Shown: positions 1-42,670 of the stretch, in pieces
Position numbering within the stretch: position 1 is the stretch's first letter
Layout of the letters: the number at the start of each line of letters is the position of its first letter
Assembly (NCBI GenBank): GCA_947630355.1
Contig: CANRHJ010000001.1
Location: forward strand, 1 to 42,670
DNA from: Candidatus Gastranaerophilales bacterium
GTDB taxonomy: Bacteria; Cyanobacteriota; Vampirovibrionia; Gastranaerophilales; Gastranaerophilaceae
DNA: 42,670 nucleotides
Direction of reading: 5' to 3'
Program-made: the position numbers and the translations under genes
The notes under the pieces: generated by a model
What the model saw: only the letters and a program-made list of their open reading frames with translations
Told to the model about the DNA's origin: nothing
Database searches by the model: none

Positions 1-677
1 ACAGCTGTCTTAATTACGGCCCAAATAAGTAAATCTACAATCTCACTGCTGCTTAACGGGTTGTCAATTGATGTAAAAACTTTTATAACAAAGAATTTAA
101 AGAACAAGAAAACAGCAATCCCCATAACAAAAATACAACAAGGATATGCCATTGAAGAAGCGGCATTATTTCTGAAATCCGTTTCACGTTCAATATTATT
201 GATAATTTCATCCAGAATACTTTCAAGTTTACCTGATTTTTCTCCCGTAATAATTAAATTTGTATATGCAATTCCCAGACAATGAGAATAATTACGGAAA
301 GAAACTTCCAAAGAATTACCTTTTTTAACCGAATTAACAATTTTATTACACAGACTTTTTATAAATTTATCGGAAGCTGATTTATACATTGACTGAAAGG
401 TTTCAAGAATTGACAACCCCGAAGAATATAAGGAATAAAAGGAATTAAAGAATTCTGATTTTTGTTTCAAAGAAAAAGGCGGGATTGTATTTATTTCATG
501 AGATGTATGAAATTCATAAGATTGGCGTGGTTCATCATCGTTACTAAAATTAATATTAAGTACGGTGAAGCCGGAATTTTCAAGTTTGGCAGCGGCTTCC
601 GCGACGGATTGTGCATCTATGAAGCCGTTTATTATTTTATTTTCAGGACTTTTAGCTGTATAATTAAATTTACTCAC
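1..677 (-). CDS. Type IV pilus / type II secretion inner-membrane platform protein (GspF/PilC family), N-terminal ~225 codons; the gene runs off the left edge
   Basis: Not in the supplied ORF track because it is truncated by the window edge. Hand translation of the minus strand from GTG at 677-675 stays open to base 3 (no TTA/CTA/TCA triplet in that frame). It reads VSKFNYTAKSPENKIINGFIDAQSVAEAAAKLENSGFTVLNI...SLKQKSEFFNSFYSLYSSGLSILETFQSM...ITGEKSGKLESILDEI...MAYPCCIFVMGIAVFLFF. This is the canonical GspF/PilC N-terminus plus the first T2SSF repeat and a TM helix. The + strand ORFs 61..285 and 462..746 are antisense shadows of it. Confidence 0.75.
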   Translation of the reverse strand, partial: MSKFNYTAKSPENKIINGFIDAQSVAEAAAKLENSGFTVLNINFSNDDEPRQSYEFHTSHEINTIPPFSLKQKSEFFNSFYSLYSSGLSILETFQSMYKSASDKFIKSLCNKIVNSVKKGNSLEVSFRNYSHCLGIAYTNLIITGEKSGKLESILDEIINNIERETDFRNNAASSMAYPCCIFVMGIAVFLFFKFFVIKVFTSIDNPLSSSEIVDLLIWAVIKTA

Positions 678-703
678 AAGGAATATTATAGCATTATTAA
701 AAT

Positions 704-722
704 AAAAATCGTAACGATATTT
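704..722. promoter_or_regulatory. Candidate Fur-family (Zur-like) operator in the divergent pilC/zupT promoter region
   Basis: 19-bp palindrome AAAAATCGT-A-ACGATATTT (8/9 arm positions complementary; the core ATCGT-A-ACGAT is perfect). It sits about 20 nt upstream of the zupT ATG. The TCGTAA...ACGA core resembles the Bacillus-type Zur box TCGTAAT-N-ATTACGA. AT-rich background makes a chance palindrome possible. Confidence 0.35.
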
Positions 723-742
723 TTTTATGCTAGTATATACAT

Positions 743-1528
743 ATGAATATATATATATTACCGTTAATATTAACATTATTTGCCGGGATGTCAACGCTGG
801 TAGGCGGATTTATTACCTTTTTTATAAAACGGGATAATTTAAAAGCACTGTCAATCGGATTGGGATTTTCAGCAGGAGTAATGGTTTATATAAGTTTAAG
901 CGAATTAATGCGTGAAGCTCCCATAATGTTAAGTGAATATTACGGTGAAGTAATGTCAAAAGCTCTGGCTTTTGGCGGTTTCTTTGCGGGAATAATAATA
1001 GCAATATTAATAGACTATTTTATACCCGATCACATTGAATCTGATTTTTTAAGTACATCACAAAAATGTAATCAAAGGCACAAAATAAGGCGGGCAGGGT
1101 TAATAACGGCAATAGCGGTAACATTACATAACTTTCCCGAAGGAATGGCAACGTTTTTGGTTTCCACACAGGATATAATGCTTGGTATACCCGTAGCAAT
1201 AGCAATAGCAATACATAATATACCCGAAGGAATAGCAATAGCTTTGCCGATATTCCATGCAACCGGTAAAAAGCGGCTTGCAATATTATATTCATTTGTA
1301 TCAGGGATATCTGAGCCTGTAGGCGGATTGATTGGCGTGGTGTTATTAAAAACAATAATGCCGGGACAAACAATAGGAATAATGACAGCGGCAGTAGCAG
1401 GAATTATGGTATACCTGTCATTTGATACTCTGCTCCCTTTATCGAGAGAATACGGAGAAAATCACCACGTTATAATCGGTATAATATCAGGTATGTTAAT
1501 AATGAGTCTGGGATTAATCTTTTTATAA
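743..1528 (+). CDS. zupT: Zinc transporter ZupT (ZIP family)
   Basis: 261-aa polytopic membrane protein, collinear with E. coli ZupT as I remember it. It has paired ZIP signatures HNFPEGMATF and HNIPEGIAIA, and the C-terminal AAVAGIMVYLSFDTLLP block. Confidence 0.9.
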   Translation: MNIYILPLILTLFAGMSTLVGGFITFFIKRDNLKALSIGLGFSAGVMVYISLSELMREAPIMLSEYYGEVMSKALAFGGFFAGIIIAILIDYFIPDHIESDFLSTSQKCNQRHKIRRAGLITAIAVTLHNFPEGMATFLVSTQDIMLGIPVAIAIAIHNIPEGIAIALPIFHATGKKRLAILYSFVSGISEPVGGLIGVVLLKTIMPGQTIGIMTAAVAGIMVYLSFDTLLPLSREYGENHHVIIGIISGMLIMSLGLIFL

Positions 1529-2017
1529 TTGATATTCCATAATATAATCATCCATAACAAATCCTTCTCCGATATCGGTAACAACCGCATCAATTTGTTT
1601 AAACCCCCATTTTTTGTACGCTTTGACGGAATTAATATTATATTTATTTACCGTCAAATAAACAGATTTTTTATTTAGCTTTTCTGCTGTTTTACAAATT
1701 TTGTCAAAAGCCTCAGCACCTATGCCTAAATGTCTGAATTCTTTTTTAATATATAGTTTTGATAAGAATAATTTATTTATCTCAGGATGAATAGCGAAAT
1801 ATCCTGCAGGAACTTTGTCATTATAAATCAAGTTATAAATATATCCTTCGTCACGGATTTGAGATTTTATAACATCAAAAGACTGAAATTTATTAAGCAT
1901 ATAATCAATTTGCCGAACGGAAAGGATAGCCGGCCAATATTCATGCCAAATAGAGAAAGACAGATTGACAAGAAGGAGAATATCTTTATCTTTTTTAACG
2001 TCGAAAAAGCTTATCAT
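1523..2017 (-). CDS. GNAT-family N-acetyltransferase
   Basis: 164 aa. Acetyl-CoA-binding motif-A-like stretch FRHLGIGAEAFDKICKTA followed by NINSVKAYKKWGF, typical of GNAT folds. Substrate unknown. Confidence 0.75.
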   Translation of the reverse strand: MISFFDVKKDKDILLLVNLSFSIWHEYWPAILSVRQIDYMLNKFQSFDVIKSQIRDEGYIYNLIYNDKVPAGYFAIHPEINKLFLSKLYIKKEFRHLGIGAEAFDKICKTAEKLNKKSVYLTVNKYNINSVKAYKKWGFKQIDAVVTDIGEGFVMDDYIMEYQL

Positions 2018-2026
2018 ATCTTCACC

Positions 2027-2650
2027 TTAAAGCGGAATATATGCCGAATAAACCAAGCTTGAAAAATCTTCAAAATAACTGATTTGAGTTGCACTACCTG
2101 TCGGGATATAAACCTTAAATTGAGATTTAATCGGAATAGAAAGAGCATTAGCAACTGCTGCTTGGATAACTTCTCTGTGAGTAACAATAATAAGTCTTTT
2201 ATGAAGATTATTTTTGATAATACCGCTTATCACCGAATTAACTTTATTGTTGAAATCAAATACGCTTTCACCGCCTTCAGGAGAGAAAACATCAGGATTA
2301 AGATGATAATCATCAAGCTGCTTGGGATATTTCTGTTCGATTTCCTCGTAAGATAATCCGCTCCATATACCGGATTTACGGCTTTTAAGTTCATCAATTA
2401 CTTCAAAATCGTGGTTAATTACGGAAGAAAGAATTCTTGCGCTCTGAATAGTTCTTAGAGCAGGACTTGTCAATATTTTATCAATTTTAAGTCCTTTATT
2501 TTTAATCCACATTGAAATTCTTTCAATTTCAAATTTACCGGCGGCGTTCAAAGAAGGATAAGACTCATCATCAAAGAGTCTGTTTTCTTCGGTATTTATA
2601 GTAGCACCATGACTGATAAAAGTAACTTTACATTTTCTTCTGAATAACAT
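2027..2650 (-). CDS. Histidine phosphatase (phosphoglycerate-mutase-like) family protein, with variant SHG in place of RHG
   Basis: 207 aa. N-terminal VTFISHGATINTE (family motif RHGxT) and distal IIVTHREVIQAA (second catalytic His region). Confidence 0.7.
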   Translation of the reverse strand: MLFRRKCKVTFISHGATINTEENRLFDDESYPSLNAAGKFEIERISMWIKNKGLKIDKILTSPALRTIQSARILSSVINHDFEVIDELKSRKSGIWSGLSYEEIEQKYPKQLDDYHLNPDVFSPEGGESVFDFNNKVNSVISGIIKNNLHKRLIIVTHREVIQAAVANALSIPIKSQFKVYIPTGSATQISYFEDFSSLVYSAYIPL

Positions 2651-2786
2651 AAAAACCTGCCAATAGTAGTATAATCTAAAATTTAAGATTTATCCAGAAT
2701 AAATTTCCGAAGGAAACAGAATGTAAAAAATTGGCAAATAATGAATGTTTGTAGTAGAATACTAATGTATAGCAGATTGGGGTTAG

Positions 2787-5234
<2,448 letters not shown>

Positions 5235-5253
5235 TCCCAGAGGTTAACCGCCA

Positions 5254-6312
5254 GTGAATTTTATAATAAAACTGCTAAAATTAAAAGTTACGAAGGTATT
5301 TATAAGTATACTAATGATTGCTTTTATAGTATCTTTGTACTTTTGGCGGGATTGGTACTTAAGGCAATATCACAAATGCATAGGATTTTATTACGTTAAC
5401 AAAGGCGATAAAGCATATAAGAATAAGAACTATCAAGCGGCAGTTGATTTATATAAAAAAGGATTAAGATATTATCCGGGCCATTCAAGAGCAAGCTGTA
5501 ATTTAGGGAATATATATGTCAGTTTTGAAAACTATTATGAAGCCGTAAATGCGTATGAGCAAGCACTGAAATATACTCCCAATTATATGGTATGCAGAAT
5601 GGATTTAGGGATAATATTATCCGAGAAAATGGCGAATTATGATAAAGCAATACAAGAATACGGCAGAGTTATAAACACAAATAACATTATAATAAACATA
5701 CCCTTTGTATATGATAATAAGAAATCAACAAAAGCAAATAAAGGTATAGCATATTATAACATGGGGCTTGCTTATCGCGGGAAAGCAGTATATATGGGGG
5801 ACAAAACAACCGCAGCAGTAAAATATTTAAAAAAAGCAAAAGACTCCTATTTGAACGCTAAAGAATATTTAAAGGATGATTATGATAATACCTATAATTT
5901 AGCACTGACGGAACATTTATTAGGTGATTATAATGAAGCGGCAAGAGAATATTGTAAAGCAATTAATATTGCACCTTTAAAATATGAAGCTCATTACAAT
6001 TTTGCACTTCTGCTAAGAACCATGAATTTGAATAAAGAGGCTTTGGATGAATTTGAAAAAACAACAATGTTATTGGATTATAATAACAACTATGAAAAAA
6101 ACAAATATATATACGGAATAATAACCGAAATAAAGCGCAGAATAATAAATGAAGGGGGTTATGATTTTTTAAAAGACAGGGTGGATGTAACCTCAATTTC
6201 TCAGGATGATATAGTTTATTCACATGGTAAAATTATTTCATCAAATCAAAAAAATCTTAATATGGAAAAGTTAATGAAATGCAGCTACGAAAAACAATTT
6301 GAAGAAATATAA
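5254..6312 (+). CDS. TPR-repeat protein with N-terminal membrane anchor
   Basis: 352 aa, GTG start preceded by AGAGG. N-terminal hydrophobic helix (VFISILMIAFIVSLYFW), then repeated TPR-like A..Y/..AL..P patterns (AAVDLYKKGLRYYPGH, EAVNAYEQALKYTPNY, AAREYCKAINIAPLKYEA). Confidence 0.7.
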   Translation: MNFIIKLLKLKVTKVFISILMIAFIVSLYFWRDWYLRQYHKCIGFYYVNKGDKAYKNKNYQAAVDLYKKGLRYYPGHSRASCNLGNIYVSFENYYEAVNAYEQALKYTPNYMVCRMDLGIILSEKMANYDKAIQEYGRVINTNNIIINIPFVYDNKKSTKANKGIAYYNMGLAYRGKAVYMGDKTTAAVKYLKKAKDSYLNAKEYLKDDYDNTYNLALTEHLLGDYNEAAREYCKAINIAPLKYEAHYNFALLLRTMNLNKEALDEFEKTTMLLDYNNNYEKNKYIYGIITEIKRRIINEGGYDFLKDRVDVTSISQDDIVYSHGKIISSNQKNLNMEKLMKCSYEKQFEEI

Positions 6313-6314
6313 GT

Positions 6315-7754
6315 ATGACAAAAACAGAAAAGTATATTGAATTATTAAACAATATTTCGGTAATATTATCAAAAAAGATATCACCGTTAAACACAATACA
6401 AAGTATCAATAAACTGCTTAATACATATTTGGGAATAACAAAGAGTCAATATATAATTTGGGATAACAATAATATGTTATTAAAAGATTATATGTGCGAC
6501 ATTAAAATAAATGATAAAGACATCCAATCAAAGCGGATAAATTTTGCATACACGAATTTTGGTTTGAACGGGGGAAATAAGTTTTATTTTAATGAAAGAG
6601 AATACAATATAGAACCTGAAGAGAAAGAGCTAAAGCAAATAGAAGAGGAAAGTGAATTATCAGACAGTCTCATATATCCTCTGAGCGCAAACGGTGATGT
6701 TTTCGGACTATTAATAGCTGAAATAGCGAAGAGAAAGTATACTAAAGAATTTTTTTCAATAATAAACATAATATCAAGATTAATATCAGGTTCAATAATA
6801 AACAACACTTTAAATGAGCAAATGGAAATCAGTCTGAATTTTTATAAAGCGATGAAGGATATAGCGAAAATAATAGAAAGCCAATATGAGTTATCATATA
6901 TAATTCCGCTTATAGGAGAAATGATAGACAGATTTATGACCTCACACTTGATATATATATTTATATACAAAGAAGGAGAGTATAAACTTGTATGGCCCAA
7001 CGCCTGCAAAGATGAAAACATATATAAATTGGTAAAGAAAATAACACCGGAGTCGGAATACATAATATCAAAAGATGAGAGAATAGGCGTATTTCCTATA
7101 CAAAACGAAGATAAAATACTTGGTGCAATAGCTGCTTACAGTAACATAGAGAAGTTATTACAAAAAGATATAGATTATCTTTTGCAGTTAACGAGACAAT
7201 CAGGATTAACAATACACAGAGCCAACGTGTATGCTGAGGTATTAAAATATGCGACAATGGATGCTTTAACCGGATTGAATAACAGAAGGCAAATGGAAAT
7301 CAGGCTAAATCAGGAAACATCGAACAGCAAGCGTAATAATACACCTATATGCTGTATGATGCTTGATGTTGATTATTTTAAGAAAGTCAATGATACATAC
7401 GGACACGCGGCAGGTGATATCGTATTAAAAAAGGTATCCGAAATAATAAAAACAGAAATAAGGGATTACGATATAGCTTGCAGGTACGGAGGAGAAGAAT
7501 TTTTTATAATTCTGCCGCATACTGCTATTAATGAAGCGAGCTTAGTGGCTCAAAGATTAAGAAAGGTCATTGAAGATAATAAAATCAATATACAAGCGAG
7601 CAGTGCAGCCAATATTTCACACATAAAAGTAACGGTTAGTATTGGAGTCTGCGCTTTTAACAATAAAATGGATGCCAATGAATTTGTTCAGAAAGCCGAT
7701 AAAGCACTTTATGAAGCAAAAACCACTGGCAGAAACAGAGTAATAATATATTAA
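6315..7754 (+). CDS. Diguanylate cyclase (GAF-like N-terminal region + GGDEF domain with intact I-site)
   Basis: 479 aa. Motifs: DALTGLNNRR, MLDVDYFKKVNDTYGHAAGD, active-site GGEEF preceded by RDYD exactly 5 residues upstream (RxxD I-site), ADKALYEAKTTGRNR. Start lies 3 nt after the TPR gene stop. Confidence 0.9.
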   Translation: MTKTEKYIELLNNISVILSKKISPLNTIQSINKLLNTYLGITKSQYIIWDNNNMLLKDYMCDIKINDKDIQSKRINFAYTNFGLNGGNKFYFNEREYNIEPEEKELKQIEEESELSDSLIYPLSANGDVFGLLIAEIAKRKYTKEFFSIINIISRLISGSIINNTLNEQMEISLNFYKAMKDIAKIIESQYELSYIIPLIGEMIDRFMTSHLIYIFIYKEGEYKLVWPNACKDENIYKLVKKITPESEYIISKDERIGVFPIQNEDKILGAIAAYSNIEKLLQKDIDYLLQLTRQSGLTIHRANVYAEVLKYATMDALTGLNNRRQMEIRLNQETSNSKRNNTPICCMMLDVDYFKKVNDTYGHAAGDIVLKKVSEIIKTEIRDYDIACRYGGEEFFIILPHTAINEASLVAQRLRKVIEDNKINIQASSAANISHIKVTVSIGVCAFNNKMDANEFVQKADKALYEAKTTGRNRVIIY

Positions 7755-7772
7755 GTACGGAAAAGAACAGTA

Positions 7773-9749
7773 ATGAAGTATATAAAATACATAGGAATAT
7801 TTTTAATTGTAATAATACCGAGCATAATAACAATATTAATATATAATGATAAAATAGCTCAAGATTCACCAAAATATTACAGACAAGGTGTAGAATTTTA
7901 TAATAACGGAGATTATTCAAACGCATACTATAATTTCGGTAAAATAAAATGGATAAGTCCTTTGTATACAACTGCAATATACAAGCAGGGCAAGGCTGCC
8001 GAAAAAGCGGGAGATTACGGCACTGCCGTTTTAAAATATAAATTATTTTTGGAGAAAAATCCCAATTCCATATTCTCCGGAACGGCAAGATACAATTTAG
8101 CAAAATGCTATTATTATCTGAAAGATTATGAAACAGCAAAAGCTCTGTTTACCGAAACTCAGACAAAAGATAAGAATAAATCAATTACGGTCAATTACTA
8201 TTTAGGTTTAACCGAGAAAAATATAAATAAAGAGCAGGCTGCCGATTATTTTATAAAATACTTGCAAGAAAACGGCGGGAACAGGAACTATGAGGTATCC
8301 GCAGCGGAAGAACTTGCATCTTTAGGCACAAATCTCACCGATGATGAAAAATTATTATTGGGAAAAACTTTTTACAATAATAAAAAGTATTTAAAATCAT
8401 TAGAATATTTATCCGTAATCCCTATGGATAAGTGCTGGGATTATTTAATACTTGCAAATCACAAGGCAGGGAACAAAGTTATAGCTAAAAAGCTCATAGA
8501 AAACGGCATTAGCACATTTTCCGACAAAATAAATAAGGAGAATTTGAATAAAATATATGATATATATACATCATACATGACCGGTACAAAATCGCGTAAT
8601 TGGACACAAATGCTGAAATTGATATCCAAACATTCATTAAGCGGGGAAGATTACGTTTTGTATAAGTTAGCACAAATGCAGCCCAAAGAAAAAGCAATAA
8701 CTTTATATACAAAAATAGCGGAGAAGTATCCCGAATCTGATTACGCTCCCGATGCCATACGCAATATATTTTGGCTTAAATATATGCAAAAAGACTATCA
8801 AGCTGCGGAAAATTTGGCATTAAACCATCTAAAAAAGTATAAGAACGTAAAATCAACCCCTCAAATTATGTTCTGGCTTGCAAAAATTTATCAAAAACAA
8901 AACAAAACAGGAGAAGCAAACAATGTATTAGCCAGATTAATTTCCAAATATCCCGATGATTATTACGGTTTGCGTGCAGAAGACATATTAAATAAAAAGA
9001 ATAATTTTTTTGAAACAAAATCAGGTAATAAATTACTTAAAAAGGATGAAGAACTTGCATTTCCGATATCATTATCAAATTTAGAGATAAAAGACTTTAA
9101 ATTAATAAATACTCTGTTTGCAATAGGTGATTATGAGATATGGCAAGATGCGGACTTTGAAAATCCCATAGCAGACAGCTGGTTTGAGGCAAGAAAGAAC
9201 AAGAAATCACGTTCAATTGTATTGGCAAGAGATGCTATAGGTAAGATGGAAATAAAACCATCAATATTAAGTGCGGCATATAAACTGGCATATCCGGCTT
9301 ATTGGACTGAAGAAATAAATATAGCTGCCAATAAATTACAATTGGATTCATATCTTATAACGGCATTAATACGGGAAGAAAGTTACTTCAATGAGCATGC
9401 CAGAAGTAATACAAATGCAATAGGATTAATGCAGTTAATGCCTTCTACCGCGAATTTTATGATATCTAAATTATCATTAGATATTCCTTTGCTCGCTGAT
9501 TTAGAAAATCCTAAAATCAATTTGTATATCGGATGTAATTATCTAAAATATTTGAAAGAAAAATTTAATAACGATTTATATACCGTCGCGGCATATAACG
9601 GAGGAGAAGGCTCCGTTCAAAAATGGATTAATACATACAATTCTGATGATTACGATGAATTCATTGAAAATATCCCGTTTTATGAAACTCAGAATTACGT
9701 AAAAAAAGTATTCCGTAGCTATCATATGTATAAAAAAATATATAATTAA
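7773..9749 (+). CDS. Soluble lytic murein transglycosylase (Slt70-like: superhelical TPR-like region + C-terminal SLT domain)
   Basis: 658 aa. N-terminal signal/anchor, long helical-repeat region, then SLT catalytic motifs LIREESYFNEHARSNTNAIGLMQLMPSTA and AAYNGGEGSVQKW. Confidence 0.88.
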   Translation: MKYIKYIGIFLIVIIPSIITILIYNDKIAQDSPKYYRQGVEFYNNGDYSNAYYNFGKIKWISPLYTTAIYKQGKAAEKAGDYGTAVLKYKLFLEKNPNSIFSGTARYNLAKCYYYLKDYETAKALFTETQTKDKNKSITVNYYLGLTEKNINKEQAADYFIKYLQENGGNRNYEVSAAEELASLGTNLTDDEKLLLGKTFYNNKKYLKSLEYLSVIPMDKCWDYLILANHKAGNKVIAKKLIENGISTFSDKINKENLNKIYDIYTSYMTGTKSRNWTQMLKLISKHSLSGEDYVLYKLAQMQPKEKAITLYTKIAEKYPESDYAPDAIRNIFWLKYMQKDYQAAENLALNHLKKYKNVKSTPQIMFWLAKIYQKQNKTGEANNVLARLISKYPDDYYGLRAEDILNKKNNFFETKSGNKLLKKDEELAFPISLSNLEIKDFKLINTLFAIGDYEIWQDADFENPIADSWFEARKNKKSRSIVLARDAIGKMEIKPSILSAAYKLAYPAYWTEEINIAANKLQLDSYLITALIREESYFNEHARSNTNAIGLMQLMPSTANFMISKLSLDIPLLADLENPKINLYIGCNYLKYLKEKFNNDLYTVAAYNGGEGSVQKWINTYNSDDYDEFIENIPFYETQNYVKKVFRSYHMYKKIYN

Positions 9750-12700
9750 TGCTGAGAAGAACTTAATTGACAAATCATTTTAAAATCTGTTTTTGCGCGC
9801 AAAATTTGTTCGGTAAGATTAGACAAATTTAATTCTTTTGAAGCGATTAACGCTCTGTTATATATCTCATTAACATTATTAACATTTATTTCATTATAAT
9901 TATTGCCGGATTTTATAACATCTTCCAAATACTGAGCAAATGCAATATAAAGCTGTATGGTTTGATATCTTAAATCATATTTTTTGGCAATAACAACAGC
10001 TTTTTCAAAATACATCTTTGCAGCATTATAATCAGCCTTTTTCTGATAGATTTTTGCAATATACATTCTGAAATAAATAATAAAGAAATTGTTATTAATT
10101 TTAGCACTTTGAGCAATTTCCAAAGATTTCAATGCGGTATTCAAAGCTTTATCATAATCGCCGTCATCAAAAGCATTTTGAACAATTAAAAGCCAAGACA
10201 ATAGCGCACCTATTGCAACTTTTTCCTTTGCAAAATAAGTTACTTCTTCATTATATATTTCTATTGCTTTTTTAATATTTCCCTCTTCTTTTAATACATA
10301 CCCGAGTATTAATTTAATTATATTTTTTATAAAGTTTTCATTAATATTATTAGCAAATGCAGCTAATTCAAACAAATCGGATTTTAATTCATTTTTATCA
10401 TCTAATAAAATTCTGTTGAAAATATTAATTAAGTTCCATTCAGCCAATAATTCGGGATCCAACTTTTTATTCTCGGACTTGTGTAAAATATTATTCAATA
10501 ATTCATTGGATTTATGTATATCTCCTTTTGCTGTATTGGCAAAAGCTTCAATTATATCAATCTGGAAACTGTAATATTCTTTGTTATATGAATAAATTTC
10601 AAGGAATTTTTTAATATCGGCAACTACATCAAAAACAACGGAATTACCTTGAATAGCGTAAGATTTGGCAAGAATAACTTTAGAATTCAGCCAAGCATCA
10701 ACAAGCAGAGAATTATATGATAAGTCGTTTTGCGCAACGTTCAAACATGTTTCTATATCGTTAATTATCTCCTCATTAACAAGATTAATTATTTGTTCGC
10801 TGTTTCCTATATTAAACAAAGCCTTTAATTTTCTTGATTTAATAAGAGCAATATCAACATCCGAGACGGTTTCATCAGAACCCGTAATAGCATTTATAAC
10901 AGAGTCAACAGCTTCGGCTGCGCCAAAATAATTTCCAGTTAAATAACAACTTTTTATAAAATAACTTGCATTATCAATAATTTTATTAATTCCTTCGGAT
11001 TTAATATCATAATCCAAAACATTGGAAAGATAACCCAATGCCTCCTGCGGGGATTTAATATAGAGCAATTTACCCAATTTTTCATAAATATCCAATTTTA
11101 AAGACTCAGAATCATCAAAGTTTTGCTCTTCAATAAGTTTTAAACACTGTTTTTGAGAAATAATATATAAATTAGTATCACCGAGCTTTGCACAAAGATT
11201 TGCGGTATCCTGCCATATTAAATATTCTTCTTCTTTTGTAAGCGCTTCCGTACACGATATTAATTTCTGCAAATTGCTTGATAATATTAAATCTTTTAAA
11301 ATCGTACAAATTTTTTCGGAGTTTTCTTTATATAATAAATCAGACTTAGCTTCTTGGTAAATCAATTTCCATAATTCCAGACTTTTAAATTCATAAGTAA
11401 AATTATCAACGGAATTTATAAAAAGTTCTTGTTTTAAGAAGTCTATAACCGAAGTAAAATTATCGCTGCTCATACCTGAGACATTTTCCAAAATTCCCGG
11501 AGAAAATCTGTATCCCAAAATAGCAGACATAAACAATACATTTTTTACAACAGGAACAAGTGTATTTAATCTGTGTTTAATAAGTTCTTCAAAAGAAGCA
11601 AAAATTTGAGGTTTATTTTCTTCATTTATTATGATTTCGCTTTCATTTACGGTAATATAGCCGCTGCTGAACAATAAAGCGGCTTCCTGTTCAAGTCTTA
11701 AAGCATTTCCGTTTGAGTTATTAATTATTTTATCCAGGTATTCTTTATCTATTATATTTCTCAAGTCAATATTTAATGATTTTTTGACAGTATCATTCAT
11801 TTCTTCATTTGTTAATTTCTCCAAAGTTAATACTTCAAAAATACCCTCATTTGATTTAGATAAGTCAAAATAGCTTTGAATAGGTTTGTCTTCTCTGTAA
11901 GCAATTAATAATTTCAACCTGTTGTTAAAATAACCGCGACGGAGCAAATACATTATAAAATCATAAGAAGCACCGTCCAATAATTCAAAATTATCTATAC
12001 AAATGACCAAGTTACTGTTCAAAGAAAAAGACTTAATAACTTTCTCTAATATTTCAAACGTATACTGCTTATTAGATAAGATATTTTCAAAATTATCCGT
12101 TTCTGAGGGATAAAAAATATTTAAGAAATCTTCCAGTTCTTCGTTATTAAGGAAATTAAACATTTTAAGAAAATTGCTTTTTTTGAAATCCTTAATAAAG
12201 GAATCATAATTAACGGTATATGTCGGAAATCCCATTATTCTTAAAAAAGCATCCTGAATAAAACCAAAACTGGTGATTTGAATTAAAGGAGTACAATTTC
12301 CGTAAAGGAATATATAGCCGTTTTGTGAAAGTTTTGCTCTGCATTGATTGAGAACAGCGGTTTTTCCGCATCCTTCAGGGCCGTTTATAGCTATAATATG
12401 CTTGTTTATTGATGTTTTTATCAGGTTTAATATATTTTTTACGGCTTGAGGTTTTATTTCAATTTTATTGTATTCTTCATTTACGCCTGTATTAACGGTA
12501 TTTTCATTATTTTGAGCTTCGTCAATACTTTTTTGTACATCTTCGTCAATAAATTCTTCCAAATTTTCAACAGTAAGCTCATCAATAAGTTCATCTTGCG
12601 TATCAGGAGATTGAGTTTCATTTTGTTCTTCAGATGTTTGTTCATCTGCCATAAATATTTTTTCCGGGTGTTCATCGGAATTTAATTCAGTATCATCACT

Positions 12701-13150
12701 GTCTGTATCGGATGTGTCTTGAGCATTTTCCTCATTATAATCAGTTTCATCATTTAAGTGACTTTCATTTTCCTCTGTATACTCGGAAGTATCATCAGGT
12801 ATTGAATTTGGGAAATCTTTTACGTCATCATTTATATCGCTGACAAACTCGCTTTGATCAGACGAGAAAGAAGAAACAATTTCAACTTGATCTTGTTCTA
12901 TCGTGAGCGGTATTTCATTGACAATATTAAAATCATGGTTACATTTTCTGCAATATGCTGCATCAGCCAGATTAACGGCATTACACGACGGGCATTTCTT
13001 TAATAATTCGGCACCGCAAGTTTTACAGACAAAACTTCCGAATGGATTAAGAGTATTACAATGATTACACAACATATTAACCTTAATCCCACAATGAGGA
13101 CATCTGAGAACATTATCAGATATTTCAGCTCCGCATTTACGACATTTCAT
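9746..13150 (-). CDS. Triple zinc-ribbon / acidic linker / P-loop STAND-type (AAA_16-like) ATPase / TPR-like helical-repeat protein
   Basis: 1134 aa. Six CxxC pairs in the first 70 aa (CRKC..CPHC..CNHC..CKTC..CPSC..CRKC) give three zinc ribbons. A D/E/N/T-rich linker of about 150 aa follows. Walker A is INGPEGCGKTAV and Walker B-like is LVICIDNFELLD. The remaining ~650 aa are helical repeats with TPR-like A/Y/L spacing. No recognisable output domain. Confidence 0.75.
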   Translation of the reverse strand: MKCRKCGAEISDNVLRCPHCGIKVNMLCNHCNTLNPFGSFVCKTCGAELLKKCPSCNAVNLADAAYCRKCNHDFNIVNEIPLTIEQDQVEIVSSFSSDQSEFVSDINDDVKDFPNSIPDDTSEYTEENESHLNDETDYNEENAQDTSDTDSDDTELNSDEHPEKIFMADEQTSEEQNETQSPDTQDELIDELTVENLEEFIDEDVQKSIDEAQNNENTVNTGVNEEYNKIEIKPQAVKNILNLIKTSINKHIIAINGPEGCGKTAVLNQCRAKLSQNGYIFLYGNCTPLIQITSFGFIQDAFLRIMGFPTYTVNYDSFIKDFKKSNFLKMFNFLNNEELEDFLNIFYPSETDNFENILSNKQYTFEILEKVIKSFSLNSNLVICIDNFELLDGASYDFIMYLLRRGYFNNRLKLLIAYREDKPIQSYFDLSKSNEGIFEVLTLEKLTNEEMNDTVKKSLNIDLRNIIDKEYLDKIINNSNGNALRLEQEAALLFSSGYITVNESEIIINEENKPQIFASFEELIKHRLNTLVPVVKNVLFMSAILGYRFSPGILENVSGMSSDNFTSVIDFLKQELFINSVDNFTYEFKSLELWKLIYQEAKSDLLYKENSEKICTILKDLILSSNLQKLISCTEALTKEEEYLIWQDTANLCAKLGDTNLYIISQKQCLKLIEEQNFDDSESLKLDIYEKLGKLLYIKSPQEALGYLSNVLDYDIKSEGINKIIDNASYFIKSCYLTGNYFGAAEAVDSVINAITGSDETVSDVDIALIKSRKLKALFNIGNSEQIINLVNEEIINDIETCLNVAQNDLSYNSLLVDAWLNSKVILAKSYAIQGNSVVFDVVADIKKFLEIYSYNKEYYSFQIDIIEAFANTAKGDIHKSNELLNNILHKSENKKLDPELLAEWNLINIFNRILLDDKNELKSDLFELAAFANNINENFIKNIIKLILGYVLKEEGNIKKAIEIYNEEVTYFAKEKVAIGALLSWLLIVQNAFDDGDYDKALNTALKSLEIAQSAKINNNFFIIYFRMYIAKIYQKKADYNAAKMYFEKAVVIAKKYDLRYQTIQLYIAFAQYLEDVIKSGNNYNEINVNNVNEIYNRALIASKELNLSNLTEQILRAKTDFKMICQLSSSQH

Positions 13151-13158
13151 AATTATAC

Positions 13159-13746
13159 CTAACTATTACCGCCGTCCATGATTTTACTAATCAATTTTGA
13201 TAATTGCAATAACCGCTTACTTATTTCGGATTGAGATAAGTTAAGATATTCAGCCATTTCTCTCTGTTTCATATTCTTAATGTATCTGAGATAGAATATA
13301 TCAAGGAAGTTTTGATTAGGAACCTCTCTGTTAATAATAGTGACAGCATCCGCAATTCTTTGCAGGCAATCTTTTGTAATAAGTATTTCTTCAATGTTTT
13401 CCTTAGGATCAGGGAAATCCAAGATAAATTCGGGCCCCGTAAGCGGAGCATTATCATTCTCCGCAGGTTTAATATCGGCAATTTTTACTTCTTTAGCGGG
13501 AACAAAGCCCTTACTTGTACGCCTTACCCTGCCTGAGTTTTTTAAAACACAAAGTATTGAAGTATTTACTACTTTTGCGACATAGTTTTCAATTTTTTGG
13601 ACATTAGAAGATGAATTAAAAATCATATACGATTTTTGGAAAGCTTCACTGCAAAAATCTTCTAATAAATCCTCGTTGCCGGAATAATTTTTATTATTCC
13701 TTACTGTTTTTTCTATTAAGCTTCTTTGTTCTTCAAGTAACAGCAC
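13159..13746 (-). CDS. Sigma-70 family RNA polymerase sigma factor (ECF-like, group 4-like)
   Basis: 195 aa, GTG start. Region-2-like DLLEDFCSEAFQKSYMIF...ENYVAKVVNTSILCVLKN. Region-4 HTH FLDIFYLRYIKNMKQREMAEYLNLSQSEISKRLLQLSKLI. Only 8 nt upstream of the STAND gene and 45 nt downstream of the anti-sigma-like gene. Confidence 0.75.
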   Translation of the reverse strand: MLLLEEQRSLIEKTVRNNKNYSGNEDLLEDFCSEAFQKSYMIFNSSSNVQKIENYVAKVVNTSILCVLKNSGRVRRTSKGFVPAKEVKIADIKPAENDNAPLTGPEFILDFPDPKENIEEILITKDCLQRIADAVTIINREVPNQNFLDIFYLRYIKNMKQREMAEYLNLSQSEISKRLLQLSKLISKIMDGGNS

Positions 13747-13791
13747 TTATTTTTTCTCTATTTTAATTATCTAAAAATATAATAACACAAA

Positions 13792-16548
13792 TTATATTTT
13801 TATTACCACTTTTAGATAATACTTATCTGCCATTAAAGCGCCCTCATTGAGAATTGGGGTTTTTTCTCCTTCAAAAGTTTCTTTAATACTTTGTAACACA
13901 ATATCATCAATTTGCTTTGAACCGCTGGTTTCCGAAATCATATCGCGTAATATATTTCCGTTATTATCAATAGCCAGCTTAACAACAACCTTATCTGTTT
14001 TAGGTGTTTCCATTGCTGAAAGTATATTCTTTCTTAAATTCAATTTAAGGATATCATCTGTTTTTTGCAGATAAGATTTAAATGTTTTGTCCGTAAACAG
14101 CTGAGGAGAACATAACCAGCTGACTTCTTTTATTGATACGGAAGAATTAGATGTCGAAAATGCATTTGTAATAGCCTTATTTACATCTTCGGTCGGTTGG
14201 TTTTGTTCGGGAAGTATATTATTTTCCGTTAATTGCGGGAATTCAACATTATCACCGTTTGCGGGATTAGGTATTTGAATACGAATCGGTTGATCTGAAT
14301 TCGGTGCAATATCAGGAATTTCGATATTTTGAGGCGTTTGGTTATTTTGTTCAGAATTAATATCAAAATAGATATCTCCGGGTATATCAAGCTGATTATT
14401 ATTTTGTTCCTGTACGGCATTGTTGGTATTATTTGCGGCTATTTGGCTATTATTATTTGAATTTTTCATTATAAAGAAAGCACCTATTCCCAAGCTGATA
14501 ACAACCAAAGCAATAATAAGGGATAATACCACTACATTTTTTGATGATTTAGCTTCATTTTCGTCAGCTTCATCATTGTCATCATCATATTCTTCATACT
14601 CTTCGTTTTCATCGGAATATTCTTCGTTCTCATCGGAATACTCTTCGTTCTCGTCGGAATATTCTTCGTTTCCTTCGGAATACTCTTCATTTCCTTCGGA
14701 ATATTCCTCGCCGCCATCTTTATATTTCTCAAATTCGACTTGATTATCTTCATTCAAATCCTGCGAAGAAGCATCTTCCACAATATCGTCGGATTTTTCA
14801 TCTTCATTATATATAATATCTTCATCCTGTGATACATCTTCTTCGGAAGGATATTCTTCAAATGTTTCTTCATTTGTTATATCAGCGGTTTCTTCAATAT
14901 TATCAATATCCGAAGTATTATTATCATCATCTTTGTATTCAATAATTTCATCATTTTCGGTTATATCGGGATTTTGAAGTTCCACGCCGTTAGCGGAGTC
15001 ATCTTCAATAATATTTAAATCGGCATTTTCCTGCAAACTTTCCGGTGCTTTGTCCGAAGTTACTACTTCAACATTCTTGACATAGTCAATAGTTCTGGCT
15101 CCGCCGTTATTTATATGAGATAAATCCTCAGAAGAGTCTTCATAAGCCGGATAAGGTTCAAATTTAGAATTTAAAAGATCTTCATCGGAAAGTTCACTGT
15201 AATTAGTATCAAAATCGGCAGATTTTTCATCTTCTGGCGGAACATTTGTTATATACGAATAAATCGGTTCACCCGTTTCATCATAATCCACTATTACTTT
15301 TTGAACCGACTCTTTTGTCTCGCTAAACATAGGTTCATTCAGTATTTCATCATCAGTTTTTTGCTCATCACTTTCTATAAACTGAATATCCGATTTATTG
15401 CCGGCATCTTCTACTATATTTAATTCATTATCGTTTAAATTATTATTTTGCTGTTCATCAATAACTCTTAAATCATTCATATCTATTTTGTCATTCAGAA
15501 TTTCCAAATTATCATCTTTATCCTCAATAATATCTGTCAATTCCTCATTATCCAAAATTTGAAGTTCCTCATCTGAGGGCAGCTCGGATACAGAAGGTTG
15601 TATCTCTTCAACATTTTCATCGGGAGAAATAAATTCTTCATCTTCATTAAACAGTTCATCCAAAATATCGGAAACCGTTTCTTCTTGCTCATCATCCTTA
15701 TTTTCCTCTTTATTTTCCGAAAAATCGGTCAGAGTATCAGTATTATCATCTTGTGATTGATTGAAATATACCGTTTCTTCTTTACCTTCGTATTGTTTAT
15801 CTTCAGCAGCCTGAGCACCTACAATTTTAAGAGTATAATCTTCAAAGAGTTCGGGATATTTTCCTATAGAAGAACTTACCATTTCAAAGCCCGTAAAACA
15901 GCAGAATTCCGTTCTGCACTGTTCACATTCAAATAAATGTTTTATTATTTTAGTCTTTAAATTATCATCTATTTCATCATCCAGCAGTGTTAAATAGTTA
16001 TTTTTAAATAATTCATGCTCCGATTCGCCGAAATCGGTAATTTTAGGTTTATTTATTTTAGTTAAAAATTCATCAAAAGAAATAAGTTCCTTAACGGATA
16101 CTTTACAATATTTATAATCAAGCGGTTCTTTTTTAATTAATGCGGTATCGCAAAATCCCGCCAAAGTAAACGAGCTTAAATTTTTATCGGTTTTAACAAC
16201 AGCATAAAAATCGGGTTCTAAGCCTTTGTCAAAATGAATTTTCGGAACTAAAAATTCATTTCCCTGAGTCATTACTCTTACATCTATATGCCAATTATTA
16301 ACATAAACATCACATATTTCATATTCCTCGTTAAGCTGAGGATTTCTGTATAAAGTCATGGATTTTTTTACTTGATTATCAGTCTTTTCCAGAAGTTTAA
16401 TTAAACTGTTCAAAGCAATTATTGAGGCATAAGCTCTTTTACGCTGCAGTTCATCTTTGAGCAAAGATGCATAAATTTTTGCATAACTATAAGCTTTTTC
16501 ATCTGTTTCCAATGTATACATTTTATCCGTTGTCATAAAATTCTCCAT
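13792..16548 (-). CDS. Giant single-pass membrane protein. Domain order: N-terminal DUF1822-like domain, ZAS (zf-HC2) anti-sigma motif, ~430-aa acidic disordered region, TM helix, N/Q/P-rich region, TonB-C-like domain
   Basis: 918 aa; RBS AGAAGGA 4 nt before the ATG. ZAS signature H-x25-H-x3-C-x2-C in SEHELFKNNYLTLLDDEIDDNLKTKIIKHLFECEQCRTEF (DNA about 15904-16026). TM helix VVVLSLIIALVVISLGIGAFFIM (DNA about 14466-14534). C-terminus VVVKLAIDNNGNILRDMISETSGSKQIDDIVLQSIKETF resembles TonB_C. The N-terminal 170 aa (AYASIIALNSL...DFYAVVKTDKNLSSFTLAGF) resemble the cyanobacterial DUF1822 pattern, from memory only. Confidence 0.7.
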   Translation of the reverse strand: MENFMTTDKMYTLETDEKAYSYAKIYASLLKDELQRKRAYASIIALNSLIKLLEKTDNQVKKSMTLYRNPQLNEEYEICDVYVNNWHIDVRVMTQGNEFLVPKIHFDKGLEPDFYAVVKTDKNLSSFTLAGFCDTALIKKEPLDYKYCKVSVKELISFDEFLTKINKPKITDFGESEHELFKNNYLTLLDDEIDDNLKTKIIKHLFECEQCRTEFCCFTGFEMVSSSIGKYPELFEDYTLKIVGAQAAEDKQYEGKEETVYFNQSQDDNTDTLTDFSENKEENKDDEQEETVSDILDELFNEDEEFISPDENVEEIQPSVSELPSDEELQILDNEELTDIIEDKDDNLEILNDKIDMNDLRVIDEQQNNNLNDNELNIVEDAGNKSDIQFIESDEQKTDDEILNEPMFSETKESVQKVIVDYDETGEPIYSYITNVPPEDEKSADFDTNYSELSDEDLLNSKFEPYPAYEDSSEDLSHINNGGARTIDYVKNVEVVTSDKAPESLQENADLNIIEDDSANGVELQNPDITENDEIIEYKDDDNNTSDIDNIEETADITNEETFEEYPSEEDVSQDEDIIYNEDEKSDDIVEDASSQDLNEDNQVEFEKYKDGGEEYSEGNEEYSEGNEEYSDENEEYSDENEEYSDENEEYEEYDDDNDEADENEAKSSKNVVVLSLIIALVVISLGIGAFFIMKNSNNNSQIAANNTNNAVQEQNNNQLDIPGDIYFDINSEQNNQTPQNIEIPDIAPNSDQPIRIQIPNPANGDNVEFPQLTENNILPEQNQPTEDVNKAITNAFSTSNSSVSIKEVSWLCSPQLFTDKTFKSYLQKTDDILKLNLRKNILSAMETPKTDKVVVKLAIDNNGNILRDMISETSGSKQIDDIVLQSIKETFEGEKTPILNEGALMADKYYLKVVIKI
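14587..14716 (-). repeat. In-frame 21-bp tandem repeat (about 6 copies) encoding (N)EEYS[ED][GE]N heptads inside the acidic region of the anti-sigma-like protein
   Basis: The + strand units TCGGAATATTCTTCGTTCTCA / TCGGAATACTCTTCGTTCTCG / TCGGAATATTCTTCGTTTCCT / TCGGAATACTCTTCATTTCCT / TCGGAATATTCCTCGCCGCCA start at 14612 and are spaced 21 nt apart, with a degenerate copy upstream. The protein reads EEYSEGNEEYSEGNEEYSDENEEYSDENEEYSDENEEYEEY. Confidence 0.9.
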
Positions 16549-16646
16549 AAAATCCTTCTACTTTATAAGATTACATAGTCTTAAAAAATATTCCAAAATA
16601 TGTTATAATTAGTTTAGTCTCTTTATGGAAAAATAAATCAGTTTAA

Positions 16647-16666
16647 TTGTAAATAAATATTTACAA
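16647..16666. promoter_or_regulatory. 20-bp operator-like palindrome in the divergent intergenic region between the anti-sigma cassette and the small-protein genes
   Basis: TTGTAAATAA|ATATTTACAA, 9/10 arm positions complementary. It lies 98 nt upstream of the 16548 start (minus strand) and 73 nt upstream of the 16740 start (plus strand). A partial look-alike, TTGTAACAATATTTA, lies upstream of the second paralog at about 17303. Confidence 0.35.
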
Positions 16667-16739
16667 AAAAATATAAAATACACAATTTTATAGATTTTTG
16701 TGTTTTATATACTTGCAAAGTATAAATAAGGAGGTAAAT

Positions 16740-17177
16740 ATGATAAGTCCGGTAAGTTTCAGAGCATCTCAAGATTTCAACCAAATGATTAGCAAACCCC
16801 AATCATATACTACAACCCCGCAAGCTGCTGCAGGTTTGTCTGATGGGAAAGGTAAAAGTCATAAGGCAGGTAAAGTTATTTTAACCATAGCAGCAGTAGC
16901 TGCAGCTTTAGGCGGTTTAGCTTATGCCGCATCAAAAGGTAAATTAAATCCTAAAGAAGGCGGTAATAAGTTTATTGAAAAAGCTAAAGAATATGCAAAA
17001 ATAGTTGGTGATACCGTTTACAAAGCATATTCAACCGTTAAAGGAATGGTAATTAAAACACCAAAAAAACGTACTCCGGTTCGCTACCCTCATTCAGCAG
17101 CCCAGACCGAAAATCCAATCCGCTACAAAATCACCGGTCACAGTAGACCGTTACCCACGCCATCTTTAATAAAATAG
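16740..17177 (+). CDS. Small membrane-anchored protein, GGNK[FY]I family, paralog A
   Basis: Start trimmed from the track ORF (16698) to ATG 16740, which is preceded by a perfect AAGGAGG at 16728-16734. 145 aa: MISPVSFRAS..., one hydrophobic helix (VILTIAAVAAALGGLAYAA), then KGKLNPKEGGNKFIEKAK. Followed by a hairpin terminator. Confidence 0.7.
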   Translation: MISPVSFRASQDFNQMISKPQSYTTTPQAAAGLSDGKGKSHKAGKVILTIAAVAAALGGLAYAASKGKLNPKEGGNKFIEKAKEYAKIVGDTVYKAYSTVKGMVIKTPKKRTPVRYPHSAAQTENPIRYKITGHSRPLPTPSLIK

Positions 17178-17268
17178 CGGACGTTTCATTTTAAATTTTA
17201 AAATGTAAAGCTAATCCGGTGTCGCTTTTTCAAGTGTCTAATTAATACGGAAAAAAGTATGTAAAATA

Positions 17269-17301
17269 AAAACAAGAGAAATTAATCTCTTGTTTTTATT
17301 T
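17269..17301 (+). terminator. Rho-independent terminator after paralog A
   Basis: AAACAAGAGA-aattaa-TCTCTTGTTT followed by TTATTTTT. 10-bp perfect stem plus a T-rich tail. Confidence 0.75.
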
Positions 17302-17424
17302 TTGTAACAATATTTATATAATTTAACTTGTATTAATTTTTTGTAATAAAATAATAAAAGATAGCAAATTATTTTTTTACCGTTTTTATAATAATCGAAA
17401 TTGAAATAAATACAGGAGTAAAAA

Positions 17425-17868
17425 ATGAAATTACAAGCAATAAACCAAACAAATAATATGCAATCATGCAGTTTCGGTAAAAAAGCACACAAATCAAGTG
17501 CAGGCAAAGTTTTAGCATCAACAGGAGTTGTGGCAGGTGCAATCGCAAGTTCCATAGTTCTTGCAAGAAAAGGCAAATTAAACCCTGTTGAAGGCGGTAA
17601 TAAATATATTGAAACAGCAAAAGCTTTATTGAAAAAGCCCGCTGATTTCTCATCAAAAATGGTTACAAAGGCAGTTAACAAGTATAAAATAGCAGCAAAA
17701 GGTAATTATAAACTTTCTTCTTTGGTTGACCGACCTGCAAGCTATATAAGACATTATCAAAAAGTTATTCCTCAAAAAATCGCAAATATAAAAGGCGGAT
17801 TTACAAAATTTATTGATACAATGGCTGATAAAGCGGAATCTTGTTTTAACAGAATGAAATTCAACTAA
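17425..17868 (+). CDS. Small membrane-anchored protein, GGNK[FY]I family, paralog B
   Basis: 147 aa; RBS AGGAG 8 nt upstream. HKSSAGKVLASTGVVAGAIASSIVLARKGKLNPVEGGNKYIETAK aligns with paralog A (KGKLNP.EGGNK[FY]IE.AK nearly identical; GAAGGCGGTAATAA is shared at DNA level). Confidence 0.75.
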   Translation: MKLQAINQTNNMQSCSFGKKAHKSSAGKVLASTGVVAGAIASSIVLARKGKLNPVEGGNKYIETAKALLKKPADFSSKMVTKAVNKYKIAAKGNYKLSSLVDRPASYIRHYQKVIPQKIANIKGGFTKFIDTMADKAESCFNRMKFN

Positions 17869-17892
17869 ATTTAAATAAACTACAGATAATTT

Positions 17893-17925
17893 AAAAAAGC
17901 GGTAATCATAAGATTACCGCTTTTT
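17893..17925. terminator. Bidirectional rho-independent terminator between paralog B and pheA (convergent)
   Basis: AAAAAA-GCGGTAATC-ataa-GATTACCGC-TTTTT. 9-bp perfect GC-containing stem flanked by an A-tract and a T-tract. Confidence 0.85.
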
Positions 17926-18778
17926 ATGAATATGTTTTAAAACTTCCCAGTACTTTAAGAAAATCAACATAAGATTTCAAATATTCAAGAGCATGCTGAA
18001 CCGATGTATCGGTTATAATTTTATCCAATTCCATAAAAAATAAGTATTCGCCTAATTGTTTTTTGGAAGGTCTTGAATCAATATAAGATAAATTTATTTC
18101 ATAATCCGAAAAAACTTTCAAGACATTACAAAGAGCACCGGGTACATTTTTTGTAGATAAGACTATTGCTGTTTTTCCGCTTTGTATACTTTTAAACCCG
18201 CTTCTGCCTAAGATATAAAATCTTGTTTTATTACCTTTTTCGTCATTTAAATTACGAATTAAAATATTCAAATTAAATAATTTAGCGCAGGCTTCATTTG
18301 CAATAGCGGCAACGGAGGGATTGTTTTCACGAGAAACCTTTAATGCGGCATAGCTTGTAGAAGATGTTTCTTTTAATTGTGCGCGGGGAAATAACTTATA
18401 TAAATTATTTGAACACTGAGCAAGTGCCTGAGGGTGAGATATTATCTCTTTTATTTCCGCTATATTTTCCCCAGAGGAAAGTAACATGTGATTTATATTA
18501 AGCAGTATTTCGCCCTTTATCTGTATTGATTTATCATCAAGTTTTAAAAGATTATCAATAGTTTCTCTTACAATTCCTTCAACCGAATTTTCTATAGGTA
18601 GAACGCAAATTCCCGTTTCATCTTGTTTTAGGGCATCAAGAGCATTTTTAATGCAGTTGCAGGGAATTTTTTCGTCAACGGAAATTTTTGAAACATTCAA
18701 AAATTTTTGCATCGCGAAGCAGGCATTTGAGCCGTCAGGTCCTAAATAATATATTTTTTTATAATTATTTTCAGGCAT
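17924..18778 (-). CDS. pheA: Prephenate dehydratase (PDT domain + ACT domain)
   Basis: 284 aa. Motifs: YYLGPDGSNACFAMQKF, NKTRFYILG (TRF motif), ACT region TAIVLSTKNVPGALCNVLKVF with IDSRPSK (ESRP-like motif). Confidence 0.9.
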   Translation of the reverse strand: MPENNYKKIYYLGPDGSNACFAMQKFLNVSKISVDEKIPCNCIKNALDALKQDETGICVLPIENSVEGIVRETIDNLLKLDDKSIQIKGEILLNINHMLLSSGENIAEIKEIISHPQALAQCSNNLYKLFPRAQLKETSSTSYAALKVSRENNPSVAAIANEACAKLFNLNILIRNLNDEKGNKTRFYILGRSGFKSIQSGKTAIVLSTKNVPGALCNVLKVFSDYEINLSYIDSRPSKKQLGEYLFFMELDKIITDTSVQHALEYLKSYVDFLKVLGSFKTYS

Positions 18779-18839
18779 TTGCTAAACCTTTACTTCTTTA
18801 ATAAAATAATTTTAACAAAAAATAAAAAAAGGATTAACA

Positions 18840-20228
18840 ATGTCAGATATAAAATTTGGGACAGACGGTTGGAGAGCCGTCTTGGGTAAAGATTTTAATT
18901 ATAAGAATACGGATAAGGTAATTAATGCCGCCGCAACATATATTTACAATGAATTTGGCTTTGATAAACCCATAATAATAGGTTATGATCCCAGAAATAA
19001 AGCGGATGATTTTGCGTTTTATATTGCCCGAAAGTTATCTGAATTTGGTTTTGATGTGGAAATAAGCGAAAAAATTATTGCAACGCCCGTACTTGCATAT
19101 ACGGCTTTGAAAAAATCTGCCTATGCAATAATGCTCACTGCATCACATAATCCTCCCGAGTATCTGGGTATTAAGATTATACCGCCGTACGGAGGGCCGG
19201 CTGACGACAATATTACCAATAAAATCACTCTCTTCCTGAATTCCGATTTTACCGTTAAATCCCCGAATATTAAACCTTTTAAAAAATCTGATTTTGAAGA
19301 TGACTATATAAAACATATTTCAAGTATTATAGACTTTGAAATCATCAAAAAATCCGGATTAAAAATCAATTATGACGGTCATCACGGTGCAGCCGCAAAA
19401 TTGTTTAAATATATTTTGGATATAAACGGAATTGAAAATCATTCAATAAATCTTGAACGCGATATTAATTTCGGAGGGATGATGCCCGATCCTAAAGAAA
19501 AATATCTGCCCGAGCTTAAAAAACTCTGCAAAGAAACCAAGCACACAGGAGTGAGTAATGACGGAGACGGTGACAGATTCGGAGTTTTTAACGAAAACGG
19601 AGAATTTGTAACTCCAAATGAAATTATCGTTTTATTATTAAAACATCTCGTAAAAAATAAAAATTATACGGGGAAGCTTGCAAAGACGGTAGGTGCAAGC
19701 TCTATGCTGGACGTATATGCACAAAAACTTAATATTGAAGTTGTTGAAACGGCTGTAGGGTTTAAATGGCTCGGTGAGGCTATGCGTAATGATGATATTA
19801 TAATTGCCGGAGAAGAATCCGGCGGTTTAAGCATAAAAGGCCACATCCCCGAAAAAGACGGCATTCTTGCAAATTTATTGATTATGGAAATGCTCGCTTA
19901 TTGCGGTAAAACTCTTTTTGAACTTCAATCGGAACTTAGAAAAACACTTAACAGAGTTTTTATTAACGACAGAATTGACTTAACTTTAAGCGCTGATAGT
20001 GAAATTAATTTTATCTTCGAAAAATTTAAAACAATTAATAAAATTAATGAATATAAAATAATAAAGAAAAATACTACCGACGGTTTAAAACTCTATCTTG
20101 AAGACAACGGCACAATATTAATAAGAAAAAGCGGCACTGAGCCGCTGTTAAGAATATACTTTGAAACAGACAAGGAAGAAAAATTAATGTCACTTGAATC
20201 CGCCGTTAAACAATTGTGTTTAAAATAA
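18840..20228 (+). CDS. Phosphoglucomutase/phosphomannomutase family protein (alpha-D-phosphohexomutase)
   Basis: 462 aa. Motifs: KFGTDGWRA, phosphoserine loop TASHNPPEYLGIK, metal loop SNDGDGDRFGV, sugar loop GEESGG, phosphate loop RKSGTEPLLRIY. Confidence 0.9.
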   Translation: MSDIKFGTDGWRAVLGKDFNYKNTDKVINAAATYIYNEFGFDKPIIIGYDPRNKADDFAFYIARKLSEFGFDVEISEKIIATPVLAYTALKKSAYAIMLTASHNPPEYLGIKIIPPYGGPADDNITNKITLFLNSDFTVKSPNIKPFKKSDFEDDYIKHISSIIDFEIIKKSGLKINYDGHHGAAAKLFKYILDINGIENHSINLERDINFGGMMPDPKEKYLPELKKLCKETKHTGVSNDGDGDRFGVFNENGEFVTPNEIIVLLLKHLVKNKNYTGKLAKTVGASSMLDVYAQKLNIEVVETAVGFKWLGEAMRNDDIIIAGEESGGLSIKGHIPEKDGILANLLIMEMLAYCGKTLFELQSELRKTLNRVFINDRIDLTLSADSEINFIFEKFKTINKINEYKIIKKNTTDGLKLYLEDNGTILIRKSGTEPLLRIYFETDKEEKLMSLESAVKQLCLK

Positions 20229-20463
20229 ATATATCCCGATAATTATTTATTTCTTGTTTGCCGGTTATATAGTTTATTTCTTTTACCGTTTTTGAAAAAT
20301 AATTATTTATAATGGTTATATATTCGGCTGTTTGCTGCAGGTTTTTTTGTTCCAATTCTTCAATTGAGCAGGCAAACCCCGTAAAACAACCCGCCATCGC
20401 CGATATTGATGTTATATTCATCATTGTTATTATCATCAAAATTACAGAACTTTTATTTTTCAT
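20206..20463 (-). CDS. Small putative lipoprotein / secreted protein, unknown function
   Basis: Start trimmed to ATG 20463, which is preceded by AAGGAG. The N-terminus MKNKSSVILMIITMMNITSISAMAGC looks like a signal peptide with a lipobox-like MAGC. The 3' end overlaps the convergent phosphohexomutase gene by 23 nt. Confidence 0.45.
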   Translation of the reverse strand: MKNKSSVILMIITMMNITSISAMAGCFTGFACSIEELEQKNLQQTAEYITIINNYFSKTVKEINYITGKQEINNYRDIFILNTIV

Positions 20464-20662
20464 TTTCCACTCCTTCACAAACCAAAATAGTTAACATATC
20501 TATATTGTGATGGATAATGTAACGATTTTCATTCCGCTTTATAATTATTTATTTAATTAGTAAAAAGTTTAATGTAAAATAGCCATGTTTAAACAAGTTA
20601 ATATTTTTTCCGATATTTTCGAAACTATAGCAAAAATATTTTTTTTGAGGAGTTCCATAAAT

Positions 20663-21529
20663 ATGAATTTCCTGTTAGATAAAGAAATACATAATAAAGA
20701 CAAATTTCATAAACCTGATTTTTCAACAAAAGCAGGAAGGGAAATACTTGCGATATATCTTCATTCAAAATTCAAACAAATTATTGATTATGATAAAAAC
20801 AATCCGACCCCTATATTTCAAAGTATTTCACCTGATTTTATATCAAAATTTACGGACAGAATAATTAATAATCCGGAGAAACATTTTCTGATAGGGATAA
20901 GCGGGGAATCGGCAAGCGGGAAAACCACTATATGCAATACAATTAAATCCGCAATCGAAAAATTCAGCATGCCTGTCGAAATTTTAAGTGCCGATAATTA
21001 TTTTAAAGATATATCACAGCTAATAAAGGAGCATGGTTCTTTTGATAATCTGCTGGCATCAGGGTACGATGTTGATTCTCCGAATAATTTTGATATGGAA
21101 CAATTATTTAAAGATTTAGATATGCTTTCAAAGGGTATTGATGTTAAAATTCCTCAATATTTAGTTAACGGTACGGGAATTGTTGTTCCGAATGCCATTT
21201 CTAAAAGAGCCGAAAAAATTATAGTTGTTGAAGGTATGGCTACTATGTACGGCAAAGTTGCCGATTTATTTGATATAAAGCTATATGTTGATATAGCCCC
21301 CGAAATTCAGGAGAAATGGTTCATTAACCGCGCCATGACTTCACGAAATCAAAATGAGGAAAATGCCCGTAAACAATTGGACTACGTACGTAAAGCTTCA
21401 AAAAAATATATACTTCCCAAGAAAAACAACTCCGATATTATTATAAACGGAGCTTCTTCATTAGATTACTTTACTCAAATTATTGAGTTTATATATAAAA
21501 TTACCAATAACTATTATCAGGAAGATTAA
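20663..21529 (+). CDS. Uridine kinase / phosphoribulokinase-family P-loop kinase
   Basis: Start trimmed to ATG 20663 (GAGGAG upstream). Walker A GISGESASGKTTICN; the later VVEGMATMY...KLYVD pattern is typical of the Udk/PRK family. The ~85-aa N-terminal extension has no match I recognise. Confidence 0.7.
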   Translation: MNFLLDKEIHNKDKFHKPDFSTKAGREILAIYLHSKFKQIIDYDKNNPTPIFQSISPDFISKFTDRIINNPEKHFLIGISGESASGKTTICNTIKSAIEKFSMPVEILSADNYFKDISQLIKEHGSFDNLLASGYDVDSPNNFDMEQLFKDLDMLSKGIDVKIPQYLVNGTGIVVPNAISKRAEKIIVVEGMATMYGKVADLFDIKLYVDIAPEIQEKWFINRAMTSRNQNEENARKQLDYVRKASKKYILPKKNNSDIIINGASSLDYFTQIIEFIYKITNNYYQED

Positions 21530-21574
21530 AACTTTAAATTTGTCCGAGAAATTTATAACGGGAATTTTAACAGG

Positions 21575-21871
21575 CTAAATAGCTTTAGGTTCTTTTTTCG
21601 GAGCAATTTTATTAGCCAGAAAAGTAGTCCCCAATGATACCATACCTGCCAAAGCGCTTACAAGAGCCAAACCTTGAATATACTTAAATATATATTTATT
21701 CTTTCCGCCGTTTTTTAATATTACTTTTTTCATATCTTCCGGTGTTTTTATGTATGAATATGCAGTACATAAGCCCAAAGAGGCAGAAGAAGCAACAGCT
21801 CCTTTTACAAGTGCCTTTTTATACATCTTACGTTCGGTATTAGGTTGATTATTTACTGCGTATACTTTCAT
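21575..21871 (-). CDS. Small membrane protein, distant member of the GGNK[FY]I family (paralog C)
   Basis: Start trimmed to ATG 21871 (RBS GGAAG). 98 aa. MKVYAVNNQPN parallels MKLQAINQTNN of paralog B. A hydrophobic helix is followed by KNGGKNKYIFKYI, then a second helix. Confidence 0.6.
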   Translation of the reverse strand: MKVYAVNNQPNTERKMYKKALVKGAVASSASLGLCTAYSYIKTPEDMKKVILKNGGKNKYIFKYIQGLALVSALAGMVSLGTTFLANKIAPKKEPKAI

Positions 21872-22046
21872 CTTACTTCCAATCCGTAACAGTTCTGATT
21901 TAATTCTCAATCGGTTAACACATGCAAGTCCCTAAATCCTTTTTTGCTGCCGTGTTTCGCTTAATACCACTTTCACGAACCTTTTGAAGATTTTCTCGGA
22001 ACTATATATATAAAACATCAAAATATTTTTTTTGTCATTTAATTTT

Positions 22047-22952
22047 TTATTCTTTATATTTCTTAATTATTATATCTTTTATTTGTTCCTTAGAATATTG
22101 TTTTATATCAAACCAATTCATATCCTGATTTGCTTTAAACCAGCTGATTTGACGTTTTGCATATCTTCTTGTATTCTGTTTTATCATCCTTACGGACTCT
22201 TCCAATGTATTTTCGCCTTTTATATACGGATATAATTCCTGATAACCGATTGTATTGAGCAAAATATTATTCTCTCCGTACTTGTTAAATAAGGTTTCAG
22301 CTTCTTTTACCAAGCCTTTTTCAATCATTATATCGACTCTTGAATTTATTCTTTGATAAATAAAATCTCTGTCCTCAGAATTCAAACCTGCCCACAATAT
22401 TTCATAATCTGAAGTTTTCTTCTTTTGTACACTGCTCATGGGCTTTCCTGTTTTAATACATACTTCAAGTGCTCTTATTATTTTTACTTTATTATTGTAA
22501 TGAATTTTTTCTGCGGATATTTTATCGTATTTTTCAAGCATAGCATACAAATTTGAAGAACTCTTTTTCTCCAGTTCTGCCCGAAGCTCTCTGTCGGGAG
22601 GAACTCTCGGCAAATCAAAATCCTGAAGCATAACTCGGTAATATAATCCCGTCCCCCCAGCCAAAATCGGCACCTTACCTTCGGATAATATCTTCTCTAT
22701 TATTGGTTTTGCTTCATCGGAATATTCAGCAGCACTATATTGTTCCGTTACTTCCGTTATATCCGTCATATAATGTGCAATCCCTTGTCTTTCTTCCATT
22801 GAAGGTTTTGCACTGCCTATATCAAGACCTTTGTATATCTGTCTTGAATCTACCGATATTATCTCTCCGTTTAATTCCTTCGCTAACTCTATTGATAAAT
22901 CGGTTTTACCCGATGCACTCGGTCCCGCTATCGCTATTATTTGTCTTTTCAT
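22047..22952 (-). CDS. miaA: tRNA dimethylallyltransferase
   Basis: 301 aa. Motifs: IIAIAGPSASGKTDLSIELA, ISVDSRQIYKGLDIGSAKP, GGTGLYY, YAKRQISWF. Confidence 0.95.
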   Translation of the reverse strand: MKRQIIAIAGPSASGKTDLSIELAKELNGEIISVDSRQIYKGLDIGSAKPSMEERQGIAHYMTDITEVTEQYSAAEYSDEAKPIIEKILSEGKVPILAGGTGLYYRVMLQDFDLPRVPPDRELRAELEKKSSSNLYAMLEKYDKISAEKIHYNNKVKIIRALEVCIKTGKPMSSVQKKKTSDYEILWAGLNSEDRDFIYQRINSRVDIMIEKGLVKEAETLFNKYGENNILLNTIGYQELYPYIKGENTLEESVRMIKQNTRRYAKRQISWFKANQDMNWFDIKQYSKEQIKDIIIKKYKE

Positions 22953-23850
22953 CGTAGAAACATAATACCAGAAGAACGTAATAATTTAAATATAAAGTAA
23001 ACAATATGATGATTAATATATAAGATATCGAATTTACCCCAAACAATAAAGAACTCATATTTATTAACATATATATTCCGAGCAGTACGGCTATCACTTT
23101 TACACACCCGGCTATTTGGGTTATAAAAAACTTTATTGTATACCATATTGATGTTAGGGCATTATTTTTATCGTAAGATAAAACACTAAAATATAAAACT
23201 CCGAGAAAATTCACAATAACGGAATAAACCGTTAAAATTAACATCCATTTAATAAACACCAATTTATCAGTGTCGGGAACGGAATTAAGATAATTCATTA
23301 TTTCATTCTGATAATTTTCGCCGGATAAACTCATTATGTGTTTTAATACTTCCGGAATACCGAAATTATTTATACAAAATTTTGAAATTAACATCACTGA
23401 AGCAATATATAATCCCGTAAAAATTACAACGGCAAGTAAATAATTTAAAAATTTTACGCCTACTCCCGTAAAAAACTGTTTGAAATTTTTTATTGATTTT
23501 TCAACCGTAATTTCTTTTTCTTCATCTTGTTTATAATCTTGAACCGCCAGTCTGTTTATGTAAAACCAACCGGACAAAAAAGCAGCCGTTAACAATAATG
23601 CGGATATCGCTATTAAACCTTTTTGAAAAATTACTATATTCTTGTTTACGATATATACAAAAGAAGATGAAATCATTAATATATACAGCAATAACGGCTG
23701 TATAAACAATAAATTTAATTTTAATACCTGAAAAGCTTTCTTAAACATAACACCTTCAATTATACCATTATTATTAAAAATTAATATATACCTTGTACGG
23801 GGAAATTTTGCCGTAAAAACTTGAACAAAATTTTTCAGCGGCTGCTTCAT
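22906..23850 (-). CDS. Polytopic membrane protein, unknown function
   Basis: Six or more hydrophobic helices. The likelier start is ATG 23748 (MFKKAFQVL...), preceded by GAAGGTG. The 3' end overlaps the miaA start by 47 nt on the same strand. Confidence 0.6.
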   Translation of the reverse strand: MKQPLKNFVQVFTAKFPRTRYILIFNNNGIIEGVMFKKAFQVLKLNLLFIQPLLLYILMISSSFVYIVNKNIVIFQKGLIAISALLLTAAFLSGWFYINRLAVQDYKQDEEKEITVEKSIKNFKQFFTGVGVKFLNYLLAVVIFTGLYIASVMLISKFCINNFGIPEVLKHIMSLSGENYQNEIMNYLNSVPDTDKLVFIKWMLILTVYSVIVNFLGVLYFSVLSYDKNNALTSIWYTIKFFITQIAGCVKVIAVLLGIYMLINMSSLLFGVNSISYILIIILFTLYLNYYVLLVLCFYDEKTNNSDSGTECIG

Positions 23851-24003
23851 ATATAGGATAGTGCAAAATCAAAAATCAAGACAAGCATATAAAAAAGCAG
23901 CACAATAAAGTGTAAACCTGACTTAAACAAGCGTTTTACAATACTGGATTAATTAATTTGTTTTTGTTAAAATATCTTTTAAAGAGAGAAACGGGATAAG
24001 TTA

Positions 24004-25368
24004 ATGAAAGAAAGAATTCTACTTTTAGCAATAATAACTTCATTATTAGTTTTATTATATTTCTTTCAAAATCATATGAATACACCATGCGCATTTATGA
24101 CAATATTAATTTTTATGTCAATTTATACCGCATACATGCAAATAGCGTTTAAACATAGAGTAAGAAAACAAAGAAAACATCCCGTAGAAAAAAACTATGA
24201 TTACACACCCTATGTCAGCATTTTAATTCCCGCACATAATGAAGAAAACGTTATAGAAAACACTATAGCTAATATTTCGCAAATACAATATCCTCATTAC
24301 GAAATAATAGTCATAGATGACAGAAGCACGGATTCTACACTGAAAGTATTGGAGAATATAAGTAACAAATATAATATAAAATACTTTTCAAGAACCAAAG
24401 AAGCATTTCCCGGCAAATCGGCAGTATTGAATGATGCATTAAAAATAGCACGCGGCGAAGCTATTTTGGTTTTTGATGCAGATGCAAGGGTAAAACCGGA
24501 TTTTTTGAAAGAATTAATTCCGTTACTTGAACCTCAGCAGGTAGGTGCGGTTCAAGCCAGAAAAGTTATTATTAACAGAGAACAAAATTTATTAACGAGA
24601 TGCCAAGATAACGAAATGGCTGTAGATACACACTTTCAAGTCGGCAGGGATTCCGTTAAAGGTGCGGTTGAACTGCGCGGTAACGGTGAACTTATTAAAC
24701 GTGCCGCTTTAGAAGATGTTGGCGGATGGAACATTTATACCGTCACTGATGATTTGGATTTATCAACCAGAATGCAGATAAAGGGCTGGGACGTTAGATT
24801 TTGCGCTGATGTTTGCGTATGGGAAGAAGGAGTCCCTTCATATATTCCGCTTTTAAAGCAACGCAGACGCTGGATTGAAGGAAGTATCAGAAGATATCTT
24901 GAACATTTCTATGATGTTCTTATCTCTAAAGACATGTCTTTAAGAGTCAGCCTTGATATGACCGCTTATATCACCGAATTTATTTTGCCCGTTTGGATGG
25001 TATCCGAAATGATTATTCAATCCTACAGATTTATTAAAGATGACTCCAACTGGATTTTATCATCAATGGCACTATCTACACTTATGTGCGGTTTCTTTAT
25101 TGTTGCTCTGTTTTACAGTTTAAGGAAATATGTTAAATTAAAACCCGTTGATAACTTAGTCCAATCAATCACAACATCTTTATACATGATTATTTTATGG
25201 TTCCCGTTGGCCATTTTCATTATATTTAAAATAATTTTTATGAAAAATAATTTGGCTTGGGATAAAACAAGTCACGGCTCCGTCGGACAATATTCAAAAA
25301 TTAATTCCGATGAATTAAAAGATGAAACAAAAAATAAAAATGAAACCGATACATTAATTAACGTTTAA
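24004..25368 (+). CDS. Membrane-embedded processive family-2 glycosyltransferase (polysaccharide-synthase-like)
   Basis: 454 aa. GT2 motifs SILIPAHNEE, IIVIDDRSTD, VFDADA, TVTDDLDLS and QRRRW (Q(R/Q)xRW, the processive beta-glycan synthase signature). N- and C-terminal TM helices. Confidence 0.85.
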   Translation: MKERILLLAIITSLLVLLYFFQNHMNTPCAFMTILIFMSIYTAYMQIAFKHRVRKQRKHPVEKNYDYTPYVSILIPAHNEENVIENTIANISQIQYPHYEIIVIDDRSTDSTLKVLENISNKYNIKYFSRTKEAFPGKSAVLNDALKIARGEAILVFDADARVKPDFLKELIPLLEPQQVGAVQARKVIINREQNLLTRCQDNEMAVDTHFQVGRDSVKGAVELRGNGELIKRAALEDVGGWNIYTVTDDLDLSTRMQIKGWDVRFCADVCVWEEGVPSYIPLLKQRRRWIEGSIRRYLEHFYDVLISKDMSLRVSLDMTAYITEFILPVWMVSEMIIQSYRFIKDDSNWILSSMALSTLMCGFFIVALFYSLRKYVKLKPVDNLVQSITTSLYMIILWFPLAIFIIFKIIFMKNNLAWDKTSHGSVGQYSKINSDELKDETKNKNETDTLINV

Positions 25369-25386
25369 GAAGGGAGAAAATATAAA

Positions 25387-26487
25387 GTGGATTTTACAAC
25401 ATTAACAGTGGAATTATTAAAAGGATTAAATAATATAACAGGCAGTTACGGACTTGCCATAATAGCATTAACAATAATTGTAAGAGGATGTTTATGGCCT
25501 TTAGGTGTATCGCAGCAGCGTTCAATGCGTGCCATGCAAGTTTTACAGCCTAAAATGAAGCAAATACAAGAAAGATATAAAAATGATCCCCAAACAATGC
25601 AGCGAAAATTAATGGAATTTTATAAAGAAAATAAATTCAATCCGATGGCGGGATGTCTTCCTTTATTAATTCAAATGCCCATATTTATTATGTTATATGC
25701 CGCTCTGATAAGTCCTCAATTTATACAGGAAGCCGGTAATTCCAAATTCCTGTTTATAGACAGATTGGATAAAACTCTGCGAGGCAGTGCTGGTAATTCT
25801 TATGACGGTTACTTTAGTGTATCGGGCGGTGACAGATTTGTTATTTATAAAAACGTTAAAATTACCATAGGTGATGAAGTTCTGGAAAAAAATAACATTA
25901 TTAAGAAAAATGCGGTTGAAGTTCAAGGTAATGTTACTCCGGGAGAATCCGTTGACCTTAAAATCAGTTTAAATGATATCAATTTAAAATTTGACGAACT
26001 TGCCAATATAACGGGTGCTGAAGTTGATATTCAGAATATGAAGACAAGAGAAGTGGAAAATGTTAAGTTTGAACGCCGTGATAATATCTTGGCTGCTTCT
26101 ATGCCTACAAACACGCCCAAAAGTGAATTTAATACAGATGTGTTAATATTAATACTTTTATTTGCAGGCTCAATGATATTCACACAAAAAATTATGATGG
26201 CGCAAAATAAAAATGTATCGCAAGATCCTATGCAGGCACAAATGCAAAAGATGATGGGAACAATGATGCCTGTTATGATTATTTTTATGTTCATTATAGC
26301 TCCCATTCCCGCAGGTGTTTTGTTGTATCTTGTTGTCAGCAATATTATACAAATCATACAAACTGTTGTTATTAACAAACAAATGGAAGCTGAAGATAAT
26401 CATAAAAATCTTTCGGGGGATAAAGATATATCAACATTAAAAACGGTTAAACCTATTGAAACTAAAACCATAGAAGAAAAAAAATAA
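25387..26487 (+). CDS. yidC: Membrane protein insertase YidC (short form) carrying a ~120-aa insertion in the loop after TM2
   Basis: 366 aa, GTG start with AAGGGAG upstream. Motifs: YGLAIIALTIIVRGCLWPL, QPKMKQIQERYKNDPQ, NPMAGCLPLLIQMPIF, C-terminal PAGVLLYLVVSNIIQIIQ. Residues about 128-250 (DNA about 25768-26136) have no counterpart in the short YidC/SpoIIIJ proteins I know. Confidence 0.9.
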   Translation: MDFTTLTVELLKGLNNITGSYGLAIIALTIIVRGCLWPLGVSQQRSMRAMQVLQPKMKQIQERYKNDPQTMQRKLMEFYKENKFNPMAGCLPLLIQMPIFIMLYAALISPQFIQEAGNSKFLFIDRLDKTLRGSAGNSYDGYFSVSGGDRFVIYKNVKITIGDEVLEKNNIIKKNAVEVQGNVTPGESVDLKISLNDINLKFDELANITGAEVDIQNMKTREVENVKFERRDNILAASMPTNTPKSEFNTDVLILILLFAGSMIFTQKIMMAQNKNVSQDPMQAQMQKMMGTMMPVMIIFMFIIAPIPAGVLLYLVVSNIIQIIQTVVINKQMEAEDNHKNLSGDKDISTLKTVKPIETKTIEEKK

Positions 26488-27524
26488 TGCAGCTTAGTGA
26501 ATTTGATTATGATTTACCGGAAAGTTTAATAGCGCAAACACCCGCGCAAAAACGTGAATTATCCAGAATGCTTGTCTTGGACAGAAAATCACAATCCGTT
26601 CTTCATAAACATTTTTACGATATAACCGACTTTTTAAATGAAAATGATTTGCTCGTCTTAAATAATACGAAAGTTATACCGGCAAGACTTTACGCAAAAA
26701 AGGATACCGGCGCACTTATCGAAATATTTCTTGTAAGGGAATACGAAAAAAATAAATGGATTACTCTTATAAAACCATCCAAACGAGTTAAAGATGGTAT
26801 GGTTTTAAGTATTTCGGATGAACTGTCCGTTAAAATTCTTAATAAATCTGATGATAAATGGTGCGTGGAGTTATTGTATGACGGAAATATTTTTGAAATC
26901 CTTGATAAAATCGGACATATTCCGCTTCCGCCGTATATTGAAAGAAATATGACAGATGAACAATATAAAGCACTTGATTTTGACAGATATCAAACGGTTT
27001 ATGCACAAAAACCCGGAGCCGTAGCTGCTCCGACAGCGGGACTGCATTTTACCGATGAAATTCTTAAAAAGCTTGAAAATAAAGGGGTACAACACTGTTT
27101 TATTACCCTTAATGTCGGTTTGGGAACTTTTAAACCTGTTAAATGCGATAATATACTTGAGCATAAAATGGATTCCGAGCAGTTTGAAATTTCCGAAAAA
27201 TCTGCCGAAATTATTAATAATGCCGTAAAAAACGGCAAAAAAATCACTGCCGTCGGTACCACATCCGTAAGAACGCTTGAAACCGTCATGAACAAATACG
27301 GTGAAATTCTTCCAGTAAAAGATTCAAGTGAATTATTCATTTATCCCGGTTATAAATTTAAAATCACAGATAAACTTATAACCAATTTTCATCTGCCCAA
27401 ATCTACTCTTATTATGCTCGTAAGTGCTTTTGCGGGAAAAGAATTTATCTTTAAAGCCTATCATGAAGCCATACGAAACAAATACAGATTTTACAGTTAC
27501 GGTGATTGTATGTTTATAAGGTAA
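26487..27524 (+). CDS. queA: S-adenosylmethionine:tRNA ribosyltransferase-isomerase
   Basis: 345 aa. Motifs: FDYDLPESLIAQTPA, GHIPLPPYI, YQTVYA...GAVAAPTAGLHFT, VGTTSVRTLE, HLPKSTLIMLVSAF. Confidence 0.95.
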   Translation: MQLSEFDYDLPESLIAQTPAQKRELSRMLVLDRKSQSVLHKHFYDITDFLNENDLLVLNNTKVIPARLYAKKDTGALIEIFLVREYEKNKWITLIKPSKRVKDGMVLSISDELSVKILNKSDDKWCVELLYDGNIFEILDKIGHIPLPPYIERNMTDEQYKALDFDRYQTVYAQKPGAVAAPTAGLHFTDEILKKLENKGVQHCFITLNVGLGTFKPVKCDNILEHKMDSEQFEISEKSAEIINNAVKNGKKITAVGTTSVRTLETVMNKYGEILPVKDSSELFIYPGYKFKITDKLITNFHLPKSTLIMLVSAFAGKEFIFKAYHEAIRNKYRFYSYGDCMFIR

Positions 27525-29890
27525 TAATTATGTTTTTCATATCAGCTGCTTTAACTTGTTTCTCATCATATTTAATAACTTCATTTTTAATGAAATCACA
27601 GAATAAACAAGATGAAGGAATATTATATTTCTTTCTTATCTGTTTTGCTCAAATAGTTTTAAGCTTTGAAATTTTATCATTGGCACAAGCCATTACCTGC
27701 CGCAATTTCATTATTGCCAACGTAATATTTGTATTAATTTCATTATTTCTAATCCGATTGGGCATAACGAAATCCGATTCAACCGAGACTTGTAATCTTT
27801 CCAGTACGCATAATTTTTCTTGCATATTTTCTAAATATAAATTATATAAACCTAATTTTACGGATGACATAAGAAAGATTAAAAATGCATTAAATCGTGA
27901 TAAGTATTTAAAATATATTTCGTATTTTTTCATATTTTTCTTTATATGCGAAATTGTATTAATGACGATATTTCCGGTATACTACGGGGATGCTATGGCG
28001 TGCTACCTGCCGAGAGTAACCTCTTGGTTCCAGCAAGGAAGTATTAATCATTTCTTCTCACCTGATATAAGAGAAGTTATTATGCCTGTCAACATGGATT
28101 TATTATATCTTTGGTACTTAATGTTCCGCAAAGAAGAAGCAGGAATAGGTATTTTTTCTTTTATTTCTTTCATTTGTTCCATATATACTTTATACCGTTT
28201 ATTGGGCGAGCTGGGATTTTGTACAAGGAAAAAATTGTGGAGCATTTTTGTTTTTGCATCATTTGCAATCATCGGAATAATGTCCGTTATTCCCACCTCT
28301 GATTTGTTTACGGGAACTTTACTTCTTATTTCTTTATACCTTTATTTGATTTCAGTTAAATATTGTCCCAGAAAATTTCGCTCACGTTCCTTATCGCAAA
28401 ATTTTCAAGTGGCAACTTTAAAAGGTGAGCACTTGTACGGCGACGATGAGCGGAATTTCGGACGGATGCAAGTCCGGGTAAGCGAGGGTAAAGCGAGTGC
28501 AAGACGAAGTCGTGCGAGCGGCTATTCCGAGCAAAAAGAAATTTCAAGACAGTCGGCGGAAATGTGCGACACTAGATTAGATAAAAATAATGTATCCTTA
28601 TACATTTCAAGTTTATCATTGGCACTGGCCTTATCAACAAAAACTATAGCTATTATAGCTTGTCCTTCACTTTTATTTGTATTTTTAATAATTTCACTTT
28701 TATACAGAAAACAAACAAGTATAAATTTATTTTTTAAATTCATTATTTTATTTGTTTTAAATTTTCTGATTTTTTCAAGTTACAACTATATTTTAAACTA
28801 TATAGATTATAACAACCCCGCATCGAGCATAGAACACTATATGATACATAAATTTCGCGGCGGATTTAAAGGATATATTTTCAATCTTATTAACTATACT
28901 TTTTTAATTTTCGATTTTTCAGGTATTGATACTATTGATTTTTATAATAATTTTATAACCGATACTTTAAAACACCTTATATCACTGACAGATAAAAATC
29001 CCTATCGTTTTATGTCACCGTTTTTTATGGGATTATACGAATATAATTCAAATTATAATCCGGTTGGCTCAGGGTTGGGTGTTATGGGATTAATAGCTTT
29101 TGTACCCGCTCTTTTCTATACGTTCTTCTCGGGTTTAAAAAAATTTTTTAAATGTCATAAATGTTCCAAAAGCCGTATTATTCTGTTTATGCTTGCTTCC
29201 TTTTTCATATTTAATTTTCTTATTTTCCCTCTCGTTATGGTTTTTATAAAATATAACATCAGATATTTTGTCAATTTCCTTGTTGTTACCTCGCCTATTT
29301 TAGTTTTCACTTATATTAAATCCAATAAGAATTTTTATAAACTATTAACTGTTTTCTTTATTTTCATTTATCTTTTTATAATACCGTTCAGAAATAACTT
29401 ATCATATATATACAGCTACATAACTTTAAAAAAACAAGAAAATTTAATTGATGCTTTTGAAGAATTATTTTCTTTTAGAAACGAAGAAAAAGAAATATAC
29501 AATTTTATAATATCTGAGGATAAATCTAAAAAGTATCTTTTGCTGCAGCTCGGCTTCAAAAACAGAATATTTGATATAGAAAAGCTGAAATTTCGAGGAT
29601 ATGTCATTGATAAACTACCCATTGAAGATATTAAGAATTATGATTTATCCGAATATGACTATATAATTGCAGCAATCCCTGAAATAAAGAATGCAAATAT
29701 TAAAAATCCGAATAATACGGAATGTTATTATGTGGATTATATGAAAAACATCATACCCACAGATAACAAGAATGCCGTTAAAATTGAAGCAAGATGCAAA
29801 ACTCCGATAAAATATTTTGAGCAGCAGGGATTTAACCCCATAACAAACATAATATTGCCGAGCTACTTAATTTTTAAGAAGGCTAAATAA
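27506..29890 (+). CDS. Large polytopic membrane protein, GT-C-fold glycosyltransferase-like (ArnT/PMT_2-like), interrupted by an in-frame hydrophilic GC-rich insert
   Basis: 794 aa, twelve or more hydrophobic helices, aromatic-rich loops and a C-terminal soluble ~190 aa. An alternative start at ATG 27530 just clears the queA stop. The family call is only by general architecture. Confidence 0.5.
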   Translation: MYVYKVIIMFFISAALTCFSSYLITSFLMKSQNKQDEGILYFFLICFAQIVLSFEILSLAQAITCRNFIIANVIFVLISLFLIRLGITKSDSTETCNLSSTHNFSCIFSKYKLYKPNFTDDIRKIKNALNRDKYLKYISYFFIFFFICEIVLMTIFPVYYGDAMACYLPRVTSWFQQGSINHFFSPDIREVIMPVNMDLLYLWYLMFRKEEAGIGIFSFISFICSIYTLYRLLGELGFCTRKKLWSIFVFASFAIIGIMSVIPTSDLFTGTLLLISLYLYLISVKYCPRKFRSRSLSQNFQVATLKGEHLYGDDERNFGRMQVRVSEGKASARRSRASGYSEQKEISRQSAEMCDTRLDKNNVSLYISSLSLALALSTKTIAIIACPSLLFVFLIISLLYRKQTSINLFFKFIILFVLNFLIFSSYNYILNYIDYNNPASSIEHYMIHKFRGGFKGYIFNLINYTFLIFDFSGIDTIDFYNNFITDTLKHLISLTDKNPYRFMSPFFMGLYEYNSNYNPVGSGLGVMGLIAFVPALFYTFFSGLKKFFKCHKCSKSRIILFMLASFFIFNFLIFPLVMVFIKYNIRYFVNFLVVTSPILVFTYIKSNKNFYKLLTVFFIFIYLFIIPFRNNLSYIYSYITLKKQENLIDAFEELFSFRNEEKEIYNFIISEDKSKKYLLLQLGFKNRIFDIEKLKFRGYVIDKLPIEDIKNYDLSEYDYIIAAIPEIKNANIKNPNNTECYYVDYMKNIIPTDNKNAVKIEARCKTPIKYFEQQGFNPITNIILPSYLIFKKAK
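28364..28575 (+). other. Compositionally foreign G+C-rich segment embedded in frame in the membrane protein gene (candidate small inserted element or structured RNA)
   Basis: Hand count of 28421-28540 gives 65/120 G+C (54%) against about 25-30% in the flanks. It encodes the only long charged stretch in the protein (RKFRSRSLSQNFQVATLKGEHLYGDDERNFGRMQVRVSEGKASARRSRASGYSEQKEISRQSAEMCDTRL). It is also open on the opposite strand (28356..28547). The core is bracketed by the imperfect direct repeats GCAAAATTTTCAAGTGGC (28395) and GCAAAAAGAAATTTCAAGAC (28531). Confidence 0.55.
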
Positions 29891-30146
29891 TTCTGTCAAA
29901 ATTAATTCCTGCCTGATTTAAGTTTGCTTCAAACAAATCCGCAGTGCAAGAATTTGTCCGAGAAAATTTAATAATATAAAAAATTCATATATTAGTATGA
30001 AATTTTGTAAAAAAAGCTAAAGTTTAAGTTATAATATGCCGATATAGGATGTATAAGATTTTGCATAAAATCTTAATATAAAATATAATGGTATTATAGT
30101 TTTAAATTCGGATTAAAAAAGATAAAGAAGAATGATAGGATATTAA

Positions 30147-31523
30147 ATGACAGAAGAGAAAAAAACAGATAAAAATGTTTCTGTATACTCACGAAACAAG
30201 ATATCTCTGGAAACAGATCCTCTAGAAGAGATTTTTGCACTAAATTTGGGTGATTTTATATCAGAACATCTTATTTCCGACGAACTTGTTCAAAAAATAA
30301 GTAAAAATAAAACTGATAAAACCGAAAGTTTAAAGAACCAATTAAAAGAACTTATTTCAATATATTCAATAGATAACACATTAAAAATACTGGGATTTAG
30401 CAGCAAAGAAGACTATATAATATATAATGCAATAGCTAAGACGATAAAACAAATGTTTGAAATTGATGCTTGCCATATATTTTTGTCAAAAGAAAACGCT
30501 ATGGGATTGAACACCACTAAAAATGACTTACTTTTAGTAGGTTCATCCTTAAATTTTAAAGATGATATTTATGAAGCTGAAATAGGATACAAACTTAATG
30601 ATAAAAGTTATGTATCGAAAGCATTTAACAAGCAAGAAGTTATAGAAGTAAAAGATTGCAACAATGATGAAGATTTTAAAGCAATTTTACTCTTAAGTGA
30701 AGATAAAGTTAACTATTATTTAGCCATACCTATGTTTAATAATATGGGAAAAGTCGGAGTAATTGTAGTGGAAAATTACACAAATAAACAATTATCCGAT
30801 GAATTTAGAGAGCTTTTGAGTATAACTGCAAGATTATTTGCCACATCAATGACACTTGAGAAATTGACACTCGAAACCGAAGAATTAATAAATGAAGATG
30901 ATGTAACCCTATTGCAATTGCAGAATAATCGTGCGGAATTAACGGCATTAATAGGAGATTTAAGCAGCGAGCAACAATGGTTTGTTGAAAATTTAGCTAA
31001 AGCTGTAGATGCTAAGAGTAATTTTAAAAATAATTATTCACACGATGTTGCGGATTTGGCAAAAGAAATTTCGACATATTTAGGATTAAATGAAAAAACA
31101 AAAGATTTAATTTATTATGCTGCACTGCTAAGAAACATAGGGAAAATAACACTTCCCGAAGAAATTTTTAATAAAAAAGAGAAACTTTCGCAAGAAGATT
31201 GGGAAAAGCTTCAAAATCATCCCAATGTAGGGGTAAGCATATTAATGAGTATAAATTTCTTATCGGAAGTAGTACCGTATATAACCTATCATAAAGAGCG
31301 GTGGGACGGACAAGGTGAACCTGAAGGTTTATCCGCATACAGCATACCGTTGGGCAGCCGTATTATCGGTTTAGCCGATGCTTATAGTGCTTTAACTTCC
31401 GACAGAATTTATCGTAATGCGATGACAAAAGAAAAAGCACTTGATATCATTAAATCGGAAGCAGGCACCAAATGGGATCCCGAGTTAGTTGACGTATTGG
31501 TTAATATAACTTTGGAACATTAA
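30147..31523 (+). CDS. GAF domain + degenerate HD-GYP domain protein (probable c-di-GMP-related signalling protein, catalytic residues partly lost)
   Basis: 458 aa. The C-terminal domain is collinear with HD-GYP proteins, but LLHDIGK is LLRNIGK, HHE(R/K)WDGSGYP is YHKERWDGQGEP, and the rest is retained (NHPNVG, IPLGSRIIGLADAYSALTSDRIYR). The central region has a GAF-like pattern. Confidence 0.8.
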   Translation: MTEEKKTDKNVSVYSRNKISLETDPLEEIFALNLGDFISEHLISDELVQKISKNKTDKTESLKNQLKELISIYSIDNTLKILGFSSKEDYIIYNAIAKTIKQMFEIDACHIFLSKENAMGLNTTKNDLLLVGSSLNFKDDIYEAEIGYKLNDKSYVSKAFNKQEVIEVKDCNNDEDFKAILLLSEDKVNYYLAIPMFNNMGKVGVIVVENYTNKQLSDEFRELLSITARLFATSMTLEKLTLETEELINEDDVTLLQLQNNRAELTALIGDLSSEQQWFVENLAKAVDAKSNFKNNYSHDVADLAKEISTYLGLNEKTKDLIYYAALLRNIGKITLPEEIFNKKEKLSQEDWEKLQNHPNVGVSILMSINFLSEVVPYITYHKERWDGQGEPEGLSAYSIPLGSRIIGLADAYSALTSDRIYRNAMTKEKALDIIKSEAGTKWDPELVDVLVNITLEH

Positions 31524-31916
31524 TTATTTGTTTACCCACAGACCGTGAATATTACAAAGTTCGCGTGCCGTAAAGTTTTCATAATTGCACGGTGCTTTTA
31601 ATTCAAGTTTGGGTTCATCTCCCGCAGTTAAATATTTACGTTTTATATATTTTTTGTCTGATGAAATAGCTTCAATAAATATAATATAATGGCTATCCTC
31701 CATCGGATGCGGAATAGAACCGACTCGTATAATTTTATTTTCGCCTTCTAAAGTCACTATAGGAACATGTTTTTCCTGCATTTCTTCATCCGTTGAATGT
31801 TCCGGCAAATGTTCCATCGGTACGGAACAGCATACAAGCTCGCCGGCTCCGGGATTAATTATTTCCACTATATTCCCGCATATATTACATTTATATATTT
31901 CCAATTTTTCTGTCAT
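31524..31916 (-). CDS. dfx: Desulfoferrodoxin (2Fe superoxide reductase)
   Basis: 130 aa. N-terminal desulforedoxin-like CNICGNIVEI...LVCCSVPM. SOR centre II residues EKHVP, HPMEDSHYI, CNIHGLW. RBS AAGGGGG. Confidence 0.92.
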   Translation of the reverse strand: MTEKLEIYKCNICGNIVEIINPGAGELVCCSVPMEHLPEHSTDEEMQEKHVPIVTLEGENKIIRVGSIPHPMEDSHYIIFIEAISSDKKYIKRKYLTAGDEPKLELKAPCNYENFTARELCNIHGLWVNK

Positions 31917-31982
31917 ATAACCCCCTTTTCAGAAAGATTATAAGTTTAAAAATTGTTTTAATAATCACCTTTTTTGATAATT

Positions 31983-33347
31983 CTATCGATTATAAATTAA
32001 TTTTATAAGTTCATCTTCAAACATTTTTATATCGGTTTGAGGATTTGTAAAGTTTTGAATAACAATTACGGCAGAATAAGTATTTCCGTCTTTAGACTCA
32101 ATATAACCGGCTATAGCGCTTATATTTGATAAAGAACCCGTTTTAAGCCATACACTGCCCCTTAAATCGTACAAACGTTTAGATAAAGTTCCTTCACCCG
32201 GTTGAGCCATAAATTCTTTATACTTATCAAAATCTTTCATCCTATAAAGTTTATTCAAAGCCGATGTAATCCAATCGGAACTTAAAAGGTTATTTCTCGA
32301 AACTCCGCACCCGTCGGCTATTATCATATTATCTAAATTTAATCCTTCTTTTTTATAAAAATCTTTCAGCATTTTAAAACCGAGTTCATCACTGCCCGTT
32401 GAAGAATATTTGTATCCGCCGGCTAATTTATATATCGTTTCGGACATAAGATTATTACTGTTTTGAAGTATATTCCCTATTGTCGAATTCAACGGGTTTA
32501 GTACTTCGGTAATTAATTCCGCATCCGAAGGAACCAATTTTGATGCATACATTGTACCTGATATAATTATTCCGTTATCATCCAAGCACTTATCAAGATT
32601 ATAAATAAAATATCTTCTCATACTGCTGATTGGCAGTTTAAAAGAAAACGGTGCAATTATATCACCTTTAATTTCAACTAATTCAGGATTATTCCAATTA
32701 TAACGATTTATCTCCAGCGAAGTCTTTTTTGCACCTGATTTAATATCCGAAACAACAGACATTGAATAATGCGGTTTCAAGTCTACCCGAACACTTCCGT
32801 CCGAATTTTTTTCCGTATTTGCATCAATAACATTCCCGTCAAGATTATATGCGCTAACCTTTGGCGTATAGGCATTAATATCATCATCCCACATCCAGCC
32901 TTGTGCAAACTCTTTTTTATCCATTACACTGTCATCAATATAAATATTATTGAAAGTTTTAAGTCCTTTTTCTTTTAATGTTGAAAAAGCATGGTGCAGT
33001 TGAGAACTTGTTAAAAGCGGATCGGCACCGAGTTTTATATATAAATTATTTTGATTATCCTTATATAACTGAGTTCTGAACATATAATCACGGCCTAAAG
33101 CATCAATGGCAGGATATGTTGTTATTAATTTCAGAACCGATGCGGGATGTATCAGCTTTTTTGAATTATATTCATACACAACATTATCCGTGTCCGCATT
33201 TTTTATTGACAGCGAAACAGTTGACGTTTCATCAAGCTTAGACTCCTTAATCATCTTTTCTATTTTGCCGGTTGATATTGCGAAACATGAATTCATCGTA
33301 ATAACAGCAATTATTAAAAAAGAACATACATTTATTATTTTCTTCAT
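31983..33347 (-). CDS. dacB: D-alanyl-D-alanine carboxypeptidase/endopeptidase, PBP4 family (peptidase S13)
   Basis: 454 aa with a signal peptide. SxxK in PASVLKLIT, a later SNN-like NSNNLMSE, and KTG in LKTGSLSNISAIAGY. Confidence 0.85.
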   Translation of the reverse strand: MKKIINVCSFLIIAVITMNSCFAISTGKIEKMIKESKLDETSTVSLSIKNADTDNVVYEYNSKKLIHPASVLKLITTYPAIDALGRDYMFRTQLYKDNQNNLYIKLGADPLLTSSQLHHAFSTLKEKGLKTFNNIYIDDSVMDKKEFAQGWMWDDDINAYTPKVSAYNLDGNVIDANTEKNSDGSVRVDLKPHYSMSVVSDIKSGAKKTSLEINRYNWNNPELVEIKGDIIAPFSFKLPISSMRRYFIYNLDKCLDDNGIIISGTMYASKLVPSDAELITEVLNPLNSTIGNILQNSNNLMSETIYKLAGGYKYSSTGSDELGFKMLKDFYKKEGLNLDNMIIADGCGVSRNNLLSSDWITSALNKLYRMKDFDKYKEFMAQPGEGTLSKRLYDLRGSVWLKTGSLSNISAIAGYIESKDGNTYSAVIVIQNFTNPQTDIKMFEDELIKLIYNR

Positions 33348-34156
33348 TTTTTCTCCAATAATTTATAACTACTTTTTGTATCTTTTAAAATAGGCATTTG
33401 TAACCTGTAATTATTCATTTCATCAATATCAAGTACTGCGCTGAGAACTTTTTCCTCTTCTTGCGCCGAAGCAATAATTCTTCCCTTATAGTCCGCAACG
33501 AACGAATTTCCGGAAAAGAAGAAAGACTCATTAATTTTCCCCGTCAAGCAGGCTGAAACAAAATACAATTGATTTTCTATAGCACGAGCCTTTGACAAGG
33601 TAACATACTCATCAACGAAAGATTTGGGCCAAGCAGCCATATTAACAATAAAATCAGCGCCGTTAAAAGCATAAAGTCTGAATAATTCCGGAAATCTTAT
33701 GTCATAACATATTGATATTCCTATATTACCTATATCGGTATGAGCAATAACCCCTCCGTCACCTTCCTGTAAATATCTTCCCTCTGCCTCTCCTCTGTGC
33801 GAAAACAAATGATATTTGTCATAAGTATTTATTATATTACCTTGCCTGTCAAGGATAATACAGGTATTTCTGTCTTTTTCGCCGTTCTTTCTGAGTATTG
33901 AACTCCCGCCTATTATATTCGCATTATATTTTTTGGCCAGTTCTTTTAAAAATTTATATATTTTAGAATCAAATAATTCTTCGGAATACCTGTTAAAATT
34001 TGCACAATCCCAGCCTATCGTCCATAATTCCGGCAGAACAATCAAATCTGCATTTTCATGAGCGTTTTTTTCAAGCAGGCTGCTGACTTTATCCGTATTT
34101 TTATCAATATCCCCCGCAGCTGCTTCTAATTGTACTAAAAATAATTTGACCTTCAT
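33344..34156 (-). CDS. Carbon-nitrogen hydrolase (nitrilase superfamily, omega-amidase-like)
   Basis: 270 aa. Catalytic E-K-C context: VLPELW, YDKYHLF, ISICYDIRFPE, VNMAAWP. Confidence 0.85.
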   Translation of the reverse strand: MKVKLFLVQLEAAAGDIDKNTDKVSSLLEKNAHENADLIVLPELWTIGWDCANFNRYSEELFDSKIYKFLKELAKKYNANIIGGSSILRKNGEKDRNTCIILDRQGNIINTYDKYHLFSHRGEAEGRYLQEGDGGVIAHTDIGNIGISICYDIRFPELFRLYAFNGADFIVNMAAWPKSFVDEYVTLSKARAIENQLYFVSACLTGKINESFFFSGNSFVADYKGRIIASAQEEEKVLSAVLDIDEMNNYRLQMPILKDTKSSYKLLEKK

Positions 34157-34191
34157 ACATAAATTTTATTACAAATTTGTATTGTTATCAA

Positions 34192-34428
34192 TTATTTTAT
34201 AAACGTTTTGACTGTTTTAGCCAATGTATCCAAATATGACAGCGCATTTTTATTTGATGCAATCGCGGATGACATATCTTTTTTTGTAAACTCTTCCAAT
34301 GCCGTAATATTTTTAGAAAAAGAATCGGCAGTTTCTTTGCATAATTGACTAAATTGTGCAGGAATTGCTTCCGTACCTTTTTGTACGGTATTCATTGTTT
34401 TGCTGCTTATCAATTTTAATGCCTGCAT
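34192..34428 (-). CDS. Small helical protein, unknown function
   Basis: 78 aa; RBS AAGGA before the ATG. No TM segment and no recognisable motif. It sits between the nitrilase gene and holB on the same strand. Confidence 0.4.
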   Translation of the reverse strand: MQALKLISSKTMNTVQKGTEAIPAQFSQLCKETADSFSKNITALEEFTKKDMSSAIASNKNALSYLDTLAKTVKTFIK

Positions 34429-34526
34429 TTTCCTTTTCCCTATATTATTAAAAACATTTAGCGTAAATTTTTTGCTTAATTTATTCCGAAAATTTACCTT
34501 TACTGATAAATTTCCTATTGCAAAAT

Positions 34527-35480
34527 TTACCCTGATATTCTTTTTTCAAAGTAAAAGGCCAAATCTTCATATACCATTTGTTCCTTTATATATGATTTTA
34601 GCATTTTTTTTGAATCATTTAACTTTTCTATATCATCTCTGATTATGGTTCTTAATAATTTATTATTATAATTCAGTTTTAGAATTTCTGTCAGGTAATA
34701 CTGAATGGAATTCAAAATATAAATACCGTTCAGATTATTTTGTGTTTGATAATTAAACAAATACAGAGCGAAATCAAGAGCAGTATTTTTTTTAAATAAA
34801 GGATAATCTTTAAAATATTCACTCAGAAATTGTGTATTATAATCCGTTATTTTAACATCAGGCACATAAAAAGCCTGCGAACGGGATACAATAGTTTGAA
34901 TTAAATCATCTTTATTATTTGTAAGGAAAATAAAAGTAACATCATTTTCGGGTTCTTCTATTGACTTTAGCATAGCATTTGCAGCTACGGAGGATAAACA
35001 GTCTTTGTTAATTCCCGACGGAAACCAAATTTCCTCATCATTTCCTTGCGGGGGATTAAATCCGGTTGACTTAAACTCTTTGTATGCTTCTAATTCACCC
35101 TCACTTAAACCGCCTATCTTAGCATCGCAGAATATAAATACCCTATGATAATCAGAACTTCCGAATAAAATATCCAATACATTATTTATTTGTTCTTCCG
35201 ATATAACAGTTTTGCTTGAATCGGTTTTATTATCTATTTTGGATATGGTTATAACTGCAGGATGTTTATTTTCTCGAATCCATCTGCAATTTTGACAATC
35301 ACAATCATCAGCGCCGTCTTTTTGACAGTTTAATAATCTGGCAAGTTCAAGTGCAATCGCATACTGAATATAATTATTCCCGCCGTATAAAATCAGTGAA
35401 TGAAATAATCTATTTCGTTCAGCTGCTGTCTTAAAAAAATTACTTAAATACGGATATTTGAATTCAATTATTTTATTCAT
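34527..35480 (-). CDS. holB: DNA polymerase III subunit delta-prime
   Basis: 317 aa. A degenerate P-loop region LILYGGNNYIQYAIALELARLLNC is followed by the zinc-module-like CDCQNCRWI. Clamp-loader AAA+ layout (SRSQAFYV sensor region). Immediately downstream of holA. Confidence 0.75.
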   Translation of the reverse strand: MNKIIEFKYPYLSNFFKTAAERNRLFHSLILYGGNNYIQYAIALELARLLNCQKDGADDCDCQNCRWIRENKHPAVITISKIDNKTDSSKTVISEEQINNVLDILFGSSDYHRVFIFCDAKIGGLSEGELEAYKEFKSTGFNPPQGNDEEIWFPSGINKDCLSSVAANAMLKSIEEPENDVTFIFLTNNKDDLIQTIVSRSQAFYVPDVKITDYNTQFLSEYFKDYPLFKKNTALDFALYLFNYQTQNNLNGIYILNSIQYYLTEILKLNYNNKLLRTIIRDDIEKLNDSKKMLKSYIKEQMVYEDLAFYFEKRISG

Positions 35481-35481
35481 A

Positions 35482-36450
35482 TTAACCTAACAATGCCAAC
35501 TCCAAGACGGTTTCACCGGATACACACAACCCCGATTTTAACTTATACTCGGCTTTTATAAAATTTCCCCTCAATTTTAATAATCGTTCCAAAGAAATTT
35601 TTTTTATTTTCTCCTGTATTTTCATCGCTACAAATTCATGAACACGCAAATTTGAAGCTATCTCTTTAATATTATACTTCTTTTCGTAGTTTTTTATATA
35701 AATAAATTTTCGGAAATTTTCCTGAAGAATTGAAAAAATTTCAAGCGGATGATGCCTGTCAGTCAACAAATTATATTGTTTTAATACTTCATCCTTTTTT
35801 CCCTGAACTATTAAATCCGCAAGAATAAAAATATCTTCGCTTGAAGTGCAATAAGTGCGGACGTCCTCTTTCGTTACAGCCTTATTCGGATATATGGCAA
35901 TCTTTAATTTTTCCAATTCGGAATTTATTAAGGTCAAATTAGAACCTAATTGTTCTATCAGCATTGAAACTATATCGGATGTTAATTTTAAGTCAATGTC
36001 TTTTGCCATCGCCATAATTTGATTATTTAGTTCTTTTTGATAAGTTTTATATTGAGCAAATTCTTTAACCAAAGAATATTTAGAAATAATTTTATAAATT
36101 TTTTTTCTTGAATCGGGCTTTTTATTCTCGTCACGCGGAATTTTACAAACAAAAACAATATTAACATTATCGGATAATGTTTTCAGGGAATTTTCAAAAG
36201 CAAGAAGCTGTTTATCATCTAAACTCAATTTATTACCGATAAAATATTTATCAATATGAATTATATTAAGCGTATTTCCAAACATTAAAGGCGATGAGCA
36301 TAAAACATCAAGCAAATCATTGAATGCGGGATTGTTAAAGACTTTATACCCCATAGAAGCGAAAGAAGAATCAAGAAGCTCACCCTTAAGCTTCCTGATT
36401 TCTTTTTCGATTAAAAATTCTTCTTGTCCGTAGAATAAAAAAACAGCCAT
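35482..36450 (-). CDS. holA: DNA polymerase III subunit delta
   Basis: 322 aa. The N-terminus VFLFYGQEEFLIEKEI..LK and the overall length and helical C-terminal domain are typical of HolA. Confidence 0.75.
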   Translation of the reverse strand: MAVFLFYGQEEFLIEKEIRKLKGELLDSSFASMGYKVFNNPAFNDLLDVLCSSPLMFGNTLNIIHIDKYFIGNKLSLDDKQLLAFENSLKTLSDNVNIVFVCKIPRDENKKPDSRKKIYKIISKYSLVKEFAQYKTYQKELNNQIMAMAKDIDLKLTSDIVSMLIEQLGSNLTLINSELEKLKIAIYPNKAVTKEDVRTYCTSSEDIFILADLIVQGKKDEVLKQYNLLTDRHHPLEIFSILQENFRKFIYIKNYEKKYNIKEIASNLRVHEFVAMKIQEKIKKISLERLLKLRGNFIKAEYKLKSGLCVSGETVLELALLG

Positions 36451-36453
36451 AAA

Positions 36454-37416
36454 TTAATCTTCAATTAATAAGCTTGCACCGATAACGCCTGCAGTGTTTC
36501 CGAGCTCGGCATGGACAACTTGAACGGCAGAACCTTGTATAGGCATAGCACGCTTTTTCAATGTTTCTTTTATCGGATTAAATAATAAATCACCGGCATC
36601 TGCAACTCCGCCGCCTATTACCACTTTTTCGGGATTTAAAAGATTTACGACACTGGCAAGCCCGATGCCTATATAATTACCGATTGTTTCGAAAATTTTT
36701 ACGGCAACAACATCGCCTTGTTTTGCGGCTTCAGCAACTATATACGGTGTAATATCGGGGTTTGCCAATTCGCGGTATTTGGTTGATTTACCGCCTTTTA
36801 TGTATTCTTCTGCCATAGCGACAATAGCCGGCCCCGAAGCGAACGCTTCCAAGCAGCCTTTGTCTCCGCATCCGCATATAGGACCGTTATCCATTTGCAG
36901 CTTTATATGCCCGAGTTCACCTGCCGCATTACTTGCACCGCGTACTAATTTTCCGTTAATAATCAACCCTGAACCGATACCGGTACCGACTGTTATACAT
37001 ATCATATTTTTAGCGCCTTTACCTGCTCCGTAATTCAGTTCGGCTAATGCTGCACATCTGACATCATTATCCACCTTAACGGGTATTCCGAATTCTTTTG
37101 ATACAATTTCCGCAATAGGTATATTTACCCAGCCCGGTATATTGGGAGCCAATCTTACTATGCCGTTATCACAGTCAATTTGACCCGGAAATCCAAATCC
37201 TATTCCCTCTATAGAATCTTTTGAAACTTTGGATTCTTTCATCAAATTGTGTATTGCCTTTATTATATTGGATATTGTATATTCATATCCCATTTCCGCC
37301 CTTGTGGGAACGGTATCCGAGTATATAATACTTCCGGCTTTATCTACCAATGCAACTTTTACGTTTGTTCCGCCTACATCTACCCCTATTCTGCATTTTT
37401 TTGTCATTATAGACAT
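36454..37416 (-). CDS. glk: ROK-family glucokinase
   Basis: 320 aa. Motifs: IGVDVGGTNVKVALVD, ROK signature with zinc motif GHIKL...CGCGDKGCLEAFASG, VIGGGVA. Confidence 0.9.
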   Translation of the reverse strand: MSIMTKKCRIGVDVGGTNVKVALVDKAGSIIYSDTVPTRAEMGYEYTISNIIKAIHNLMKESKVSKDSIEGIGFGFPGQIDCDNGIVRLAPNIPGWVNIPIAEIVSKEFGIPVKVDNDVRCAALAELNYGAGKGAKNMICITVGTGIGSGLIINGKLVRGASNAAGELGHIKLQMDNGPICGCGDKGCLEAFASGPAIVAMAEEYIKGGKSTKYRELANPDITPYIVAEAAKQGDVVAVKIFETIGNYIGIGLASVVNLLNPEKVVIGGGVADAGDLLFNPIKETLKKRAMPIQGSAVQVVHAELGNTAGVIGASLLIED

Positions 37417-37464
37417 CTTAACTCCTTGAAAATACTATCTTTTATTATATTAGCACAAACAAAT

Positions 37465-38055
37465 TCAAATAACTTTATCAATTAAACCGTACTCTACAGC
37501 CTCTTGAGCAGACATATAGTTATCACGTTCGGTATCCGCATAGATTTTTTCAACCGTCTGACCTGTATGTTCAGCTAAAAGTGTATTTAATTCTTTTTTC
37601 ATTCTTAAAATTTCTTTTGCTTCAATTTCTATATCCGTAGCCTGTCCTTTAGCACCGCCCAAAGGTTGATGTATCATTATTCTTGCACTTGGAAGCGCCA
37701 TTCTTTTCCCTTTTGTACCGCCTGATAAGAGAAAAGCACCCATTGATGCAGCTTCACCTATACATATCGTACTTACGTCGGCTCTTATATGCTTCATAGT
37801 ATCATATATTGCCATACCTGCCGTTATTACACCGCCGGGACTGTTTATATACATCATTACATCTTTTTCGGGATTTTCGGAATCCAACAATAATAATTGC
37901 GCTACTATTGAATTCGCCAATTCATCATCAATTTCCTCGCCCAAAAATATTATCCTTTCTCTTAATAATCTTGAGAATATATCAAAAGATTTTTCACCCC
38001 TTGATGATGATTCTATAACCGTCGGCACATAACTTAAAATTCTTTTGCTGTCCAT
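37465..38055 (-). CDS. clpP: ATP-dependent Clp protease proteolytic subunit
   Basis: Start trimmed to ATG 38055 (RBS AGAGG). Motifs: VPTVIE...[20 protein letters not shown], catalytic Ser in [11 protein letters not shown], His in IMIHQPLGG, Asp in ERDNYMSA. Confidence 0.96.
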
Positions 38056-38126
38056 ATAAACCTCTATTCCTATTAAATATATACAACAATTAGAAATTTT
38101 ATACAATATCTGATAAAATAAATATT

Positions 38127-38663
38127 ATGATTATTGATAATACGTATATCGCATACGATTTTATGACGGATTTTAACGGGCCCAAACGTCATTTTCCGGC
38201 ACCTTTTTATCCTACGGGATTATATGATAATGAAAAACCCGAATATCTGCACGGCCCGGACTCATCTATTTATCCTAATCTTACGCTGCCGTGCAATCTC
38301 TACGATGAATGGGGAAACATTATTCCTTTGGGTTTCTATATGGTCGCTCTTTCTCAAGATATGAAATTCCTCGACTTATATCAAAGCAATAAACTGAAAG
38401 CTAAAGTCAAAGTAGTTAAGCTTGTTGAAAAAATGTACACCCAAGATGAAATCGATGAAGAATCTAAAATAATAACGAAATTGGAAAACGCTAAGCTTAA
38501 GAAAAAACTGAAAAAAATGAGAGAAGCGGAAGAAGAACTTACTGCCTTTAAAGAACGTGTCGCAGCCGAAAGCTATGCAGAGATATTCGATTCAGGCAAA
38601 GGATATTATATTTTAAAATATAACTGCAACGGAAAGCAGGCTGAAGGTATTATTCAAAAATAA
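38127..38663 (+). CDS. Hypothetical soluble protein (globular N-terminal half + K/E-rich coiled coil)
   Basis: 178 aa, no TM segment and no motif I recognise. Divergent from clpP. 81 nt upstream of the FlhA-C-like gene on the same strand. Confidence 0.5.
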   Translation: MIIDNTYIAYDFMTDFNGPKRHFPAPFYPTGLYDNEKPEYLHGPDSSIYPNLTLPCNLYDEWGNIIPLGFYMVALSQDMKFLDLYQSNKLKAKVKVVKLVEKMYTQDEIDEESKIITKLENAKLKKKLKKMREAEEELTAFKERVAAESYAEIFDSGKGYYILKYNCNGKQAEGIIQK

Positions 38664-38744
38664 CCCTGTTTTTTTCTTAAATTAATGTTATTATAGAAGA
38701 ACAGATATTTGCGTAATTAATAATTAATAAACAAGGAATCTTTT

Positions 38745-40205
38745 ATGTATAAACCTACAAGAAATATGTATACAATAAAAAAATCCCCGTATAACGACAA
38801 TGAAAAGCTGGAAACACTACTTAACGATATGGCAAAAAACGGCTGGGAAATATATTCTATGCAGGAAGCAGAAGAAGATGACGAGGTCTTTTATAACTGC
38901 ATTTTTATTAAAGAAACACCAATCGATGAGCTGGCATTAAATGAAGATTCCGATTTGCTTAATTTCAAATCAAAAATAGAAAGAATAATTAATCCCGAGC
39001 TTGACCCTTATGAACTTTGTATTGATATTCAGAAAAAAATAAAAGAAAAACGTCAAAAAATTGCTCAGGTTAAATCGCTTATTGACGAAACATCCGAAGA
39101 CTCCAGAACCGTTCTAAATGATGAAATTTCCAAACATATTAACGAACTTGATGAATTAAAAAAGAAACTCGCAAAAGTTATTAATCCCGATGTAATGGAA
39201 CAAAAACTTTATACTCCCAAAATCACTCTTTCTATTTCGGAAGAATTAATGGATATTCTTGATAATGATTATGAGTATAATATGCTTTCGCAAATAGTTT
39301 TAACAAGACAGAATTTAACCGAAACTTTGGGATATATTATTCCGAAAATCAAATTTGAAATAGATGACAGCTTGGAAGAAAACGAATTTGCAATAAAAAT
39401 ACGAGGCATTCCGGTTATCAATTCTCACGCATACTGCGGTTATAATATGTTCTTTAAAAATGAACTTAACATTGAAAAAATTCAAGGAGATTTCTATACA
39501 GATAAAGACAAAATTACCGATTTGGATATTATATGGATTAACGAAGAACAGTCAAAAGACTTTTGGACAAAGGGTATTGATACCACCGATTATATCGCGC
39601 GTCTGCTTGAATATACCGTTACCAAATATATTGATGATATTTTTGACTACTCCGATGTTAACAGATATATTGAAATAGTAGGAAATCAAAATCTTTATCT
39701 TATTGAAAATATAATACCAGATTATTTATCGGTTGCAGAATTAAAATATATCCTCACAAATTTAATAAAAGAAAAAGTTTGTATTAAAGATATCGTCTAC
39801 ATCTTTGAAAAAATAAATGATTTCGCTGATGAAACAGATAAAGATGAACTGTTGGAAAGAATAAGAGTCTCTCTTGCCAGACAAATCAGTAATTCTCTGA
39901 TTTCAGAAACTGATAATACAATTCACGCTTTTGAATTAACAAATGAATCAATAAAATTGTTCTCGGGGAAAAATGATGACGACGTAATCAGGATTGAAAG
40001 CAATAAAATTGAAGCAATTACGGATAAAATAAAAGAGCAGGTTCAAAAATTTGAACCCGATTTAAAAGAAATAATATTAATTGTACCCATGAAACTGAGA
40101 CACTTAATTTTTCTTATATTATCTCAATTGATTCCGAATATTCGCGTGATTGCAAGGGAAGAACTGTTGTTTGATTATCCCTTAAAGATAATCAGCAATA
40201 TTTAA
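38745..40205 (+). CDS. Soluble FlhA/FHIPEP cytoplasmic-domain homolog fused to an N-terminal DUF4177-like module and a coiled coil; no membrane domain
   Basis: 486 aa. Residues about 155-486 are collinear with the FlhA linker plus cytoplasmic domain as I remember Salmonella FlhA. Matches: ITLSISEELMDILD ~ LEVEVGYRLIPMVD; LGYIIPKIKFEIDDSLEENEFAIKIRGIPV ~ MGFLPPVVHIRDNMDLQPARYRILMKGVEI; DLDIIWINE ~ GLDAIWIE; ELKYILTNLIKEKVCIKDIVYIFEKIND ~ TLHKVLQNLLAEKVPIRDMRTILETLAE; RIRVSLARQI ~ VVRVALGRAI. The N-terminus LETLLNDMAKNGWEIYSMQ...NCIFIKE is DUF4177-like. There is no hydrophobic helix anywhere. Confidence 0.8.
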   Translation: MYKPTRNMYTIKKSPYNDNEKLETLLNDMAKNGWEIYSMQEAEEDDEVFYNCIFIKETPIDELALNEDSDLLNFKSKIERIINPELDPYELCIDIQKKIKEKRQKIAQVKSLIDETSEDSRTVLNDEISKHINELDELKKKLAKVINPDVMEQKLYTPKITLSISEELMDILDNDYEYNMLSQIVLTRQNLTETLGYIIPKIKFEIDDSLEENEFAIKIRGIPVINSHAYCGYNMFFKNELNIEKIQGDFYTDKDKITDLDIIWINEEQSKDFWTKGIDTTDYIARLLEYTVTKYIDDIFDYSDVNRYIEIVGNQNLYLIENIIPDYLSVAELKYILTNLIKEKVCIKDIVYIFEKINDFADETDKDELLERIRVSLARQISNSLISETDNTIHAFELTNESIKLFSGKNDDDVIRIESNKIEAITDKIKEQVQKFEPDLKEIILIVPMKLRHLIFLILSQLIPNIRVIAREELLFDYPLKIISNI

Positions 40206-40432
40206 GCATTATAAACATTCTTGGCAATATAACTGTTTAAATTACGTCTTAAATTTGACAGCCTGACGTTCATTTGATTTCTCAAATTTTGACACCTTAT
40301 TGTATCGGCAATAATATTAAATTCCATATCGGATAAAGAGTTATGTCTGACGGTATTGACTAAATCAGATGCTTCACTTCTTTGAATTCTTTCTGTTAAA
40401 CTTGTTCCGAAACTTATTGGTGATATTCTCAT
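40202..40432 (-). CDS. Small protein sharing the ISP[IV]SF N-terminal motif with paralog A
   Basis: 76 aa; RBS AAGGAA. MRISPISFGTS compares with MISPVSFRAS (16740) and SCSFGKK (17425). The rest is helical and R/N-rich with no TM segment. Its stop overlaps the stop of the convergent FlhA-C-like gene (TTAA). Confidence 0.5.
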   Translation of the reverse strand: MRISPISFGTSLTERIQRSEASDLVNTVRHNSLSDMEFNIIADTIRCQNLRNQMNVRLSNLRRNLNSYIAKNVYNA

Positions 40433-40644
40433 ATAATGTTCCTTACTTATTTACTCAATTATAATATATAATTGACATAATTAACAATTGCTGTTATGTA
40501 CAATGTTTAAATCCCCTGAATAATAAAAATTTCTAATTATTTTATTTTTTTTACAAAATTTAATAATTATGTTAGACTGATTAGAATAAACACTTTTATA
40601 AAGCAATAAAATAAATAAGCGGAATAAGTAAAATAAAAGATAAA

Positions 40645-41547
40645 ATGAAAAAAGTATTTTTTAACATATTAATAATGGTTGCAATATTTTTTATATTTGA
40701 TTACACGATATATAAAATCAACATACAAAAATATAATCTGCCATACAGTTATATGTTTACAAAGAAAATAGCAGTTTCTGATGAAAATGACAAAGATTAT
40801 ATCGATAATATGCTTAAATTTAGGGAGCCGAATATTGTACCTAATTCCGACAAAAAGCCAATAGTATTTACGGGATGCAGCTTTGTATACGGAACAGGTT
40901 TAACCGATAAACAAACCATAACATATAAAATTTCAGATTTATTAAACACTTCAGTATATAATTTCGGCATGTGTTCTTACGGAATAAACACGTTTATAAC
41001 ATTATTAAAAATGGGAATATTTTTTGACAAAGTAAAAGAGGAACCATCTCTTGTCATATATATTTATATAGGATGTCATTTAAAACGTATAGTTATGCCA
41101 AATATGTACTTTGAAAGAAATGAATTCTTATATAAACCCGATAGAAATAATCATTTGGTAAGAAAACGTCCGCCTTTTATAATTTCACATTCTGCACTTT
41201 TATCTTCAATACGGAGTTTTATTTTTGACATTAATTTTGAATATAATAAACAATATCAAAAATATTTGTTAAAACTTTTAAAGATACATATTCTTGAAGC
41301 AAAAAGATTAATAAATGAAAAATATCCCGATACAAAATTTTTAGTACTTTTATATTTTGATTCTCCGCTTTTTGAACAAATTGCTCCGGATTTAGAAAAA
41401 GAAGGAATTATAATAATCAGGGTAATAGAAGAATTGGGAATAGATCCTCACGGACCCGAATATCAATTGCCCGACGGACATCCGAATGAAAAAATATGGA
41501 ACGAAATTGCACCATTATTGGCTAATCGGCTAAAAGAATATTTATAG
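40645..41547 (+). CDS. Membrane-anchored SGNH/GDSL-like hydrolase or acyltransferase
   Basis: 300 aa. N-terminal TM helix, block-I-like VFTGCSFVYGTG and C-terminal block-V-like LPDGHPNEK. The spacing in block V is atypical. Confidence 0.5.
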   Translation: MKKVFFNILIMVAIFFIFDYTIYKINIQKYNLPYSYMFTKKIAVSDENDKDYIDNMLKFREPNIVPNSDKKPIVFTGCSFVYGTGLTDKQTITYKISDLLNTSVYNFGMCSYGINTFITLLKMGIFFDKVKEEPSLVIYIYIGCHLKRIVMPNMYFERNEFLYKPDRNNHLVRKRPPFIISHSALLSSIRSFIFDINFEYNKQYQKYLLKLLKIHILEAKRLINEKYPDTKFLVLLYFDSPLFEQIAPDLEKEGIIIIRVIEELGIDPHGPEYQLPDGHPNEKIWNEIAPLLANRLKEYL

Positions 41548-41740
41548 TAAGTTTAAAGAAGCCGCAAGAATACTAATCAGGCGCCTAACGGCAGACAGAA
41601 GCAAAGTTAGAGCAAAAAACTTACCGAAGATAATTAAATCTTGCCGAAAAATTGTGCAAAACAGGTTTAAATCAATGATTTACATTAAAAGAATGATACA
41701 AATTATAAGAAAAAGTAATAGAATTTAGTGGGAGGGAATT

Positions 41741-42292
41741 ATGTCCGAAATACTGAATTTATATAATATTTTCTTATATACCGCAATTTTTTCAACGGTT
41801 TTATATGTAATAAAGATGGCTGTTTTTATGATAGCCGGAGGAGATACTGAGGTAAGTTCCGATTTTGATACAATGACGGAAGCCGATGTATCTTTCAATT
41901 TTGTTTCACTGCAATCAATTCTTGCTTTTTTTATGGGATTTGGCTGGAGCGGTCTTGCTTGTGTAATTCAGTTTCAAACAACCTATAAAAGTGCTTTTGT
42001 AACGGGATTTATTGTCGGATTTGTTTTTATGTATTTATCCGCATATCTTATGTTCAGCATAAAGAAATTAAACAAAAAAGTTATATATGATTATAAAACA
42101 TTAATAGGTAAAGAAGGGAAAGCTTATATAAATATTCCGCCAAAGAAAGAAGGACAGATTGAGATTGATTTTAACAACAAGCTTTCAATATTAGAAGCTG
42201 TAAACAATGATGATGAAACAATTGAAGCATTTGCCGCAATTAAAGTTATTAAAGCGGAAAATAATAAAATATATATAACAAAGAATTTATAA
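41741..42292 (+). CDS. NfeD/YqiJ-like membrane protein (partner of the downstream SPFH protein)
   Basis: 183 aa. Three or four TM helices, then a C-terminal beta-rich segment (GKEGKAYINIPPKKEGQIEIDFNNKLSILEAV) resembling the NfeD OB-fold. Lies directly upstream of a flotillin-like gene. Confidence 0.55.
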   Translation: MSEILNLYNIFLYTAIFSTVLYVIKMAVFMIAGGDTEVSSDFDTMTEADVSFNFVSLQSILAFFMGFGWSGLACVIQFQTTYKSAFVTGFIVGFVFMYLSAYLMFSIKKLNKKVIYDYKTLIGKEGKAYINIPPKKEGQIEIDFNNKLSILEAVNNDDETIEAFAAIKVIKAENNKIYITKNL

Positions 42293-42313
42293 TATGAAGT
42301 AAAGGAGAAAAAA

Positions 42314-42670
42314 ATGTATTTAGATCCTATGTTTATGGTATCTGTGGTAGTTCCGGCATTAATAGTATTAGCAATACTGCTATTTATAGCTAATCAGTAC
42401 AAAAGATGTCCGTCGAACAAGATTATAGTAGTATACGGTAAGACAGGCGGGAACACAACGGCAAAATGCGTACACGGAGGCGGTACGTTTATTATACCGT
42501 TAATACAGGACTACGGAGTTTTGTCATTAGAACCGATGACAACAGATATAGATTTAAGAGGTGCATTATCAAAAGGGAACATAAGAGTTGCAGTTCCCGC
42601 AACATTTACTTTTGGTATTTCCACAAAAGAAAATATAATGATAAATGCGGCAGAACGTCTTTTAGGGTTG
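42314..42670 (+). CDS. SPFH/flotillin-family protein, N-terminal 119 codons; the gene runs off the right edge
   Basis: Not in the track because it is truncated. ATG 42314 is preceded by AAGGAG. Reads MYLDPMFMVSVVVPALIVLAILLFIANQYKRCPSNKIIVVYGKTGG...HGGGTFIIPLIQDYGVLSLEPMTTDIDLRGALSKGNIRVAVPATFTFGI, which is an N-terminal hairpin anchor plus the start of the SPFH domain, as in YqiK/FloT. Confidence 0.75.
   Translation, partial: MYLDPMFMVSVVVPALIVLAILLFIANQYKRCPSNKIIVVYGKTGGNTTAKCVHGGGTFIIPLIQDYGVLSLEPMTTDIDLRGALSKGNIRVAVPATFTFGISTKENIMINAAERLLGL

What the first reader, a model, noticed from the sequence alone, without database searches (positions are those of the whole stretch)
9746..16548. 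Three-gene cassette: giant ZAS anti-sigma membrane protein, ECF-like sigma factor, then a triple-zinc-ribbon STAND ATPase/TPR protein
Three co-directional minus-strand genes fill 6.8 kb, with gaps of only 45 nt and 8 nt (16548->13792, 13746->13159, 13150->9746). They are bounded by a divergent promoter region on one side and a convergent gene on the other, so a single operon is likely.

A sigma/anti-sigma pair is familiar logic. Here it is hard-wired to a 1134-aa P-loop STAND/AAA_16-type NTPase with a TPR-like sensor arm. That protein's only other module is three N-terminal zinc ribbons. It has no HTH, cyclase, kinase, nuclease or protease output.

Both large proteins also carry very long D/E/N-rich disordered linkers (about 150 and about 430 aa). 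I know of no characterised system in which an ECF-type sigma is coupled to a STAND NTPase of this architecture. It is therefore my best candidate for an undescribed signalling or conflict module. The STAND protein might act as a nucleotide-gated co-regulator or anti-anti-sigma.
Basis: partly seen in the sequence, partly recalled or inferred. Interest (0 to 1): 0.75.

Follow-up and report, generated by a model that had tools for sequence, protein, structure and literature searches.

The report
ECF sigma operon with STAND ATPase
Uncultured gut relatives of cyanobacteria (Gastranaerophilales) carry a conserved, apparently self-activating three-gene switch: an alternative sigma factor, a giant membrane anti-sigma protein, and a zinc-ribbon STAND ATPase that has not been described as a partner of such switches and whose role is untested.

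Summary
Three co-directional minus-strand genes (16548-13792, 13746-13159, 13150-9746; gaps 45 and 8 nt) encode three proteins.

- **Anti-sigma protein, 918 aa:** DUF1822-like N-domain, zinc anti-sigma motif (H178/H204/C208/C211), 415-aa acidic linker, one TM helix, TonB_C-like periplasmic domain.
- **Sigma factor, 195 aa:** a divergent ECF-type sigma.
- **STAND protein, 1134 aa:** three zinc ribbons, acidic linker, AAA_16 NTPase with invariant Walker A/B, TPR arm.

The host is a Gastranaerophilales (Melainabacteria) bacterium, and the locus lies among housekeeping genes.

In 80 species-level genomes, the anti-sigma gene sits next to sigma in 76/76 testable loci and STAND follows in 69/74. The STAND gene left the operon at least twice. 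Distant STAND homologues mostly stand alone.

I also found a conserved ECF-type promoter, TTGGAATA-N13-TGTAATCT (window 16594-16569). It occurs exactly once per locus, always upstream of the anti-sigma gene. A blind metagenome pattern scan recovered it upstream of much more divergent homologues.

The best reading is a positively autoregulated ECF sigma/anti-sigma switch with a lineage-specific third component. The regulatory role of STAND is inferred, not shown.

The locus shows no mark of a defence island. The closest description is the in-silico ECF-DUF1822-caspase/STAND neighbourhood of cyanobacteria. I rate it a new variant of a known kind, of moderate interest.

The parts
16569..16594 (-). 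ECF-type promoter TTGGAATA-N13-TGTAATC(T). Read as hexamers it is TGGAAT-N16-TAATCT. It lies 21-46 nt upstream of the anti-sigma ATG.
   Evidence: Only exact match to GGAATW-N13-YGYNNTC in the 42.7-kb window (0.18 expected by chance). The same motif with fixed spacing occurs upstream of the orthologous gene in 64/74 upstream regions. A PWM scan at >=16 bits gives exactly one hit per locus (70 hits in 2.47 Mb, both strands), all on the operon strand upstream of the anti-sigma gene. A blind metagenome pattern scan recovered 8 further sites upstream of divergent homologues.
13792..16548 (-). Gene 1: 918-aa membrane anti-sigma-like protein (whole gene).
   Evidence: Adjacent to sigma in 76/76 testable loci. 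Ortholog length ranges from 673 to 1787 aa because the linker varies.
16039..16548 (-). Anti-sigma residues 1-170: DUF1822-like alpha/beta N-domain.
   Evidence: Orthologs at 57-62% identity match Pfam DUF1822 model positions 1-166 of 370 at 37-45 bits (cut-off 25). The window's own protein gives no hit. The AlphaFold model has pLDDT 85-94 over residues 78-170. Foldseek top hits are PD-(D/E)xK nucleases (Hjc E=0.015, prob 0.95), but none reaches E<=1e-3. Conserved residues: D80, D89-x-R91, P102-K103, D113-x-Y115.
15829..16038 (-). Anti-sigma residues 171-240: class-I anti-sigma domain with ZAS ligands H178, H204, C208, C211.
   Evidence: H-x3-C-x2-C is present in 73/83 distinct orthologs, and His lies 26 residues upstream in 67 of those 73. 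This is the same ligand spacing as RsrA C11/H37/C41/C44, which I recall from memory. Three helices are predicted at 175-190, 195-207 and 209-215. Pfam zf-HC2 scores 16.5 bits, below the cut-off of 22.2. Distant lineages keep the helices but lack the zinc ligands.
14584..15828 (-). Anti-sigma residues 241-655: cytoplasmic acidic disordered linker, containing EEYS[DE][EG]N heptad repeats.
   Evidence: 35% D+E, pI 4.05. A 21-nt tandem repeat x5.5 lies at 14596-14710. Linker length is hypervariable among orthologs.
14467..14535 (-). Single transmembrane helix, residues 672-694 (VVVLSLIIALVVISLGIGAFFIM).
   Evidence: Only hydrophobic window in the protein (Kyte-Doolittle >=1.8). It contains no His, so the TonB/TolA S-H-L-S motif is absent (sequence read directly).
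13795..14148 (-). Anti-sigma residues 801-918: TonB_C/TolA_C-like periplasmic domain, preceded by an N/Q/P-rich spacer (14149-14466).
   Evidence: Pfam TonB_2 scores 22.0 bits at the cut-off of 22. Orthologs score 22.1-25.7 bits. tblastn detects this domain in 85/86 loci.
13159..13746 (-). Gene 2: 195-aa ECF-type sigma factor (sigma2, ~45-aa disordered linker, sigma4) with a GTG start.
   Evidence: TIGR02937 E=5e-11 over residues 21-187. All 39 aligned homologues match TIGR02937 (best E=2e-14) and Sigma70_r4_2, and none matches Pfam Sigma70_r2. The AlphaFold model has pLDDT 74. Foldseek top hits are all ECF sigmas (SigH, SigL, SigE, AlgU; prob 0.9-0.99, E 0.0075-0.06). It is the most conserved of the three proteins (median 66% identity). 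The start codon is GTG or TTG in 72/86 loci.
9746..13150 (-). Gene 3: 1134-aa zinc-ribbon STAND NTPase/TPR protein (whole gene).
   Evidence: It follows sigma in 69/74 testable loci, with a median gap of 9 nt.
12917..13150 (-). STAND residues 1-78: three CxxC...CxxC zinc ribbons.
   Evidence: DZR 39.4 bits and Zn_Ribbon_1 34.4 bits. All 12 Cys are invariant in 115-117 of 117 homologues. The ribbons are retained in homologues at 19-25% identity.
12467..12916 (-). STAND residues 79-228: acidic disordered linker.
   Evidence: 34% D+E, pI 4.05. The region is poorly aligned and gapped among homologues.
11471..12466 (-). STAND residues 229-560: AAA_16-type NTPase module.
   Evidence: AAA_16 scores 34.4 bits (cut-off 32.6). 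Walker A G257-x2-G260-x-G262-K263-[ST]264 is invariant, as is Walker B hhhh-D386-N-F-[ED]389.
9749..11470 (-). STAND residues 561-1134: TPR/MalT-like helical sensor arm.
   Evidence: TPR_12 scores 30.8 bits, above its cut-off. TPR_MalT and TPR_8 score just below theirs. Most homologues have a precomputed TPR_MalT hit.
16581..16609 (+). Sigma70-type promoter with an extended -10 (TTAAAA-17-TG-n-TATAAT) for the divergent small gene. It overlaps the ECF-type promoter.
   Evidence: 10/12 match, TG present. The extended -10 (ATTATANCA on the operon strand) is conserved 4-36 nt upstream of GGAATA in 48/68 distinct loci.
16737..17177 (+). Divergent small single-TM protein (146 aa from its ATG; N-terminal motif MISPVSF...KPQxY). 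It is probably associated with the module.
   Evidence: A homologous small gene lies divergently upstream in nearly all loci, including those that lack STAND. No Pfam or PADLOC hit. No ECF-type promoter lies in front of it.
17425..17868 (+). Second, paralogous small single-TM protein (147 aa).
   Evidence: It shares the TM-KGKLNP-x-EGGNK-[FY]-IE segment with the first small protein. A second copy is present in many loci.

Best explanation
This is a positively autoregulated ECF sigma/anti-sigma signalling operon of Gastranaerophilales, extended by a lineage-specific third component.

**Shown or strongly supported in silico.**
- The 195-aa protein is a divergent group-4 (ECF) sigma.
- The 918-aa protein carries a class-I, zinc-binding anti-sigma domain on the cytoplasmic side of one TM helix. 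A TonB_C-like domain lies on the periplasmic side.
- The operon is preceded by a deeply conserved ECF-type promoter (TGGAAT-N16-TAATCT). It is the only such site within about 16 kb of the operon in about 70 lineages.

**Inferred.**
- At rest the sigma is held at the membrane by the ZAS domain.
- A periplasmic or envelope cue acts through the TonB_C-like domain, and/or a thiol or zinc-reactive cue acts on the ZAS. Either releases the sigma.
- The freed sigma then transcribes its own operon and an unmapped regulon.

**Most speculative step (about 45% on its own).** The zinc-ribbon STAND NTPase is translationally coupled to sigma and has no output domain of its own. I propose it is a cytoplasmic, nucleotide-gated input. 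Its TPR arm would sense a ligand. ATP-dependent oligomerisation would then bring its zinc ribbons onto the DUF1822-like/ZAS head of the anti-sigma, or onto sigma/RNAP, to modulate sigma release or activity.
For: **Sigma identity.**
- TIGR02937 E=5e-11, matched by 39/39 homologues.
- Foldseek top hits are exclusively ECF sigmas.

**Anti-sigma identity.**
- The four-ligand ZAS pattern H-x25-H-x3-C-x2-C is conserved: 73/83 orthologs have the motif and 67/73 of those have the upstream His.
- A three-helix bundle is predicted there.
- There is a single TM helix, and the TonB_2 domain scores at or above the cut-off.
- Adjacency to sigma holds in 76/76 loci.

**Autoregulation.**
- The motif with fixed spacing is present in 64/74 upstream regions.
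- There is one PWM hit per locus and none elsewhere in 2.47 Mb.
- L071, L072, L075 and L080 were not used to build the PWM and still score 37-41 bits.
- 8 of 80 blind metagenome pattern hits lie in front of homologues with only 24-30% identity in the anti-sigma N-domain and 36-41% identity in sigma.

**STAND coupling.**
- STAND follows sigma in 69/74 loci, with a median gap of 9 nt.
- The triad persists when STAND identity falls to 25-31% (L005, L089, L105, L123).
- Walker A, Walker B and all 12 zinc-ribbon Cys are invariant, so the protein is an active, constrained NTPase.
- No effector domain is detectable.

**Precedent for sigma-STAND linkage.**
- ECF + DUF1822 + caspase-(STAND) neighbourhoods (PMC8195603).
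- Sigma r4_2-NB-ARC-TPR_MalT fusions in cyanobacteria (PMC11119718).
Against: - No experiment and no complex prediction links STAND physically to sigma or anti-sigma.
- STAND is missing from the operon in 5/74 loci, through at least two independent events.
- Homologues of the same DZR-AAA_16-TPR architecture at <28% identity stand alone in 6 of 7 sampled loci. The family therefore can function without an adjacent sigma.
- No second promoter site was found, so the regulon and hence the biological output are unknown.
- Several profile matches are sub-threshold for the window's own proteins. zf-HC2 scores 16.5 against 22.2, Sigma70_r4_2 scores 21.4 against 25.7, and there is no Sigma70_r2 or DUF1822 hit.
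- Assigning the promoter to this particular sigma is inference from the ECF autoregulation paradigm.
- One lineage (L003/L004) has the triad but no recognisable motif.
Confidence: 0.5

Rival explanations
1. This is an ordinary two-partner ECF sigma/anti-sigma envelope-stress module. The STAND protein would not be a regulator of it but a co-transcribed cargo, meaning a regulon product with its own separate function such as a scaffold or sensor. It would be placed in the operon so that it is induced when sigma is active.
For: - The pair exists without STAND in 5 loci, through at least two events.
- Distant STAND homologues are encoded alone in 6/7 sampled loci.
- STAND is the last gene of an autoregulated operon, the usual place for regulon members.
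- Sigma and anti-sigma are always together (76/76).
Against: - STAND has no detectable effector domain to act as an 'output'.
- The 8-9-nt gap to sigma is conserved over deep divergence, which suggests coupled translation and stoichiometry.
- Cyanobacterial fusions and neighbourhoods link sigma-type HTH/ECF modules with STAND NTPases.
Confidence: 0.3
2. This is a conflict or anti-invader system. The STAND NTPase would sense an invader, as Avs-like proteins do. The DUF1822-like domain, which may have a restriction-endonuclease-like fold, would sense or cut nucleic acid. The ECF sigma would switch on a defence or suicide programme, as proposed for the EACC2-caspase/ECF/DUF1822 systems and as shown for DdvS/DdvA.
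For: - STAND + TPR sensor architecture.
- Weak but consistent PD-(D/E)xK fold matches for the DUF1822-like domain.
- Kaur et al. 2021 place ECF + DUF1822 in predicted conflict systems.
- An ECF/anti-sigma pair controls CRISPR/CBASS in Myxococcus (PMC11506125, listed).
Against: - The locus is single-copy and present in nearly every species-level genome found.
- It sits in a fixed housekeeping neighbourhood, not a variable island.
- No PADLOC model matches any of the five proteins at a meaningful level.
- No caspase, nuclease or toxin domain is present.
- The canonical (D/E)xK triad is not present in the N-domain.
- No mobile-element genes flank the locus in the window.
Confidence: 0.1
3. The 918-aa protein is primarily a TonB/TolA-like envelope-spanning structural or energy-transducing protein, and the 195-aa protein is a sigma-like HTH regulator that does not act as a sigma. 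On this view the 'anti-sigma' reading over-interprets a short Cys/His motif.
For: - TM + N/Q/P-rich spacer + TonB_2 domain resembles the TonB layout.
- zf-HC2 and the Sigma70 Pfam scores are below their gathering thresholds, and there is no Sigma70_r2 hit.
Against: - The TM helix lacks the His of the TonB/TolA S-H-L-S motif (sequence).
- The four-ligand ZAS spacing is conserved.
- The full-length sigma match to TIGR02937 and the ECF-only Foldseek hits cover sigma2 as well as sigma4.
- An ECF-geometry promoter is conserved upstream.
Confidence: 0.05

Closest known systems
ZAS-type class-I anti-sigma / ECF sigma pairs (RsrA-SigR, ChrR-SigE, RslA-SigL, RsiW-SigW)
   Same: - A two-domain ECF sigma is encoded next to its inhibitor.
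- The H/C-x25-H-x3-C-x2-C ligand pattern sits in a short helical domain.
- The membrane-anchored forms have a single TM helix and an extracytoplasmic domain.
- An ECF-geometry, apparently autoregulated promoter is present.
   Different: - The anti-sigma domain is not N-terminal. It follows a 170-aa DUF1822-like alpha/beta domain.
- A 415-aa acidic linker (200 to more than 1300 aa in orthologs) separates it from the membrane.
- The extracytoplasmic domain is TonB_C-like.
- A STAND NTPase is a third operon member.
- The gene order is anti-sigma, sigma, STAND.
- The sigma2 region is too divergent for Pfam Sigma70_r2.
ECF sigma + DUF1822 + EACC2-caspase-(variable C-terminus, sometimes STAND NTPase) neighbourhoods predicted by Kaur, Iyer, Burroughs & Aravind 2021 (PMC8195603)
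   Same: - An ECF sigma and a DUF1822-family protein co-occur with a large multidomain sensor protein that can contain a STAND NTPase.
- The setting is the cyanobacterial lineage.
- A transcriptional output is proposed.
- It is known only from sequence analysis.
   Different: - No EACC2 or caspase domain is present here.
- The STAND protein carries three zinc ribbons instead.
- Only the N-terminal half of DUF1822 is present, and it is fused to a ZAS domain, a TM helix and a TonB_C-like domain.
- The genomic context is core and housekeeping, not island-like.
Sigma70_r4_2-NB-ARC-TPR_MalT fusion proteins of filamentous cyanobacteria ('SigR', family K) catalogued in PMC11119718
   Same: They link a sigma-type DNA-binding module directly to a STAND NTPase and a MalT-like TPR arm in the same phylum-level lineage.
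   Different: - There the link is a single polypeptide with only region 4, so it works as a MalT-like one-component regulator.
- Here a complete sigma2+sigma4 factor, a membrane anti-sigma and an AAA_16-type STAND are separate proteins.
MalT / LAL / AfsR-type STAND transcription regulators
   Same: P-loop STAND NTPase followed by a TPR/MalT-like sensor arm. Their paradigm is ligand- and ATP-gated oligomerisation controlling transcription.
   Different: Those proteins carry their own DNA-binding domain (LuxR HTH or SARP). This one has none, only zinc ribbons, so any transcriptional effect must pass through the co-encoded sigma or anti-sigma.
FecI-FecR-FecA/TonB cell-surface signalling and DdvS-DdvA
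   Same: A large single-pass anti-sigma transmits a signal across the inner membrane to an ECF sigma. A TonB-type periplasmic module is involved in the signalling.
   Different: - The TonB_C-like fold is part of the anti-sigma itself.
- There is no FecR domain.
- No TonB-dependent transducer gene is adjacent.
- There is no iron or defence gene context.

Membership tests
ECF (group 4) sigma-70 family | Region 4 (4.2 HTH) present | tested here: met
   Sigma70_r4_2 and Sigma70_r4 are matched by 39/39 homologues (best E=4e-7). The window protein scores 21.4 bits, below the cut-off of 25.7. Foldseek region-4 matches have TM 0.6-0.7.
ECF (group 4) sigma-70 family | Region 2 present | tested here: inconclusive
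   No Pfam Sigma70_r2 hit in any of 39 members. However, the TIGR02937 match spans residues 21-187, model positions 25-162 of 165. The model also has a three-helix N-domain aligned full-length to SigH, SigL and SigE.
ECF (group 4) sigma-70 family | No regions 1.1 or 3; short sigma2-sigma4 linker (<50 aa) | tested here: met
   The protein is 195 aa. The disordered linker runs from about residue 78 to 122.
ECF (group 4) sigma-70 family | Curated whole-protein threshold of the superfamily model | tested here: inconclusive
   The window protein scores 42.4 bits against the TIGR02937 cut-off of 42.9. Homologues reach E=2.4e-14. NCBI names several homologues 'sigma-70 family RNA polymerase sigma factor'.
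ECF (group 4) sigma-70 family | Cognate promoter with an AAC/AAT-type -35 and a -10 at ECF spacing, usually autoregulatory | tested here: met
   TGGAAT-N16-TAATCT is conserved upstream of the operon. That this sigma recognises it is inferred.
ECF (group 4) sigma-70 family | Binds RNAP core and directs transcription | not testable with these tools
   Needs biochemistry or a reporter assay.
Class-I anti-sigma domain, ZAS subtype | H-x3-C-x2-C motif plus an upstream His/Cys ligand about 25 residues before it | tested here: met
   H178, H204, C208 and C211 are present. The motif is conserved in 73/83 orthologs, with the upstream His in 67 of those 73.
Class-I anti-sigma domain, ZAS subtype | Pfam zf-HC2 above the gathering score | tested here: not met
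   The window protein scores 16.5 bits against 22.2. Orthologs score 13.8-21.0 bits, all below. The model is short (35 positions), so this weakens the assignment but does not exclude it.
Class-I anti-sigma domain, ZAS subtype | Binds and inhibits the adjacent sigma; binds zinc | not testable with these tools
   No multimer prediction or experiment was available.
DUF1822 (PF08852) | Pfam match above the gathering score over the family model | tested here: inconclusive
   The window protein gives no hit at E<=1. Orthologs at 57-62% identity score 37-45 bits (cut-off 25), but only over model positions 1-166 of 370. Only the N-terminal half of the family domain is present.
STAND NTPase (AAA_16 / MalT-like) | P-loop NTPase with Walker A GxxGxGK[ST] and Walker B hhhhD(D/E)-type motif | tested here: met
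   AAA_16 scores 34.4 bits, above 32.6. G257, G260, G262, K263, [ST]264, D386 and [ED]389 are invariant in 117 sequences.
STAND NTPase (AAA_16 / MalT-like) | C-terminal repeat sensor arm (TPR/WD40/LRR) | tested here: met
   TPR_12 scores 30.8 bits, above 30.1. TPR_MalT and TPR_8 score weakly. Most homologues have a precomputed TPR_MalT hit.
STAND NTPase (AAA_16 / MalT-like) | N- or C-terminal effector or DNA-binding domain | tested here: not met
   Only three zinc ribbons are found. There is no HTH, kinase, cyclase, caspase, nuclease or TIR domain.
TonB/TolA energy transducers | C-terminal TonB_C/TonB_2 domain | tested here: met
   TonB_2 scores 22.0 bits, equal to the cut-off. Orthologs score 22.1-25.7 bits.
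TonB/TolA energy transducers | N-terminal TM helix with the S-x3-H-x6-L-x3-S motif for ExbB/D or TolQ/R coupling | tested here: not met
   The TM helix is at residues 672-694, not at the N-terminus, and contains no His (sequence). The protein is therefore not filed as a TonB.
EACC2-caspase / ECF / DUF1822 systems (Kaur et al. 2021) | Constant EACC2 + caspase module in the large partner protein | tested here: not met
   No caspase, CHAT or Peptidase_C14 hit in any of the three proteins at E<=1. EACC2 has no Pfam model that I could test.
EACC2-caspase / ECF / DUF1822 systems (Kaur et al. 2021) | Co-located ECF sigma and DUF1822 genes | tested here: met
Known anti-phage defence systems (PADLOC-DB v2) | Match to a defence-system protein model | tested here: not met
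   Only trivial hits were found: HTH_VI E=8e-4 on the sigma HTH, and mad8 E=0.005 on the P-loop.
PD-(D/E)xK nuclease fold (for the DUF1822-like N-domain) | alpha-beta-beta-beta-alpha-beta core with a D...(D/E)xK catalytic motif | tested here: inconclusive
   Foldseek top hits are Hjc, NaeI, D212, NhoI and HincII, but the best E is 0.015 and TM is 0.27-0.49. Conserved D80, D89-x-R91 and P-K103 are present, but there is no (D/E)xK.

The most novel reading that the evidence does not exclude
The zinc-ribbon STAND NTPase would be the first example of a nucleotide-gated STAND switch acting as the third component of an ECF sigma/anti-sigma system. Ligand binding to its TPR arm and ATP-driven oligomerisation would dock its zinc ribbons on the DUF1822-like/ZAS head of the anti-sigma, or on sigma/RNAP, and free or potentiate the sigma.

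On the other side of the membrane, the anti-sigma's own TonB_C-like domain might read the conserved N-terminal peptide (MISPVSF...) of the divergently encoded small membrane protein, in the manner of a TonB box.

That would make a dual-input ECF switch of a design not yet described. It would also give a function to the DUF1822-ECF-STAND/caspase neighbourhoods of cyanobacteria.
Probability: 0.3. Interest if true: 0.75.

Novelty: new variant of a known kind. Interest (0 to 1): 0.55.

Why it matters
- **Nothing is known experimentally about gene regulation in this group.** Gastranaerophilales (Melainabacteria) are uncultured, widespread gut bacteria and the closest non-photosynthetic relatives of cyanobacteria. 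This operon is one of their most conserved regulatory loci.
- **It now comes with testable parts.** There is a defined sigma, an inhibitor domain (residues 171-240) and a promoter motif (TTGGAATA-N13-TGTAATCT). All can be tested directly in E. coli, and the motif can be used to predict the regulon in complete genomes.
- **A proven STAND role would be a new input logic.** If the STAND protein controls the sigma, it would add an NTP-gated cytoplasmic sensor of the MalT/Apaf-1 class to the ECF repertoire. The known inputs are proteolysis, conformational change, phosphorylation, partner switching and C-terminal extensions.
- **It would illuminate related predicted systems.** It would give a mechanistic handle on the ECF-DUF1822 systems of multicellular cyanobacteria.
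- **Unusual features deserve attention.** The anti-sigma domain is tethered to the membrane by a 200 to more than 1300-aa acidic linker, and the DUF1822-like head may have a nuclease-like fold.
- **Possible synthetic-biology use.** The sigma, anti-sigma and promoter set is also a candidate orthogonal part.

Tried and rejected
1. **PDB sequence-profile searches.** The sigma alignment gave nothing better than E=0.03-0.1. The anti-sigma N-terminal alignment gave no relevant hit. Only fold comparison was informative.
2. **A bona fide cyanobacterial DUF1822 locus for comparison.** The Tolypothrix plasmid accessions named in PMC9679502 are not in the plasmid collection. tblastn of the DUF1822-like/ZAS head against all plasmids found nothing. 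The sigma found only a Sphingomonas sigma.
3. **Finding the regulon.**
   - A one-mismatch scan of the window gave 11 hits, 10 of them at positions with no promoter context.
   - The PWM scan of all fetched loci found only the operon's own promoter.
   - The metagenome-wide exact-pattern scan was dominated by chance matches. The non-operon hits with the best PWM scores had no consistent downstream gene. The regulon remains unknown.
4. **Generic scans.** The sigma-70 promoter and terminator scan is uninformative in this 31% GC sequence: 60 sites found against 48 expected. There are no tRNA or Rfam hits in the window.
5. **The third word-indexed homologue search.** Using the N-terminal 263 aa returned only 10 truncated proteins. 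Orthologs were taken from the fetched loci instead.
6. **Readings considered and rejected.**
   - A true TonB: rejected because the TM helix is at residue 672 and has no His.
   - A defence island: rejected on core context and no PADLOC hits.
   - A known ECF group with a described STAND partner: the ECF re-classification paper (PMC7826278) mentions neither Melainabacteria, an ATPase, nor a caspase partner.
7. **Not possible here.** Multimer structure prediction could not be run.

Full report
**Observation.** On the minus strand they are 16548-13792 (918 aa), 13746-13159 (195 aa, GTG start) and 13150-9746 (1134 aa), separated by 45 and 8 nt. Upstream lies a 150-190-nt divergent intergenic region. 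Downstream is a convergent SLT/TPR lytic transglycosylase gene that overlaps by 4 nt. The window is 31% G+C and has no tRNA or Rfam features.

**Host and genomic context.** Source names on homologues identify the organism as a member of Candidatus Gastranaerophilales, in the Melainabacteria. The flanks are housekeeping genes. On one side are GyrB, a TPR protein, a GGDEF cyclase and SLT. On the other are two small membrane proteins, prephenate dehydratase, phosphoglucomutase and a PRK-family kinase. The same neighbourhood recurs in relatives.

**The sigma factor.**
- The 195-aa protein matches the NCBIfam sigma70-ECF superfamily model over residues 21-187 (E=5e-11). The score is 42.4 bits, half a bit below the curated cut-off.
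- All 39 aligned homologues match that model and Sigma70_r4_2. None matches Pfam Sigma70_r2.
- An AlphaFold model (pLDDT 74) shows a three-helix N-domain, a disordered linker of about 45 residues and a four-helix C-domain.
- Its best Foldseek matches in the PDB are all ECF sigmas: SigH, SigL, SigE and AlgU (probability 0.9-0.99). The E-values are only 0.0075-0.06, because the two domains are oriented differently.
- A sequence profile against the PDB found nothing significant.
- I accept it as a divergent ECF-type sigma. It is the most conserved of the three proteins, with a median of 66% identity across species.

**The anti-sigma protein has six parts.**
- *Residues 1-170.* These form an alpha/beta domain. 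In orthologs it matches the N-terminal 166 of 370 positions of Pfam DUF1822, above threshold. The window's own copy gives no hit.
- *Residues 171-240.* These form three predicted helices carrying H178, H204, C208 and C211. The H-x3-C-x2-C motif is present in 73 of 83 distinct orthologs, and the upstream His in 67 of those 73. From memory, this spacing matches RsrA-type zinc anti-sigma domains. Pfam zf-HC2 stays below threshold (16.5 against 22.2 bits). Deep-branching lineages keep the helices but lack the zinc ligands, as is common for class-I anti-sigma domains.
- *Residues 241-655.* This is an acidic linker, 35% D+E, with EEYS[DE][EG]N repeats encoded by a 21-nt tandem repeat. Whole-protein length in orthologs ranges from 673 to 1787 aa.
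- *Residues 672-694.* This is the single TM helix.
- *N/Q/P-rich spacer.* This follows the TM helix on the periplasmic side.
- *TonB_2-type C-terminal domain.* It scores at the Pfam cut-off.

The TM helix is not N-terminal and has no His, so the protein is not a TonB or TolA energy transducer.

**Fold of the DUF1822-like head.** Its model most resembles PD-(D/E)xK nucleases (Hjc, NaeI, D212, NhoI, HincII). The best E-value is 0.015, and the canonical (D/E)xK motif is absent. This is a lead, not a finding.

**The STAND protein.**
- DZR, Zn_Ribbon_1, AAA_16 and TPR_12 all pass their Pfam thresholds.
- In 117 homologues all twelve zinc-ribbon cysteines are invariant. So are Walker A (GxxGxGK[ST]) and Walker B (hhhhDNF[ED]).
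- Residues 79-228 are 34% D+E.
- No output domain is detectable, and no PADLOC defence model matches.
- An exhaustive HMMER search with residues 226-1134 found 689 relatives (E<=1e-3) among 1.8 billion cluster representatives.
- Relatives at 19-25% identity keep the same architecture: zinc ribbons, long linker, AAA_16, TPR.
- The few with names are Gastranaerophilales or Vampirovibrio.

**Synteny.** A scan of one genome per GTDB species with the sigma alignment returned 80 loci, all of this clade.

| Test | Result |
|---|---|
| Anti-sigma gene next to sigma | 76 of 76 testable loci |
| STAND gene following sigma | 69 of 74 testable loci |
| Median anti-sigma-to-sigma gap | 49 nt |
| Median sigma-to-STAND gap | 9 nt |
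| Sigma start codon GTG or TTG | 72 of 86 loci |

- The five loci without STAND fall in two places on a sigma tree, so the gene left the operon at least twice.
- The triad persists where STAND identity to the window falls to 25-31%.
- Six of seven sampled STAND homologues below 28% identity are encoded alone.
- The sigma/anti-sigma pair is therefore the invariant core. The STAND gene is a very frequent but not obligatory third member.
- A small single-pass membrane protein with the N-terminal motif MISPVSF...KPQxY is encoded divergently in nearly all loci, including the pair-only ones.

**A conserved promoter.**
- Aligning the regions upstream of the anti-sigma gene revealed TTGGAATA-N13-TGTAATCT with invariant spacing in 64 of 74 regions.
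- Read as TGGAAT-N16-TAATCT, it has the geometry of ECF promoters.
- In the window it is at 16594-16569 on the minus strand. It is the only exact match in 42.7 kb, where 0.18 is expected by chance.
- A weight matrix at >=16 bits gives 70 hits in 2.47 Mb of fetched sequence. There is one per locus, always upstream of the anti-sigma gene on the operon strand. These include four loci (L071, L072, L075, L080) that did not contribute to the matrix.
- As an independent test I scanned the metagenome collection for the exact pattern. Most of the 80 loci listed are chance matches. Eight lie directly upstream of DUF1822-type anti-sigma genes that are only 24-30% identical to the window's. Two of those loci carry full triads with 36-41% identical sigmas.
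- This is strong in-silico evidence for positive autoregulation. It is inference that this sigma reads this promoter.
- No second site was found near the operon, so the regulon is unknown.
- A sigma-70-type extended -10 for the divergent small gene lies back-to-back with the ECF promoter and overlaps it in the window.

**Mechanism.** The best-supported model is a membrane-tethered ECF switch.
- The ZAS domain sequesters the sigma.
- Release is triggered from the periplasm through the TonB_C-like domain, and/or by thiol or zinc chemistry at the ZAS.
- The freed sigma amplifies its own operon.

These steps follow the established ECF/ZAS paradigm and are not shown here.

The role of the STAND protein is the open question. 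Three features favour a nucleotide-gated cytoplasmic input acting on the anti-sigma head or on the sigma itself: tight coupling to sigma, a strongly constrained ATPase site and zinc ribbons, and the lack of any output domain. The pair-only lineages and the stand-alone homologues favour the rival view that it is a co-induced protein with its own job. I put the regulator reading at about 45% and the cargo reading at about 30%. The conflict-system reading gets about 10%, because the locus is core, single-copy and syntenic and carries no defence hallmarks.

**Comparison with what is known.**
- The pair works like RsrA/ChrR/RsiW-type systems. It differs in the position of the anti-sigma domain, the giant acidic tether, the TonB_C-like sensor and the third gene.
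- The nearest published description is purely computational. Kaur et al. 2021 noted ECF sigma and DUF1822 genes beside EACC2-caspase proteins whose variable C-terminus can be a STAND NTPase. No caspase is present here.
- Sigma r4_2-NB-ARC-TPR_MalT fusions exist in filamentous cyanobacteria.
- The ECF re-classification paper mentions neither Melainabacteria nor an ATPase partner.
- I found no characterised homologous triad, though my literature search covers open-access papers only.

**Verdict.** This is a new variant of a known kind: an ECF sigma/ZAS anti-sigma operon with unusual add-ons and a conserved STAND partner. Interest is moderate (0.55). It is raised by the defined promoter and parts, which make the hypothesis directly testable. 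It is lowered by the lack of any evidence for what the STAND protein does and by the existence of related in-silico descriptions.

Noticed in passing
window 16581-16609 (+) versus 16569-16594 (-): A sigma-70-type promoter with an extended -10 (TTAAAA-17-TG-n-TATAAT) for the divergent small gene overlaps the ECF-type promoter back-to-back, so the two could be mutually exclusive. The extended -10 is conserved 4-36 nt upstream of GGAATA in 48/68 distinct loci.
   Followed up: partly
window 16737-17177 (+) and 17425-17868 (+): Two paralogous small single-TM proteins of about 146 aa have a conserved N-terminal MISPVSF...KPQxY motif and no Pfam or PADLOC hit. A homologue is encoded divergently from the operon in nearly every locus, including those lacking STAND. 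It may be a membrane partner of the anti-sigma.
   Followed up: partly
window 13744-13746 (-) and orthologous loci: The sigma gene starts with GTG (52 loci) or TTG (20) in 72 of 86 loci, and ATG in only 14. A conserved weak start may keep sigma sub-stoichiometric to its anti-sigma.
   Followed up: no
window 14596-14710: A 21-nt tandem repeat (5.5 copies, 86% matches) encodes EEYS[DE][EG]N heptads inside the acidic linker. Linker length varies more than sixfold among orthologs (whole protein 673-1787 aa), which suggests repeat expansion and contraction.
   Followed up: partly
window 16039-16548 (-), anti-sigma residues 1-170: The predicted fold of the DUF1822-like domain weakly resembles PD-(D/E)xK nucleases (Hjc, NaeI, D212, NhoI, HincII; best E=0.015). 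Conserved D80, D89-x-R91 and P-K103 are present, but there is no (D/E)xK. If real, DUF1822 would be a restriction-endonuclease-fold family.
   Followed up: partly
window 16555-16568 (-) and orthologous sites: Directly after the -10 element many loci carry a short inverted repeat, TCTAT-ATAA-ATAGA(G), near the predicted transcription start. It could be an operator or a 5'-UTR hairpin.
   Followed up: no
window 17263-17302: A 17-bp-stem hairpin followed by a T-rich tail lies between the two small genes (listed on the minus strand). The sequence is palindromic, so it could terminate the first small gene on the + strand.
   Followed up: no
window 9746-9749: The STAND gene and the convergent SLT/TPR lytic transglycosylase gene overlap by 4 nt at their stop codons. 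In L001 a NrdD/NrdG pair is inserted between them.
   Followed up: no
L003/L004 (5365-11999) and L089 (1084-7784): Two deep lineages keep the triad but deviate from the rest. L003/L004 have no recognisable GGAATA-N13-TGT promoter. The L089 anti-sigma lacks the H-x3-C-x2-C ligands, and its promoter is degenerate (PWM 12.7).
   Followed up: partly
L212 4133-5971: One stand-alone distant STAND homologue is immediately preceded (30-nt gap) by a 612-aa protein with a weak DUF87 (HerA-like ATPase) hit and its own acidic tail. This may be a different partner for the same STAND family.
   Followed up: no

What the first reader, a model, noticed from the sequence alone, without database searches (positions are those of the whole stretch)
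28364..28575. G+C-rich foreign-looking segment inserted in frame into a polytopic membrane protein gene
A ~200-nt island is about 54% G+C by hand count of 28421-28540, against about 25-30% in the surrounding gene. It interrupts a run of hydrophobic helices with a 65-70-aa arginine/serine/glutamate-rich stretch. It is also open on the opposite strand.

The core is rich in GCGAG/GGTAA words and contains a local hairpin (CGGAC-ggatgcaa-GTCCG). It is bracketed by imperfect direct repeats (GCAAAATTTTCAAG / GCAAAAAGAAATTTCAAG). Its left border, TTGTCCCAGAAAATTT, closely resembles an intergenic motif seen at 21539 and 29954.

This pattern is what one expects from a small non-autonomous element that has inserted in frame and is tolerated as a loop, as Rickettsia palindromic elements are. 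An embedded structured RNA is the alternative.
Basis: seen in the sequence. Interest (0 to 1): 0.65.

Follow-up and report, generated by a model that had tools for sequence, protein, structure and literature searches.

The report
Mobile repeat inserted in-frame in membrane glycosyltransferase
The G+C-rich island is one copy of a previously undescribed roughly 218-base mobile repeat of rabbit-gut Gastranaerophilales bacteria, inserted exactly in frame into a membrane glycosyltransferase gene, where it adds a 73-residue floppy loop.

Summary

- **The insertion.** Window 28364-28582 (219 nt, 54% G+C core against 27.6% in the gene) is absent from all 120 homologues of the GT-C/GT39 glycosyltransferase. 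Removing it restores a loop of the normal length.
- **A dispersed repeat.** About 92%-identical copies lie between genes in two other Gastranaerophilales MAGs. Rabbit-gut and other gut metagenome contigs cover the element 10-30 times deeper than its flanks, in many different contexts. Short (117 nt) and mosaic forms exist.
- **Mobility.** For one copy, related strains carry a precise empty site: exactly 218 nt are missing, and the AT dinucleotide is shared across the junction.
- **Architecture.** There are no terminal inverted repeats. The element has internal hairpins and repeated motifs, and one hairpin occurs in both orientations.
- **Frame.** Ordinary copies are 217-218 nt with stops in all six frames. 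The window copy has one extra G, which makes it 219 nt and open only in the host frame.
- **Protein.** AlphaFold models the insert as disordered, between two confident transmembrane helices, probably on the cytoplasmic side.

There is no Rfam match and no significant fold. The mobilising enzyme is unknown. The extra G and the right junction lack independent read support.

The parts
28364..28582 (+). One 219-nt copy of the dispersed repeat (TGTCCCAG...CACTAGATTAGAT), inserted in frame as 73 codons.
   Evidence: Absent from 120 of 120 homologues. 92.2% identical to the copies in L001 and L002 once the hairpin is flipped. The depth step falls at 28370 and 28580. The limits follow the 218-nt empty-site skip in L002.
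28364..28371 (+). Left terminus TGTCCCAG (family consensus TGTCCGAG), preceded by AT in the flank.
   Evidence: Alignment of copies. All four assembled copies are preceded by AT.
28371..28406 (+). Left hairpin: arms GAAAATTTCGC and GCAAAATTTTC with a 14-nt loop. Stem and loop are inverted relative to L001, L002 and L004 ('flip/flop').
   Evidence: pair I2. 'Opposite strands' joints at 28372/28406. Flipping raises identity from 88% to 92%. Three X4 contigs share the window orientation.
28424..28459 (+). 5' arm of a long imperfect inverted repeat (GGTGAGCACTTGTACGGCGAC...GGAATTTC). It is the most abundant and least variable part of the family.
   Evidence: Consensus fold pairs 28424-28459 with 28538-28573. 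Highest depth, up to 128-165.
28459..28476 (+). Small hairpin CGGAC-GGATGCAA-GTCCG.
   Evidence: Read directly. Conserved in L001-L003.
28476..28478 (+). GGG run. The extra G, compared with GG in nearly all other copies, makes the copy 219 nt and avoids a TAA stop in the host frame.
   Evidence: 'Left out 1' at 28475/28476 in nearly all other contigs. Frame analysis. Not confirmed by independent reads.
28449..28550 (+). Middle module, absent from the short (117 nt) forms of the family.
   Evidence: Joint 28448->28551 in X4, X5 and X6. L004 short form.
28538..28582 (+). Right module: the 3' arm of the long inverted repeat and the terminus CACTAGATTAGAT.
   Evidence: Second depth peak at 28530-28580. 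At least six different sequences follow the right end in other copies.
27506..29890 (+). Host gene: a polytopic GT-C fold (GT39/PMT_2-like) glycosyltransferase, 794 aa. The true start is probably the ATG at 27530.
   Evidence: Homologues are named 'glycosyltransferase family 39' and carry PF13231. AF2 pTM 0.82. Best fold matches are ArnT, ALG12, DPY19, Pmt4 and PglB. Invariant residues lie on both sides of the insert.
21540..21555 (+). Solo copy of the element's first 16 nt (TTGTCCGAGAAATTTA), between convergent genes.
29954..29969 (+). Solo copy of the element's first 16 nt (TTGTCCGAGAAAATTT), 64 nt after the stop codon of the host gene.

Best explanation
**What it is.** The island is a copy of a small, non-coding, modular mobile repeat family that is abundant in rabbit-gut Gastranaerophilales (Melainabacteria). 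Full form about 218 nt; short form 117 nt; mosaic forms also exist.

**Shown.**
- The element is multi-copy.
- It sits at many unrelated sites.
- At one site it is precisely present or absent between related strains, with the dinucleotide AT shared by the element end and the target.

**Inferred: the insertion event.** It inserted at an AT in the A+T-rich DNA that encodes the short loop ...ISVKY|KNNVSLY... of a GT-C glycosyltransferase.

**Inferred: why the gene survived.** Ordinary copies would shift the frame and introduce a stop. This copy is 219 nt because of one extra G, placed in the short stretch where the two open half-frames of the element can be fused. The gene therefore reads through and gains a 73-residue, charged, disordered loop between two transmembrane helices, probably on the cytoplasmic side, away from the periplasmic catalytic loop. 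The loop is tolerated rather than functional.

**Inferred, low confidence: how it moves.** A trans-acting enzyme encoded elsewhere moves the element. The closest architectural match is IS607-type serine-recombinase transposition: no terminal inverted repeats, a 2-bp identity at the exchange site, short repeated motifs and hairpins near the ends.
For: - **Clean insertion.** There is a clean 73-column gap in 17 and then in all 120 homologues. Deleting 28364-28582 gives LYLYLISVKYKNNVSLYISS, the same loop length as the homologues.
- **Other copies.** An exact 22-mer scan found copies in two MAGs. They are 92% identical to the window copy and 95% identical to each other. They lie between genes, upstream of unrelated genes.
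- **Depth.** Depth over the element is 10-165 against 0-18 in the flanks. In runs X8, X9, X6 and X11 the window's flanks have essentially zero depth, yet the element is present.
- **Different contexts.** Many different flanking sequences occur.
- **Empty site.** Contigs in X9 (202 nt) and X4 (543 nt) join L002 3623 to 3842. They skip 218 nt, with 2 letters fitting on both sides.
- **Frames.** The window copy has no stop only in the host frame. L001 and L002 have stops in all six frames.
- **Extra G.** Nearly all other contigs lack it. Only 68 of 658 possible single-base insertions would open the L002 copy, all within positions 84-107.
- **Left junction.** An X1 contig covers 28269-28425 with 0 mismatches.
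- **Protein model.** Insert residues 291-358 have pLDDT below 50, between helices 265-285 and 360-376. The fold is GT-C.
- **Gene integrity.** Invariant residues are kept on both sides of the insert, including D162 and K379.
- **Topology.** K/R counts in the loops fit a cytoplasmic position.
- **IS607 description.** Taken from PMC6188088. Internal repeated motifs are shown.
Against: - No contig at 97% identity or more covers 28454-28623. The extra G and the right junction therefore rest on the window assembly alone.
- No empty-site allele of the GT39 gene itself was seen, and its nearest homologue is only about 49% identical. The age of the insertion is unknown.
- No transposase or recombinase was found among the 32 ORFs of 150 aa or more in the window. 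No autonomous partner was found.
- The 2-nt identity comes from a single empty site and could be chance in A+T-rich DNA.
- IS607 elements end in GG, not AT.
- There was no match in JGI metagenomes, IMG/VR, phages or plasmids. The family is known from few assembled copies.
- Function of the interrupted enzyme is untested.
Confidence: 0.8

Rival explanations
1. The repeat is primarily a functional RNA or cis-regulatory module, for example a 5' leader, sRNA, or promoter- or stability-conferring cassette. It has been copied around the genome, and the GT39 copy is a by-product.
For: - It is G+C-rich and 67% purine on one strand in a 32% G+C genome.
- All four independent assembled contexts have the element on the sense strand of the local gene.
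- In L001/L003 and L002, and in an X8 contig, it ends about 10-30 nt before a start codon.
- Conserved hairpins and a long-range inverted repeat are present.
Against: - No Rfam family matches, even at E up to 10.
- Minimum free energy is no better than shuffles, z = -0.8 and +0.2.
- None of 57 predicted pairs shows a compensatory change.
- No promoter-like or terminator-like site lies within the element in the window, and the counts are at shuffle level.
- The downstream genes are unrelated.
- Four co-oriented contexts give only p of about 0.06.
- No RNA-seq run is available.
Confidence: 0.12
2. The GT39 gene is a recently inactivated pseudogene. The insertion destroys function, and the open frame is chance or an assembly error at the G run.
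For: - The GGG run and the right junction have no independent read support.
- About 10% of single-base insertions would open a consensus copy, so chance is not negligible.
- A 73-residue insertion between transmembrane helices could disturb packing.
Against: - The copy is open only in the host frame and is exactly 3 x 73 nt.
- The 430 downstream codons stay open, with all family-invariant residues kept.
- The copy carries about 10 private variants. It is therefore not a collapsed consensus of other copies.
- The insert lies in a loop that is short and variable in the homologues.
Confidence: 0.12
3. Assembly chimera: a repeat copy was wrongly threaded into the gene by the assembler.
For: - The element is a high-copy repeat at which short-read graphs branch. 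Logan contigs break at its ends.
- The middle of the window copy is not covered by near-identical contigs.
Against: - Both flanks belong to the same gene, in the same frame, with no residue lost or gained.
- An independent X1 contig spans the left junction with 0 mismatches, including the window-specific variants.
- No contig joins 28363 to 28583.
Confidence: 0.03
4. The segment is removed after transcription or translation (intron, intein or translational bypass), so the mature enzyme lacks it.
For: It is a discrete foreign block in a conserved gene. The core is rich in GTGAG, GTAAG and GTGCG words.
Against: - No group I or group II intron, or any other Rfam model, matches.
- 73 residues is too short for an intein, and no intein signature shows in the sequence: the insert starts with Cys but ends ...TRLD and is followed by Lys. 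No Pfam family matches the protein.
- Other copies are intergenic and cannot need removal.
- The frame-restoring extra G would be unnecessary if the block were spliced out.
Confidence: 0.02

Closest known systems
Rickettsia palindromic elements (RPEs)
   Same: Both are small non-coding repeats in an A+T-rich genome. Both can sit in frame inside protein-coding genes and be translated as an extra, structurally tolerated segment (review PMC10969869).
   Different: - RPEs are about 150 bp, each encodes a conserved open peptide, and they interrupt dozens of genes.
- Here ordinary copies have stops in every frame.
- Most copies are intergenic, and only one sizeable host protein carries the element among 5.8 billion protein clusters.
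- The host belongs to a different phylum. No sequence comparison with RPEs was run here.
IS607-family transposon ends (serine transposase TnpA)
   Same: - There are no terminal inverted repeats.
- There is no real target duplication, but a 2-bp identity between the element terminus and the target.
- Short repeated motifs lie inside the ends.
- An imperfect inverted repeat lies at unequal distances from the two ends (PMC6188088).
   Different: - IS607 ends and targets are GG; here they are AT.
- IS607 elements carry tnpA, usually with tnpB; this element has no gene.
- No serine transposase was found, so any link is architectural only.
Mosaic intergenic repeats: pneumococcal BOX elements and enterobacterial BIMEs/REP
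   Same: - Modular build with conserved end modules and a variable or missing middle.
- Clustering and mosaic arrays, as in L003.
- Hairpin-forming modules.
- Frequent location next to gene starts (PMC10969869).
   Different: No sequence comparison with BOX, REP or BIME was run here. A precise empty site with defined ends is shown here. No RAYT-type enzyme was identified. The in-frame genic copy is unusual for those families.
Classical bacterial MITEs (e.g. Correia/NEMIS, ERIC, cyanobacterial Nezha)
   Same: The size, the copy number, the lack of coding capacity and the presence/absence polymorphism all match. Occasional in-frame fusions with host ORFs are also known for them (PMC10969869).
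   Different: The terminal inverted repeats that define MITEs are absent: the ends read TGTCCGAG... and ...CACTAGAT.

Membership tests
MITE (strict sense) | Short, non-coding, multi-copy element with presence/absence polymorphism. | tested here: met
   - Length is 117-219 nt.
- L001 and L002 have stops in all six frames.
- Depth is 10-30 times that of the flanks, in many contexts.
- An empty site was found.
MITE (strict sense) | Terminal inverted repeats. | tested here: not met
   The ends TGTCCGAGAAAA... and ...GCGACACTAGATTAGAT are not complementary. Only internal inverted repeats were found.
MITE (strict sense) | Target-site duplication of fixed length. | tested here: inconclusive
   One empty site shows 2 letters (AT) that fit on both sides. 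All four assembled copies are preceded by AT and end in AT. This fits either a 2-bp duplication or a 2-bp crossover.
MITE (strict sense) | A parent insertion sequence with the same ends. | not testable with these tools
   No transposase lies in the window.
Rickettsia palindromic elements | The element itself encodes a conserved open peptide and is repeatedly found in frame in many genes. | tested here: not met
   Ordinary copies are closed in all frames. The 73-aa peptide finds only one 91-aa ORF among 5.8 billion clusters. The opposite-strand peptide finds nothing among 1.8 billion representatives.
Rickettsia palindromic elements | A copy inserted in frame and compatible with the fold of the host protein. 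| tested here: met
   The insert is 73 codons between transmembrane helices 265-285 and 360-376, with pLDDT below 50. The rest of the model is confident (pTM 0.82).
IS607-family derivative | No terminal inverted repeats, and short repeated motifs plus an offset imperfect inverted repeat in the ends. | tested here: met
   One search shows TGAGCGRAATTT repeats and AAATTTCNNGACA near both ends. One search shows 28424-28459 pairing with 28538-28573. The family description is from PMC6188088.
IS607-family derivative | The same dinucleotide at the termini and at the unoccupied target (GG in known members), with no duplication. | tested here: inconclusive
   The dinucleotide here is AT, not GG, and it rests on one empty site.
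IS607-family derivative | Mobilised by a serine transposase TnpA. | not testable with these tools
   No candidate enzyme was found in the 42.7-kb window. Whole genomes of the hosts could not be searched.
IS200/IS605-type palindrome-associated element | Similar subterminal hairpins at both ends, and insertion 3' of a fixed tetra- or pentanucleotide. | tested here: inconclusive
   The left hairpin is strong (about 10-bp stem). The right-end hairpin is weak and unlike it. Left flanks end in AAAT or ATAT in four contexts, which is too few to define a target.
Known structured RNA family (Rfam 15) | A match to a covariance model, or a significantly stable and covarying fold. | tested here: not met
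   There were no hits at gathering score, and nothing in the insert at E up to 10. The z-scores are -0.82 and +0.22. No compensatory pair was found.
GT-C fold / GT39 (PMT_2) glycosyltransferase (host gene) | A polytopic GT-C membrane fold with a conserved acidic residue in the first extracytoplasmic loop. | tested here: met
   - Homologues carry PF13231 and are named GT39.
- Foldseek's best matches are ArnT 5ezm, ALG12, DPY19, Pmt4 and PglB.
- D162 in ...YYGDA... is invariant.
- Pfam does not score the window protein itself.

The most novel reading that the evidence does not exclude
The element represents an undescribed class of miniature mobile DNA without terminal inverted repeats, in uncultured gut Melainabacteria. 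It would move by a 2-bp (AT) crossover of the serine-recombinase/IS607 type, or by another hairpin-dependent route. It would propagate in two hairpin orientations ('flip/flop'). It could also seed new disordered cytoplasmic loops in membrane proteins once a single compensating indel has occurred.
Probability: 0.25. Interest if true: 0.65.

Novelty: new member of a known kind. Interest (0 to 1): 0.5.

Why it matters
- **A caught-in-the-act example.** A selfish repeat has become coding sequence in an apparently intact, conserved membrane enzyme. The single-base change that made this possible is still visible by comparison with sister copies.
- **An uncultured lineage.** Mobile DNA of the non-photosynthetic relatives of cyanobacteria is almost unexplored.
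- **Practical consequences.** The family breaks short-read assemblies of these genomes. It creates lineage-specific insertions that look like foreign DNA or RNA genes in A+T-rich genomes.
- **A possible new route of mobilisation.** If its TIR-less, 2-bp-identity architecture reflects a serine-transposase mechanism, it would be an unusual non-autonomous derivative of that route.

Tried and rejected
- **Rfam.** The whole window at gathering score, and 28200-28750 at E up to 10, gave nothing in the insert.
- **RNA folding.** Neither strand folds better than shuffles. The consensus fold of three copies shows no covariation.
- **Repeats and tRNAs in the window.** There is no second full copy and no tRNA.
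- **Collection scans.** Two patterns against JGI metagenomes found nothing. Three scans of IMG/VR found nothing. blastn against phages and plasmids found nothing.
- **RNA-seq runs.** None are available.
- **Exact look-up of window proteins.** The GT39 protein (two possible starts) and QueA are not on record. Close orthologues and an empty site for the window itself could not be obtained.
- **Peptide searches.** The sense peptide gave one small ORF, which led to the short form. The antisense peptide gave nothing.
- **Second empty site.** None was found at the L001 locus.
- **Independent support for GGG and the right junction.** None was found.
- **Promoter/terminator scan.** There are no sites within the element in the window, and counts match the shuffles. 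L002 has 7 promoter-like sites against 1.9 expected, mostly in the A+T-rich flank. I did not follow these up.
- **Other G+C peak at 36722-36992.** It is the conserved core of a ROK kinase gene and is unrelated.
- **Rejected readings.** An intein, an intron, or an ordinary lineage-specific loop.
Full report
**1. The observation**

The island is real.
- G+C is 54.2% in 28421-28540 and 47.9% over 28364-28582. The rest of the gene is 27.6% and the window 31.8%.
- Only one other 120-nt stretch of the window is as G+C-rich, and that is the conserved core of a ROK kinase gene.
- The + strand is 67% purine.
- The block lies in ORF 27506-29890 (794 aa) and is read through as 73 residues (CPRKFRSRS...CDTRLD), with 15 K+R, 10 D+E and 10 S.
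- The small hairpin is at 28459-28476.
- The left-border motif recurs at 21540 and 29954: 3 hits against 0.2 expected.
- The 'bracketing direct repeats' are internal motifs, not borders.
- The opposite strand is only partly open.

**2. The host gene and the insertion**

- The protein has no Pfam or NCBIfam hit of its own.
- It has 196 homologues. Many are annotated as glycosyltransferase family 39 of Candidatus Gastranaerophilales or carry PF13231. They are 658-735 aa long, and their BLAST alignments break at the island.
- In an alignment with 17 homologues, and then with all 120 listed, no sequence has a residue in the 73 insert columns.
- Deleting 28364-28582 gives ...LYLYLISVKYKNNVSLYISS..., the same loop length as the homologues.
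- Family-invariant residues are kept on both sides, for example D162, R170, K379 and C740.
- AlphaFold2 with this alignment gives pTM 0.82. Residues 291-358 are below pLDDT 50, between confident helices 265-285 and 360-376.
- The best structural matches are ArnT, ALG12, DPY19, Pmt4 and PglB, that is, the GT-C fold.
- To place the loop, I took the loop with the invariant Asp (...YYGDA...) as extracytoplasmic, as in GT-C enzymes (established knowledge), and counted helices from there. The insert then falls in a cytoplasmic loop. The K/R-rich loops agree with this. This placement is an inference.

**3. It is a repeat**

*In the window.* There is no second copy.

*In metagenome runs.* Rabbit-gut runs that hold the window's flanks at depth 2-8 cover 28370-28580 at 11-128. 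Many short contigs there are 90-95% identical and run on into unrelated sequence. In runs X8, X9, X6 and X11 the flanks have essentially no depth, yet the element is present at depths up to 95.

*In assembled genomes.* An exact 22-mer scan of one genome per GTDB species found three loci in two rabbit Gastranaerophilales MAGs.
- L001 and L002 carry full copies of 217 and 218 nt.
- L003 carries the right 155 nt joined to a different, related left part, at the same site as L001.
- These copies lie between genes, directly upstream of and co-oriented with an autotransporter-like gene and a polytopic membrane-protein gene (which I took to be UbiA-like but did not test).

*Short form.* A 117-nt form (left plus right module) sits at the end of a small ORF on an ENA contig. 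The same deletion (28448->28551) is seen in three runs.

*Identity.* The window copy is 92.2% identical to L001 and L002 once its left hairpin is flipped, and 88% otherwise. L001 and L002 are 95% identical to each other.

**4. It is, or was, mobile**

- Laying contigs on the L002 locus shows an empty site. In X9 (202-nt contig) and X4 (543-nt contig), related strains with about 90%-identical flanks join position 3623 directly to 3842. This skips exactly the 218-nt element TGTCCGAG...GATTAGAT, with two letters (AT) fitting on both sides.
- Defined in the same way, the window copy is 28364-28582, which is exactly the gap in the protein alignment.
- All four assembled copies are preceded by AT and end in AT.
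- There are no terminal inverted repeats.
- The element has a left hairpin (about 10-bp stem, 14-nt loop). Both loop orientations occur in different copies.
- It also has a long imperfect internal inverted repeat (28424-28459 with 28538-28573) and repeated motifs such as TGAGCGRAATTT.
- No transposase or recombinase is encoded in the window, and none could be looked for elsewhere.

**5. How the gene survived**

- L001 and L002 copies have stops in all six frames. The window copy has none in one frame only, the host frame.
- The family has two open half-frames that are offset by one base. In L001 the first half runs into TAA just after GTCCGG.
- The window copy reads GTCCGGGTAAG where nearly all other copies read GTCCGGTAAG. 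This fuses the two halves and brings the length to 219 = 3 x 73.
- Only 68 of 658 possible single-base insertions into the L002 copy give an open 219-nt copy, all within positions 84-107 and all in this frame.
- So either a rare variant inserted, or a compensating +1 mutation followed the insertion. Either way it points to selection for an intact gene.
- Caveat: no contig at 97% identity or more covers 28454-28623. The extra G and the right junction are therefore unverified. The left junction is verified by an X1 contig with no mismatch. The copy's private variants argue against a collapsed assembly.

**6. What it is not**

- Rfam gives no match.
- The folds are no more stable than shuffles, and no covariation was found.
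- No promoter-like or terminator-like site lies within the element in the window.
- The family is absent from JGI metagenomes, IMG/VR, phage and plasmid collections.
- No RNA data exist.
- A role as a regulatory RNA cassette is not excluded. All four independent contexts are sense-oriented, and several copies end just before start codons. The numbers are too small to decide.

**7. Comparison and verdict**

- In outcome it resembles Rickettsia palindromic elements and other MITE-ORF fusions (PMC10969869). It fails the RPE criterion of an intrinsically open, repeatedly exonised peptide.
- It also fails the MITE criterion of terminal inverted repeats.
- In architecture it is closest to IS607-family ends: no inverted termini, a 2-bp identity with the target, and internal short repeats (PMC6188088). 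It is also close to mosaic repeats such as BOX and BIME. Membership of any of these is untested.
- I file it as a new family of a known kind of thing: a miniature mobile repeat, here caught as an in-frame, tolerated insertion. Interest is moderate.

Noticed in passing
window 27764-27832: The same glycosyltransferase gene has a second lineage-specific insertion of about 20 residues (…ITKSDSTETCNLSSTHNFSC…). In 118 of 120 homologues only 4 of the 24 columns are filled. It is modelled with low confidence. It is not a repeat: metagenome depth there is 0-2.
   Followed up: partly
window 21540-21555 and 29954-29969: Solo copies of the element's first 16 nt (TTGTCCGAGAAA(A)TTT) occur in intergenic DNA. 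Each can form an AAATTT/AAATTT mini-hairpin. They may be remnants, minimal units or binding sites.
   Followed up: partly
window 28371-28406; L001 about 7104-7135; L002 3800-3833: The left hairpin of the repeat exists in both orientations ('flip' and 'flop') among copies. The window and three X4 contigs have one orientation; L001, L002 and L004 have the other.
   Followed up: partly
L003 5547-5925 (- strand), compared with L001 6926-7143: At the same chromosomal site in two MAGs, one has the standard 217-nt copy. The other has a mosaic of about 375 nt, with a different G+C-rich, purine-rich left part (TTTCCGTAGGGTGAAATCGAGCG...) and the same right 155 nt. The downstream autotransporter-like ORF is 672 aa in L001 and 856 aa in L003.
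   Followed up: partly
L004 340-456: The short form is 117 nt (39 codons) and open in the same frame as in the window. It is read as the C-terminal 39 residues of a predicted 91-aa ORF, P0121.
   Followed up: partly
window 27506-27530: The mechanical TTG start at 27506 overlaps the end of queA (27524). All homologues begin at the position of the ATG at 27530 (MFFISAAL...), which is the likelier start.
   Followed up: no
window 14566-14721 (within ORF 13792-16548, - strand): Seven 21-nt tandem repeats encode an acidic repeat in a 918-aa protein. That protein has weak zf-HC2 and TonB C-terminal hits. It lies next to a 195-aa protein with a weak sigma-70 region 4 hit, so the pair may be an anti-sigma/sigma pair.
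   Followed up: no
window 38745-40205: A 486-aa protein matches only positions 321-652 of the FHIPEP (FlhA) profile, the cytoplasmic half. No membrane half is encoded upstream.
   Followed up: partly

Follow-up and report, generated by a model that had tools for sequence, protein, structure and literature searches.

Introduction

In every flagellum and injectisome, the order in which substrates are delivered is set at a platform, the cytoplasmic domain FlhA-C (or its counterpart SctV-C), which, to our knowledge, has so far been studied only as part of a membrane gate. What, then, could be the role of a protein that carries this domain with no membrane region at all? Such a protein is encoded in a stretch of DNA of 42,670 nucleotides from a Candidatus Gastranaerophilales bacterium, a relative of the cyanobacteria that lives in the gut (GenBank assembly GCA_947630355.1, contig CANRHJ010000001.1, positions 1 to 42,670 of the forward strand), hereafter called the window. 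An earlier note, made from the sequence alone, described it as an orphan, soluble FlhA-C fused to a DUF4177-like module, and considered that it might be a decoy or regulator of an export gate, a re-used scaffold or part of a split gate.

The Gastranaerophilales, even the non-flagellated ones, keep FlhA, FlhB, FliP/R, FliI/J and rod proteins, and the non-flagellated genomes of the order are devoid of FliS, FliT, FlgN and flagellin (Soo et al.). The use of these reduced flagellar gene sets in non-motile gut Melainabacteria has been a question since 2013-2014, and the present locus offers a lead to it. Gut symbionts of this order are reported to be prevalent among people of non-industrialised populations, which gives the protein some biological relevance. 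The analysis described here suggests that a conserved, membrane-free docking ring domain, accompanied by a small partner protein, is a scaffold that was given a new job.

Results

A genuine gene of the Gastranaerophilales

The whole gene (38745..40205, plus strand) is an ATG-initiated open reading frame of 486 residues plus stop. An AAGGA ribosome-binding site, read from the sequence, lies 7 nt 5' of the ATG (38733..38737, plus strand) and recurs before the start in loci L001, L003 and L094 (L numbers denote the related loci compared). The start codon at 38745 is supported, since the homologs all begin with MYKPTRN. Matches of 483-489 aa were found in more than 120 clusters of Gastranaerophilales (Melainabacteria), the family as a whole comprising more than 130 clusters that combine a length of 476-507 aa with a conserved N-terminal domain, and its deeper members going down to 33% identity.

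Because no remnant of a membrane domain is present, the length is constant in more than 120 clusters and dN/dS is ~0.1, the gene is, on the evidence of sequence comparison, a genuine one, under purifying selection across the Gastranaerophilales, and not a pseudogene. The alternative of an flhA pseudogene fragment or an assembly artefact could appeal to the fact that FHIPEP is represented by its C-terminal half only. Against it stand the selection and the conserved architecture just described, the position of the family in a clade apart from canonical FlhA, and a tblastn search with the FlhA transmembrane domain, which was empty in all frames of the window; a pseudogene or frameshifted form of a normal flhA is thereby ruled out, and the earlier note had likewise seen no frameshifted membrane domain upstream. 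We regard this alternative as practically negligible. Concerning a possible defence-system origin, PADLOC gave no match. For a phage origin, the single PHROG match (phrog_12657, E~1e-27), a family with no assigned function, led back to no more than two metagenomic contigs labelled 'Bacteriophage sp.', both unannotated and 22-26% identical; IMG/VR gave nothing.

An FlhA cytoplasmic domain without its membrane domain

Residues ~125-486 are the FlhA linker followed by the four-subdomain cytoplasmic domain. Pfam FHIPEP matches the 486-aa protein with E=4.5e-49 (above its gathering score of 29.1), residues 138-474 corresponding to profile positions 321-652 of 657. In TIGR01398 (FlhA), residues 136-486 correspond to positions 323-678 of 678, with 147.6 bits (E=4e-43) against a whole-protein cut-off of 772.1 bits, and TIGR01399 (SctV) is matched with 85 bits (E=4e-24) against a cut-off of 692. 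The top sequence match among solved structures is B. subtilis FlhA-C (3mix), with E=6e-20, or 3e-32 when the family profile is used. The AF2 model (pLDDT 69) was aligned by Foldseek to FlhA-C and SctV-C structures over ~343 columns, with E~1e-21 and a target-normalised TM-score of 0.6. Profile and structure comparisons therefore both bear out the earlier assignment of the C-terminal part to the FlhA linker and ring domain. The absence of a transmembrane region was confirmed as well: no 19-residue window exceeds 1.6 on the Kyte-Doolittle scale in the N-terminal 440 residues, the sole hydrophobic peak (1.73, residues 442-461) lying within the part aligned to subdomain 4. Canonical FlhA relatives, treated by the same method, have 5-7 segments starting at residue ~12.

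Two segments precede the FlhA-like part. The one at the N-terminus (residues 1-57; 38745..38915, plus strand) is a small alpha/beta domain with a beta-alpha-beta-beta order in the AF2 secondary structure (strand 7-15, helix 19-31, strands 35-44 and 47-57), whose conserved residues include L26, N27, W34, E41 and F54. It is possibly DUF4177-like: DUF4177 (PF13783) aligns to ~25 residues of the window protein with 16.1 bits (E=0.013; gathering threshold 25 bits), and weak matches (E<=0.1, best E=0.0032) recur in 9 of 18 diverse family members, among which no other family recurs at this domain. The likeness noted earlier is thus weakly supported, by recurrent matches that all stay below the gathering threshold and by a compatible predicted topology; nothing relevant was found in the literature on DUF4177 function. 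The other segment is a family-specific, conserved K/E-rich helical region (residues 73-124; 38961..39116, plus strand). The model has helices at 75-82, 88-113 and 118-145, the last two being those in which the K/E-rich stretch of the earlier note is recognised. The motif FKS.IERI..P...PYE.C..IQ.KIKEKR...LN.E is kept down to 33% identity, and this region is without a counterpart in canonical FlhA, with which alignments begin at about residues 122-125.

Ring contact kept, dimple and switch lost

The FlhA-linker-like segment (residues 125-160; 39117..39224, plus strand), aligned to canonical FlhA residues ~319-360, contains P148-D149; as in canonical FlhAs, the motif is P (14 of 18 soluble members) followed by D/E (15 of 18). 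Subdomains 1 and 2 follow (residues 161-299; 39225..39641, plus strand), in which the alignment locates R188, the tetrapeptide SEEL (165-168) and an altered dimple (D255/T258/R286). R188, which corresponds to R391 of Salmonella FlhA, is invariant (18/18), and G196 and P200 are also kept. In Salmonella, R391 forms an inter-subunit salt bridge with E351 in the neighbour's linker, and R391A abolishes rings. The ring-contact residues of FlhA are therefore kept, counting R188 and the acidic linker residue, the latter in a linker alignment that is uncertain by 1-2 residues.

The features associated with export have a different fate. GYXLI, the open-close conformational switch motif of FlhA-C, has its G in 9/9 and its Y in 7/9 canonical FlhAs, and is replaced in the soluble family by S165-E166-E167-L168 (S in 17/18, E/D in 17/18, E in 18/18). 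In the dimple (Salmonella D456, F459 and T490, with P457 and H491), canonical FlhAs have an aromatic residue at 459 in 7 of 9 cases, T/S at 490 in 8 of 9 and H491 in all 9, against 1, 0 and 1, respectively, of the 18 soluble members; the acidic residue (D456) alone is kept, with P457, F459, T490 and H491 replaced. With the ring contact kept and both the dimple and the GYXLI switch lost, the protein is a natural separation-of-function variant, and so it can tell the assembly features of FlhA-C from its export features. Subdomain 3 (residues 300-381; 39642..39887, plus strand) has the highest mean column conservation of all regions (0.68) and a motif common to canonical FlhA, ...LSV.ELKYIL..LIKEKVSIKDIVYIFEKINDF, and subdomain 4 (residues 382-486; 39888..40202, plus strand, aligned to FlhA-C subdomain 4) has the lowest (0.44).

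A conserved partner upstream

Directly 5' of the FlhA-C gene, on the same strand and at a distance of 46-81 nt, a gene for a 178-aa protein with no known domain (38127..38663, plus strand) is found in the window and in loci L001-4 and L094-101; in L102-104, the upstream gene is a divergent homolog (profile E=2e-39 and 1e-29). The pairing is kept although the flanking genes differ between loci, and it is conserved down to 44% FlhA-C identity; near the two deepest members of the soluble family, the partner was not found. Its own family comprises 110 clusters, all of 176-181 aa, with dN/dS ~0.1, and for 28 of the 64 partner clusters on contigs of at least 3 kb the contig is exactly equal in size to that of an FlhA-C cluster. 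No terminator-like site was seen on the plus strand between the two genes. Searches in Pfam, NCBIfam, PADLOC, PHROG and with a PDB sequence profile gave no match, and neither did a fold comparison (best Foldseek E 0.11). The N-terminal ~46 residues are conserved, rich in Pro, Tyr and Phe and predicted at low confidence; after them, the model has a beta-sheet, then a helical hairpin rich in K/E (106-147) and, towards the C-terminus, beta strands. By synteny, the 178-aa protein is a conserved partner of the FlhA-C gene product, which it may bind.

On the other side lies a convergent 76-aa open reading frame (40202..40432, minus strand), with a 4-nt overlap at the FlhA-C stop codon. The relatives closest in synteny (L098-L101) have it in the same place, at 67% aa identity; it is absent in L001, L003, L008, L009, L094 and L096, and without any family match. 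Probably it is a true small gene, without being a partner throughout the family. Thus, of the two flanking small proteins flagged before, the upstream one proved to be a conserved partner and the downstream one is confined to the closest relatives.

Genomic context

That no flagellar genes occur nearby holds within the window, where Pfam calls on all open reading frames gave housekeeping functions and no flagellar or injectisome gene, and where tblastn with the FlhA transmembrane domain, FliE/F/G/H/I/S/T and flagellin gave nothing below E=0.2. In loci L001-4, L009 and L094-104, export-apparatus genes are absent within 10 kb of the soluble FlhA-C, and its neighbours are housekeeping genes (clpP, SRP54, holA/B, S30AE). 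In one MAG (GCA_028696075.1, locus L008), a flagellin gene is located 4 kb from a family member.

The word orphan is therefore adequate locally, but not for the order, whose genomes keep an export core of the flagellar type at other sites. Membrane FlhA loci are present in low-GC Gastranaerophilales contigs, canonical FlhA (query P0380) was found in at least 12 Gastranaerophilales genomes, and flagellated members encode FliS and FliT. None of the four assemblies tied to the soluble paralog (GCA_028696075.1, GCA_949290715.1, GCA_947588745.1 and GCA_947624325.1) is one of the 12 genomes listed for canonical FlhA, out of at least 12, which allows no inference either way, and a by-eye comparison of the soluble and membrane FlhA lists showed no common contig. 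So far, every member of the soluble family that was seen belongs to a lineage in which this export core is kept.

Relation to other FlhA and SctV proteins

In its linker and four subdomains the protein is collinear with residues ~320-690 of FlhA (FHIPEP, PF00771/TIGR01398), and it keeps R391, G399, P403, the Trp that follows the dimple, and the conserved helix-loop-helix of subdomain 3. It differs from FlhA in having neither the eight-helix membrane domain nor the FHIPEP loop, in its added N-terminal domain and helical region, in the replaced switch and dimple, and in not adjoining other export genes. In the tree, the soluble family branches as a clade of its own, apart from the canonical 698-aa FlhA of the order, to which it is 27-30% identical. 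SctV proteins (YscV, InvA, MxiA, CdsV) share the fold of four subdomains (Foldseek E 1e-16 to 1e-18), but are less similar in sequence than FlhA; they are membrane proteins, and their genes lie in injectisome loci.

The order also has remodelled FlhA-like proteins of ~600-700 aa (with an 'FDYK' N-terminus, e.g. P0159). These are found in the same lineage (~32% GC), keep R391 and have a non-canonical architecture around the FlhA-C domain. Unlike the soluble family, they retain 1-5 hydrophobic segments and, for the most part, G368, P457, the aromatic residue at 459 and H491; they adjoin fliF-fliG-fliH-fliI, and group in the tree with the canonical P0150. Both membrane types, canonical and remodelled, have a complete FlhA-C of their own, and no FHIPEP gene limited to the transmembrane part was seen. 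Other variants in the lineage are tandem FlhA-C proteins and fusions of FlhA-C to a peptidase and to FliI.

A further FlhA homolog kept without a flagellum in its organism or locus is the orphan FlhA of Chlamydia (NCBIfam PRK05910). The chlamydial protein keeps its membrane domain, whereas the soluble paralog lacks one and is accompanied by a soluble partner of its own; the family model of the former has 584 positions, full length, and NF004571 matches the soluble FlhA-C weakly (E=2.6e-7). A passage in PMC2830194 proposes that this homolog (CT060/Cpn0363) acts with another secretion apparatus. As to soluble or truncated FlhA paralogs, our literature searches found no description, in agreement with the earlier note, which was aware of no function for them.

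Discussion

The soluble FlhA-C is best read as a scaffold in the cytoplasm, capable of forming a ring and serving a new client, a function predicted from its sequence. The paralog and its 178-aa partner would be co-transcribed, and the paralog may still build a cytoplasmic ring or oligomer similar to that of FlhA-C, as a few conserved positions suggest. It would no longer dock chaperones of the FliS/FliT/FlgN type, nor cycle like an export gate. The new client of this static scaffold would most plausibly be the 178-aa partner, whose aromatic-rich N-terminal tail could fill the remodelled FlhA-C groove, and the N-terminal domain and the helical region peculiar to this family may replace the membrane tether and link the assembly elsewhere. 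The cellular setting would most likely be the flagellar-type export apparatus that was kept after loss of the hook, filament and motor, with the soluble FlhA-C acting as an accessory sorting or holding platform. Our proposal, to which we give slightly less than an even chance, is accordingly worded with care: a lineage-specific, membrane-less FlhA-C paralog that, with its 178-aa partner, may form a static scaffold serving as an accessory platform of the export apparatus. Counted against it are the at least 12 loci without an export-apparatus gene within 10 kb, the flagellin gene in one of the genomes aside, and the two deepest family members, near which the partner was not seen.

The same lack of linkage, together with the housekeeping neighbours, speaks for an exapted scaffold, in which FlhA-C and its partner would be a cytoplasmic assembly platform unrelated to type III secretion. 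Such a change of function would agree with the loss of all the export-tied signatures (dimple and GYXLI), with the gain of an N-terminal domain and of an orphan partner, and with the modular use of FlhA-C in this lineage; nevertheless, the protein has kept its FlhA linker and a ring contact of the R391 type, the family is so far seen only where the flagellar-type export core is kept, and flagellin is encoded nearby in one genome, which makes us regard a full exaptation as rather doubtful. Overproduced FlhA-C is reported to inhibit export in Salmonella, and a free FlhA-C could likewise be a decoy or negative regulator that titrates chaperone-substrate or FliH/FliI/FliJ complexes off the gate. 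The retained FliJ-binding linker region of canonical FlhA and the FliS and FliT of flagellated members would suit this role. The decoy for chaperone-substrate complexes, as the earlier note envisaged it, is weakened because the dimple residues are systematically replaced: those that dock FlgN/FliS/FliT (F459 and T490, with P457 and H491) are changed in nearly all members and kept in canonical FlhAs. Moreover, the family is widespread and strongly conserved, yet the non-flagellated genomes have neither these chaperones nor flagellin (Soo et al.), and a dedicated, conserved partner is not expected of a simple decoy. A decoy or regulatory role thus seems improbable to us. Still further down we place a split gate, with the membrane half of FlhA encoded separately and the soluble protein supplying the ring. 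A membrane partner could be bound through the N-terminal domain and the helical region, and FlhA architectures in the order are indeed unusual, but the complete FlhA-C of both membrane types, the absence of any transmembrane-only FHIPEP gene among those seen and the loss of the export-linked motifs make it very unlikely.

Returning to the scaffold with a new client, the freed FlhA-C ring and its partner might constitute a free-standing cytoplasmic machine, working either outside type III secretion or as a new substrate-holding stage of the reduced flagellar-type secretion apparatus of non-motile gut Melainabacteria, which is conceivable although on the unlikely side. If true, in either form, this would be the first natural soluble export-gate ring. 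Finally, since remodelled, tandem and fused FlhA-C proteins all occur in this lineage, FlhA-C appears to be a reusable module there.

Identity and conservation of the soluble FlhA-C protein

The gene at 38745..40205 (+) starts with an ATG, lying 7 nt downstream of a ribosome-binding site (AAGGA), and encodes a protein of 486 aa. Pfam FHIPEP matches this protein with E=4.5e-49, but residues 138-474 correspond only to profile positions 321-652 of 657; similarly, the NCBIfam FlhA equivalog aligns residues 136-486 with model positions 323-678, scoring 147.6 bits where 772 is the cut-off for the whole protein. The best PDB match in sequence searches is the B. subtilis FlhA-C structure 3mix (E=6e-20, or 3e-32 with the family profile), followed by FlhA-C of Salmonella, Helicobacter and Vibrio and by several SctV-C structures, and FlhA-C/SctV-C structures match the AlphaFold2 model (mean pLDDT 69) in Foldseek alignments of ~343 columns (E about 1e-21 to 1e-16). 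No transmembrane helix was found in the protein, whose sole hydrophobic peak (residues 442-461) lies inside the stretch aligned with subdomain 4. The earlier note's description of a free-standing FlhA cytoplasmic-domain protein without a transmembrane region is confirmed by these searches. Automated annotation already labels the proteins of this soluble family "FHIPEP family type III secretion protein" or "FlhA", and neither their soluble architecture, nor their partner, nor their altered functional sites are described in the searchable literature. The FlhA-C domain as such is known; new are its occurrence without a membrane domain, the combination of retained and lost functional sites, and the dedicated partner.

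The place of the membrane domain is taken by two family-specific parts, which are candidate tethers of the assembly to another structure. Residues 1-57 are predicted by AlphaFold2 to fold as beta-alpha-beta-beta, with L26, N27, W34, E41 and F54 conserved across the family, and residues 73-124, helical and strongly conserved, have no counterpart in canonical FlhA. The proposed DUF4177-like character of the N-terminus stands only in part: DUF4177 is the only Pfam family that recurs besides FHIPEP (in 9 of 18 members), but always below threshold (best E=0.003), which leaves the label unproven.

The best 120 homologs are all 483-489 aa long and cover the whole query at 68-78% identity, their named sources being Candidatus Gastranaerophilales or Melainabacteria; searching the 50%-identity representatives exhaustively added ~18 clusters, as little as 33% identical, which have the same architecture over their full length (476-507 aa); one of them is an NCBI Gastranaerophilales MAG. 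Compared with three orthologs, the gene has a dN of 0.17-0.21 while dS is saturated, giving a dN/dS of about 0.1. Because of this constraint and the constant full-length architecture, a pseudogene or flhA fragment is ruled out, and tblastn with the FlhA membrane domain revealed no frameshifted membrane domain upstream or elsewhere in the window.

Beside a deep-branching family member (locus L008; GCA_028696075.1, JAQVHS010000005.1), a 280-aa flagellin gene (Flagellin_N + Flagellin_C, 10013-10855) lies 4 kb downstream; upstream stands not the partner but a 190-aa gene whose product has a signal peptide. A PHROG with no assigned function (phrog_12657) matches the FlhA-C region (E~1e-27), and weak FlhA-C-like stretches (22-26% identity) occur in two unannotated "Bacteriophage sp." contigs from human-stool metagenomes (MT835480.1 24296-25291 and MT835847.1 4710-5414), which may in fact be bacterial DNA assigned to phage by mistake.

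Relation to the membrane FlhAs of the order

Flagellated Gastranaerophilales possess a canonical FlhA (for instance P0380, 698 aa), encoded in a cluster fliS-fliT ... fliE-fliF-[333-aa]-fliH-flhA with flagellin nearby, and found at 79-95% identity in at least 12 species genomes titled Gastranaerophilales, Melainabacteria or Vampirovibrio; among the matches listed, none of these is one of the four assemblies tied to the soluble paralog. A second, FDYK-type FlhA has a soluble N-terminal region of ~190 aa ("M..FDYK.FAE"), only 0-5 hydrophobic segments and then a complete FlhA-C; one such gene, on a contig of 31.7% GC, adjoins fliF, fliG, fliH and fliI. The soluble family shares only 27-30% identity with the canonical FlhA-C of its own order and, in a rough neighbour-joining tree of C-domains, forms its own clade, apart from the FDYK-type/P0150 clade and from the other canonical FlhAs; therefore, judged from sequence, it is an old paralog and no recent truncation.

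Of the 150 representatives nearest to the window protein, at least 33 are FDYK-type clusters (defined at 50% identity). Their genes at L006 (P0159, 10001-11923) and L007 (3631-5553), both on Gastranaerophilales-like contigs of about 32% GC, are divergent from M48 peptidase-fliF-fliG-fliH-fliI. In every canonical flagellar locus of Gastranaerophilales, the slot between fliF and fliH, where fliG is expected, is taken by the gene of an unannotated protein of ~333 aa (L010 8275-9276, and the equal position in L011-L025). The N-terminal half of this protein shares 38-53% identity with the N-terminal ~160 aa of FDYK-type FlhA, which suggests that the latter is a domain fusion of the ~333-aa protein and FlhA. 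Some relatives of the FDYK type (P0300, P0301, P0306 and P0307, ~928 aa; P0305 and P0309, ~1040 aa) are fused to Peptidase_M10 or to ATP-synt_ab / T3SS ATPase (FliI-like), according to precomputed Pfam matches, and a further membrane-less architecture consists of two tandem FlhA-C domains without predicted TM segment (P0148, 895 aa; P0288, 952 aa). Gastranaerophilales-type FlhA also appears under the titles "uncultured Muribaculaceae bacterium" (L014, CAZKJV010000080.1, 95%) and "uncultured Acinetobacter sp. RUG672" (L015, ONVC01000010.1, 86%), probably because the MAGs were mislabelled or contain contaminating contigs.

Kept and lost functional sites

Salmonella numbering was fixed by profile alignment through the F459A mutant chain 6ai2 and the wild type 6ch1, and columns were tallied over 18 soluble, 33 FDYK-type and 9 canonical C-domains. 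R391 (R188 in the window protein) is present in 18/18, 32/33 and 9/9 of these, respectively, and the soluble family also retains G399 (G196), P403 (P200), the Trp after the dimple (18/18) and a linker P-D/E motif aligned, to within one or two residues, with the Glu-351 region (P148 in 14/18, D/E at 149 in 15/18). In Salmonella, R391 makes a salt bridge to the linker of the adjacent subunit, at E351, and no rings form in the R391A mutant. Subdomain 3 is its most conserved part, with a mean column conservation of 0.68 versus 0.44 in subdomain 4. The chaperone-docking dimple, in contrast, is lost, only the acidic D456 being kept: Pro is found at the P457 site in 4/18 soluble members versus 9/9 canonical ones, Thr/Ser at T490 in none versus 8/9, and His at H491 in one versus 9/9, while the F459 site (Phe in 7/9 canonical proteins) carries an aromatic residue in 1/18 and Thr/Ser in 15/18. 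GYXLI, proposed as a structural switch for the open-close motions required in export, has given way to a nearly invariant, family-specific S-E-E-L, and the Pro following it is found in 2/18 versus 8/9. Features of ring assembly are kept, while those of the export cycle and of chaperone docking are replaced by new conserved residues, a pattern which points to changed function rather than decay.

A conserved partner gene

A co-oriented ORF of 178 aa (38127..38663, +) ends 81 nt upstream of the FlhA-C gene, and no terminator-like site was found between the two. This partner lies upstream, with a gap of 46-81 nt, in every fetched locus of the window's clade, though the genes further upstream vary (clpP-ROK-holA, or SRP54, and others). 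Beside FlhA-C members that share 51% and 44% identity with the window protein, the same place is taken by more distant homologs of the partner (173 and 172 aa; profile E=2e-39 and 1e-29), again between different flanking genes. No partner was detected within 10 kb of the two deepest soluble-family members (36% and 33% identity). The partner family comprises 110 clusters of 176-181 aa, without relatives elsewhere, and is under purifying selection; 64 of the clusters lie on contigs of 3 kb or more, and for 28 of these the contig size exactly equals that of an FlhA-C cluster. In the structure model of the partner (pLDDT 70), the N-terminal ~46 residues are conserved and rich in Pro/Tyr/Phe, though modelled with low confidence; they are followed by a beta-sheet, a hairpin of K/E-rich helices and strands at the C-terminus. 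No significant structural or sequence neighbour of the partner was found. As for the two small neighbours pointed out in the earlier note, this one is conserved with the FlhA-C gene, whereas conservation of the convergent 76-aa ORF downstream (67%) is confined to the nearest syntenic relatives.

Possible roles of the paralog

The best-supported reading, which we put forward tentatively, is that the paralog would be a ring-capable cytoplasmic scaffold which no longer docks flagellar chaperones or moves its domains in step with export, but serves a new client (the co-transcribed partner being the most plausible one) and probably works with the flagellar-type export core kept by the order. According to the literature, about one in four Gastranaerophilales has the complete set of flagellar genes; the others keep a subset, which in the supplementary table of Soo et al. 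consists of FlgB/C/F/G, FlhA, FlhB, FliE, FliI, FliJ, FliP and FliR and lacks hook, filament, motor, C-ring, FliS and FliT. Since non-flagellated members retain such an export subset (FlhA, FlhB, FliP and FliR among it), the term "orphan" fits the locus but probably not the genome. At the locus, the reported absence of other flagellar or injectisome genes is borne out across the 42.7-kb window, both by Pfam and by tblastn with the same-order FlhA membrane domain, FliE/F/G/H/I/S/T and flagellin.

The lack of genomic linkage between the paralog and export genes favours the main rival, a full exaptation to a non-secretion process, which we consider rather less probable than a scaffold working with the export core. 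A decoy or regulator role is disfavoured and seems improbable, because the dimple is lost and because the paralog is conserved in a lineage whose non-flagellated genomes are without FliS, FliT, FlgN and flagellin (Soo et al.). That the protein belongs to a split gate is very unlikely, and a pseudogene is hardly conceivable.

Genomic surroundings

The rest of the window is ordinary chromosome (gyrB, yidC, queA, miaA, holA/holB, clpP and others). Three large ORFs carry little or no annotation (9746..13150 (-), 13792..16548 (-) and 27506..29890 (+)); one of their products, of 1134 aa, has zinc ribbons, AAA_16 and TPR, and no Pfam family matches the other two (918 and 794 aa). On the downstream side of the FlhA-C gene, several relatives (L001 11526-13404, L003 11496-13188 and L094 11632-13486, minus strand) have two conserved, convergent, Pfam-less genes of ~295 and ~320-336 aa (47-50% identity between loci), which the window does not have. 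The clpP ORF, as listed (37465..38106, -), begins with a TTG 16 codons 5' of an ATG (MDSKRILSY...) near 38058, which is the likelier start, since called ClpP orthologs have 196 aa, and which would leave a divergent intergenic region of ~68 nt in common with the partner gene.
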